Source: a virus (lineage: Duplodnaviria; Caudoviricetes). Taken from it: a DNA stretch of 38,695 nucleotides. Positions 1 to 38,695 of this stretch are shown here, piece after piece. The DNA lies in the IMG/VR virus record IMGVR_UViG_3300036778_000038, positions 1 through 38,695 of that record; one strand, given 5' to 3'. The translations under genes were made by a program, and so were the position numbers. The first letter of the stretch is position 1, and the number at the start of each line of letters is the position of its first letter. Under the pieces are notes generated by a model, which saw only the letters and a list, made by a program, of their open reading frames with translations, was not told the DNA's origin and searched no databases.

Positions 1-26
1 ATATCCAAAGTGAATGAATATTTTTT

Positions 27-356
27 TCACAACTCCCCCCGTGCTTTGCCATCGCCCGTCGCCATGGCCGCATGCGATTCGCGAATCGTTTTCTTTTCGT
101 GGCAGTCATGGCACAACGTCTGCAAGTTCGACTCGTTATCGCTGCCGCCATTGGCACGGGCGACAATGTGATCGCACTCGGGTCTAGCACAAAGCCGACC
201 ACACACACGGCATCGATAGCCGTCACGACGGAACACACGCAACCGCATCGCACGCCATGCCCTGCCGAGTGGCTTCGGTTTGGCGTTCGGCGCGCGCTGC
301 CATGCGTCGCGCTTCACGTAACCGGGTGGCCTATGCGCTGGGGGTGCTGTCGGCAT
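27..356 (-). CDS. HNH endonuclease, HK97 gp74-like cos-packaging cofactor
   Basis: Motifs RDGYRCRVCG, ECDHIVARANGGSDNESNLQTLCHDCHEKKT; lies directly upstream of terS on the circular map. Start chosen at ATG 356 (MPTAPP); the ORF track starts it at 404. Confidence 0.9.
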   Translation of the reverse strand: MPTAPPAHRPPGYVKRDAWQRAPNAKPKPLGRAWRAMRLRVFRRDGYRCRVCGRLCARPECDHIVARANGGSDNESNLQTLCHDCHEKKTIRESHAAMATGDGKARGEL

Positions 357-633
357 GGTCGGTCGTGTGGATAGGTATACGGTTGCCCTTGAGGTCGACG
401 ACATAGTTCGCCTCGTCCTCGGCGGTATCGAGCATTGCGTTTAGCAAACCGTTGCACGCATCTGCCCATTGATAGACGGCGACTGTGTGGGCGTTGAGCG
501 CTTCGGCCAGGGTGTCGAGCTTGGCGAGTAGTGGCGCAATGTCGAGCGGCGGCGCGAGCGCTTGCGCATCGAGTAGGCGCCGACGAACGTCATCGGGAAG
601 GATGACGGACTGTTCGCTATCTGGGCTTGGCAT
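331..633 (-). CDS. hypothetical protein (100 aa, helical)
   Basis: ORF overlapping both neighbours in the late operon. Confidence 0.55.
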   Translation of the reverse strand: MPSPDSEQSVILPDDVRRRLLDAQALAPPLDIAPLLAKLDTLAEALNAHTVAVYQWADACNGLLNAMLDTAEDEANYVVDLKGNRIPIHTTDHADSTPSA

Positions 634-823
634 CGGTCGGCGCTCGCTTGGCTTCGTGTTCTATTTCGTCGGCACATAGGTCGGCCATGATCGACAACCC
701 GCGATGCAACGAGCGCTCGCCGTCGTGGCACTTGCTTCGGCCTAGCGTGTCGTTCTTGCGTCGAAAGAACCGCGCTCGTTCGCGCCACGCGGCGGCTAAG
801 CGGCGGGCGTCATCGTCGGTCAT
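617..823 (-). CDS. hypothetical protein, first gene after the predicted late promoter
   Basis: ATG at 823 (MTDDDARRLAAAW) downstream of the promoter and hairpin; overlaps the next ORF. Confidence 0.5.
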   Translation of the reverse strand: MTDDDARRLAAAWRERARFFRRKNDTLGRSKCHDGERSLHRGLSIMADLCADEIEHEAKRAPTDAKPR

Positions 824-842
824 GGGGGTAGGCCAGGAACGG

Positions 843-867
843 CAACGCCCGCGCGTGGCGGGCGTTG
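843..867 (-). terminator. GC-rich hairpin in the late leader (tR'-like or pause hairpin)
   Basis: caacgcccgc-N5-gcgggcgttg inverted repeat just downstream of the predicted late promoter; no clear U-tract. Confidence 0.4.
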
Positions 868-890
868 TGGGGTGGCTTTGGTTGTGCCGA

Positions 891-919
891 AACGTAATGG
901 GTTTTAGTGCGCACTGCAA
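891..919 (-). promoter_or_regulatory. predicted sigma70 late promoter (pR'-like)
   Basis: TTGCAG(919-914)-17 nt-TACGTT(896-891) immediately downstream of the Q-like gene; palindrome AGTGCGCACT (906-915) in the spacer. Confidence 0.55.
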
Positions 920-953
920 GCGATTCGACATAAGCGTTCGGCTTTCCGAGGTT

Positions 954-1370
954 TTAGGCGTGACGTCGGGTTTCCATGGTGAACGGCAAATGCAGCCAGC
1001 CGGCGACGTAGTGTTTCGCGAGTTTTAGGTTCGTGTAGAACGCGCGGCGGCTGATGCTGAGCCGATCACGCTTGCGGATGCGTTGCAACTTGTGTTCGAG
1101 CGCGGCGTTTTTCATCCAGTATTCGGCGCGCAATACGGCCGCCATCGCGTCGCCGCCGATTTGCTGGCGCATAGCACACACGGCGAATTCGACCTCGTCG
1201 GCTGGCGTGCCAATGATCGGGCGCGGGTTTAAACCCTGGGGCGCGCGACCGTGATATTTCATAAGCACGGCAAGCGGTGACGAACTGGTCACGCCCACGG
1301 CTTCGTATTTGCCGCCCGCGTATTCGTCCGCCCATTCGCCGAGGCGACGTTCGAGTTCGTTCAATGGCAT
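954..1370 (-). CDS. antiterminator Q-like late gene regulator
   Basis: LERRLGEWA N-terminus and AVLRAEYW...ISRRAFYTNLKLAKHYVAGWL C-terminal HTH pattern; last gene of the replication operon before the late promoter. Confidence 0.7.
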   Translation of the reverse strand: MPLNELERRLGEWADEYAGGKYEAVGVTSSSPLAVLMKYHGRAPQGLNPRPIIGTPADEVEFAVCAMRQQIGGDAMAAVLRAEYWMKNAALEHKLQRIRKRDRLSISRRAFYTNLKLAKHYVAGWLHLPFTMETRRHA

Positions 1371-1383
1371 GTCGGCGCATGTC

Positions 1384-1665
1384 CTAATCGTATTTACGGC
1401 GAGCGCGAAGTTCGGTTTTTAAATCGGCACTGATATCGAACGCGCTTGCCTTTTGGTTATACGTGCCAACCATCCACGCGACCGCCTCGGGCGGAATTTG
1501 TGCATATCCTGGCAATAGTCGAATATTGCCTAAGCTGTCCAAAAAAACGATCTGAGGCAAATGCATCATTCGCTTTGCGATAGCTAACGCCGCACGCTTG
1601 CAATCCTCGATATGTTGGATTTGGCAAACGACGGGGCCGAAATGTGCGCCCGATATCGTGTTCAT
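1384..1665 (-). CDS. hypothetical protein
   Basis: 93-aa ORF with GAGG RBS, tightly packed in the operon. Confidence 0.6.
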   Translation of the reverse strand: MNTISGAHFGPVVCQIQHIEDCKRAALAIAKRMMHLPQIVFLDSLGNIRLLPGYAQIPPEAVAWMVGTYNQKASAFDISADLKTELRARRKYD

Positions 1666-1669
1666 GGCA

Positions 1670-1870
1670 TCACCTCGCGAGTTTGTATTGCCCCTTATCT
1701 AAGCCCGACGCGATAGCGAGCGACCATTCGACGACTTTATCGACGGGCGTCGTCGTAATCTGGCATTCGTGCTCGATGATGCGCGTCGCCTGCTTGAACG
1801 CTTCCGGGTTGCTGAGCATGGCGACGGCTATCGCTAGAACGTCGGGGTTGATGTCGAGCCGATCATTCAT
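1670..1870 (-). CDS. hypothetical protein
   Basis: 66-aa ORF overlapping the upstream stop. Confidence 0.6.
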   Translation of the reverse strand: MNDRLDINPDVLAIAVAMLSNPEAFKQATRIIEHECQITTTPVDKVVEWSLAIASGLDKGQYKLAR

Positions 1871-2693
1871 GGCCGCGTTTTTCTACGTTGTTTTTCAGTG
1901 TGCCGAAATCTTTGCCGACGATGACACGGTCGGCTTCGGTCAAGTCTTGCCATGCATCGAGCAATGCATCGAGGCCGCTTTCGCCCGCGCGTTCGAGCGC
2001 GGCCATTAGCACGAGCTTGCGGTCGGTGCTTTCGGCTTCCGGGTCGATAGGTGCCGCGTTGCGTTCTTTGCGCCGCTTGTTGTGCCGGTCGTCGCTACGG
2101 TCGTCGGCTTTCTCGGGCGCGAACGCATCGGCGGCGGCCGTCGCCGCGATGACGGCGGCGACGAACGCGCGTTTCTGCGCCATCGATAAAACCGTGTTGT
2201 AGTGGTCGGCGAGGTTTGACGTCGGCTCGGTGTGAAAGATCATCCATTTCCCATCAACCTTGCGGTATGAGAATTCTTTGCCGCCGAGCAATTCAGCGTC
2301 GCGAGTTTTCCAGTAGTCCTGCGGAACAATCGCGCCCGTGTTTTCGCTTCGATAGCGATACTTCGTTTCTTTCGTCGTGCAAGATGACTCACGCTCGGCG
2401 AGGTCGTTGCCCGAAGCCGAGTAAAGTCGACACTTCGCGCGAACCTCGCGATGCTCGCCGGGGTAATCGACGGTTTCAAGTTCAAATTTCCAGTTAAACC
2501 GAAACATGCTGGCGATGACTTGCGCGCCGGCTTGATACAACGACTTTTTGTGCGTGCCAGGAATCACGCCGTAATGCTCGCCCTCGCGCATGCGTAGGCG
2601 TATCGCGTCCTGAATCATTTGGGCATGCGCGATAAGGGTTTCGACCGACACGATAGACGACGCATCGTCGACGGTTGCGAGTTGCTGAATCAT
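1863..2693 (-). CDS. putative single-strand annealing protein (RecT/Red-beta-like)
   Basis: HYGVIPGTHKKSLYQAGAQ and NTVLSMAQKRAFVAAV motifs resemble phage annealase families; family assignment is inference. Confidence 0.5.
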   Translation of the reverse strand: MIQQLATVDDASSIVSVETLIAHAQMIQDAIRLRMREGEHYGVIPGTHKKSLYQAGAQVIASMFRFNWKFELETVDYPGEHREVRAKCRLYSASGNDLAERESSCTTKETKYRYRSENTGAIVPQDYWKTRDAELLGGKEFSYRKVDGKWMIFHTEPTSNLADHYNTVLSMAQKRAFVAAVIAATAAADAFAPEKADDRSDDRHNKRRKERNAAPIDPEAESTDRKLVLMAALERAGESGLDALLDAWQDLTEADRVIVGKDFGTLKNNVEKRGHE

Positions 2694-2703
2694 GGCGCAG
2701 CCC

Positions 2704-3609
2704 TCAATAGTTGGAATTCTTGAACCCGGTCGGTAGCGGCGCCATTTTCCCTACATAAATCAGCGGGGAGCCGTCGGTATTTGCGTCGGAATGCGGCGGC
2801 ATGTCTTCGGCGTCGACGTAAAAGTCGCCGATGCTTTTTTGCACGAGGTTCACAAATTCGACGGCTAGTTCGTGTTGCAGGTATTCAAACCCGACGATGC
2901 GGATTTGAAAAAACGGCGTCGCATCGATGGCGCGCGTCGTGATCCGCACGAGTACGGCGCGCGACTTGAACCCAGTGTATGGCACGAGATGAAACGTTAA
3001 ACGCCCTGGCGTGCCGATGCTGGCGCCCGCTTCGACCTCCTCGAACGCCGAGCGTGTCGTTTTGCTTTCTTCGAGTTGCTGCGCATGCTCGCTTTTCTTC
3101 GTGACCTTCACGGAACGAAACGCGCCGATCAACTGCGAGGGCGATAAGCCCTGGCCGGCATCATCGAACGCCGTTATCAGGGTCGCGTTATCCTCCAGAA
3201 AATCGACCATCGCCGACTGCGATAGCGTGTTCGTATGCTGAGCCAGCAACGACGCCCATTCGGGCAACGCCTCAAGCTTGCAAAGTCCGTGATGCTCGAC
3301 ATGGCCGGGCAAGTCATCGTCGACGAGCCAGTCGAATAACGCGACGGCGCGCATTTCCTTTGGGTCGATAAAGATCGGCGCGTGCGTGAGCTTGTCCGCC
3401 TTGGCGTTGCGCGCGAAGTAGTTCGCGAAATCCTCGACGAGCGTCGTCGAAAACGTGCCGCGCTTGCGGTCGCGATGCGTGCGAAATGCTTCGGTCGAAC
3501 GTAGCTCGTAATTCGTCGGCACGATCACGGCGCCGTCGGGGATAGCCTGCCACGCGTGGGCGGCCGTGATGAGTTCTTCAAGTTTGATAATGTCCACCGT
3601 GTCGCTCAT
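2704..3609 (-). CDS. yfdQ: YfdQ-like / DUF2303 family phage protein
   Basis: RDRKRGTFSTTLVEDFANY, IFIDPKEMRAVALFD, PGHVEH, LSQSAMVDFLED pattern; follows its usual partner gene. Confidence 0.75.
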   Translation of the reverse strand: MSDTVDIIKLEELITAAHAWQAIPDGAVIVPTNYELRSTEAFRTHRDRKRGTFSTTLVEDFANYFARNAKADKLTHAPIFIDPKEMRAVALFDWLVDDDLPGHVEHHGLCKLEALPEWASLLAQHTNTLSQSAMVDFLEDNATLITAFDDAGQGLSPSQLIGAFRSVKVTKKSEHAQQLEESKTTRSAFEEVEAGASIGTPGRLTFHLVPYTGFKSRAVLVRITTRAIDATPFFQIRIVGFEYLQHELAVEFVNLVQKSIGDFYVDAEDMPPHSDANTDGSPLIYVGKMAPLPTGFKNSNY

Positions 3610-3612
3610 GGC

Positions 3613-3942
3613 TTAGCCCTCGGCCTGTCGTGCGTGAAAAAGGTCGCCCGTTGTTTCGAGCACAGTTAGAACGCCGCCGACGCCGACGTGTAGCGGTGTC
3701 GAGGTCGTGTTTTCCTCGATGTTCTTGCCGTGCTCGGTCGGCTTGGAAAAAAGAACTTTGTGAGTCATTTCGACCTGTGTCGATTCGCCGATGCGTTCAA
3801 AATCGAACGTCAATAACACGCGGCCTTTTTTGCCGTGTATGGCGACGCCGAGCGCCACGTCGGCGAATGCCTTCGCGACTTTCTGCCGGAAAACTCCGGC
3901 GTCGAGCTGGTCGAATAGTTCGGCTGGGTTGTTGTCGTTCAT
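3613..3942 (-). CDS. yfdP: YfdP-like phage protein
   Basis: LDAGVFRQKV...KKGRVLLTFD...KPTEHGKNIEENTTSTPLHVGVGG, directly upstream of the YfdQ-like gene. Confidence 0.7.
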   Translation of the reverse strand: MNDNNPAELFDQLDAGVFRQKVAKAFADVALGVAIHGKKGRVLLTFDFERIGESTQVEMTHKVLFSKPTEHGKNIEENTTSTPLHVGVGGVLTVLETTGDLFHARQAEG

Positions 3943-4457
3943 GGCTGAACCTCACGGATGACGGGATGAGATGAGGCGATGAGAACCGAACGCGGCAATC
4001 GGCGAACATCGAACGCGCGTAAGCTCGTGCCGTCGCCGTTGTTGATTTCGGGAAAGTCGCGGCGGTTACGCCATGCCGGGTTATCACGCCAGAATTGGCG
4101 CAATTCGTTTAGGTCGATAAGAAACCATCGCGCGACCTCGCCCGCGATGTCGGCGGCGAATCCGTACCAAAGCCAATCACAATGGCCGGTTTCGATTTTT
4201 TCAAGTTCGGTTTTTGAGTTGCCTACGCGGCATCGCAAAGTGAAGTCGAACGGGTATTTGATCGCACACGACGCGTCACGTATGCGTAAGCCAATGTGCA
4301 ACGGATGCATGGTGACCGTTACAAGGTCGGCGGCATGATGCATGTCGTCGTCCATATCCGATACGCGCAACACGTACCTACCGCATATCGCGATGGCCGC
4401 CTCGGTGTAGGCATCTGCCCAAAGACGCAAGCGAACAAATTTCGGGTAGTCGGTCAT
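3939..4457 (-). CDS. conserved hypothetical protein, possibly restriction-endonuclease-like fold
   Basis: D..D.....DL, FTLR...KTELEKI..G.CDWLWYGF motifs; fold is a guess. Confidence 0.55.
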   Translation of the reverse strand: MTDYPKFVRLRLWADAYTEAAIAICGRYVLRVSDMDDDMHHAADLVTVTMHPLHIGLRIRDASCAIKYPFDFTLRCRVGNSKTELEKIETGHCDWLWYGFAADIAGEVARWFLIDLNELRQFWRDNPAWRNRRDFPEINNGDGTSLRAFDVRRLPRSVLIASSHPVIREVQP

Positions 4458-4459
4458 AG

Positions 4460-4669
4460 CTACGCCGCCGAATGCTTAATCGTGAAACGCTGTCCACGAT
4501 TCCACGCGCCGACGGCTTCGACGAGTGTCGGCATATGCGGCGTTTTCTGACCGCAAAGCGAACACTCGACAAAAAATATCCCGAGCCATTCGTAAGCGTG
4601 CGGCGGTCGTTCGCATGTCTTGCAAACGGTCGGGCTCGTATCGCCGAATTTGATTTGACGCTGAGTCAT
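4460..4669 (-). CDS. Lar-family (restriction alleviation-like) zinc-ribbon protein
   Basis: CKTC...FFVECSLCG...EAVGAWNR signature; GAGGT RBS before ATG 4669. Confidence 0.7.
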   Translation of the reverse strand: MTQRQIKFGDTSPTVCKTCERPPHAYEWLGIFFVECSLCGQKTPHMPTLVEAVGAWNRGQRFTIKHSAA

Positions 4670-4682
4670 AAAATCCACCTCG

Positions 4683-4982
4683 CTAGGGTTCCTGGCGTTT
4701 GTTCAATTGCGCTTCGACTTGCGACACAATCGATTCGGGGTCGGCGCGTAATTGCGCCAACACTGAGCGACCCTTTAAATCGAGGAATTCGAGATAATGC
4801 CGACCGCATAGGCCGATACGCGCGCCGCCTGCTACGGTTTGAAACTGGTCGGCGAAACTGCGCATATATCGACCGTGCCCGACGTAGGTCATGCAATCGC
4901 GGACGAGGCAATAAATCGGCGTCACGTTATGTGCGGGTGCTGGCGTGGGCGCGGTCGATTCGTCGTCGTTAAAGTTATGCAT
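4683..4982 (-). CDS. hypothetical Cys/His-containing protein downstream of the replication initiator
   Basis: CLVRDC...LCGRH; overlaps the initiator stop. Confidence 0.6.
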   Translation of the reverse strand: MHNFNDDESTAPTPAPAHNVTPIYCLVRDCMTYVGHGRYMRSFADQFQTVAGGARIGLCGRHYLEFLDLKGRSVLAQLRADPESIVSQVEAQLNKRQEP

Positions 4983-5850
4983 CGAAAAAACCCTCGCTCA
5001 CTTTCGCGAAATTGTCGGGTTTGCAAAACCAAAACAGGGACGGACGAAAGCGGCGCGAGTGTCCGTTGCTCGGTTGCACCTTGCCCATGAGAAAAGCGTT
5101 CGTGCGAATGTGCTCGAAATAACGGCGCCAACTATCGAGGCTTTGCAAATCTCCCTCGCGAATGCGCGAACGAATACTCGACGCCCTGGCGCTCGTGAGC
5201 TTGCGCACGGCTGGCAGCTCGGGCATGAGCTGATGCCATAGCGCGACGACTTCGTCGGGTGACGGTTTGGCGGGTTTCGGTTTGCTGGCGCTGGCGCCGT
5301 TCGGCTTGTTGCCCGCGATCACGCTTTGCTCACGTTCAACACGAGGGGCATTAGCGCCAGCTAATTGCCCTATATCTTTTGCAGAAGAAACAGAAGGCAC
5401 AGAAGAAACAGAAGAAACAGAAGAAACAGAAGAAACAGCCGTACATGCAATGACATTGTCATTGCTTGCAATTGCCTTACCCGACATGTCGTTACATGCA
5501 ATTGCATTTTTCGGTTCGGGTTCATCGGGAAGCCGAGAACGCGGCTCGTGTGGGTGCGGGTGCTGGTGCTCGTCAAACTTCGTGACCTTGATGACTTTGA
5601 CGCCGTCGACGACGTATCGCCGAATGAAATCGATGGCAGCAAGCATGCCGAGCCATTGCTCGATATCGGCATTCGTGACGGCATCGTCAAAAGCGAACAG
5701 CTCGCCGCGAATTTTGCCGGGTCGGTCCTCCAACAAGCCGGGCCGAAGCGCGAGCCCGGTCAAGCCGAGTGCCAGTAAGCGCACGTAAGGCGGCAAGGCG
5801 CCGAGAAACTCGTTTCGCCAAAAGCCGGGCCGCAATGAGCGCGAATGCAT
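4975..5850 (-). CDS. phage replication initiator (lambda O-like)
   Basis: N-terminal RSLRPGFW...RLLALGL...LEDRPGKIRGELFAFDD, low-complexity linker with DNA repeats, C-terminal WHQLMPELP...FLMG...LFWFCKPDNFAKVSEG; alternative start 5874. Confidence 0.8.
   Translation of the reverse strand: MHSRSLRPGFWRNEFLGALPPYVRLLALGLTGLALRPGLLEDRPGKIRGELFAFDDAVTNADIEQWLGMLAAIDFIRRYVVDGVKVIKVTKFDEHQHPHPHEPRSRLPDEPEPKNAIACNDMSGKAIASNDNVIACTAVSSVSSVSSVSSVPSVSSAKDIGQLAGANAPRVEREQSVIAGNKPNGASASKPKPAKPSPDEVVALWHQLMPELPAVRKLTSARASSIRSRIREGDLQSLDSWRRYFEHIRTNAFLMGKVQPSNGHSRRFRPSLFWFCKPDNFAKVSEGFFDA
5382..5507. repeat. candidate replication origin inside the initiator gene
   Basis: Six tandem 9-mers CAGAAGAAA (5382-5435, one variant), then three TGCAAT-containing iteron-like boxes near 5443, 5464 and 5494. 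Confidence 0.65.
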
Positions 5851-5854
5851 GAGT

Positions 5855-6067
5855 TCAAGCCTCGGCGATGACATGGCGGCGGCGGTCTTGAACGGCGATA
5901 AACAGGCTTATGCGGGCTTCGTGATGCATCATCGCCACGTCGGCTAGGGCTCGGGCGTCGGGGCGGTTAGGCGCCCATGTGAGAAGCTCGACGGCGCGCA
6001 TGCGATGCCAGTCGAGCAACGCGTCGACCTCGTCGTCGGTCAGACGAATGCGGTTGCGTGAGGCCAT
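5855..6067 (-). CDS. hypothetical protein
   Basis: 70-aa ORF with GAGGT RBS between the cro-like gene and the initiator. Confidence 0.6.
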   Translation of the reverse strand: MASRNRIRLTDDEVDALLDWHRMRAVELLTWAPNRPDARALADVAMMHHEARISLFIAVQDRRRHVIAEA

Positions 6068-6077
6068 GGCGCCGACC

Positions 6078-6329
6078 TCAAGCGAATTTGCGGCGGCGAT
6101 TTACGCGCGGGTCGGCGTCGCCCTCGTAAATCGGGAATTCCTGGGCGATTTCGCGAAAGGTATCGGCCCAAAAGGCGCGATCAATCCAGCCGGCGAGCGT
6201 CTTTTGATGCGACGGCGGCAAGGGCTCGTCTATCGGGTAGCCGAGTACGGTTTGCTGAGTAACGCCGAGGATTTCGGCAAGCGCTCGCGAGGTTCCATAG
6301 CGTTCCTGCGCTTGGCGGCGGGTGATCAT
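6078..6329 (-). CDS. Cro-like HTH regulator
   Basis: MITRRQAQERYGTSRALAEILGVTQQTV...PLP Cro pattern; GAGGG RBS; first gene of the replication operon. Confidence 0.7.
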   Translation of the reverse strand: MITRRQAQERYGTSRALAEILGVTQQTVLGYPIDEPLPPSHQKTLAGWIDRAFWADTFREIAQEFPIYEGDADPRVNRRRKFA

Positions 6330-6364
6330 GGCGTGACCCTCGAAAAATTCGGTAAGGGTCGTTG

Positions 6365-6392
6365 ATACTGCACCACGCAAAACCGAATGCAA
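6365..6392 (-). promoter_or_regulatory. predicted promoter for the cro operon
   Basis: TTGCAT(6392-6387)-16 nt-CAGTAT(6370-6365), with degenerate operator TCGGTTTTGCGT in the spacer. Confidence 0.4.
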
Positions 6393-6720
6393 CAAGCGCA
6401 ACGACGTCGTTCGGACGTCCAAAACGGAAAGCCGAAAAAATCGCGCGCTGCCCTTGCCGGTATGCGCACGTATGCGCGCATACACGCACAACTTTTGACG
6501 ATGTCATCACGGCGCCGTGGCGCGGTTTGAGCGCCAGCCCGCGCCGCGCTTCGATTCCCTGGGGTTTCTCGGGTTTCCGAATTGTCGTCAAACCTTCACA
6601 TTTATCGTTCGTTCATTTAGACGGCTAATCGCCCTGTTTCATCCCTGGCTCGGCCATCTTTCAGGGTGGCGCCAGCCCGGCCGCGTCGATAGGGTGATCG
6701 AGCCGGGCGGGTCGCGGTCG

Positions 6721-6736
6721 TGTTCCATGTGAAACG
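6721..6736. promoter_or_regulatory. parS-like site (host chromosomal type)
   Basis: TGTTCCATGTGAAACG versus consensus NGTTNCACGTGAAACN: one mismatch, intergenic. Confidence 0.55.
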
Positions 6737-6812
6737 CCGCGCCGGCTCCCCCTGTCCGTTAGGCGGTCACAGGCCGCGCCACGGCTCGCCCGGTTCCCCT
6801 TGAGGTTTCCCC

Positions 6813-6841
6813 TTGCGTCGATCCTGGCGCGTTGCTACCGT
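6813..6841 (+). promoter_or_regulatory. predicted sigma70 promoter of the candidate sRNA
   Basis: TTGCGT(6813-6818)-17 nt-TACCGT(6836-6841) with extended -10 TG. Confidence 0.55.
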
Positions 6842-6847
6842 TCGCGC

Positions 6848-6950
6848 GTGGTTTGGGTTTGTCCGGTCCCGGCGACCTGGGCCGCACGCCTGCTAGGGCA
6901 GGGAATCCGGCGCCGTGTTTCCCTACCGGTTCACGGCGCCGGCATTCTTT
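6848..6950 (+). ncRNA. candidate ~100-nt trans-acting antisense sRNA
   Basis: Promoter upstream, internal hairpin 6864-6884, 11-bp terminal stem (6907-6917/6932-6942) plus CATTCTTT, no credible ORF; segments complementary to the int RBS. Confidence 0.5.
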
Positions 6951-7364
6951 CCCGCCATTTCCTCGGCATCCCGAGCGAATCATTCGGAAACCCCTAGAAC
7001 CGCCCGGCGTGGTGACTTACTGGCGACTTTTCGCCGATACGCCAGCTCGACAAGCGAGCAACGGCGCGGCCTGCCAGGGTGACGACAAGTAACCCAAAGA
7101 AACTCACACATCGGAAACCCGAACGTGATTCGCGCACGTATGCGCACGTATGCGCGCATCTTTTCACGCCTAACTCACTAGAAACGTTCGGGTTTCCGAG
7201 TCCATACGGGGGCGTAAGGCCGAACCCGTTGCCCTGGCTCAACGCGCCAGCCTGAGCCGGTGTGGTGATCAACCGGTGACATCGAATGCAAGTATTCATG
7301 CGGTGACCATTTGGTTACCTATCGCGGGTCTATACCGCGCCAGCCCGCGCCCGTGCTGAGCTGA

Positions 7365-7392
7365 TTGATTAGTTCGGGTTTCCGAATAGAAT
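7365..7392 (+). promoter_or_regulatory. predicted integrase promoter with operator in the spacer
   Basis: TTGATT(7365-7370)-16 nt-TAGAAT(7387-7392); TCGGGTTTCCGA at 7374-7385. Confidence 0.6.
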
Positions 7393-7426
7393 ACTTGTCG
7401 TCACCAATCCCTAGCAGGAACAAACC

Positions 7427-8791
7427 ATGAAAGTCAGCATCACGACCGACACACAAATTCGTTCGGCGAAACCCGGGCGTTATGCCCTGGGAAATAACCT
7501 TTTTTTGCTCGTCCGCGATAGCGGCTTGCGTCAGTTCAGCTACCGGGGCGCCGACGGCACGGCCAAAGGAACGCGCCGGCTCGCCAAGCTGGGCGAATAC
7601 CCGACAATGACGCTCGCCGCTGCCCGCGCTATGGCGTTGCGTGAGAAGGCCGCGCGCATGGCTGGCACGACGCTGATTCGACCCAGCAACAAGGGCAAGC
7701 CACGCGGCAAGCAACGCCCGAGCGTGGCGGACCTGGGCGAGCCCATGGCGAACCCGCAAACCGCCACGTTCGGCGACTGGTGCGACTTGTATGTTCACGA
7801 GGTCGTGTCAGCGGGCCTATGGAAAGCGTCGAGCCACAACACGCACGAAAAGCATATCGGCAAGTATTTGCGGGGGTTTGGCTTTTGGGGCGATCCGCTG
7901 CCGTCCATCGAGCCGGCCGACGTGTCGATTTTCCTCAACGCGATCTATAGCGGGCGCCACGTTGCCCAAAACGGACGCCCGGCGCCGTCGGTCGCGAAAC
8001 AGTTGCTTTCGCTGATTTCCTACATTTTCCGGTTCGCGGTCGAGCGCAACGCGAAAGGCGTTACCGATCCGCGCCCGTTCGTGTCCCTGGGCGCCAGCGT
8101 CGGCGGGCGCAAGGGTCAGGCGACAAAGCATTTCCCGAGCCTGAAAGACCTCAACGACCTGGGCGGCGTGCTGCGCGAGTTGCGCGACCGTCCCGCCCTG
8201 GCGTTGCCGTTGCGTAACGCGTGCATCCTTCAGGCATTCACCTTGCACCGCTCGGCGGTCATTGCTGAGATGCGCTGGGCATGGTTTGACCTCGACGCCG
8301 CCGTGCCGACCCTGCGCGTCCCGCGCGAGTTTATGAAAATGAGCGACGCCGAACGCGGCGATTTCCTGATGCCGATTTCGCCGTTTGTTGCCGACTTCGT
8401 GCGCAAGCTGCCGCGCAACCATCCCGAGCGGTTGTTCGTGTCGGCACGCGACAAAACGGTCGCCATGAAATCGACCGCGCTGCCGCAAGTGTATGCAAAG
8501 GGGCTCAAGCTCGGCGGTCAAATGGTCCCGCACGGCTGGCGCTCGGCCTATTCGACCTGGGCGCACAACCTACTCGACGAAAAGGATTCGCCCGTTTTTA
8601 ACCCGGTAGGCGTTGAGTTTGCACTCGATCACGAACCGCGCTCGCAAACACGGCGCGCGTATGACCACGTAATGATTGTGCATCGTGCAAACAAAATGCG
8701 TGCGCCGTTATTGGCATGGCAAGACATTTTGTTTCGCGCCATGAATGGTGAACACATTCCCGCGTTGAGCTTGTCGGATTTGGCGGCATAA
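7427..8791 (+). CDS. int: tyrosine integrase, P4-like with N-terminal arm-binding domain
   Basis: GRYALGNNLFLLV...LGEYPTMTLAAAR arm domain; catalytic R (LHRS), K (MKM), HxxR (PHGWRS), H (LDH), Y (RAYDH). Confidence 0.92.
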   Translation: MKVSITTDTQIRSAKPGRYALGNNLFLLVRDSGLRQFSYRGADGTAKGTRRLAKLGEYPTMTLAAARAMALREKAARMAGTTLIRPSNKGKPRGKQRPSVADLGEPMANPQTATFGDWCDLYVHEVVSAGLWKASSHNTHEKHIGKYLRGFGFWGDPLPSIEPADVSIFLNAIYSGRHVAQNGRPAPSVAKQLLSLISYIFRFAVERNAKGVTDPRPFVSLGASVGGRKGQATKHFPSLKDLNDLGGVLRELRDRPALALPLRNACILQAFTLHRSAVIAEMRWAWFDLDAAVPTLRVPREFMKMSDAERGDFLMPISPFVADFVRKLPRNHPERLFVSARDKTVAMKSTALPQVYAKGLKLGGQMVPHGWRSAYSTWAHNLLDEKDSPVFNPVGVEFALDHEPRSQTRRAYDHVMIVHRANKMRAPLLAWQDILFRAMNGEHIPALSLSDLAA

Positions 8792-8868
8792 AACGCGCAT
8801 GGTTGTTTGTGATGTTGCGCACGCACGCGACATTTCAAACTGACAAAACGTAATTTCGTAATGAGACC

Positions 8869-8906
8869 AAAAACTTCGGCAATCCGATGATTGTCGGGGT
8901 TTTTTT
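8869..8906. terminator. bidirectional intrinsic terminator after int
   Basis: aaaaacttcggcaatc-cgat-gattgtcggggttttttt. Confidence 0.75.
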
Positions 8907-9074
8907 ACCTGAACGTCAGCCTAACGAAAGAAAGTATTTGCGTCGGCAAGCATCAATATCGACCCGGCGCAAACCCCCTTGTTTTAAGCGGTTCTCATTG
9001 CGAACAGACGTCTATACGGCTGGCATCAAAAGGTCGAGTTTCGGTTTTTTGTGAACTTTGACGAGTTTGCCTAG

Positions 9075-9103
9075 TTGATTTCCCGCTCGGGTTTTCGTAG
9101 CGT
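9075..9103 (+). promoter_or_regulatory. predicted promoter for the xis/accessory operon
   Basis: TTGATT(9075-9080)-17 nt-TAGCGT(9098-9103); operator variant TCGGGTTTTCGT in the spacer. Confidence 0.55.
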
Positions 9104-9148
9104 CCTGCGCTCGGGGAGAATCGCAACAACGATAGGGGTCACGGACTG

Positions 9149-9310
9149 ATGAGCGAACACACACGCGGCGGCGCGCTTGCGCCGTCCTGGCTGAGCTTGA
9201 ACCCGCCGCCTTGCCTACCTACTGCCCAACCCATGCGCGCCCCTTGTGGCGCCGCCGGCGCCCGATGTCATCCTGTGCGAACCCGTGCGCCCGGTGACGG
9301 GTTAGCGTAA
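9149..9310 (+). CDS. 53-aa leader ORF coupled to xis (TAATG overlap)
   Basis: Translated by hand (MSEHTRGGALAPSW...DGLA); below the ORF-track cutoff. Confidence 0.35.
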   Translation: MSEHTRGGALAPSWLSLNPPPCLPTAQPMRAPCGAAGARCHPVRTRAPGDGLA

Positions 9311-9567
9311 TGCCGCGCCGGGCGCAACGACGCGAGCCCGGCGAACGTCCCATCTTGACGACGAGCGAAGTAGCTAAACGCTACCGCATGAGCGTGCACA
9401 CGATTCGCCGAGGCGTGCGCCAGGGTCTATTCCCCATGCCGCGCATTCTCGGGCCGCATTCGTGGGTTTGGGATGAGGCCACGCTCGACGAATGGTTTTC
9501 GACTGTCAGCGTCGACGAACTTCGGTTACAAATAGCGGCAAGCCGGGGGGGCCGGTCGTCGCTTTGA
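9310..9567 (+). CDS. AlpA/Xis-family excisionase (recombination directionality factor)
   Basis: ILTTSEVAKRYRMSVHTIRRGVRQGLFPMPRILGPHSWVWDEATLDEW; adjacent to int. Confidence 0.85.
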   Translation: MPRRAQRREPGERPILTTSEVAKRYRMSVHTIRRGVRQGLFPMPRILGPHSWVWDEATLDEWFSTVSVDELRLQIAASRGGRSSL

Positions 9568-9637
9568 ATGTGGACAACGCCCCCTTTTTGCATCCTCCGC
9601 GCCGGCTGGCGCCTCCACGTCGAAAGGGAAATGTGTC

Positions 9638-9847
9638 ATGGCTCAAACCATATTGAACGCCGAAGCGGGCGAGGCGTTGCTCGGCCTGAATAACGACCTC
9701 GCCGCCGCATTGCGTTATCGCGATGGCGAAACCATCGAAAGGGAGCATGTCGAGCGGTGGCTCGATGTCGTCAAGGCCATTCTCGATGGGCGTGTCGTCC
9801 ACGCGCATTCGGGCGGGCGTAAAAAGCGCGGCACGACGGCCGCATGA
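9638..9847 (+). CDS. hypothetical protein
   Basis: AAGGG RBS, 69 aa. Confidence 0.6.
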   Translation: MAQTILNAEAGEALLGLNNDLAAALRYRDGETIEREHVERWLDVVKAILDGRVVHAHSGGRKKRGTTAA

Positions 9848-9848
9848 C

Positions 9849-10298
9849 ATGAACGACGTCGCGCGCTCGCGCTGGTGGATTCTCGACGGCACGACGCCCA
9901 TACCGGCGCCGACGCTCGTCGCGTGGGCCGACTGGTTTGCTTGCCATGCGCGCGACGCCCTCGTCGCACAAACACGGGTCGGGCCGGTGATCGTGACAAC
10001 GCGATTTACCGGCATCGATCATAGTGTCGCCGACGGTCCGCCGAACCTATTCGAGACGCGCCTCGATGGTGAGGCGTTGCCGTTGTTGTTGCCGCCTTGC
10101 GCGACCTGGGCGGATGCAGTGGAAAGGCACGGCGTCGCCGTGCGTGTCATTGAAAGCGAACAGTGCCAGCCAGACGAGGCCATGCGGGGTGCGTGGCCGG
10201 CGCGTGTTATGTCTGCTTTCGTCCGGGCGGTAACGTGCCGCCCGGCTTTTTTTCGACCATCAAAAAAGGAACCGACCCTATGTCAACCCAGCGATTAA
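9849..10298 (+). CDS. hypothetical phage protein, paralog of 15268-15690
   Basis: WILDG..P...WADW...TRFTGIDH..GPPNLFET...TWADAVERH; start ATG 9849. Confidence 0.65.
   Translation: MNDVARSRWWILDGTTPIPAPTLVAWADWFACHARDALVAQTRVGPVIVTTRFTGIDHSVADGPPNLFETRLDGEALPLLLPPCATWADAVERHGVAVRVIESEQCQPDEAMRGAWPARVMSAFVRAVTCRPAFFRPSKKEPTLCQPSD
10223..10253 (+). terminator. intrinsic terminator-like hairpin just before the XRE regulator
   Basis: ccgggcgg-taacgtg-ccgcccgg-cttttttt; lies within the 3' end of the preceding ORF. Confidence 0.55.
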
Positions 10299-11263
10299 AC
10301 AAAGATAGCGCATCGCCGGCTCGCCTTGCTATGGCGTCGCGTTTAACTGAGGCACGCCTCGACCGACACCTAAAACAAGTCGAGCTTGCCAAGCTGGCGA
10401 ACGTGCAAGCGCACGTCATCACAAATATTGAAGCCGGCCATACCGTCAACCCATCGGCCGAGGCATTCATTCGATTGTGTCGTTTTTTGAACCTTCGGCC
10501 TGAGTGGCTACTCGACGGCGAGGGCGAGAAGTTTGTGCCCGGTCCCGTCGACGTTAAAGCGCCCGAGCCCGTCACGATTGAGCGCGTGCCGCTGGTGCTG
10601 GCGAATACGTTGCTCATGGTCGTTGAGGAAATGCATTACGGACAATTCTTTTGTCCCGAAGGCCTCGACGTGGGCCATGTTCGACGCTGGCTTGCCGCTT
10701 TCCTTGAGGTTCCCGAGTTGCGCGCCGTGGGCGATCATTTCAAGCGCGCGACGTTGGAAAGCGACCCGGCGCAGCCCGGCACGCGGCCGACGCTGGTCGT
10801 CAATAACACCGGCCTACTACCCGTGCGAACCCTTGAAAGCGGCGGCGCGTTGCCGAAGCCCGAGGCGCAGCCCGTCATGGGCAAGACGGCGCGCTTAACC
10901 ACGCCGGCCGCCTCACGCGCCAGCGCGCCTATCGATGATTTGCCGCCGATAGTCGTGTCATACGATCCCTTCAAGGGAACCAAGCTCGGGCGCATCAAAA
11001 AGGGAAGCTATACGGATTTGCAGCTACGCAAGCGCACGCCGATGCGCAAAGACGGGAAGCTTAGACAGTTTGACGTGTGCGCGCTGATGGGCATTTCGCC
11101 ATCAAGCTTTTATGTCATGCAACAGAATGACCCCGACTTTCCGCAGCCGTGCGAATTCCAGCCGAACGGGAAGGCCGCCGCCTATGAACGCAAAGATTTC
11201 GAGCGTTTTCTCGCGCTGAAAATCATGCAAAGGCATGAGCATCACGAGGCGCAAGCGTCGTGA
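10280..11263 (+). CDS. two-domain regulator: N-terminal XRE/CI-like HTH plus C-terminal AlpA-like HTH
   Basis: RLTEARLDRHLKQVELAKLANV...ITNIEAG...LNLRPEWLLDGEG; C-terminal LRQFDVCALMGISPSSFY...PDFPQP...AYERKDFERFL; AAGGA RBS before ATG 10280. Confidence 0.75.
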   Translation: MSTQRLNKDSASPARLAMASRLTEARLDRHLKQVELAKLANVQAHVITNIEAGHTVNPSAEAFIRLCRFLNLRPEWLLDGEGEKFVPGPVDVKAPEPVTIERVPLVLANTLLMVVEEMHYGQFFCPEGLDVGHVRRWLAAFLEVPELRAVGDHFKRATLESDPAQPGTRPTLVVNNTGLLPVRTLESGGALPKPEAQPVMGKTARLTTPAASRASAPIDDLPPIVVSYDPFKGTKLGRIKKGSYTDLQLRKRTPMRKDGKLRQFDVCALMGISPSSFYVMQQNDPDFPQPCEFQPNGKAAAYERKDFERFLALKIMQRHEHHEAQAS

Positions 11264-11514
11264 AAAAGAAAATGCGCGATTACAATTCGATTCGTGTCGG
11301 CTGGGAAACCTACCGTCAGACGGTGATGCCGGCCGATGCCGGCGAGGTGCAAGTGATCGAATGTCGTCGTGCGTTCTATGCGGGCGCCGTGCATTTGTTC
11401 GGCGCGGTCGTCGATAATTCCACGTTGCCCGAGGCCGACGCTATGCAACGGCTGATGAATTTTCAGGACGAGTTGGCCGCGTTTCCCAAAGCGATAAGCG
11501 AGGGTAAAGCATGA
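11260..11514 (+). CDS. hypothetical phage protein (RRAFYAGA motif)
   Basis: GTGA overlap with the upstream stop; motif typical of small phage proteins. Confidence 0.7.
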   Translation: MKKKMRDYNSIRVGWETYRQTVMPADAGEVQVIECRRAFYAGAVHLFGAVVDNSTLPEADAMQRLMNFQDELAAFPKAISEGKA

Positions 11515-11816
11515 ATACGCGCACACGCGAACAATCGGTCGAGACGGGATGGGCCATCATTGAACAGGGTCGCAACCTCGCGCGGCTGCATCCGATGCTT
11601 GACCATTTGGAACCCGTCGAAATTTGCGAGCGGGTTTATTGGATGGGCCTTTTAACGGTCGTCGCGGTGATCACGGAATTAAAAGACGACGCCGACCGCC
11701 TCGCCGCCTGGGGTGATGTTATGGAACGCATCGCGCGGCGTGGCTCCGAAATAAATAGCAGCATGCTTGAGGAAATCATGAAACAACGATCACAAGTGGA
11801 CGGGGCGACGCACTGA
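11511..11816 (+). CDS. hypothetical protein
   Basis: ATGA overlap, GAGGG RBS. Confidence 0.65.
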   Translation: MNTRTREQSVETGWAIIEQGRNLARLHPMLDHLEPVEICERVYWMGLLTVVAVITELKDDADRLAAWGDVMERIARRGSEINSSMLEEIMKQRSQVDGATH

Positions 11817-12073
11817 TGAACGGCGGCGTTCTATTGCAACTGGTAACGACGGTCTTTTTGATGATATCGGCGTCGGCTAATTTGTTTATGACGTCGTTCG
11901 CGATTAAGCGCGAACGCAAGGCGCGGGCGTTGCTCGATAGCTTGAAAGCCGTCGGCAAGGTCGAGGCCGACGGCGACGGTTTTAACGTGTACCTCGATCC
12001 GAAACATGTGCCCATCGGGCAATTGTTGTACACGATCAAAATGCCGCCGCCCGAACGGACGATGACGCTATGA
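11816..12073 (+). CDS. membrane protein with N-terminal TM helix
   Basis: VLLQLVTTVFLMISASANLFMTSFAI followed by KRERK. Confidence 0.6.
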   Translation: MNGGVLLQLVTTVFLMISASANLFMTSFAIKRERKARALLDSLKAVGKVEADGDGFNVYLDPKHVPIGQLLYTIKMPPPERTMTL

Positions 12074-12159
12074 ACTGGCCGGATATCCTTAAATTTGGCT
12101 TGCTCGTGCTGATCGGCTTTGTGTTCGGCTACATCGCGGGCCGAGGGTCGCGGCGATGA
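12070..12159 (+). CDS. 29-aa single-pass membrane peptide
   Basis: MNWPDILKFGLLVLIGFVFGYIAGRGSRR; ATGA overlaps on both sides. Confidence 0.65.
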   Translation: MNWPDILKFGLLVLIGFVFGYIAGRGSRR

Positions 12160-12749
12160 AAAGCGGAAAACATACGCGGTGGACGGCTGAGGATGATGCG
12201 CGCATGTTTGCCGAATATCCGCACATGCGAACGCAAACCCTCGCCGATGCGATGGGCCGCTCGCTCGATTCAGTACGAACGCGGGCGGTATTCCTTGACC
12301 TACGCAAGACGCCCGAGGCATTGCACGCGATCAACGCCGCCCGCGACCAAAGCGCCAGCGATGCCGGTCGCTTCGGTACGCGCCCGCCATGGAACAAAGG
12401 CAAGCGCGACGAATACCGCATTTCGCACGGGGCGCCGCTCGGTGCTGAGCGACTACGCGACGGTTACTTATCGCGCAAGATCACGCTTGAGGGGCCGTAT
12501 TCGCGACGCTGGCGCTTTGTCCATGTGATGACCTGGGAAGGGCTTCACGGTCCCGTCCCGCCTGGGCATATGGTCACGTTTAAAGACGGCGACCGCTCGA
12601 ACATCACGCCCGATAACCTCGCGCTGATATCGAACGCCGACAACCTCGCGCGTCATAGCTCGCAAAATTACGGGCCGGAATTATTCAAGCTAATTCAACT
12701 GCGCGGGCAAATCACGCGCCAGCTAAACAAAAGGATGAAACGAGTATGA
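12156..12749 (+). CDS. HNH endonuclease-family protein with N-terminal HTH
   Basis: WTAEDD...YP N-terminus; WRFVHVMTWEGLHGPVPPGHMVTFKDGDRSNITPDNLALISNADNLARHS. Confidence 0.85.
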   Translation: MKSGKHTRWTAEDDARMFAEYPHMRTQTLADAMGRSLDSVRTRAVFLDLRKTPEALHAINAARDQSASDAGRFGTRPPWNKGKRDEYRISHGAPLGAERLRDGYLSRKITLEGPYSRRWRFVHVMTWEGLHGPVPPGHMVTFKDGDRSNITPDNLALISNADNLARHSSQNYGPELFKLIQLRGQITRQLNKRMKRV

Positions 12750-12991
12750 CGACGAAAATTGAGGATTTGCGCGGCGAGCTGTTTAGCATGCTGAAAACGT
12801 TGCGCGATCCGAACGCAAGCATCGACCTCGACCGCTTTCGCGTGGGCAATGAGGTCGCGAAAACGATCATCGATAGCGCCCGCGTCGAGGTCGAGTTTAT
12901 GCGCACGATCAATGCTAAGGGCCACGGGTCCGGGTTCATCCCTGAGGCGCCGCGCATCGGCGGGACGGCCGAGGGTGAAAGCCATGAATGA
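12746..12991 (+). CDS. conserved phage protein typically paired with this HNH family
   Basis: IEDLRGELFSMLKTLRD...VAKTIIDSARVEVEF. Confidence 0.7.
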   Translation: MTTKIEDLRGELFSMLKTLRDPNASIDLDRFRVGNEVAKTIIDSARVEVEFMRTINAKGHGSGFIPEAPRIGGTAEGESHE

Positions 12992-13313
12992 CGACCGCCA
13001 GCCGGAACGCGCACATTTTTCGGGCGAAAGCGGCGACGAGTTTTTCGACAACCTCGCGCGGGCGCTGGCGCGACATTTAAAGTTCGATAATCACGGCACG
13101 TTATCGGATGACGAGCGAACCGCGTTTTTGTGGGGGTTTCGCCACGGCGTTCATCACTTGCTCGGCCTGCTACGCGGCGCCGTTGCCGAAAGCCCGCAAG
13201 TGTTCGACACGGTCATGCGCGTTACGGATGAGGCGTGTACCGAATGGAATTTGACGACGCGCTCCGAATTGCGAACCGCGACCGTTGCGCCAGCGACGGA
13301 CGCGAAACATTGA
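12984..13313 (+). CDS. hypothetical protein, paralog of 13688-13978
   Basis: GAGGG RBS before ATG 12984; ERTAFLWGFRHG motif. Confidence 0.6.
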   Translation: MNDDRQPERAHFSGESGDEFFDNLARALARHLKFDNHGTLSDDERTAFLWGFRHGVHHLLGLLRGAVAESPQVFDTVMRVTDEACTEWNLTTRSELRTATVAPATDAKH

Positions 13314-13322
13314 GGTAACGCG

Positions 13323-13691
13323 ATGCGAAACCTTCACGACCTCGACCGCCATCGCGTCATGCGTGGCGCGTTGATCGAGCAACGGTTCGGCGGGTATACC
13401 GGCGATGGCACATGTGGCGCGTTCTTGCTGCATTCGCCGACCGACGGCGGCTTGCTGCGCATCATCGCGGCCAGTGACGGACACTGGGAACATGTAAGCG
13501 TGTCACGCCGCGACCGCTGCCCGACCTGGGCGGAAATGGAACACGTAAAGCGGCAATTTTTCAATGACGACGAAACCGCCATCGAGCTACACGTTCCGCC
13601 GTCCGAACATATCAACGTGCATGCGCATTGCCTGCACATGTGGCGCCCGTGTGATGGGTCGATTCCCTTGCCGCCGAGCATCTACGTATGA
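13323..13691 (+). CDS. conserved phage protein (WEHVSVS...PTWxEM...INVHxHCLHxW family)
   Basis: Strongly conserved His/Cys motif family; GAGGT RBS. Confidence 0.8.
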   Translation: MRNLHDLDRHRVMRGALIEQRFGGYTGDGTCGAFLLHSPTDGGLLRIIAASDGHWEHVSVSRRDRCPTWAEMEHVKRQFFNDDETAIELHVPPSEHINVHAHCLHMWRPCDGSIPLPPSIYV

Positions 13692-13978
13692 AAATCCATT
13701 ATTCGCTTTCGTTCGATGATATGGCCGCCGCTATGGCCGATAACATGCGCGCACGCGAGTCGAAAGCGAAACTAACGGCCATTGAGCGCGAGGCGTTCAT
13801 CGAGGGCTTTCGGGCGGGTCTAACAACCGGCTGGAAAGTTATCGTCAACATGCCGAACCAAGCGCGCGATGAACGCGAGGCCGTGTTCGACGCGCTCGCC
13901 TCGGCGGTCGCGAGCTGGGATTTGCCTATCGACATGCTTGTTCGTTCGGTAGACAAATCAGCGGCGACGAAACAATGA
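13688..13978 (+). CDS. hypothetical protein, paralog of 12984-13313
   Basis: EREAFIEGFRAG motif; ATGA overlap. Confidence 0.65.
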   Translation: MKIHYSLSFDDMAAAMADNMRARESKAKLTAIEREAFIEGFRAGLTTGWKVIVNMPNQARDEREAVFDALASAVASWDLPIDMLVRSVDKSAATKQ

Positions 13979-14259
13979 CAACCATCGCCGCCGCGATTAA
14001 ATACCTCGACGATGCCGCCGCACACGCTAAGCGCATGGCCGAGTTTTACGCGGCATCGTGGCGCATGGGTTCGGATGATGCGGAAAGCGCGGCGGTCCCA
14101 ATGGCTGAGCATGCGAAACATTTAGCGGCGCTCGCGCAAGCGGTGAAAGACCTCGACGCCGCCGCGCGTGCCGTGTTCACGGCAAAGGGTCGGCATCACA
14201 CGCAAATCGCGACATGCAACCTCGGCGACTTGCTCGGCATCAAGACGGTTCGACCATGA
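13975..14259 (+). CDS. hypothetical protein
   Basis: ATGA overlaps; AKGRHHTQIA motif. Confidence 0.65.
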   Translation: MTTIAAAIKYLDDAAAHAKRMAEFYAASWRMGSDDAESAAVPMAEHAKHLAALAQAVKDLDAAARAVFTAKGRHHTQIATCNLGDLLGIKTVRP

Positions 14260-14450
14260 GCAAACCGACACTCGAAGGACTGGTTGAACGGGTAGCGCGC
14301 TATTTCTGCGCGCTTGATCATCGCGACCCGGACCGTACGGAATTTTTAGAAGACGATGACGGAAAGCTGCGAGATATCGCGTTTTGGGAAAGCTATGCCG
14401 ACGACGCCCGGCGTTTAATTGACGCATGCGGCTTTGAGGATTTGCTATGA
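14256..14450 (+). CDS. hypothetical protein
   Basis: ATG 14256 (MSKPTLEGLVERVAR...WESYADDARRLI), ATGA overlaps. Confidence 0.65.
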   Translation: MSKPTLEGLVERVARYFCALDHRDPDRTEFLEDDDGKLRDIAFWESYADDARRLIDACGFEDLL

Positions 14451-14701
14451 GCGAAAGCGACTGGATTGTTCGTCTACGGCATGAGGTCTTAATGTCGTCG
14501 ATGAAATCGAATTTTACTTTCACTCGTGACGAGGTTATGGAATTACTCGGCGGGGTATTTGCGCAAGGCGATGCGCTGGCGCGTGACGACCTAGCGGTCA
14601 GAATTAGGCTTGTGTTGCCGGTGATTCGCGCACGAACGGGCGTGCCGCTATTCGATGCCGGAACGCATGACGCATGCGAAAAAATCGAGGCGTTGTTATG
14701 A
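14447..14701 (+). CDS. hypothetical protein
   Basis: GAGGA RBS, ATGA overlaps. Confidence 0.6.
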   Translation: MSESDWIVRLRHEVLMSSMKSNFTFTRDEVMELLGGVFAQGDALARDDLAVRIRLVLPVIRARTGVPLFDAGTHDACEKIEALL

Positions 14702-15060
14702 GCGACCCGATTTTTGTTTTCGGCTCCAACCTCGCCGGGCGCCATGGCAAAGGCGCCGCGTTGTTCGCCGTCATGCAACGCGGCGCCGTGCCCGGGCAAG
14801 GTGTCGGGCGCATGGGGAACAGTTATGGCATACCGACGAAAGATGAGGCGCTTAAACCGCTGCCGCTTGAGGTCATCGCCGAATTTGCCTCGCGCTTTGT
14901 CGATTACGCGCGCCAGCATCCCGACGACGTGTTCGAGTTGACGCCTATCGGTTGTGGTTTGGCCGGCTATACGCCCGCGCAAATCGCGCCCATGTTTCGC
15001 GGCACGCCCGACAATGTGCTGATGCCCTGGCCGTTCACTGAGGTCTTACACGATGAATAA
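14698..15060 (+). CDS. macrodomain-like phage protein (A1S_2505-type)
   Basis: IFVFGSNLAGRHGKGAA, SYGIPTK and TPIGCGLAGY match the two Gly-rich ADP-ribose-binding loops of macrodomains. Confidence 0.75.
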   Translation: MSDPIFVFGSNLAGRHGKGAALFAVMQRGAVPGQGVGRMGNSYGIPTKDEALKPLPLEVIAEFASRFVDYARQHPDDVFELTPIGCGLAGYTPAQIAPMFRGTPDNVLMPWPFTEVLHDE

Positions 15061-15265
15061 CCAAACGCGCGCCGTCGGTATTTTGCCCGACCCTTGTGAT
15101 ATGTCACTCAACGCCCTTGGTTTTGAGTGTGGCATACGGCTCGGCGCAATCGACAAGCTATTACACGATAACGGGCTCGGCGTGGAGTCATCCGAAGCAC
15201 GACACCGCACGCGGGCAATCATCCACGAACTACTTTTTCGACTCGGTCGGCATGAGGCGAGCTAA
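15053..15265 (+). CDS. hypothetical protein
   Basis: GAGGT RBS, overlaps the upstream gene. Confidence 0.6.
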   Translation: MNNQTRAVGILPDPCDMSLNALGFECGIRLGAIDKLLHDNGLGVESSEARHRTRAIIHELLFRLGRHEAS

Positions 15266-15267
15266 CT

Positions 15268-15690
15268 ATGTTTGATGATACAGGCGGCGGTGATGACGGC
15301 GGCGGGTTCGGTTCATGGTTTAGCCGACCGCATTACTACATTTTAGATGGCCATTTGCCGTTGCCGTGCGGCGACTTTATGCGCTGGGCCGTGTGGGTCG
15401 CCCGCACAAATCGACGCATCGCGACGACCAAAATTCGCGGGTTGTGCGTGTCGACGGTATTTCTCGGCATCGATTCGGGCTTTCGTGGTCCGCCGTTGTT
15501 GTTTGAAACGATGGCGTTTCGTAGCGGTCGCGGCGGCGTACAAACGCGCTCGTCGACCTGGGACGAGGCGCTGAGCGAGCATAAGCGCATGGTGAAGGCG
15601 GCGCGCTATGCCTGCCGACCTCGCGCCCTGGCGAGCTTTGACGCTAACGAGCGCGACGCCATTCGCGGCGCGTTTCGGCTCGACGAATAG
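15268..15690 (+). CDS. hypothetical phage protein, paralog of 9849-10298
   Basis: YILDGHLPLPC...WAVW...VSTVFLGID..GPPLLFETM...STWDEALSEH. Confidence 0.7.
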   Translation: MFDDTGGGDDGGGFGSWFSRPHYYILDGHLPLPCGDFMRWAVWVARTNRRIATTKIRGLCVSTVFLGIDSGFRGPPLLFETMAFRSGRGGVQTRSSTWDEALSEHKRMVKAARYACRPRALASFDANERDAIRGAFRLDE

Positions 15691-15707
15691 GCGGTTTTGC
15701 CCCTGGG

Positions 15708-15736
15708 TTGCATACGGCCATTGGCCGTATTAAGCT
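15708..15736 (+). promoter_or_regulatory. moron promoter with a perfect palindromic operator
   Basis: TTGCAT(15708-15713)-17 nt-TAAGCT(15731-15736); ATACGGCCA-T-TGGCCGTAT at 15712-15730. Confidence 0.75.
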
Positions 15737-15785
15737 ATGCACTCCGGTGGCGGTTTCGCCGCCCTCACGCCCTAGCAGGTAGCCC

Positions 15786-16148
15786 ATGAAAGTCCTAACC
15801 CGCGTCGTCGACACGACGCAACTACAAATCGGCGACGTCGTCCTATGCCACGGCGGGCGCTTTGAGCTGGTCCGTTTTACGTGTGACGCGGCTAAAGCTG
15901 CCAACCGCGCCGCCTATGTCCGCCGAACCAAAAGCGAGCGCTACAACGTCGGCAAGGCCGACGAGGTCGAGCGGGAAGCGGTACGCGAGGAAACGTTGCG
16001 CGCCTTTGCGACGCGTTACCTCGGGCGCCAGCATCCAGACTTTGAGTGTTCCGTGCCGCTCGACTGGCGCGATTGCGAGGAAAACCCGGACGGCTGGAAT
16101 ATTCAAGGCAATGCCCTGGCGCGGTGGACGATTGAGGTAACGGCGTGA
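15786..16148 (+). CDS. hypothetical protein, candidate anti-CRISPR/anti-defence by context
   Basis: 120 aa, first gene after a dedicated promoter, coupled to a small HTH gene; function inferred only from context. Confidence 0.6.
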   Translation: MKVLTRVVDTTQLQIGDVVLCHGGRFELVRFTCDAAKAANRAAYVRRTKSERYNVGKADEVEREAVREETLRAFATRYLGRQHPDFECSVPLDWRDCEENPDGWNIQGNALARWTIEVTA

Positions 16149-16354
16149 ATGCGCCGTCACCCTTGGAAATCAGCGCGGCGCGTGCCGCCGCTGGTTTGAC
16201 GCAAGCCGAGGCGGCGGCGCTCGTGTATGCGGACATTCGGACGTGGCAGCGCTGGGAAGGCGACGAACGCGCCATGCATCCGGCGATTTTTGAGCTTTTT
16301 ATGATCAAGACGGGGCAAGTTAGCGCCCGTCGAACAAATACGGTGAAGGTATGA
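16145..16354 (+). CDS. small XRE-family HTH protein (Aca-like)
   Basis: PSPLEISAARAAAGLTQAEAAALVYADIRTWQRWEGDERAMHPAIFELF. Confidence 0.8.
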   Translation: MNAPSPLEISAARAAAGLTQAEAAALVYADIRTWQRWEGDERAMHPAIFELFMIKTGQVSARRTNTVKV

Positions 16355-16761
16355 AAACGGGAAAAATGGGTTTTGTGTTTTCGCTTTTGATCCTCGTCGG
16401 CTTCGGCGTGTGGCACGAGTCGAGCAAACCGAAAGCGCCGCCGCATGTCGTGACGGCCGAGGAAAAGGCCGCAAAGGATAAAGACGCCGAGCGCTTTGCG
16501 CGCGTGACGGCGGGCGGCAACGCGATCAAGGCGTCGGCCAATAACCCGGATTCGATCAAGTTTCGCCGCGTGATGATTTTCGACTCGGGCGCGGTCTGCT
16601 ATGAATTCACGGGCTCGAATGCGTTTGGCGGCATCGTGCAAAACTACGCGGTTTTGCCTGCCGGCTCGTCACAAGTCGCGTTCAACAAGGCCGCGATCTG
16701 GAATAAGCAATGCGACGGCGCCGGCTATAACGTGCCGGAATGGCTGAGCCGGCTTAACTGA
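16351..16761 (+). CDS. membrane-anchored periplasmic protein (possible exclusion/moron)
   Basis: N-terminal TM helix, then NPDSIKF...VCYEFTGSNAFGG...WNKQC. Confidence 0.7.
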   Translation: MKTGKMGFVFSLLILVGFGVWHESSKPKAPPHVVTAEEKAAKDKDAERFARVTAGGNAIKASANNPDSIKFRRVMIFDSGAVCYEFTGSNAFGGIVQNYAVLPAGSSQVAFNKAAIWNKQCDGAGYNVPEWLSRLN

Positions 16762-16768
16762 GCCGCGC

Positions 16769-17026
16769 GTGATGTCACAAATTCCCGGGAATTGGCTATG
16801 GCTCGCTTGCCCCCATTGCGCGGGGTCGGCGGGCTTTTTTATGCCGCTGCATGAAAGCAACTCGCCCTCGACCCTCACATGCGCCCATTGCAGGCGCATG
16901 TTTCATTTAAGCGCTCGCGTCCGCCTCAATGTGCGGATTGTGCAAGGCTTTTTGCAATCGAACGGCCTCACGGGTGGCACGGTCGACGCCACGCTCGACG
17001 ACGACGATTTCGTCGATTTGGAGTAG
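16769..17026 (+). CDS. putative zinc-ribbon protein with acidic tail
   Basis: CPHC...CAHC and DDDDFVDLE end; fills the gap up to the convergent holin stop but overlaps a terminator-like hairpin (16801-16841). Confidence 0.45.
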   Translation: MMSQIPGNWLWLACPHCAGSAGFFMPLHESNSPSTLTCAHCRRMFHLSARVRLNVRIVQGFLQSNGLTGGTVDATLDDDDFVDLE

Positions 17027-17029
17027 CCC

Positions 17030-17557
17030 TCAAACGTGCGGCGCCGGGGCCGGTGGCGCGGGTGGCGCTGGCACGGGTATCGGCGTCGTGTCCGGGTTCG
17101 GCGCCGGCTCGGGCGCGGGTGGCGAGGGCTCGTTCGGCGAGGTCGGCGTTTCCGGGTGCGGCGTGTAGTCGCCTACAGCGCGCGCCGCTATGGGGGCGGG
17201 TGCTGGTGCATCCTCGGGCATGCGCGCCGGCCCTGGGGGCGCTGGCGCGGCTGGGTGGCCTTGTGCCCTGATGTCGACGGCGCCCGAGAACACGGTCGGC
17301 GCGATAGCCGGGCCGAGGGGCAGCGCCATGACGCCGCCTTTCGGGTGCATGGTGGCCGCAATGGCCGCCAGCGCGGCGACGATGATTTCGAGCACGCCCC
17401 AAAGATCGAGCAACCATTCGGGTATCCGTTCCCGGTGTGCCTCGTCCATGGCGAGAAAGATCACGGCGGCGCCCTGCAAAAAGCTCGCGACGATAACCCA
17501 GCGCATCGACCAAAAGCTCCGCGTTTCGTGTTCGCGCATTTTGTCGACGAGGTTCAT
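17030..17557 (-). CDS. holin-like two-TM protein with a Pro-rich C-terminal tail
   Basis: MNLVDK..RSFWSMRW start, two hydrophobic helices, ATGA overlap with the endolysin. Confidence 0.6.
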   Translation of the reverse strand: MNLVDKMREHETRSFWSMRWVIVASFLQGAAVIFLAMDEAHRERIPEWLLDLWGVLEIIVAALAAIAATMHPKGGVMALPLGPAIAPTVFSGAVDIRAQGHPAAPAPPGPARMPEDAPAPAPIAARAVGDYTPHPETPTSPNEPSPPAPEPAPNPDTTPIPVPAPPAPPAPAPHV

Positions 17558-18054
17558 CGTCTTGCCTCGAACGCTTCGAGCGACGCGGCATAGTTGCTCG
17601 GCCATGGCGCCGGGCGCGGCTTACCTGGGCGCCATAGGTTCTCGTAATAATTCCACGAACCCTCGACGTCGCCCACGGTCGGCAACGGCTTGGCGTCGGT
17701 CCATAGCAGCATGCGCGCAAAGCACGCGGCGAGTTCGTCGTTCTCGGCCAGGGCGAGCCATACGTCGTGCGACGTCGCCGGGATTTTGAAATGCGCGCAT
17801 ATGCCTGCCGCCGTGTCGGCGGTGCTGTGATGCGTAAGCACGCCTTTGACGCCGCCGCCCTCCTCGAACTGCCATAGGCCATGGGCGGGACCGCCTCCCG
17901 ACTGTACGCGCGTCGTCAAGTCGGTTTCTTGCTGAGCGATGGCGCCCATAAGCGGGATGCAATCAGACGGCTGCATCGGCTCGGGTAACAGGCGCAACGC
18001 GGGCCGAATGACGGCGCGCTGCAAGGTCTTTTGTGTGGTCGGTAGCGTGATCAT
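17554..18054 (-). CDS. endolysin (lysozyme-like/transglycosylase fold)
   Basis: AIAQQET (putative catalytic E), GPAHGLWQFEEGGG, DELAACFARMLLWTD, YYENLWRPGKP; GGAGG RBS before ATG 18054. Confidence 0.8.
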   Translation of the reverse strand: MITLPTTQKTLQRAVIRPALRLLPEPMQPSDCIPLMGAIAQQETDLTTRVQSGGGPAHGLWQFEEGGGVKGVLTHHSTADTAAGICAHFKIPATSHDVWLALAENDELAACFARMLLWTDAKPLPTVGDVEGSWNYYENLWRPGKPRPAPWPSNYAASLEAFEARR

Positions 18055-18073
18055 GGCGCGAACCTCCAAAACG

Positions 18074-18096
18074 AAAAAGGCCGCCCAAGGGCGGCC
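18074..18096 (-). terminator. intrinsic terminator-like hairpin before the lysis genes
   Basis: ggccgccc-tt-gggcggcc-ttttt on the minus strand. Confidence 0.65.
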
Positions 18097-18122
18097 AGTG
18101 GTGATCGGTTTGTGTGGCTTGC

Positions 18123-18326
18123 TTAGCGGCGCGCGTTCTTTTTCGTGAACCGGTTGCGCGGTGGATGCTGGGGCGCTTCGGCGGGCTTGTTGCCCGCTGC
18201 CAGCCATGCGCGATAAAGCGCGTTATCGGAATCGGTTGCGTGTTGCGAAACGATCACGCCGTCATTGCGAACGATGTCGCCGTTCGGGTGCTGCGTATAG
18301 GTAAATCCGCTCGTGTCCTTAGTCAT
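18123..18326 (-). CDS. small tail-fibre-chaperone-like protein
   Basis: IVRNDG...NALYRAWLAAGNKPAEA resembles the N-domain of the upstream gene; GAGGG RBS. Confidence 0.6.
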   Translation of the reverse strand: MTKDTSGFTYTQHPNGDIVRNDGVIVSQHATDSDNALYRAWLAAGNKPAEAPQHPPRNRFTKKNARR

Positions 18327-18352
18327 GGCATCGCCCTCGCGTGGGTGGACGT

Positions 18353-18847
18353 CTAAACCTTTTTCGGTTGCACCTTGCCAAACTTCAGTGAGGCGAACCC
18401 GCTAGACGGGGCGCGCGGTATCCATCCGTAATCAGCGGCTTGCGGCATATTCTGGGTGACGTATTGCAGCGGCGGCCAAAGGTCGACGGGATTGCCGGTG
18501 TCGATCCAGTCTTGAACCATCGCCCAAAAAGCCGGCCAAACGGCATCGCGCCAATCACTCGCCGCGCGTGCATCGGCTGCCGCCGTTTCATCGCCCGAAC
18601 TGATGAAACTAATGCAGGTTAATAAATCGGCGTAGCCGTTGCCCTGTACGGTCGTATCCATCCACGCTTGCACACCGCTTTCGTATTCGCGCGCCGTGAC
18701 TTCAACCGATGGCGGCAAGACGGGCTCGGGCGTGTTGCCGGCTTCGAGCCATTTTTCGTATTCATCCCACTGCCAATTTCCGTTAGGGATCGTTGCGCCC
18801 GTGTCGAGATAGATCACGACGTTCGGATCTTCGGTTAATTGATACAT
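18353..18847 (-). CDS. tail fibre assembly/chaperone protein
   Basis: MYQLTE...GATIP...YEKWLEAGNTPEP and GYADLLTCISF...WRDAVW; follows the fibre gene. Confidence 0.7.
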   Translation of the reverse strand: MYQLTEDPNVVIYLDTGATIPNGNWQWDEYEKWLEAGNTPEPVLPPSVEVTAREYESGVQAWMDTTVQGNGYADLLTCISFISSGDETAAADARAASDWRDAVWPAFWAMVQDWIDTGNPVDLWPPLQYVTQNMPQAADYGWIPRAPSSGFASLKFGKVQPKKV

Positions 18848-18849
18848 GG

Positions 18850-20184
18850 CTATAGCTCCGCGTCCGCCGTCCAATGCCCTTGAATATTGATTGCCTGAAC
18901 TTGCTGCGGTGAGTTTGCCCACCAACTGAACGCCGAATCACCAATATTTCCCATCGTGGCGGGTCCGGTAATAGTCAGCGCGCCCCAATTGATCTGGCCA
19001 GCGACGCCCGTCGCTGGGTTGTACATTGTGGTTGTTGGCGGCGCTCGCTTCGTTACTTTAAAAAACACGGTCATTTGGCCGAGATAGCTTGCGAGCGCAA
19101 ACGATTGCATCGCAATAGCGCACGCGCCATTGTTCGTAATCGAACCGGGTGGCGCGTTTTGGTTATAGCTTTTCTCGTAATAGCGCTGACATAGCGCCAG
19201 CTCGACCGCATAAGGTCGCGCCTCGAATTGCGTGGCATGCGTTCCTTCTTCGAGCTGTATTTGCGCAATATCGAATGTTCCCGATTGTTGAATCATGCCG
19301 CCCGTGGGGCCGTTAAAGTTACTTCCTGCATCCATCCAGAAATGTAGGATCGTCCCGCTATTGTTGTTCGTGCCAAAGGTTGCGCCCGCGACGCTTTGCA
19401 ACGTAAACGTCACGGTGAATTTTTGCCACACGGTCGTTAGATTGACGAGCACGCCGGGTGTTACTAGTTCGGGCGTGACGGTGCCGCCCGAGCCGAATGC
19501 CTGAGTAATAGCGACCGATATCGGCTTCGCGGCATCGGCCCGCGCCCAGAATGAAACGGTAACGGTTTTACTCGAAAGCAAACGGGCGTCTTCAATCGTT
19601 TGCCATAACTGCGCATAGTTAGCAGCGCCAGCAACGGAAGCCACAACGCAACGCGTGTAATAGACGGGATTATTTGGAATGACTGTCTGCCCCGGGGTAG
19701 CGGTTAGTTGGCTTTGCGCAATCGTTGAGCCGGTCGCGGCGGCCGGCCATCGGTCAGCTAAATAGCGCAGCGCTGAGGCGGCGGCATTCGACACGCCGCG
19801 CTGCCAAAAATCAAAATTGCCGTTAATGATTTTGTTTTTGAACCCGCCGACGGGATTCACAAGCGCCAGCGCGGCCGTATTCGCGGCGACGGCGGTGTTC
19901 GTGTTATCGGTCTTGGTTTTTAGTGCCGTAATATCGCCGGTATTCGTGGTGATGTTGCCAGCATTCGCCGCAACGCCGCTTGTATTGGCGGCCACCTCCG
20001 GTTGCATCGTCGCGATGTCGGCGGTGTTTTGCTCGATTTCGGCGAGGATATCCTCGGGCGAGTCGCCGCCAAAGAAACTATAAAGGTCGGTGAAATTCGC
20101 CTCGGCTTTAACCCACGCGCCGCGATTCGTATCGCCGTCGACGCCCTGGGGCGGCGTGCCTAAGTTAATGTGTTGCTGAGCCAT
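18850..20184 (-). CDS. tail fibre / receptor-binding protein
   Basis: INLGTPPQGVDGDTNRGAWVKAEANFTDLY anchor, coiled coil, KNKIINGNFDFWQRG carbohydrate-binding-like domain, ELALCQRYYEK. Confidence 0.85.
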   Translation of the reverse strand: MAQQHINLGTPPQGVDGDTNRGAWVKAEANFTDLYSFFGGDSPEDILAEIEQNTADIATMQPEVAANTSGVAANAGNITTNTGDITALKTKTDNTNTAVAANTAALALVNPVGGFKNKIINGNFDFWQRGVSNAAASALRYLADRWPAAATGSTIAQSQLTATPGQTVIPNNPVYYTRCVVASVAGAANYAQLWQTIEDARLLSSKTVTVSFWARADAAKPISVAITQAFGSGGTVTPELVTPGVLVNLTTVWQKFTVTFTLQSVAGATFGTNNNSGTILHFWMDAGSNFNGPTGGMIQQSGTFDIAQIQLEEGTHATQFEARPYAVELALCQRYYEKSYNQNAPPGSITNNGACAIAMQSFALASYLGQMTVFFKVTKRAPPTTTMYNPATGVAGQINWGALTITGPATMGNIGDSAFSWWANSPQQVQAINIQGHWTADAEL

Positions 20185-20198
20185 GGCGGCGCATCCAT

Positions 20199-20222
20199 AA
20201 AAAAACCCGCCGAGGCGGGTTT
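20199..20222 (-). terminator. intrinsic terminator-like hairpin between J and the tail fibre
   Basis: aaacccgcc-tc-ggcgggttttttt on the minus strand. Confidence 0.65.
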
Positions 20223-20243
20223 GTGGTTTAGACGTCTATTCGT

Positions 20244-23200
20244 TTAGCGTTGCCCGAAGGCATAAACATGCATCGTTCCGAGACTGCCCGACACAACGGA
20301 CGTTCTAACGCGGTACGTCATCGCGCCCGAGCGGCGAGCGTCGAACGCCATATAAGCCGGCGACGCGGCTATGAGGTTGAGGCTTACCATCGTTTGCCAG
20401 TTGGCGCCGTCGTAGTATTCGATAAACGCTTGCGCGTTGACTGTACCTGTCATCGGTATTGTTACGAAAATTATCGGTAAGTGTGTTTCGCCGGCACGTA
20501 TCGGCGCGGGTAACGTGAATTGTCCGCCTGACGCAATATCGGCGGTTACGCTTGCCTGAAAGACGCCGTAAAGCGAAGCGGCTGTGACGCTGCCGGCGAC
20601 GGTTACATTCCCGCCGAAGTAGGCCGAGCCGTTGCGGTTGATCGCCCATCCGTTCGTGCCGTCGTAATTGTCCGATTGAATTTGCTGCGATATTTTCGCC
20701 GTCGTGATGGCGGCATCTTGTATGTTCGCGGTTGCTATCGAGGCGTTCGCGATTTGCGCGTTCGTGATTTGCGCGTTGCCGATTTTCGCCGTCGTGATGG
20801 CGGCATCTTGTATGTTCGCGGTATTGATCCACGCCGTACCGATGAACGCTTGCGAGATAAAGGTTTGCCCGTTTTGAATCACAAACGGCGAGCTGATGAC
20901 GCCGTTCGCCGATTGAAGCAACGCAAAGCGGTCGGCGTACATCAAGATTTGCGATTGCACGTAACCTTGATTGTTGTCGATACCGACGGCCATGCCCGCC
21001 GCGACATACTTGCCGGTCCCTGGGTCAATTTGAACCTTGATATTATAGCTCGCCGACACGACGCCATTTGTATTCGCGATGGCGGTCGCGTTCGTTTGTA
21101 CGGCGGCGTTCGTATTGCCGAGGCTGGCGTTAACCGTCGTGATTTGTGTCGCGAGAACCTCGTCGCCCGAAATGCGCGCCGTCGTTTCGACCTGTATCGA
21201 GGCGACGGCTTGATTTGCTGTCCCGAGCGCGTTGTCGGCGACGGCCTGCACAGTCGTTACTTGCGTCGCGAGAACCTCGTCGGCGCTGATGCGCGCCTGA
21301 GTCTCGGTTTGTATCATCGCCTGTAAACCGTCGGTCGAGGCTTCGACGGTATCGATACGTTTCGCGAGCGCATCGTCGGCGCTCGCCCTGGCGTATTGCT
21401 CCGACCACACGCCCGCATAAACGACGTTGTTGCCGGCGAATCCTGTCTCGGTCGCGCCGTCGTCGCCGGCCATCTGCGTAGGCGTGAATTCGGAAATGAT
21501 CCCGTTAATCGTATCGATTTCGCCCTCGACCGCGCCGAGCTGGTCGGCAATGTCGGCGATGTCCGATTCCATCACAGGGATTTTGTCGATTTCGGACACG
21601 AGGTCTTGCGATAGCTGGGTTTCGGTGATTTGGCCGGTGAGATAATCGAGAATCGCGTTCGCGTCGGTCGAGCTTTCGCCGTACACGCCCTGGCCGCTGC
21701 TATCGGGATAGAACGGGCCGATATTGCCGGTCGTGTCGACGAGCCGCGCCCAAAAGTAGAACCCGACGCCCGCCGCCAAGCCCTGCATCTTGTAAGTGTT
21801 CGTCGGATACGAAAGGTCGCTAAGTACCGTCGCCGTCGAGAAGTCGGGCGAGCGCGAATACCATAGCTCGGTGCGTTGCGTATCCTCGGCGCCGGGCGGG
21901 AAACCCCATGCGAGGTCGATACCGAACACGACGCTCGTCGCACTCAAGAACGTCACGGCGGGCGGGTCGCCGGCTTTGCCGACGATATCGGTCGGCACGC
22001 TATAGGCAGGAAGCGAAACAATGTTCGACGGCGATATCGCACGCACGCGGGCGACGTAGTTGCCGGAATAAATGCCCTGCACTTCGACGGCGTTGCCCGA
22101 TACCGTGCCGGCGCTGATCCAGTTGCCGTTATTGCGGCGCCATTCGACGGAATATTGAAGCGCGCCAGCGGCGGGCGTCCATGTGATCCATAGAACGGCG
22201 TTCGCGATGCCCTGGGCGATGAGCGCGCTTGCCGACATCGCGACGTCGGTCGGCGGCGGCTGGCTGTTCGGGATGATTCCGCTAATCGGCGGAATTTGAA
22301 TAACCGTCCCGTTATCAATCGCCGAGAATTTCGATTCGTTGTGTTGCAGCGCGGTTATCGTAAAGCTGAGCGTCGTTGTGTCGGTGTTCTCGACCACACT
22401 CAATACACGGAACGTTTGCGCGACGAGCGTCGTTTGCTCGACCATCCACGCGGCATCGGGCTCGGGCGCATCATCGAACGGCGTCGTTACATACAACGTC
22501 GAGCCGACGATATTTGTAATTGTGTTCGTCTGTGTGGCGCCGGTCGGTAGCGTCACGGTCAGGCTATCGCCGACGGCGACGTTCGGCGGCATTTTGTCGA
22601 CGGTGATCGACTGGCGCCCGGGTGCAGGGCTTGCCTTGATGCGTCCGCCCATGCGTGCGCCCGCGCGTGCATCGTCGGCCACGCGGATAATCTGGCCGGG
22701 CGCGGCGAGCGTGCCATCGAGGCCGACGCTAAAGGTTACCGTTTCGGGCTCGACCTGGGAGCTAATGATTGCCCAATGCCCTTGCCGTTGCGCCTGTCCC
22801 TGGCTGGTACAACCGAACGCGGTTAGGCTCGTCGGCTGGATACCGAAGCGCGCGAGCGCTTGTTGATCCTCGTAATATTCGGCTTTGACTTGATAGAAGT
22901 TTGACGGGTCATTCCACGACACGAGCGCGGTCGAATAGCGTGTTTTTCGTGGCGTCGACGAGTAGGTAAAGACGCCCGAGATAACGTTCGCTTGCGTGTA
23001 TAAAACCGTTGGGTCGCCGGGCATGTCCGACGAGGTGATGATCGTACCCGCGCCCCAATAGCTGATGCCGTTGAACGCGCTCGCCATGTCCGATAAAAGC
23101 TTGTATGCATCCTCGGCGCTTTGCAGGTAGCAATTGAGCGTAAAGCGCGGCTCCATGCCGCCCTTGCCATCGGTCACGCTTTGATCGCAATACTGGCCGA

Positions 23201-24164
23201 TCCGGTAAAGCTCCCATTTGTTGACCTGGGAGCCATTGATCAACGTGCCGAGGCCATAGCGCGGATTCAAAATCAAATCGTACAAACACCACGCGGGGTT
23301 ATTCGTCCACGCCGGTTGAAAGGTGCCGTCCCATATGCCGTCATACTCGCGCGTTTGCGGGTTGTAGTTCGACGGCACTTGTACGATGCGCAAGAACACG
23401 TCGTAAGCGCGGGCGGGTATGTTCGTGAACTGCGAGGCGTCGCCGCTGATGCCGACGAGCGCCGAGTTCGGATAGCGTAGCTTTGCATCGATGATTTCGG
23501 TGTAGCCGTCTATCGTCGTCGTGTCGGCAATCGTCGCCGAGTTCGCGTTCGCGGTCAGGCGCACCACGCGCACGAGCCAAAACGACGCGGCCGGGGGCAA
23601 ATCGATGCGCACGCTTTGCTGATATTTCGTCGTTGTCTTGCCGGTCATCTGGCCGTAGTAGGCCGTTTGATACGGGCCGCCATCGGTTTGGATGTCTATA
23701 CGATATTGAATTGAATAGCCGGTAACGTCGCCGTTCGTCGTGTTCGTTTGCTGCAATGACGGCGTGCCAATCGTGACACGCACGGCTGAAAGCTGCGTGT
23801 TGTTGAGTTGCTGAACCCATGGCGTGTCGGAACGTAGCTCGATGCTAACGGCGTTTTCGGATTCGACGGCCGGGAACCCGGGCAAATAGGTTTGATCCTG
23901 AGTCCCGGTTCGCGAGTCGACCTGTACGCCCTGAAAATTCATCGTGCCGTCGGCGTTCTGCAACGGCGTTTGATCGAGATAGATCGATTGCAGGCCATTC
24001 ACAAGCCCGCCGATTTCGCCCTCGCTGATGAGGTCGAGAATCCGAAACGTCGAAATCGAGCGCAGCGAATCGGGCGACTCGACGGGCGTGCGTTGTTTGT
24101 CGCTGCCGCCTTTCGCGCCCTCGGGGCCTTCAGGCCACAACCAAAGGTTAGGTTTCAGGGTCAT
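20244..24164 (-). CDS. central tail fibre / host specificity protein (lambda gpJ-like)
   Basis: [32 protein letters not shown]3-like domains, coiled coil, ADRFA domain; start ATG 24164. Confidence 0.93.
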
Positions 24165-24819
24165 AAAAGTTTGCCCGGCGCTGCCCGATGTCCGTGCCCG
24201 CACGCACGCCGCTCGCCCACTGCGCGTAATCCTCGGCATTGATCCCGGCGCTAATCACGGCGCTGCCGACAATCATGCGACCATAGCCCAGCGGCACGGG
24301 GTTGCCTTGCGCCTGCGTATTCACGGCGCCGTTGAATACATAGCTCGGTTGATTGTCCGGCGAGTCGGCGTTCGTGACGGCTTTAGGTTTGGGCGAAAGC
24401 AACTGGACAACGCCGCCGAATACCATGCCCCAACCCATCCCGATAAGGGCCGCGCCGATGGGCGCCGCCATGCCGAACGACATGCCCGAGACGAACCCGC
24501 CGACAATGATCAACGCGGCGCCGAGCACGATTTGAAATAGGCCGCCGTTCTTGCTGCCGATCACGACGGGTGCGATACGAATATCGTTATCGCCGACGGA
24601 TTCGCCGCACTCGTCGAGCGATAGGTTTCGCTTTCCAGCGAACACGGCGAACCCGATGCCGCGACCCTCACTGCCGAGTAAGTACGTCTTGAACCCGGGA
24701 AGCTGGCACGACAAGGCGGCGACGGCTTCGGCGACGGTGTTCGTTTCAAGCGCAAACTCGAACACGCGACCGAACAACGCGCCCAGCCGGCCATATAGGC
24801 GAACCTTACGGCGTGTCAT
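24148..24819 (-). CDS. tail assembly protein (lambda gpI-like)
   Basis: [41 protein letters not shown]. Confidence 0.92.
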
Positions 24820-25562
24820 GGCCGCGACCCTTTCAGGCGCCAAAAGCCGCGCGTGTTCTCGCGCCAGTAACCGCCGTAAACGTCCCGCGTCGAAAGGCGG
24901 TTATACAAGTGGTGCATGAATTGGCCGCCGCCGAGGTAAATACCCGCATGATTCGGCACGAGGTTACGCGCGCGAATCTGCATCAAAATGAGGTCACCCT
25001 CGGCGAGCACGCTTTCGTCGATACGCTCGAACCCGGCGTCGGTAAGCGCCTCGTCTGAATAAAGGTTCGACGTGTTGTCGTTCCACCATAAATCGGGGCG
25101 CATCGGATTCGGCAACGTGACGCCGCGCTCGCGCTGATAGTAGTCACGTACCAGGGTCCAACAATCGAGCAAGCCGTGCTCGAAATCGCGACCTATATAC
25201 GGCGCCTGATAGCCTGAGGGTTCGAGCGTCGACGTCCCGGTAATACGCGGCGCCTCGTCGCCGGCATCGCGTACAAGGCCGATGATGAGCCATTCGTGCC
25301 CCTCGCTTTCGCATGCGACGCGGTCGCCGTCGCTGGGCGTGGCGGCGGCGTCCGGGTGCGAATGCACGACCGTCAAAATATCGCCCAATTCCTCGGCGTC
25401 GGCGTAGTCGCTCGGGTCCATATGGAAATGTTCGGACGGACGCGCCGAAAGATTGCGGCATCGCATATATACGGGGCCATGTGGCTGATGCACGATGAGG
25501 CCGCACGATTCCAGCGGGTAGGCGTCGAGCGCGTGCGATTTGGCGTCGTCGAGGGGGTTCAT
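24816..25562 (-). CDS. tail tip protein K-like (JAB/MPN + NlpC/P60)
   Basis: YPLESCG, VHSHPD...PSDGD, DCWTLVRDYY, NHAGIYLG...HH. Confidence 0.92.
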   Translation of the reverse strand: MNPLDDAKSHALDAYPLESCGLIVHQPHGPVYMRCRNLSARPSEHFHMDPSDYADAEELGDILTVVHSHPDAAATPSDGDRVACESEGHEWLIIGLVRDAGDEAPRITGTSTLEPSGYQAPYIGRDFEHGLLDCWTLVRDYYQRERGVTLPNPMRPDLWWNDNTSNLYSDEALTDAGFERIDESVLAEGDLILMQIRARNLVPNHAGIYLGGGQFMHHLYNRLSTRDVYGGYWRENTRGFWRLKGSRP

Positions 25563-26257
25563 GTGCGGAGTAATCCAGCGGCGGGAAAACTGCCATAGGG
25601 AAGCGGGTTGTTTGTGCCGAAGCGCAATTGACACGAGGTCAGGCGCCCGGCGCATTGATCCTGGGCCGGGTCGCTGGTGGGGTTGTCGTTGAGGTCCGCC
25701 ACGGGCGGGCCGTTATAGCCACAATACGGGCCGCGATACCCGCCACGCGCCAGCCAGCCGCACGCGTTCGCGATGATTTGCCTGCCGGGCAATTGTTGCT
25801 GTCCGAAGTCGAGCGCGCTCGATAGCTCGAATTCGATAGCGCTCGACGTTTCGCTCGACCGTCGTTCAATGATCCATTTATCGGGCGGGATTTCCTGGGT
25901 CGGGTCGGCGGTCGGGTTGCCGGCTGGAAAGTTGGCCGCGTCGAGGTATTTGCCGAGCGTGCGATGTCGCGTCACGATGGCGCCGCAAAAATCCGAGAAC
26001 ATGCGGCAAAGCGCGCCGATACTGCCGTCGATGTTCGCAACGTTGAGCGTCGGCGATGGCGGTTTCGTCGGGTTAAGCTCGAACCCTTCGGCCTGTATCG
26101 GCCAGGGCGTGTAGGTGTTGCCCTGCCAGTAAATCGGGCCGACTTGCGTATAACCATGGAATCGCAACATGTCGGCGCCGAGCAACGTCGCATCGAGATC
26201 GAAAAGCTCGACGAGCGCGCCCGGTTCGAGGTGTTGAATATCGGCGAAAATGGTCAC
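25559..26257 (-). CDS. minor tail protein L-like (Fe-S Cys motif)
   Basis: LPGRQIIANAC...YRGPYCGY...DQCAGRLTSCQLRFG. Confidence 0.93.
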   Translation of the reverse strand: MTIFADIQHLEPGALVELFDLDATLLGADMLRFHGYTQVGPIYWQGNTYTPWPIQAEGFELNPTKPPSPTLNVANIDGSIGALCRMFSDFCGAIVTRHRTLGKYLDAANFPAGNPTADPTQEIPPDKWIIERRSSETSSAIEFELSSALDFGQQQLPGRQIIANACGWLARGGYRGPYCGYNGPPVADLNDNPTSDPAQDQCAGRLTSCQLRFGTNNPLPYGSFPAAGLLRT

Positions 26258-26595
26258 GGCGCAAAGACCTCCTGAAAGGTCGCGCCCACGGTGTAGACGT
26301 CCGCGCCGTTCGCTTGAACGGTGTAGGTTTGGCAGTTATACAACCCTTGCACGGCGCCCGGGCCGGGTGGCGTCCAATAGAACGACACCGCGCCCGCGTG
26401 CGCATCCAAGAATGCGCAAATCGGCGCCATCTTGACCGACGAGCCACGGAACACGAGCGGCCAGTTATGCACGATGTTATGAATACCGTCGGCGACGGTT
26501 TGCAGGTAGCCGTCGCCGAATTGCGCGGTACGCACGCGAAAGTTTGTCGTGCCGGTCGGGTCGGGAACGGCGCAATACGCGAAGGTATCAGGCAT
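26254..26595 (-). CDS. distal tail protein (lambda gpM-like)
   Basis: RTAQFGDGYLQ...FLDAHAGAVSFYWTPP...ATFQEVF. Confidence 0.92.
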   Translation of the reverse strand: MPDTFAYCAVPDPTGTTNFRVRTAQFGDGYLQTVADGIHNIVHNWPLVFRGSSVKMAPICAFLDAHAGAVSFYWTPPGPGAVQGLYNCQTYTVQANGADVYTVGATFQEVFAP

Positions 26596-29083
26596 GAGAC
26601 TGCCGCCATAGAATGCCGCCGGGGCGTTGCTCGCTCGTGATGACCTCGCGCGTTTTCGTCGCGATCATATTGCCGAGCGTGCGCATTTGGTCGTCGCTGC
26701 CAGCCGCGCTCGTCGAGCTGTTGCCGCTGTTATCGACGTTGACGGACACGTTAACGTTGTTCGTATTGCTGCCGCTGCCCGAGGCCATGACGCCGAGTTT
26801 GCCTTGCGAGTTACGGGTTAGCGGCATCACGCCCTCATAGCCAGCCTCGCCGAGTACGGCGCCGCCTGAGGCGAATTTGAAAAATTGCGGCGAGTTGTAG
26901 ACGCCGCCCGATAGCGAGGAAATGCCGCCGCGACTCGGGAACACGCCGCCATCGGCGACGCCGCCCCAACCCTGGAACAGACTGCTAAGCATGCCGCCCA
27001 TGCCACTGCCCGACGCATCGCCCGTTGTGCTGCCGCCACCAAAGAATGCCGACAAGATTTTCGACATGGCGATGCGCGTTTCCATCTTGGCAAGGTCGGT
27101 AAGTACCGACGTCGCGAAGTCTTTAAAGTGGCCCGTGCCGGTCGTGAGCATGTTCGCGAATGCGTCGGTAAAACTACTAAACGCGTCTTGCATCACGGTC
27201 GCCGTTTGGCTGGCGACGTCTTTCGCTTGATCCATAAAGTTTTTGTATGCGCGCGACGCGCCGTTAAGCCAATCGGTTTGCGCGGCGGTAATCTTGTCGT
27301 TCGCGTCGGTCGTAGCCTGTACGCGCTCGGTTTCGAGTTTCCTCAACGCATCGATGCGGCGTTGATACTCGTCCTCGCTGATCGTTCCCTTGTCGCGCAA
27401 TTTTTGCTGCGCATCGATGGCGGCGGTCGTGTCCTTGGTAATTTGCAACATGTCTTGTGCTTGCTTGATTTCCTTATCCGACATGCCGACCGCCTGCACC
27501 TGCAAGTCGAGCGCGGCCTTGTCGTTGTCGAGCTTGTCTTGTTGCTGTTTGACGTAGTCATCAAACTGCCGGTTTTGCGCGTCGGTCGCTTTCTGAGCGG
27601 TGAGCGCGATTTGTTCAAGCCCGGATTTCATCATCGTTTGAACCTTGTCGACCGATACGCCCGCCGTGATGGCAGCGGCGCCGAGCGCGTCGAGCTGGCG
27701 AATGCTGGCCGCTTGCTGGTCTTGTATGGCGTCGCCGCTTTCGAGGTTTTTTGCATAAAAGCCGTCGAGTGATTTTTGCAGCGCATCGAGCGCCGCTTGC
27801 GCTTTATCGATAGCGCCTTGATCGACGGGCGGCGGCAGTTGCTTTTTACCGGGTCGCGCTAGGTCATCCATCGGCGGCGCGGGCGGGTATAAAATCGCCT
27901 CGCGTGCGGCGGCGCCGTCCTTTGCAATTTGGTCGAGTTTCTTTTGATGATCGGCGGCGGCTTTCTCGCGTTGCGCGTTGTACGCGTCGCTGAGGTTTGT
28001 TGCGACCTTGATCGAACCGGCGTAATCAGTAAGCCCTTGTTGCAAGGCATCGCCGGTTCCCCATGGCAACGCACCGGCCTGTTTCGCCAAGCCCTCAACC
28101 ATGCTTTGCCATAAGCCTTTTACATAGTTCACGCCGACGTCCCACATGTGCATAAACTTGTCGACGTCTTCCTGCCATGTATAAACGATGTCCTCGCCGA
28201 TCTTGTCGAGGAACGTCATAAACTCCGACCATGCGGCGCTAAGGTTACGAATGTCGTGTTCGGTGTTGTAAACCCATTCGTCGATATACGCGGTAACGTC
28301 GTCTTTCCATTGTTTAAAATCGTCCGATTTCAACGCGGTTTCGACCGAACGACCCATGTCGTTGAGCGCGGGAAGCAATGACGACAAGATGGAATTTCCC
28401 ACGCCCTCGGCGGCGAGTTTCATGTTTGCCAAGTGGTCGTTAAAGTCGCTCGCTTGTTTGACGAGGTCGCCCGACATCGTCGCGCCGAGGTCGGCGGCGT
28501 TTTTCTGCGCTTCCTGCAATGCCTCGCCGCCCTGATTCAAAAGCGGAATCATTGCCGCGCCCGCTTTACCGAATAGCGCTTGTGCCTCGGCGGTCTTGGC
28601 GGCGCCGTCCGCGTATTGCGACATCTTGTCGGCGATTTGCACCAGCAACTGATCGGGCGAAAGCTTGCGCAATTGGTCGACGCTGATGCCGATACGCTGG
28701 AATGCTGCCGCCGCGCCCTTGTTGCCCGCTTCGGCTTCGTCGGCGTTCTTGTTGAGCTTGGTAAGCGATGAGGCAAACGTGTCGGTATCGACGCCCGCTT
28801 TATCAGCGGCTTGCGCGTAGGCGCTGAGCGTTTCGACGCCGACGCCGGTTTTTTGGGAAAGCTTGCCCATCTGGTCGGCGGCGTCGATAAGCTTGGTTCC
28901 CCACGAAATCACAGCGCCGGCACTGAACGCGACGCCTATCGCCGCGCCTGCCGTCGTTGCGAGGTCTATCATTTTCTTAAACGAACTTTCTACAATCGAG
29001 ACGGCCTTGCCCATGTCCGACTGTAAGGTCGCGTATTTGGCAATGAGGTCGATAGAAACCGAACCGACACTGTTACTTGCCAT
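26588..29083 (-). CDS. tape measure protein (lambda-family C-terminus)
   Basis: 831 aa, Ala/Gln-rich helical; WLNGASRAY...FKDFATSVLTDL and GEAGYEGVMPLTR...GKLGV. Confidence 0.93.
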   Translation of the reverse strand: MASNSVGSVSIDLIAKYATLQSDMGKAVSIVESSFKKMIDLATTAGAAIGVAFSAGAVISWGTKLIDAADQMGKLSQKTGVGVETLSAYAQAADKAGVDTDTFASSLTKLNKNADEAEAGNKGAAAAFQRIGISVDQLRKLSPDQLLVQIADKMSQYADGAAKTAEAQALFGKAGAAMIPLLNQGGEALQEAQKNAADLGATMSGDLVKQASDFNDHLANMKLAAEGVGNSILSSLLPALNDMGRSVETALKSDDFKQWKDDVTAYIDEWVYNTEHDIRNLSAAWSEFMTFLDKIGEDIVYTWQEDVDKFMHMWDVGVNYVKGLWQSMVEGLAKQAGALPWGTGDALQQGLTDYAGSIKVATNLSDAYNAQREKAAADHQKKLDQIAKDGAAAREAILYPPAPPMDDLARPGKKQLPPPVDQGAIDKAQAALDALQKSLDGFYAKNLESGDAIQDQQAASIRQLDALGAAAITAGVSVDKVQTMMKSGLEQIALTAQKATDAQNRQFDDYVKQQQDKLDNDKAALDLQVQAVGMSDKEIKQAQDMLQITKDTTAAIDAQQKLRDKGTISEDEYQRRIDALRKLETERVQATTDANDKITAAQTDWLNGASRAYKNFMDQAKDVASQTATVMQDAFSSFTDAFANMLTTGTGHFKDFATSVLTDLAKMETRIAMSKILSAFFGGGSTTGDASGSGMGGMLSSLFQGWGGVADGGVFPSRGGISSLSGGVYNSPQFFKFASGGAVLGEAGYEGVMPLTRNSQGKLGVMASGSGSNTNNVNVSVNVDNSGNSSTSAAGSDDQMRTLGNMIATKTREVITSEQRPGGILWRQSHA

Positions 29084-29086
29084 GGC

Positions 29087-29320
29087 TTAGCCCTTTCGTT
29101 CGCGCGCCGCTTTGATGCGGGCGACAAGGTCGGGTGTGATGGGTTGATTCGCCTCGAAATCGGGCGGTTGTGCTTCGACGACGGGATAAAGGCGCGCAAA
29201 CGCGATCCACGATAAAAACTCCCTATGGGTCATGCGGCGACGCAATTCGTTCACGGGCGCGTGTAGGCGTAACGCCAGCACATGCCAAAACCACGCGAAC
29301 GCGTCGCCCTTTAGTTTCCC
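29087..29320 (-). CDS. tail chaperone GT-like frameshift extension
   Basis: Open -1 frame from the slippery site: KLKGDAFAWFWHVLALRLHAPVNELRRRMTHREFLSWIAF. Confidence 0.75.
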   Translation of the reverse strand, partial: GKLKGDAFAWFWHVLALRLHAPVNELRRRMTHREFLSWIAFARLYPVVEAQPPDFEANQPITPDLVARIKAARERKG

Positions 29321-29667
29321 TCGGCGTTCTCGATAGCCTTGTCGGTGTCGTCGGTCATCTGGTGGACATCGAGCACGGCACGCACGAGCGCCGCCACCAA
29401 CGGCGCCCGCATGGCTTTCGCCTCGTCGAGCGTGATCGGCGTGCCATCCTCACGACGCACGCATTTCGCGATGACGCGGGCGTTAAACGCCTGCATCAAT
29501 TTCGCGTCGCGGTTGCCGTTTGCGTCCTGGGTGCGAAAGGTCGGTATGTAATCGGCGTCGGAAACTTCCGTCACGAGATAGGTGCGCTTTACGCCCTTAA
29601 TCGTGATATCGGTCGGGTAGGCGGTCGGCGCTTCAAAATCAGTTTGTTCGGTCATTGTGTCCACCAT
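29311..29667 (-). CDS. tail assembly chaperone (gpG-like)
   Basis: Between tail tube and tape measure, ends ...AEGN at the slippery site; alternative start 29655. Confidence 0.8.
   Translation of the reverse strand: MVDTMTEQTDFEAPTAYPTDITIKGVKRTYLVTEVSDADYIPTFRTQDANGNRDAKLMQAFNARVIAKCVRREDGTPITLDEAKAMRAPLVAALVRAVLDVHQMTDDTDKAIENAEGN
29314..29320 (-). other. programmed -1 ribosomal frameshift site G GGA AAC
   Basis: X XXY YYZ heptamer immediately before the chaperone TAA; analogous to lambda G/T GGGAAAG. Confidence 0.8.
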
Positions 29668-29671
29668 GATT

Positions 29672-29743
29672 TAAAAGGCGCCGCGACCGCGCCACGCTCG
29701 CCCCACGGTGGCAAGACGATGAACGCGTGACGGGTCGCGACAC
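29672..29743 (-). terminator. long hairpin after the tail tube gene (terminator or processing site)
   Basis: gtgtcgcgacc-cgtcacgc ... gcgtggcg-cggtcgcggcgc followed by ctttt. Confidence 0.45.
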
Positions 29744-29771
29744 AAACGAACCCCCATCGTGTAGGCCACTG

Positions 29772-30275
29772 CTATAGGACGACCCTTTGCGGCGCCGCTG
29801 CGTCGGCGAGGCTCGCCGGCTTCGGCGTAAAAATGAGGTCGGTCGCTGGCTGAATCACAAGGTTATATCGAACGATATTGTTGCCGGCGATTTCGGGCGA
29901 TACGCTCGCGACGTAGCCGGTAAATGTGTACGAGCTGCGGTCAGTCGGCGGCGTGAATTCGCCCGCCGTTAGCGTCGGTTCGGCGACGCCGTCGCTTAGC
30001 GCGATGCACCATGGAACAATCGCACGCGATAAGCCCAGCCCGTTCAAAATCGGATAAACCGGGTCGTCGCTTTCGACTGCGCCCGACACGGTGCATTGCG
30101 CCAGGGTTTTAAGCCCGGGCATTTGGGTGCGTACTTGATCGGCTAGACAGGTGATATCGATGAGGTCGGCGGCGCTTGCTCCGGTGCTGATGCTGAGCGC
30201 GCAACCGATTTCCTCGACGCTCGTCGTACCGTCGCCGAAATAGATTTGTGTGCCTTGAGTCGGAATCTTTGCCAT
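29772..30275 (-). CDS. major tail (tube) protein
   Basis: MAKIPTQGTQIYF, IDITCL...MPGLKT, WCIALSDGVAEPT, FTGYVA; GGGAG RBS before ATG 30275. Confidence 0.85.
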   Translation of the reverse strand: MAKIPTQGTQIYFGDGTTSVEEIGCALSISTGASAADLIDITCLADQVRTQMPGLKTLAQCTVSGAVESDDPVYPILNGLGLSRAIVPWCIALSDGVAEPTLTAGEFTPPTDRSSYTFTGYVASVSPEIAGNNIVRYNLVIQPATDLIFTPKPASLADAAAPQRVVL

Positions 30276-30321
30276 GTTCGCGGGCTCCCGCTTACGTGCC
30301 GAAGGCGCTCGGCGAGGTCGA

Positions 30322-30347
30322 AAAAAAACCGCCTTGCGGCGGTTAGG
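30322..30347 (-). terminator. terminator-like hairpin, identical to 36375-36400
   Basis: cctaaccgcc-gcaa-ggcggttttttt. Confidence 0.65.
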
Positions 30348-30363
30348 TTGTGATCGCTGGCCG

Positions 30364-30762
30364 TTAAAGCGGTGGCCCGCCGCGTTGCGTGTACACGCCC
30401 CAATCGAATGACACGAGATAGGCGCGTGTTTCGATGTCGAACATTTCGGTAAAGCCTGAGGCGAGGTAACCCCACGGCTCGCCGTTGCGGTAGTGGTCGA
30501 ACGCGTCACGCATGGCGCCGGCCAGTGCGACGGCGTCGTCGCGCTCGGTCGCCCAACAATCGAACGCGTACCGGTCATAATCGGCGCCGCCGAGATGCGC
30601 CAGCGGCATAAGCGGCGTTTTGTCCGTCTGTCCATAAACGATATACGGGCGCGGCGTGTCATGCGGCGCCACGCTGGGATAAACCGCAAGCTCGCCGCCC
30701 GGTAGCGTGACCATGGCGACCAAGGGCGGCCAACTGGCGACGACATCAAGGATCGGCGTCAT
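30364..30762 (-). CDS. tail terminator / DUF3168-like protein
   Basis: VYPSVAPHDTPRPYIVY...FDCWA...AMRDAF...YLVSFD; position before the tail tube. Confidence 0.8.
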   Translation of the reverse strand: MTPILDVVASWPPLVAMVTLPGGELAVYPSVAPHDTPRPYIVYGQTDKTPLMPLAHLGGADYDRYAFDCWATERDDAVALAGAMRDAFDHYRNGEPWGYLASGFTEMFDIETRAYLVSFDWGVYTQRGGPPL

Positions 30763-31331
30763 ACGTAACCGCCCGGCGTTTGCGCCAGCTTACGCACGGT
30801 CGCGTCGAGTTCGGGCGCTAATGTGTCGGTGAATAGCGTCACGGCCGATTCCTTTTCGCTTTCGTAAACATGCGTAAAGAACCGCTGAGCCTTTTGACCT
30901 GGGCGCCCGAGCCCGGTTGTATTCGTGCCGAATTCGACGAACTTCACGTAATAGCCGGCGCCCTCGATGCGGTATTTTTTGCCGACGCGCTTTTTTCGCC
31001 GGTTGCTTGTCGTGTTCGCATACGTGCGTGTAAGGCGACGCGTCCCGATGTAGTAGACCTCCGACATCGGGTTTTCGGGGCGACGATCACGAAAGACGCC
31101 GATGCTTTTTTTCAACAAGCCCGGCACGCTTACGTCATTCGGGCCAAACCGATTGCCTTTCCAGACGGGCGCCGCGTTTTGCACGTCGTCGCGCATTTTC
31201 TTCGCGGGGGCGAATAGCGCTTTACGAATCGGGCCGCGTGCGAGCGCGGTCGGCAAGGCGTATAGGCGCGCGATGACGTCGTCGAGCCCGACGAGCTGGA
31301 TTTCGACGGAAAGCGGTTGACTATCGGCCAT
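30759..31331 (-). CDS. HK97 gp10-family tail-component protein
   Basis: GLDDVIARL...AAPV...GLLKKSI...YVKFVEFGT...AQRF. Confidence 0.85.
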   Translation of the reverse strand: MADSQPLSVEIQLVGLDDVIARLYALPTALARGPIRKALFAPAKKMRDDVQNAAPVWKGNRFGPNDVSVPGLLKKSIGVFRDRRPENPMSEVYYIGTRRLTRTYANTTSNRRKKRVGKKYRIEGAGYYVKFVEFGTNTTGLGRPGQKAQRFFTHVYESEKESAVTLFTDTLAPELDATVRKLAQTPGGYV

Positions 31332-31668
31332 CGTTCACGCCCTCGCTACACGGCAAGGTCAGATATTCAATCCCGCTTTTCACGTCGCCGAGCACGCCTT
31401 CAATTTGGTACGTGTGATTTCCTTGCACGTCGACGAGGCGCATGTCGCTCGTGACGTCGGGTCGATATCGAATCGTGATGCGCGTCGTTATCTTTGAATC
31501 GACTTGCTGCCCGACGAGGTATTCGCGCGCACTGAGCGGCGCGACCTCGGCGGGGATTTCGTCGACCGTCTGCCATGACGTAATCACAGCGCCGGTTATC
31601 GGCGATTTGGTTAACGTCTTGCTTTGCAGCGTCAAGCGATGACGCAAACGGGCCGATAGGATCGTCAT
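31321..31668 (-). CDS. head closure / head-tail adaptor (SPP1 gp16-like)
   Basis: LRHRLTLQ...AEVAPLSAREY...TRITIRYRPDVTSDMRL...YQIEGV. Confidence 0.9.
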   Translation of the reverse strand: MTILSARLRHRLTLQSKTLTKSPITGAVITSWQTVDEIPAEVAPLSAREYLVGQQVDSKITTRITIRYRPDVTSDMRLVDVQGNHTYQIEGVLGDVKSGIEYLTLPCSEGVNDGR

Positions 31669-32003
31669 CACGCGAGCGCCGGGTCGCGGTAGCGGTGCAA
31701 AATATCCGTCACGCTCGGCGGCAAGTAGCCGAGCGCGGTTTGTTCCATCGGCGGGCGCGTCGCGTCGGGGTTAAGTCCGCCGCTGCGATCCTCGTACAGC
31801 CATCCGAGCGTGAGTAACACGGCGGCTTGAATCACGGGCGGCGCGCTCGTCGAATCCCATGCATCGGACCCGGTCGGAAACTTGATGTAATCGAGCACGA
31901 CCGCCGACGCTTGCGTGATCTTGGCGGCGATGTCGTTTTCCTCGGCGTCGTAATAGTTGCGCAAGTGGTCGCGCGCCGCTTCCATCGTGACGAGGTCGTT
32001 CAT
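31668..32003 (-). CDS. head-tail connector (HK97 gp6-like)
   Basis: [12 protein letters not shown]...ASAVVLDYI...[19 protein letters not shown]...LHRYRDP. Confidence 0.9.
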
Positions 32004-34111
32004 GTCTCGTTCCCGCCTTCGATCAATAGGCGCCCGTCGCGCCCGGGCTTGCCGTCCTTACCGTCACGACCGACCGCGCCCGTCGCGCCCATGGCGCCGC
32101 GTTTGACGGCGAGCTGCCAGCCGCTTTCGGCATGCCCGGGTGTGCCGCGCGTGTCGGCGTTCGCGTGCCACACGCCGCCGTCACGCGTGACCATATCGCC
32201 GCGCATGTAATCGCCCGACTGCCATACGCCCATGTAAAGCGGGACGGGGAACGCCAGCCGACAAAACGATGTCTCGCCCTCGGCATTCGTAAACCCGAAT
32301 TCGACGGTTCGGCCGTCGTCGCCGAGTTCGGCGCGCAAGTCTTTCGCGGTAATCCCGGGCGGGCCTTGCTCGCCTCGAACGCCGCGCTCGCCGGGGTCGC
32401 CCTGGCGCCCACGCGTGCCGCGTTGCCCGGGGGCGCCTGCCGCGCCCGGCTGGCCGTCGCGACCGTCCCGCCCTGGCAACCCCTCGGCGCCGGGCTCGCC
32501 CGGCTCGCCTTGCGCGCCCTGTACGCCCTGGGGGCCGCGTTCGCCCTTCAGCTCGGCGCGCATGGCGTGAAGCCATTCGCCGACGGCTTCCCGAACGATG
32601 GCGCGCACGTTTTGCGCGGTGGCCGCCTCCTCGACGAGCTGCAAGCGCGTCACGAGCGCCACGAGCTGCCGGGCGCTGGGGTCGTCCGGGGGTGGCTCGC
32701 CGTCGGCGCCAGCGGGCGCGGGTGGCGTTGCGGGCGGCGTTCCTGGCGCGGGGGTCGCGGGCGGCGGCGTGCTGCCCGGGGGTGGACGTTCGGCAAGCGA
32801 TGCCAGGGACCAATTTTGTTGCTGCATATACGGCGTATCGCCGCCGTCGACGGGCTCCATGTTTTCGAGCTGGCGCGCCTCGTTCGGCGCCATCCAACCG
32901 CCCGCGATAGCGTCCGAATGCGACTTGTACCGGGTCGCCGTGTCCATACGTAGCAACGACGTGAGGTCAAGCTCGACGGCCGTGTTCAAATCGAGCCCGA
33001 GCCCGTCGTCGACGACTTGCTCCCAAGCCTCGATAAGCGTTTGCAAACAATCCGTGTAATAGATTTGATTGAGGATTTCGCCGTTTTGGTAGGTCGGCAT
33101 CGGGCCGGCGCCGACCTTGAACGTCGGCACATGAAAGACCGAACAAATCGTTTCGGCCGTCCATTTGAGCTGTTCGATCAATTGCGAGTCGACGGCGGTC
33201 ATCGTCATCGGCTCGAACTTCAGGCCGTCGCCGAGCACGGCAACCGATCCTGATTTGTCGCCGGTAAAGTTCGCCGTCCAATAGTCTTTAAGCCGGGTTG
33301 CGGTGTCGTCGCCGATGGCGCCGGGCGCGGTCAATATGCCCGACGGTCGGGCGGCGTTCGCGAAAAAGCGGTTTGCATTCCCGCCCATGGTCAACCCGCC
33401 GAGCGCGGGCAAGCCTGCCGCGTACAACGGCGACAAGCCGATGAGCGGGTGATAAAGACAGTTGAAACGGTCGTGCATCATTTCCGACGCCGGCACGACC
33501 CATGCGCCGTCGACCGACGTTTCGAGCCCTTGGAACATGGGCGGGTAAATGTCCGGGTCGAACGTCGGCACGCCCGTTAGGTTGAGCCAACGGCTCGCGC
33601 GCAACTGGTAAAAGATTTCGCCATTCGGCGCAATGAGCGGCGTCACGGCGCACGGGTCGAGAATGTAAATCCCGTTGACGACACCGCGCGCATCGCGCTG
33701 CAAAAGGCCGTAAGTATTGCCGCGTGAAAGCTTCGATAGCATCCACGTTTCTTTAAACTGCATGTGATTCTGGTACGGGTTCGGCTGGCGTAACACCGGG
33801 CTATAAGCCGGGTTTACGATTTCCTCCCATATGTCGTCATCACGCGACGTCAATTTCGGACGTAGCTTGGCGATGTCGCCCGCGATCAATGTCACGCATG
33901 CGAAAACCGTCGGGTTCGATAACAACGTTTCGGGGATGATTTCCTGATTGCGCTGCCATGCGCCCGTATTCGGTTCGCGAATGACGAACGGCCAACCCCA
34001 ACCACTACCGCCCGCGCGACCACTGTTCACGGGCGCGAGGTTCGTCGGTGGCTTGTCGGTCGCGGCGCGCGTGAAGGGATTGCGCACGGTAAGGCCGAAT
34101 AGCGAGGCCAT
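32000..34111 (-). CDS. HK97-family portal protein fused to Pro-rich linker, collagen-like and CBM-like domains
   Basis: Portal motifs [45 protein letters not shown]; then 22 Gly-X-Y triplets and YMGVW...GDMVT...W...PG...W. Confidence 0.9.
32348..32545 (-). repeat. collagen-like (Gly-X-Y)22 coding repeat; a second (Gly-X-Y)8 run lies at 32027-32098
   Basis: [66 protein letters not shown]. Confidence 0.9.
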
Positions 34112-34114
34112 GGC

Positions 34115-34258
34115 CTAGACCTCGGGCCGCATGACGCGCGTTTTGTAAATACGCCGCTTTTTGCGCTTGTCCTTTTCCGTTAGCGCGCGATTCTTCACGG
34201 GGGTTTGTGCGGGCGTCACGGGCGGCGGCGTGCGATGACTGGGTTTTTTGTTGGCCAC
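34115..34258 (-). CDS. 47-aa basic protein between capsid and portal
   Basis: GGAGGT RBS, GTG start, MANKKPSHRTPPPV...KRKKRRIYKTRVMRPEV; below the ORF-track cutoff. Confidence 0.7.
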   Translation of the reverse strand: MANKKPSHRTPPPVTPAQTPVKNRALTEKDKRKKRRIYKTRVMRPEV

Positions 34259-34270
34259 GGGGTCACCTCC

Positions 34271-34304
34271 AAAGAAAGAAACCCGGCGCCCTGCGGCGCC
34301 GGGT
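34271..34304 (-). terminator. intrinsic terminator after the major capsid gene
   Basis: acccggcgcc-gcag-ggcgccgggt-ttctttcttt on the minus strand. Confidence 0.75.
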
Positions 34305-34320
34305 GGCGTGACGACGTGAC

Positions 34321-36360
34321 TTAGCTGCTCGACTTACGCGAGGCCGATTGCGCTGCCGGTGCTTCGTCGGCGGGCGGCGTTTCGACAATCGTGTTAACCG
34401 TCGGGTAATCCGGCACATAGGCGGCGCCGCTGATCCATGCGACGGCCTGATCGCGCCGACGCTGCCAGTTGATGTATCGCTCGGCGCGGATGCCAACAAG
34501 GTTGTTCTGATACAGCGACACAAGCACGGTTGCCGCCGTCGTCGGGTCGTCCGGTGCGGTGTCCATCTGCAACGACGCCTCGCGCGATACGTCAATCGTT
34601 ACGCCGCCATCGTCCGCGATGAGGATATCGGACGCGCGACATAGCACGATCATGTCGCCGACGGGGCTTGTCGTGCCGGGTACAACCTGAGAAGCGATAA
34701 CGGGCAGACCGAATAGAACCGGGTTCGCGCCGTTAAGGCTCGGGTACATCGGCTGACCCGCGACGTTGACCATCATCGCGAGCGCGATCAACGCGGTTTC
34801 GGGCATGATCCATACGGCGCCAGCGACGCCGAGGTTCGCCGAGGCGAATGCCTGAAAAAGCGTCAACACGTCACGACGCAAGGCGAGGTCGCTCGTACCG
34901 CTTGCCGGGATGCCGGCGATACCGTTCGTGATCGAACCCGGATGCACGCCAGCCAGGGGCGCGACGGTCGGGTCGAGAAACTGCATATCGATGAACTGAG
35001 CAATCGCGGCGATGAGGTCAGACTGAACCAATGCCTCGGCGCTTGGCGCACTGAACCGCGCCAGCTCGTCGGTAATGACCACGATGCCGGCGACCTTCGT
35101 TTCGCCCATCTGCAAAAGCGAAAACGCCATTTTGCTTACGGGCTTCGGCTTGCCCTCGCCGACCCATCCGACCGTGCTGCCGAGCGTCTGCGCCGGGATT
35201 TTCACGTTAAACGGCACATTGCGAAGGCCGGGAATGCGACCGACGACGGTCGCGGGCCGTAGCAGTTCGATGAATTCGCTCGCCATGATTTGATAATTGA
35301 CGAGCGGACCCGCCCATGTCGGGTCGGTTGTCGTGCCAGGGGCAACGGCCGCTTTCTGATACAGCGATGCGGGTAACGCCACGACGCCCGCGACTTCCGG
35401 CGTGTCGGTCCATTGCTTCGCGTAGGCGACGGCGTCGGCTTGGTTGCCCTTGCCGGCCATCATCGCCATGCATACGCGGGTAAACAAGCGGCCGGGCGGT
35501 AGCTTGCGTTTCAGGGTGATCACGGCGCCCTCGCGAATTTCGAGGCCGCTGCCGCTGCCGCTTTCGTCTTTCGCCGGGCCGTTGATCGGCTGAGCGGCGG
35601 CGCGGTTCTGCTTGTCCTGGGCGCGTAGGCGCGCGAGATGCTTGTCGATACTTTCGATTTCGGTCGAAAGCGCGTCGTGCTCCTCGCCTTCGGCTTCGTC
35701 GAGCGTGCGCCCTTCGTCGGCGGCTTTCTGCATGAGCGCCGCGCGTGCGGCGTCTTTCGCGGCGCGGGTCGCCTCGAATTGCGCGATTTGTTCTTTCAGG
35801 TTCATTCGCTTGCCCTCGGGTTTGGTCGCGGTGGCGCCCGCATGGGTGACTGGTAAAGACGCGCGCCCACGTTGCGTGGCGCGTTGTTCGGTGTCGGCTT
35901 GCTTGATGCTCGTCACGGTGGCTTCGGCATTCGCCGGGATCGTCACGAGCGAAAGTTCGAGCCATTCCCACGACTTGAAACGAATGCCGTCGGTGCCTTT
36001 GATCGGCTCGGCGCTGAGCGAGCGAAAGCCAATCGATACGCCGCGCACGAGCCCGGCCTTTAGGCTTGCCCATGCCTCGTCGAGCCGTGCCTTAAGTTGC
36101 GGCGGGCCGTCGACTTGCGCGATTTCCGCCTCGAACGGGATACCGTCGGCGGTCTTTTCCGCATAGGTCACGCTGCCGACGGGTTGCTGCGTGTCGTGCT
36201 GCCATAGCAGCGGCATCGGTACGCGAAACTTTGCGCCGAGCGGTTCGACAATGTCGTCCATGCGGTCGGTTGCGGGCGTCGAGGCCATGCCTTTAAGCGT
36301 CCGGGTTTCCTCATCGACGCTTTTCACTTCGAGCACGGCATAAGCGCGGGTCGTGGTCAT
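34321..36360 (-). CDS. HK97-type prohead protease / major capsid fusion protein
   Basis: Protease motifs LLWQHD, GVSIGF, ELSLVTIPAN; coiled-coil scaffold; capsid motifs WVGEGKPKP, KVAGIVVITDEL, LYQNNLVGIRAER; GAGGG RBS before ATG 36360. Confidence 0.92.
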   Translation of the reverse strand: MTTTRAYAVLEVKSVDEETRTLKGMASTPATDRMDDIVEPLGAKFRVPMPLLWQHDTQQPVGSVTYAEKTADGIPFEAEIAQVDGPPQLKARLDEAWASLKAGLVRGVSIGFRSLSAEPIKGTDGIRFKSWEWLELSLVTIPANAEATVTSIKQADTEQRATQRGRASLPVTHAGATATKPEGKRMNLKEQIAQFEATRAAKDAARAALMQKAADEGRTLDEAEGEEHDALSTEIESIDKHLARLRAQDKQNRAAAQPINGPAKDESGSGSGLEIREGAVITLKRKLPPGRLFTRVCMAMMAGKGNQADAVAYAKQWTDTPEVAGVVALPASLYQKAAVAPGTTTDPTWAGPLVNYQIMASEFIELLRPATVVGRIPGLRNVPFNVKIPAQTLGSTVGWVGEGKPKPVSKMAFSLLQMGETKVAGIVVITDELARFSAPSAEALVQSDLIAAIAQFIDMQFLDPTVAPLAGVHPGSITNGIAGIPASGTSDLALRRDVLTLFQAFASANLGVAGAVWIMPETALIALAMMVNVAGQPMYPSLNGANPVLFGLPVIASQVVPGTTSPVGDMIVLCRASDILIADDGGVTIDVSREASLQMDTAPDDPTTAATVLVSLYQNNLVGIRAERYINWQRRRDQAVAWISGAAYVPDYPTVNTIVETPPADEAPAAQSASRKSSS

Positions 36361-36374
36361 GGTGTAGCCCTCAC

Positions 36375-36400
36375 AAAAAAACCGCCTTGCGGCGGTTAGG
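36375..36400 (-). terminator. terminator-like hairpin at the terL stop, identical to 30322-30347
   Basis: cctaaccgcc-gcaa-ggcggttttttt. Confidence 0.65.
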
Positions 36401-38069
36401 ACAAAACGAACATTTGGAATTTCGGTTGTGTAGGTCCGCCCACCATGGCGCGACCCATCGCCGCGCATAACGCGACGAACGGGTCGATTTTGTTTTCGGC
36501 TCGTTCTTTGTTCGGGTAAATGTTGTCTTTGCGGTCAAGCTTGGCGACGACGTTCGACATCGCCCATTGCATAACCGGGTCGCCGTTGTGGTGCAGCTTG
36601 CGGTCGCGAATCAGCGCCTCGACCTGTTTCATCGGCTCCGAAAAATTGAGCACGGTCGGGCCGAACGAAATAAGCGGTAGCCCTTCGTTTTGCAACGCGG
36701 TGACGAGCATCGAGGCGTTATGCGGGTCGAACGCGATTTCGGTAATTTCAAACCGTGTTGATAGGTCTTTGATGTCGTCGAGCAATTGAAAATAGTCGGT
36801 TTGATTCCCTGGCGTGACGGTGAGCCAGCCGTCGGTATGCCATGCCCGATAGTGCTGGTTTTCGGCTTGCTCGACGGTTTCCTCGGGCAGGTAGTACAAC
36901 CCGAAGCGCGCGAAACTGCCGTCGGCTTCGGGAAAAAGTAATTCAAGCGCGGTCAAATCGATCTTGCTCGCGAGATCCATGCCGAGGAAACAGGGGCGGC
37001 CGGCGTAGTCGTCGAGGCTCAACCCTTCGACGCGACACTCGTGCCAGCGTTGCATGTTGATGAAAGCATCCCGGGCTTGAACCCATAGATTGAGATGCTT
37101 TGTTTTGAAATGCCCTTGCTTGCGCGGGTTGTTGATCGCATCGCGTTGCTGCGCTTGCAAAAATTCAGCGTCGACACTGATGCCGTAGTTGGGGTTTGCC
37201 TTGATCAACGCGGCCTCGCTCGTCCAGTCGTCGCCGTCGTCTATCGTGTAAATCAGCGCGAACGTTCGGTCATCCTCAACGATGTTTTGCAGGATGCGCT
37301 GGCATTCGAGCCAGTCATCGCGGCACGGGCCGGCGAGGTTGTCGCCGGCCGTCGACACGACGAGTGATAGCGGCTGTTCTCGCGCGCCCATGCCGGTTTC
37401 AAACGTCGACAATTGTTCGTCGGTCTGGTGCTCGTGATACTCGTCCGTGATCGAACAATGCGGCGATGCGCCGTCGCCGGGTTTACCGATGACGGGCTCG
37501 AACTTGGCCATGCTGAGCGCCATCACGAGCGATTTCGCGTTCGCATCGATGCCGAACTTTGTACGAAACGCCGCCGATTCGAGTGCCATTTGTCGCGCGG
37601 GTCCGAATACCTCCCATGCCTGTTTCTCAGTCGTTGCGCCTGAATAGACCTCGGCGCCGGCCTCGTCGTCGCCTGCCAGCATGTATAGGCCGAGCGTTGC
37701 CGCCGTTGCCGACTTGCCGTTTTTGCGGGCGACGTATAGCCGTCCCTTTCGGAAACGACGTAACGCGGTGCGCTTGTGAACCCATCCAAAGAGCGAGGCA
37801 AAAAAGAAGCATTGCCACGGCGAAAGGGTCAAGCGCTCGCCGCGTGCTGCCCATCGCCCTTTGACGTGCCGAAACTTTTCGACGAAACAACACACGACCT
37901 CGGCGCGTACCGGGTCGAACTTGTACGGCCAATCTTTCCTTTTCGCGCTGGCAAGGTCGCGCAAATGCCGCTCGCATGCGAGTCGTATCCACTGGCACGC
38001 TAAGACATCGCCCGATAGAACGCCTTTGACATAGGCGTTACTTAGCGCGACGTGCGGGTTTTGTGACAT
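36396..38069 (-). CDS. terL: terminase large subunit
   Basis: LSPWQ, Walker A VARKNGKS, Walker B ITDEYH, STAG, nuclease GMDLASKIDLTA and KIDPFVA; start ATG 38069. Confidence 0.96.
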   Translation of the reverse strand: MSQNPHVALSNAYVKGVLSGDVLACQWIRLACERHLRDLASAKRKDWPYKFDPVRAEVVCCFVEKFRHVKGRWAARGERLTLSPWQCFFFASLFGWVHKRTALRRFRKGRLYVARKNGKSATAATLGLYMLAGDDEAGAEVYSGATTEKQAWEVFGPARQMALESAAFRTKFGIDANAKSLVMALSMAKFEPVIGKPGDGASPHCSITDEYHEHQTDEQLSTFETGMGAREQPLSLVVSTAGDNLAGPCRDDWLECQRILQNIVEDDRTFALIYTIDDGDDWTSEAALIKANPNYGISVDAEFLQAQQRDAINNPRKQGHFKTKHLNLWVQARDAFINMQRWHECRVEGLSLDDYAGRPCFLGMDLASKIDLTALELLFPEADGSFARFGLYYLPEETVEQAENQHYRAWHTDGWLTVTPGNQTDYFQLLDDIKDLSTRFEITEIAFDPHNASMLVTALQNEGLPLISFGPTVLNFSEPMKQVEALIRDRKLHHNGDPVMQWAMSNVVAKLDRKDNIYPNKERAENKIDPFVALCAAMGRAMVGGPTQPKFQMFVLS

Positions 38070-38499
38070 CGTCGAATTCGTTCTCGTCGCCCGACGTGTC
38101 GACGTGGACACGGTTGCGGGCGTTCGGACTAAAGCCGAGCTGTTCAATCGCACGCGACACGCAAAGCGATTCCGCGCGAATACGCCCGCCGAGCGGGTTC
38201 TCGCAAATGCGCCCGCTCGGTTGCGTGATCACAAGCGGCTGACCTTCCATCGCCTGCACCGCTTCGATATACGCGCACTCATGAACGCAATACGCGATGA
38301 GCGTCGGGCGGTCGGTTTCGCGCAACATGCCGCGCGGGCAATGCTTTCGCGCGTGGTCCCATAGGTTGCGCTGCATGATGTTGAACCAACCCGGCACGGC
38401 GCCGAGCGGCGCCGCGACGTGCGGCTGATCCTGGCGAATGTTCCGGTGTCCGCGATTGCCTTCGAGAAGTTTTATCGCGGCTGATTTGCTGCGTCGCAT
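38038..38499 (-). CDS. terS: terminase small subunit, P27 family
   Basis: KLLEGNRGHR, LIAYC, ENP, LGFSPNARNR. Confidence 0.9.
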   Translation of the reverse strand: MRRSKSAAIKLLEGNRGHRNIRQDQPHVAAPLGAVPGWFNIMQRNLWDHARKHCPRGMLRETDRPTLIAYCVHECAYIEAVQAMEGQPLVITQPSGRICENPLGGRIRAESLCVSRAIEQLGFSPNARNRVHVDTSGDENEFDDVTKPARRAK

Positions 38500-38695
38500 A
38501 TAGGTTCGACCTCACACACAAGCCCGTTTGACCACACACGCACGCCATGCAAACCGCACGGACACGCGCACCACACTGCCAGCACATCGGCGCGATTGCG
38601 CTCGATGCTCAACGCGGCGCCGTTTGGCGCCAATCCCACCGCGCAACGGCGCCGCGCGAACACTCAATGTTCAAATGCGTTCGCGCAAACAAAGC

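Follow-up and report, generated by a model that had tools for sequence, protein, structure and literature searches.

A candidate antisense RNA in the cro–int interval of a soil metagenome phage, complementary to the start regions of integrase and a distant gene

The virus record studied here, a single entry from a soil metagenome, was analysed over its entire 38,695 bases (the window). It carries a capsid gene fused to a protease gene and tail genes of lambda type, and the top matches of these genes are phages of Proteobacteria. The CheckV completeness figure for the window is 78%, and the presence of an HNH gene at one end and of a gene upstream of terminase at the other suggests that the two ends may join near cos. 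ARAGORN detected no tRNA or tmRNA gene in the window. The interval of interest is bordered by the following genes:

6329, minus strand: cro-like gene (weak HTH match), heading a replication operon that runs leftwards
7427..8791, plus strand: int, tyrosine integrase with a P4-type arm-binding domain (phrog_1, E 1e-25; PF13356, E 2e-9)
9310, rightward: excisionase-like (xis) gene
10280, rightward: XRE-type HTH gene

The HGWR residues and the late tyrosine of the integrase are invariant in four homologues. Inspection of the 1.1 kb between cro and int revealed no credible ORF, and hence no cI opposite cro; an overlooked cI in this gap was ruled out on the same inspection.

An initial annotation of this DNA had proposed that the gap encodes a small RNA antisense to the ribosome-binding sites of int and of two putative anti-defence genes. 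The elements of the candidate RNA unit are:

6813..6841, plus strand: predicted sigma-70-type promoter, TTGCGT (6813-6818), 17-nt spacer, TACCGT (6836-6841), extended -10 TG
6848..6952, plus strand: predicted small RNA of ~105 nt, both ends deduced
6848..6862, plus strand: 5' pairing segment with two GGTTTG units
6889..6899, plus strand: seed, CCTGCTAGGGC, with GCUA (6892-6895) as the loop of a weak 4-bp hairpin
6896..6953, plus strand: 3' hairpin, perfect 11-bp core (6907-6917/6932-6942) with arms extendable to 22 nt, followed by CATTCTTT

The promoter elements are correctly read and fit the relaxed pattern TTG-N3-N16..18-TA-N3-T, of which 6813 is one of 14 matches genome-wide and which also finds the int (7365), xis (9075) and g15786 (15708) sites; a strict scan, however, leaves 6813 uncalled, its sole match in 3500-9500 being the int promoter. 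The frames that cross the RNA (6800-6997 and 6832-7092) both begin with TTG, and the view that no credible ORF covers it agrees with the inspection of the gap. The free RNA is predicted to fold with a minimum free energy (MFE) of −56.6 kcal/mol and a z-score of −3.96, with 1 of 200 shuffles equally stable and none of 77 windows sampled genome-wide at −3.5 or below; this high score is owed to the 3' hairpin, whose score is similar for either strand. That hairpin had been given as the end of the RNA. Its 11-bp stem is indeed followed by CATTCTTT, but this tail makes a poor U-tract, and the structure is probably a leaky terminator or a processing site. The proposal that both pairing segments are single-stranded did not survive folding: the 5' segment sits in an MFE hairpin (6848-6885), and 14.1 kcal/mol would be needed to open the two segments. 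The seed is more accessible, its loop (6892-6895) being unpaired with a probability of 0.7-0.9 in the 6848-6952 fold and its complete opening costing 5.6 kcal/mol. An Rfam/Infernal search, which had been suggested as a check, returned no match at gathering score for the whole window, and at E<=10 only seven weak matches in 6300-7500, none of them C4-related.

The presumptive targets, with their promoters, are:

7365..7392, plus strand: predicted int promoter, TTGATT-16-TAGAAT, with TCGGGTTTCCGA inside the spacer
7409..7429, plus strand: target 1, Shine-Dalgarno (SD) region, spacer and ATG of int
15708..15736, plus strand: predicted g15786 promoter, with a 9-bp-arm palindrome (15712-15730) over the -35/-10 spacer
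15769..15788, plus strand: target 2, SD region and ATG of g15786
15786..16354, plus strand: g15786 (120 aa), then a 69-aa HTH gene (16145)
4678..4688, minus strand: possible target 3, a one-base-bulged copy ahead of a Lar-like gene (ATG 4669)

The sequence CCTGCTAGGG (6889-6898) is the exact complement of CCCTAGCAGG (7409-7418) in the int SD region, and GCCCTAGCAGG (15769-15779), in the SD region of g15786, extends the complement of the seed to 11 nt; in both genes the site ends within the AGG of the SD. On int a second segment takes part, with GGTTTGT (6856-6862) complementary to ACAAACC (7420-7426) over 7 bp of the spacer, or, in the other register found by cofolding, 6848-6855 with 7421-7428 over 8 bp, which covers AU of the start codon. 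Thus 17 of the 18 nt preceding the int ATG are complementary to the RNA in two parts of correct antiparallel order, as had been reported, and every coordinate of this match and of the 11-nt match at g15786 proved accurate. Pairing with g15786 involves one segment only, compared with 10 bp plus 7-8 bp for int in the cofold. The int leader (7399-7440) is itself almost without structure (−1.8 kcal/mol). When 59 start regions, three of them with mis-set starts, were ranked by predicted binding, g15786 came first (−16.8 kcal/mol), int second (−13.9) and the Lar-like gene fourth (−10.0), in keeping with the forecast that int and g15786 would be the top targets.

The third target fared less well. The bulged copy does lie at 4688-4678 on the minus strand, but there the upstream gene ends, with CCC as its final codon and TAG as its stop, and the genome's usual GAGG SD follows, so the match may be chance. 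The Lar-like gene matches Lar weakly in PHROGs (E 6e-5) and scores below the cut-off in NCBIfam, and g15786 belongs to phrog_10286, a PHROG of unknown function, so that the anti-defence label given to both genes is unproven. Beyond phrog_10286 no known family and no solved relative was found for g15786, which has two homologues (80% and 54% identical). Its predicted structure, of low confidence (pLDDT 57), gave no Foldseek match at E<=0.001, and the fold search was set aside as a clue because the model is of low confidence and the Atlas matches are below cut-off. The HTH gene behind it is weakly like Aca2/YdiL (E 7e-4, below cut-off); by analogy the pair may be called acr-aca-like in layout, a lead only. 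The 80% homologue has been annotated with an N-terminus 22 residues longer, translated from its leader; 17 of these 22 residues agree with the window frame, and ALAG, over the target site, is kept while flanking residues differ. This retention fits conservation of the g15786 site, albeit weakly, since 17 of 22 positions are kept anyway.

On balance we consider it probable, for this one genome, that 6848-6952 encodes an antisense RNA which works like C4 and blocks translation of int and g15786. Transcription would start from the promoter-like site at 6813, with the RNA beginning near 6848. First contact with a target would be made through the GCUA loop, from which the seed would zip to 10-12 bp over the SD of int or g15786; on int the 5' hairpin would then open and 7-8 further pairs would cover the spacer and start codon. 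Of the joint silencing of integrase and early anti-defence genes that was first envisaged, the part concerning int and g15786 gives the most satisfactory account of the anatomy, while the anti-defence part is not supported.

How far the complementarity departs from expectation was assessed in several ways. The comparison set was 67 distant integrase loci, namely those of L083-L208 in which the start could be placed and 1.1 kb of upstream DNA was available. The two-part score is 17 here and is reached by none of the 67, where the maximum is 16; a single complementary 10-mer occurs in four of them, and at equal distance from int all 67 have at most 7 nt, compared with 10 here in a window chosen post hoc. 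Three copies of CCCTAGCAGG occur in the genome versus 0.006 expected under an order-3 Markov model, for a word picked after the fact. The shorter CCCTAGC occurs five times versus 0.97 expected, four times on mRNA strands and three times ahead of an SD (the copy at 5949, within a coding region, was left out of the target count), and its rank of 177 among 13,038 seven-mers is not extreme. The 10-mer precedes 2 of 56 genes and the 7-mer 3 of 56. We conclude that the complementarity moderately exceeds chance.

It is nonetheless conceivable, if quite unlikely in our estimation, that chance assembled the locus: inverted copies would have arisen around attP, the starts of int and g15786 would have been copied, and 6907-6942 would be an ordinary terminator-like hairpin. 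Simulated 103-nt segments carry a 10-mer complementary to some start region in 4368 of 20000 cases (22%) and to two in 88 (0.4%), so that ~0.2 double matches are expected, as the genome holds ~45 non-coding segments of such size, read on both strands. Shuffled RNAs, which lose their own structure and are thereby favoured in the comparison, had a best partner as good or better in 27 of 52 cases and a second partner as good or better in 31 of 52; binding energy was therefore rejected as proof of targeting. Start regions of seven gene pairs have 10-mers or longer in common, so the int/g15786 match is not unique, and these two genes also share CCATGAAAGTC across their start codons (7425-7435 and 15784-15794) and nowhere else in the genome. 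No complement of CCATGAAAGTC was found in the RNA, and its presence in both genes suggests a copied start region. The failure to find a homologue in the collections searched (below) points the same way. Chance would, however, have had to place the double match 47 nt behind one of only 14 promoter-like sites, to add, in the correct order, a further segment that matches, and to do so with a match that includes CTAG, a depleted word (18 seen, 37 expected).

The DNA between the candidate RNA and int has features of its own:

7011..7405: likely attP, with arm-like GGT(G/T)AC at 7011, 7078, 7275, 7302 and 7313 (plus strand) and at 7094 and 7405 (minus strand), and a variant at 7022
7070..7093, plus strand: E2, a second antisense copy, in which 7078-7091 complements 7392-7405 (14 nt, perfect) and CCTGCCAGG is set against 7410-7418

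Seven copies of GGT(G/T)AC fall in 7000-7410 versus 0.32 expected, with pairs 11 bp apart at 7302/7313 and, counting the variant, at 7011/7022, and with the copies at 7094 and 7405 inverted; repeats of 10-bp period lie at 7132-7159. Upstream arm repeats with an inverted copy, here at 7400-7405, are an attP feature of P4-type integrases. The leaders of distant integrase relatives likewise hold short direct repeats and an inverted copy ahead of the ATG; an inverted repeat of at least 8 nt lies just ahead of the int start in 24 of the 67 loci, compared with 0 of 67 in a far control. A tRNA or tmRNA end lies just upstream of int on the same strand in 42 of 54 distant loci, these 54 being part of the 80 fetched, chiefly those with long upstream DNA. 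In a DNA sequencing run (X2) with related contigs across the region and 754 differences, C7020G and G7081T keep or improve the arm word. The attP site is therefore likely to span ~7000-7410, to judge from its repeats, with the candidate RNA just outside its left arm; integration would therefore carry the RNA unit to the far prophage end, from where the RNA would still be active in trans.

A search for the attP core gave a best match of 10 nt to 34 RNA-gene ends, and no recurring host match for 6330-7430 (5 + 121 + 121 genomes) or for 8790-9310 (121 genomes). A 20-nt match in one of the genomes (G003) was taken as chance, the stretch read there being without RNA-gene features. The int-xis gap gave no useful alignment with the closest integrase locus, L083; it holds an imperfect 19-bp inverted repeat (8848-8866/8993-9011), and a terminator-like hairpin with T and A tails (8869-8904) lies 3' of int.

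This abundance of DNA repeats in the neighbourhood counts against an RNA reading and raises the alternative, which we regard as unlikely, that the CCTGCYAGGG copies at 6889, 7070, 7409 and 15770 are operators or a start tag read by a phage or host protein. The word CCTGCTAGG would then be a protein-bound DNA site in either orientation, and complementarity would merely reflect opposite orientation. It is near-palindromic (CCT-N3-AGG), the copy at 7070 being a perfect CCTG-C-CAGG palindrome, and it lies among at least four other DNA repeat families in a region where, as noted, an inverted arm repeat ahead of the start codon is common for the integrase family. The start-associated sequences (SAS) of cluster K mycobacteriophages, whose mode of action is reported as unknown, also include one reversed copy in three genomes (PMC3203893). 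A protein site would leave several observations unaccounted for. The asymmetric tenth base is retained in all four copies, and their orientation splits exactly between coding and non-coding DNA: both intergenic copies (6889 and 7070) are antisense on the strand of the promoter-like site, while both gene copies are sense and end in the AGG of the SD. The second match of 7-8 bp to the int spacer is left without explanation, and since the seed lacks the GGT(G/T)AC arm word, the usual inverted repeat of the family fails to explain it.

E2, whose 14-nt part overlaps the arm-like DNA repeat words, allows a different RNA-based reading. In the fold of a read-through transcript (6848-7470) the int SD pairs with E2 at a probability of 0.87-0.92, and E2 is accordingly predicted to mask the int SD in such an RNA. 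We think it distinctly improbable that this is the whole story, with a transcript from 6813 reading through a weak hairpin, E2, aided by 6889-6898, folding over the int SD, no free RNA, and the g15786 match a copied start region. The poor U-tail would permit such read-through, and E2 offers 14 perfect pairs and 8-9 more; yet in the model it is E2 and not 6889-6898 that takes the SD (7413 pairs with 6894 at a mere 0.07), and the seed is left without an explanation. The X2 change G7081T keeps the arm word but costs E2 one pair, unless 7402 has changed to match, and long-range folds spanning 600 nt are unreliable.

A free RNA and E2 might also act together, as two locks tied to attP. Under this doubtful but conceivable elaboration, the RNA 6848-6952 would act in trans, also silencing the acr-aca-like operon, and E2 would mask the int SD in cis only before integration, with no cI opposite cro. 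Masking by E2 would be limited to the unintegrated genome because recombination at attP would separate E2 from int. Were this so, the locus would be to this phage what sib is to lambda, but placed upstream and acting by pairing, and it would be coupled to the control of counter-defence.

Returning to the antisense RNA, the initial annotation placed it where cI normally lies. That it stands in for cI is not borne out: the idea is weakened by the XRE-type HTH gene at 10280 and by a repeat of operator-like form that both the int and the xis promoter contain. Exact copies of TCGGGTTTCCGA are present at 6569, 7111-7122 (reversed), 7188 and 7374 (inside the int promoter), and variants at 938, 6984, 8876 and 9087 (xis promoter). 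The repeat has the operator-like form TCGG-N4-CCGA; the int and xis promoters carry copies in their spacers and share the -35 element TTGATT, and 7111-7126 with 7184-7199 forms a perfect 16-bp inverted repeat. These repeats look like the operator of a protein repressor, for which the XRE protein and Cro would be candidates. The XRE gene (10280-11263, plus strand, 327 aa) has an N-terminal XRE HTH and, by eye, an AlpA-like C-terminal HTH, which makes its product a candidate repressor encoded in the rightward early operon. Judged from these motifs, the RNA probably does not replace cI, and is probably a damper on integrase and one separately promoted gene beside a protein repressor.

Relatives were sought in several collections. 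Searching the RNA and intergenic region by blastn against 50,697 phages gave two short chance matches. Pattern scans of IMG/VR returned 80, 1 and 47 loci that resemble the window in the pattern alone, save that one of the 47 shares one tail gene. Integrase scans, the genome part of which covered 42 of 64 parts, returned 1, 17, 29 and 80 loci. Identity was 22-35% for nearly all of them, and the few closer ones were partial and did not include the upstream region. Scans with the replication protein gave 0 and 80 loci, without any architecture in common, and scans with g15786 gave 0 and 2 weak loci. No homologue of the RNA was thus found among the phages and IMG/VR records searched, collections that may lack very near relatives, and so no covariation. 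Of the sequencing runs listed for this DNA, two are of DNA and none is of RNA, a result that is silent on expression. Among 40 of the 754 X2 differences that were listed, none falls in 6813-6950 or 7392-7426, which is uninformative on seed covariation.

To our knowledge, the mechanism has been worked out for few phage antisense RNAs, and these act mostly on antirepressor or replication genes, as do C4 and CI. In a literature search, with most subscription papers outside its reach, no described phage small RNA acting on an integrase SD was among the entries listed, and the best reading of the complementarity is that the candidate would be an undescribed antisense RNA on integrase translation. 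If so, it would exert direct RNA control of integrase translation, linked to a separate operon, and add an RNA layer to the integration decision; as the pairing is short and exact, the proposal is readily testable with reporter fusions.

The closest parallel in working mode is C4 of P1 and P7 (immI), where two separate segments pair at a ribosome-binding site and a single icd-ant transcript contains target copies on either side of the RNA. C4 is reportedly processed from a precursor to a 77-base RNA. C4 of P1 is described as a trans-acting RNA that represses Ant synthesis (PMC8546580; PMC10695390) and C4 antisense RNA as Rfam RF01695 (PMC2864571). The candidate would resemble it as a phage-encoded RNA that regulates mRNA of the same phage in trans, with two-segment pairing at a ribosome-binding site, here that of int. 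It differs in its targets, int and an unlinked gene 8.9 kb away instead of icd-ant, and in having no Rfam match or tRNA-like fold (ARAGORN, 0 genes). Unlike in the C4 arrangement, no complement of the seed lies upstream of 6848 within 6330-7440, and the next gene is int. The parallel with C4 and CI that was drawn at the outset probably applies to a C4-like working mode; membership falls on the missing Rfam match, the missing upstream partner and the other targets. Membership of the C4/CI family was rejected for want of an Rfam match.

CI of P4 is described as processed from a longer transcript and as terminating transcription via seqA upstream and seqC downstream (PMC4825925). As in P4, the candidate would be an RNA in the control region of an element with a P4-type integrase and would pair with sites of the same element, but each of these sites is an SD region with a promoter of its own, and a search of 6330-7440 revealed no upstream partner. 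The SAS of cluster K mycobacteriophages are 13 bp long and present in 11-19 copies; they consist of one asymmetric word that covers the SD of several genes and that also occurs reversed in some of the genomes (PMC3203893). The arrangement here is similar, although the word is 10 bp in two start regions (7 bp in three) and its reversed copy sits between a promoter-like site and a hairpin.

For E2 the analogue is lambda sib, which lies downstream of int, acts through RNA decay and is separated from int by integration. Sib is described as near att and as lowering int expression from a long transcript (PMC5300877). By analogy E2 would follow the same logic, but it is upstream of int and would mask the SD. 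Finally, the acr-aca operon of phage ZF40 (Aca2) comprises, as far as the available part of the source goes, an inverted-repeat promoter, a small gene and an HTH gene (PMC6765145). The g15786 unit likewise has a promoter inverted repeat and a downstream HTH gene; it differs in that g15786 matches no known Acr by sequence or fold and the HTH gene is below the Aca2/YdiL cut-off.

Several further features of the window were recorded. A copy of TGTTCCATGTGAAACG, which we take to be two mismatches from the chromosomal parS consensus, lies at 6721-6736 (plus strand), 77 bp ahead of the RNA promoter; a parS-like match is also obtained in 3 of 100 shuffles, and nothing on this variant was found in the literature. 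A 22-bp repeat of 10-bp period is identical at 6460-6481, upstream of cro, and within 7132-7159, inside the likely attP; such repeats are possibly, on our assumption, Xis/AlpA sites. The direct repeat GCGCCAGCC(CG) occurs at 6531, 6669, 7244 and 7337, on the same strand and near-symmetric about 6945. Five iteron-like repeats with 9-bp spacing (5382-5444) lie in the replication gene and are missing or different in four homologues, and 14698-15060 (plus strand) encodes an A1S_2505-family phage non-structural protein that exceeds the NCBIfam cut-off. Over the whole window, AGAG/CTCT has one copy versus 57 expected and GGA/TCC 583 versus 1052, and CCGCGG, CTCGAG, TTCGAA, CGATCG, GAGCTC and CACGTG have zero copies. 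AGAG loss of this degree was seen in none of the loci fetched, where the lowest ratio was 0.45, and this avoidance suggests that host restriction or DNA-modifying defences have selected strongly against such words.

What the first reader, a model, noticed from the sequence alone, without database searches (positions are those of the whole stretch)
15708..16761. acr-aca-like cassette containing an uncharacterised candidate anti-defence protein
Seen: a near-consensus promoter whose spacer is a perfect palindrome (ATACGGCCA-T-TGGCCGTAT), a 5' UTR hairpin (GGCGG-TTTCG-CCGCC, 15749-15763), a 120-aa unknown ORF, a translationally coupled 69-aa XRE HTH and a membrane-anchored protein. The cassette sits near the end of the early operon, next to the lysis genes. 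Established: acr operons have strong promoters repressed by small Aca HTH proteins binding inverted repeats, and Aca2 also binds a 5' UTR stem-loop. Inference: 15786-16148 is a new anti-CRISPR or other anti-defence protein. I do not recognise it as a known Acr.
Basis: partly seen in the sequence, partly recalled or inferred. Interest (0 to 1): 0.72.

Follow-up and report, generated by a model that had tools for sequence, protein, structure and literature searches.

The report
Aca10-controlled operon with unknown phage protein
This phage carries a relative of the known anti-CRISPR repressor Aca10 and a matching binding site in front of an uncharacterised 120-residue protein, which is likely made in an early burst to blunt a host defence that remains unidentified.

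Summary
The anatomy is real, and the regulator is identified. The 69-aa HTH is an Aca10 relative (PDB 7XI5, E 2e-17). The palindrome matches the tested Aca10 operator at 15 of 19 bases. Among other Aca10 loci, a basic residue at Aca10 position 38 goes with C at operator position 7 (5 of 6 versus 0 of 15 clusters; post hoc), and this locus fits. The promoter is not near-consensus (3/6 + 3/6). The leader hairpin sits where aca10 leaders tend to have one, but published EMSAs have not shown Aca10 binding RNA. The 120-aa ORF is no known Acr. It belongs to PHROG 10286, a cross-phylum family with a predicted SH3/KOW-like barrel and an invariant Q-x-N motif. None of 57 other family loci has Aca10 or a recognised acr nearby. 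Single loci place it beside ArdA, a PAPS reductase or a methylase, and one plasmid copy sits behind a parallel promoter-palindrome-HTH unit. Verdict: a new member of the aca10 operon class (regulation about 0.9). The cargo is anti-defence at about 0.55: non-CRISPR 0.40, CRISPR 0.15. A toxin-antitoxin pair is unlikely.

The parts
15708..15736 (+). predicted sigma-70-type promoter TTGCAT-17-TAAGCT (3/6 + 3/6)
   Evidence: sequence; best-scoring site upstream of the ORF; the tested aca10 promoter is TTGCAA-16-TATTCT
15712..15730 (.). Aca10-type operator, perfect 9-1-9 palindrome filling the promoter spacer
   Evidence: 15/19 identical to the minimal Aca10 site ATACGCTCATTGAGCGTAT; only copy in the window even at 3 mismatches
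15746..15763 (+). leader hairpin just after the inferred transcription start
   Evidence: RNAfold; position-restricted shuffle test z -2.6
15786..16148 (+). 120-aa uncharacterised protein, PHROG 10286 family, predicted SH3/KOW-like barrel with a helical insert; candidate anti-defence cargo
16145..16354 (+). Aca10-family HTH repressor, 69 aa, GTG start overlapping the upstream stop
   Evidence: PDB 7XI5 E 1.9e-17; 7XI5 is Aca10
16351..16761 (+). 136-aa protein with an N-terminal membrane segment, function unknown; likely third gene of the operon
   Evidence: ATGA overlap; hydropathy; weak PHROG 2320/16400 hits; unnamed Pseudomonadota clusters
16801..16842 (+). predicted intrinsic terminator
   Evidence: hairpin of -22.2 kcal/mol followed by T6

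Best explanation
This is a three-gene phage operon with an Aca10-family repressor gene and an Aca10-type operator inside its promoter, and its first gene likely encodes a counter-defence protein aimed at something other than CRISPR-Cas. Inferred mechanism: when the DNA enters a cell that lacks the repressor, the promoter fires and the 120-aa protein is made in a burst. The translationally coupled repressor then accumulates, dimerises on the 19-bp palindrome between -35 and -10 and shuts the operon off, keeping it quiet in the lysogen. The cargo is predicted to fold as a small SH3/KOW-like barrel. Its conserved H-G and W-x-x-Q-G-N-x-x-A-x-W residues would bind a ligand common to many phyla, such as a nucleic acid, a nucleotide or a conserved defence component, and so blunt an early barrier such as restriction. 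Shown: anatomy, homology, operator match. Inferred: binding, timing, anti-defence role, target. Odds: Aca10-type autorepression 0.9; cargo anti-defence of any kind 0.55, of which non-CRISPR 0.40.
For: HTH matches Aca10 over 55 residues, E 1.9e-17. The DNA-binding and dimer residues named in the paper, Q22, R34, Q37, R44, E52 and K57, are kept as Q20, R32, Q35, R42, E50 and K55. Operator 15/19 identical. Of 122 viral loci with the operator pattern, 30 have a tblastn hit to this HTH (21 of 51 perfect palindromes, 9 of 71 imperfect), against no BLASTP hit at E<0.01 in loci L140-L255. Residue-38/base-7 covariation fits this locus. Aca10 loci carry known Acrs: L034 is the published acrIC7-acrIC6-aca10 locus, L039 has a 52% AcrIC6 relative, L093 has AcrIF11. 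In relatives from three other soil studies the operator is kept while the flanks diverge, and one contig puts a different start codon behind the same leader. Cargo family context: behind a strong sigma-70-like site in 8 of 31 clusters against 2.7 expected; directly upstream of ArdA in L162, of a PAPS-reductase gene in L253, near a methylase in L149; on plasmid NZ_CP043565.1 it is the first gene behind one of two repeated promoter-palindrome units flanking an unrelated HTH, next to traK/traM.
Against: No functional data. The Aca10 link is seen once: 0 of 57 other family loci have Aca10 or its operator within the fetched flank, and 0 of 49 Aca10- or operator-bearing records hold the family (positive control 5 of 5). 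Recognised anti-defence neighbours are sparse (ArdA 1, PAPS reductase 1, methylase 1 of 31 clusters), and no background rate was measured. The promoter test uses a background that includes coding DNA, so it is lenient, and this locus's own promoter (6/12) would not pass it. Only 3 of 29 fully flanked Aca10 loci had a recognisable acr, so Aca10 adjacency does not prove function. G49, needed for the dimer, is Ala here and H30 is Tyr. The closest relatives (80%, 54%, 58%) could not be placed in context.
Confidence: 0.4

Rival explanations
1. Same Aca10 regulation, but the 120-aa protein is a host-takeover or establishment factor (for example acting on translation or transcription), not an inhibitor of a defence system.
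For: Family members lie among small early genes in mycobacteriophages (beside L5 gp79/82/84/88 relatives), near tRNA genes in phage MD18 and near a genome end in phage Astolliot. The best fold matches are EF-P/eIF5A domain I (Z 6.3, rmsd 2.6-2.7 over 66-69 residues). PMC13551039 says Aca operons hold many non-Acr genes.
Against: Z under 8 may only reflect a common barrel. No fixed partner gene. ArdA and plasmid-transfer contexts lean towards counter-defence.
Confidence: 0.3
2. The 120-aa protein is a new anti-CRISPR, probably against a type I system.
For: It sits in the acr position, between operator and aca10. The Acrs recognised at Aca10 loci here are type I inhibitors (AcrIC6, AcrIC7, AcrIF11). 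Some Acrs such as AcrIC5 span phyla.
Against: No Acr match in Pfam, NCBIfam, PHROGs or PDB; no acr recognised among scanned neighbours; pI 6.1, not the strongly acidic DNA-mimic type described for 7 of 8 type I-C Acrs. The libraries are weak, since they missed AcrIC6 and AcrIC7.
Confidence: 0.15
3. The operon's main product is the membrane-anchored third gene (for example superinfection exclusion), and the 120-aa ORF is an interchangeable passenger.
For: HTH and gene 3 are joined in relatives from two other studies (records 14 and 20), while the first gene appears swapped in one. Small membrane proteins flank aca10 in L020, L045, L048, L057 and L066.
Against: Tight repression in the lysogen does not suit exclusion (inference). 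Gene 3 has no named family.
Confidence: 0.1
4. HigBA-like toxin-antitoxin pair: the ORF is toxic and the HTH neutralises it.
For: Toxin-first gene order; Aca10 resembles the HigA2 HTH; weak MqsA-family hit far below cutoff.
Against: The family occurs without this HTH in 57 of 57 other loci. The HTH has no extra toxin-binding extension beyond Aca10's length. The model is an SH3/KOW-like barrel.
Confidence: 0.05

Closest known systems
acrIC7-acrIC6-aca10 operon of Pseudomonas citronellolis (Aca10, PDB 7XI5; PMC9410881)
   Same: Homologous 65-69-aa HTH; 19-bp 9-1-9 palindrome ATACG-NN-CA-T-TG-NN-CGTAT in the promoter spacer; cargo-then-repressor order with overlapping stop/start; leader hairpin position.
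   Different: Operator bases 6-7 are GC instead of CT, with Arg instead of Gln at position 38; G49 is Ala; the promoter register is shifted and weaker; the cargo is unrelated to AcrIC6/IC7; a membrane-anchored gene follows the repressor.
Aca-regulated non-Acr anti-defence candidates (PMC13551039)
   Same: Unannotated gene under an Aca operator; aca10 operons are reported to have a predicted 5' UTR hairpin directly after the start site.
   Different: This family is not named in the Results text read; the supplementary figures (S6, S8, S9) are pictures that could not be compared.
PHROG 10286 (unknown function)
   Same: 79 of 82 aligned members match it.
   Different: This protein belongs to a subtype with a long helical insert (residues about 35-69) that many actinobacterial members lack.
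EF-P / eIF5A domain I (SH3/KOW-like barrel)
   Same: Top structural matches, Z 6.2-6.3.
   Different: 6-10% identity, no OB domain, no significant Foldseek hit; a shared fold only.

Membership tests
Aca10 | sequence homology to Aca10 | tested here: met
   E 1.9e-17 over residues 3-57, only PDB hit at E<=0.1
Aca10 | DNA-contact residues Q22, R34, Q37, R44 | tested here: met
   Q20, R32, Q35, R42 by the alignment; residue list
Aca10 | dimer-interface residues H30, G49, E52, K57 | tested here: inconclusive
   E and K kept; G49 is Ala and H30 is Tyr; Ala at 49 also occurs in other operator-linked members
Aca10 | cognate 19-bp inverted repeat in the operon promoter | tested here: met
   15/19 identical; differences fit the residue-38 covariation
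Aca10 | binds the operator and represses transcription | not testable with these tools
   needs EMSA and reporter
acr-aca operon | a known acr gene in this operon | tested here: inconclusive
   none recognised, but the libraries also miss AcrIC6/IC7
anti-CRISPR protein | inhibits a CRISPR-Cas system | not testable with these tools
   needs plaque or interference assays
anti-CRISPR protein | homologs repeatedly beside known acr or aca genes | tested here: not met
   0 of 57 other loci with Aca10; no Acr family among scanned neighbours; one plasmid copy beside an unrelated HTH with repeated operators; other Aca families were not searched by profile
type II toxin-antitoxin (HigBA-like) | toxin family travels with its antitoxin | tested here: not met
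type II toxin-antitoxin (HigBA-like) | RelE/ParE toxin fold | tested here: inconclusive
   model is SH3/KOW-like; such toxins are not among the top rows, which does not exclude them

The most novel reading that the evidence does not exclude
PHROG 10286 is a new counter-defence protein family spanning Proteobacteria and Actinobacteria, on phages, plasmids and integrative elements. It uses an EF-P-domain-I-like barrel with an invariant WxxQGNxxAxW surface to neutralise a widely shared defence, and different elements have placed it under different autorepressors. Separately, Aca10 proteins have a simple recognition code (residue 38 against operator base 7) that lets operators be matched to repressors.
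Probability: 0.35. Interest if true: 0.7.

Novelty: new member of a known kind. Interest (0 to 1): 0.42.

Why it matters
The regulatory scheme is known, and finding unknown genes under Aca control is now expected. The value is a concrete, small, well-folding candidate whose family crosses phyla and keeps a strict motif, so one panel of defence assays could name a new inhibitor class or rule it out. The residue-base covariation, if confirmed, would help assign orphan Aca10 operators and give orthogonal repressor-operator pairs.

Tried and rejected
Homodimer prediction of the 120-aa protein: no answer. Single-sequence model of a short family member (L156): pLDDT 42.6, not used. Foldseek against PDB: nothing at E<=0.001; profile against PDB sequences: nothing credible. 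Search for longer fused forms: none scored, weak evidence. Locus searches for close relatives: none in viral contigs or genomes; the single metagenome hit L140 was judged spurious, as it had no matching ORF and no profile hit. P0010, P0018 and P0031 were dropped as unrelated repeat proteins, and P0027 and P0028 as fragments. L152 was dropped as a partial hit. PADLOC: 0 of 8 proteins. Rfam: three matches, all far below gathering score. The plasmid-type operator in viral contigs: 3 loci that look like chance coding matches. No RNA holder listed. The Aca10 tree was unresolved (1 of 19 inner branches starred). Aca10 was not found elsewhere in 5 family-bearing records. Earlier scan findings: none. 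Literature searches for this family or for the residue-base code returned nothing on either; one search returned unrelated papers and is weak.

Full report
Setting. The window is a whole IMG/VR virus record of 38,695 bases, 78% complete. It is a temperate lambda-like siphophage, with an integrase at 7427-8791 and tail, capsid, portal and terminase genes on the minus strand from about 18.8 to 38.2 kb. The cassette ends a run of small plus-strand genes and converges on the end of the minus-strand late genes. Its G+C (0.58-0.63) is not unusual for the region. The host is unknown; the nearest terminases, about 50% identical, are from proteobacterial phages.

Observation. The palindrome (15712-15730), the three overlapping ORFs and the hairpin are present. 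The promoter is only 3/6 + 3/6 to consensus. A terminator-like structure closes the unit at 16801-16842. The label 'lysis genes' for the neighbours could not be confirmed by any library.

The regulator. The HTH's only PDB match is 7XI5 (E 1.9e-17), which is Aca10 (PMC9410881; parts 1-4 of 5 read, covering the main text). That paper shows binding to a minimal site ATACGCTCATTGAGCGTAT lying in the promoter; the window's palindrome differs at 4 of 19 positions, symmetrically. Q22, R34, Q37, R44, E52 and K57 are kept; G49 is Ala, H30 is Tyr and Q38 is Arg. Thirty have a tblastn hit to this HTH, 29 of them among the 80; loci L140-L255 gave no BLASTP hit at E<0.01. Recognised Acrs occur at 3 of those 29: the published acrIC7-acrIC6-aca10 locus L034 (same operator, promoter and repressor as in the paper; gene names taken from the published order), an AcrIC6 relative in L039 (52%) and AcrIF11 in L093. 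The other upstream genes are mostly unnamed.

A recognition code. From 34 operator-plus-HTH loci I dropped two with the operator downstream of the gene (L039, L090) and two without the motif (L084, L138); the remaining 30 formed 22 clusters at 80% identity. Leaving out this locus, Arg, Lys or His at Aca10 position 38 went with C at half-site position 7 in 5 of 6 clusters, and other residues in 0 of 15 (Fisher p 3e-4). This locus has Arg and C. The idea was formed on the same data and the tree is unresolved, so independence is not shown. It still argues that this repressor and this palindrome are a matched pair.

The leader hairpin. Whole-leader folding is at chance level. Restricted to windows starting 8-20 bases after the operator, this locus scores z -2.6, and 13 of 22 clusters score below -1 (mean -1.2). 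[quoted passage not shown] In related contigs position 15752 reads A in two contigs, which would weaken a pair. The hairpin is a plausible family feature with no shown function.

Relatives in other samples. Contigs from three other soil studies align at about 80-96% identity (the fourth run may be the source of this record). They keep the operator: the only listed change within 15713-15730 is the unpaired centre base, and one loose end shows T at 15712. The DNA upstream diverges. One contig joins the promoter to the 120-aa gene, two join the HTH to gene 3, and one has a different start codon behind the same leader, which suggests cargo exchange.

The cargo. It has no Pfam, NCBIfam, PADLOC or credible PDB match and matches PHROG 10286. 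Searches gave 31 and 29 protein hits. Q107 and N109 are invariant, and G16, G23, G108, A112 and W114 nearly so, in 47 sequences collected without the motif. The AlphaFold model is confident (pLDDT 94.6, pTM 0.84): a beta-barrel with a two-helix insert. The best structural matches are EF-P/eIF5A domain I at Z 6.3, which shows a common fold and no function; the viral library gives unnamed phage proteins, including two from Arthrobacter phages. A motif scan returned 37 viral and 75 genome loci. A profile confirmed 54 of these at E<1e-6; with 3 annotated phage loci this gives 57 loci in 31 clusters, from actinobacterial phages and elements, Rhodobacteraceae and others. None has Aca10 or its operator nearby, and 0 of 49 Aca10- or operator-bearing records hold the family (control 5 of 5). 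Pfam scans of 133 and 90 proteins from these loci and an NCBIfam scan of 98 found no Acr. They did find ArdA directly downstream in L162, a PAPS-reductase gene downstream in L253 (the same motif is visible in five more loci of that Streptomyces cluster), a methylase in L149, DUF2786/DUF7168 in three clusters, and L5 gp79-88 relatives in mycobacteriophages. PMC13551039 lists PAPS reductases among candidate anti-defence genes. The gene lies behind a strong promoter-like site in 8 of 31 clusters against 2.7 expected (lenient background). A member of the same helical-insert subtype (P0056, 31% by BLASTP) on Stenotrophomonas plasmid NZ_CP043565.1 is the first gene behind one of two identical promoter-embedded palindromes (2 found, 0.01 expected) that flank an unrelated HTH, beside traK and traM. 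No relaxase is annotated there, so leading-region status is an inference from recalled IncP gene order; PMC11541004 (passages) describes leading regions as rich in anti-defence genes.

Reading. The regulation is Aca10-type with about 0.9 confidence. For the cargo I give non-CRISPR counter-defence 0.40, host takeover 0.30, anti-CRISPR 0.15, passenger to gene 3 0.10 and toxin 0.05. The lean away from CRISPR rests on the strict cross-phylum motif, the near-neutral pI (6.1) and the lack of acr neighbours; all are soft. Passages of PMC9410906, 10.1101/2020.06.15.151498 and PMC12658196 were also read. Supplementary figures and tables that could not be seen may already list this family or the operator variant.

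Verdict. A real, new member of the aca10 operon class with an uncharacterised and testable cargo; interest 0.42.

Noticed in passing
L256 3690-5000 (plasmid NZ_CP043565.1; palindromes at record 4315-4332 and 5537-5554): Two identical promoter-embedded palindromes TTTCCTA-N4-TAGGAAA flank a 75-aa HTH unrelated to Aca10. The HTH has relatives in 685 plasmid records, mostly Klebsiella and Acinetobacter, and in one Xanthomonas plasmid lies among ParB, methylase, DUF932 and SSB genes: a candidate Aca- or Kor-like regulator.
   Followed up: partly
L017, L021, L039, L063, L067, L088, L091 leaders: A second conserved leader hairpin (CCGCGCCTCGGG...GGGGC) just before the ribosome site in many aca10 operons; absent from this window.
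   Followed up: no
L025, L050, L051, L059, L077, L086, L099 and similar: A group of related phages has the exact P. citronellolis Aca10 operator in a strong promoter but no hit to this HTH within the fetched flank; the regulator may be distant or more divergent.
   Followed up: no
L020, L045, L048, L057, L066: aca10 is flanked by 48-54-aa proteins with a hydrophobic N-terminus, and several of these loci have tandem operators.
   Followed up: no
window 5447-5465: Second perfect 9-1-9 palindrome GCAATGACA-T-TGTCATTGC inside the replication-initiator gene 4975-5874; possible origin or operator element.
   Followed up: no
window 32000-34111 and 34321-36468: The portal protein (703 aa) carries a collagen-like repeat after the portal domain; the prohead protease and major capsid are fused in one 715-aa ORF.
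   Followed up: no
window 7427-8791: Divergent tyrosine integrase (27% to the nearest phage record) placed at the head of the plus-strand arm, upstream of an excisionase-like gene and a 366-aa XRE protein.
   Followed up: partly
window 15690-15701 and 15749-15760: 12-base near-repeat (GGCGGTTTTGCC / GGCGGTTTCGCC) on either side of the promoter; may be chance.
   Followed up: no
L038 523-702 and L149-type loci: A PHROG 8020 gene downstream of aca10 in L038 has 41-49% identical relatives in eight loci that carry the 120-aa family: a weak second-order link.
   Followed up: partly
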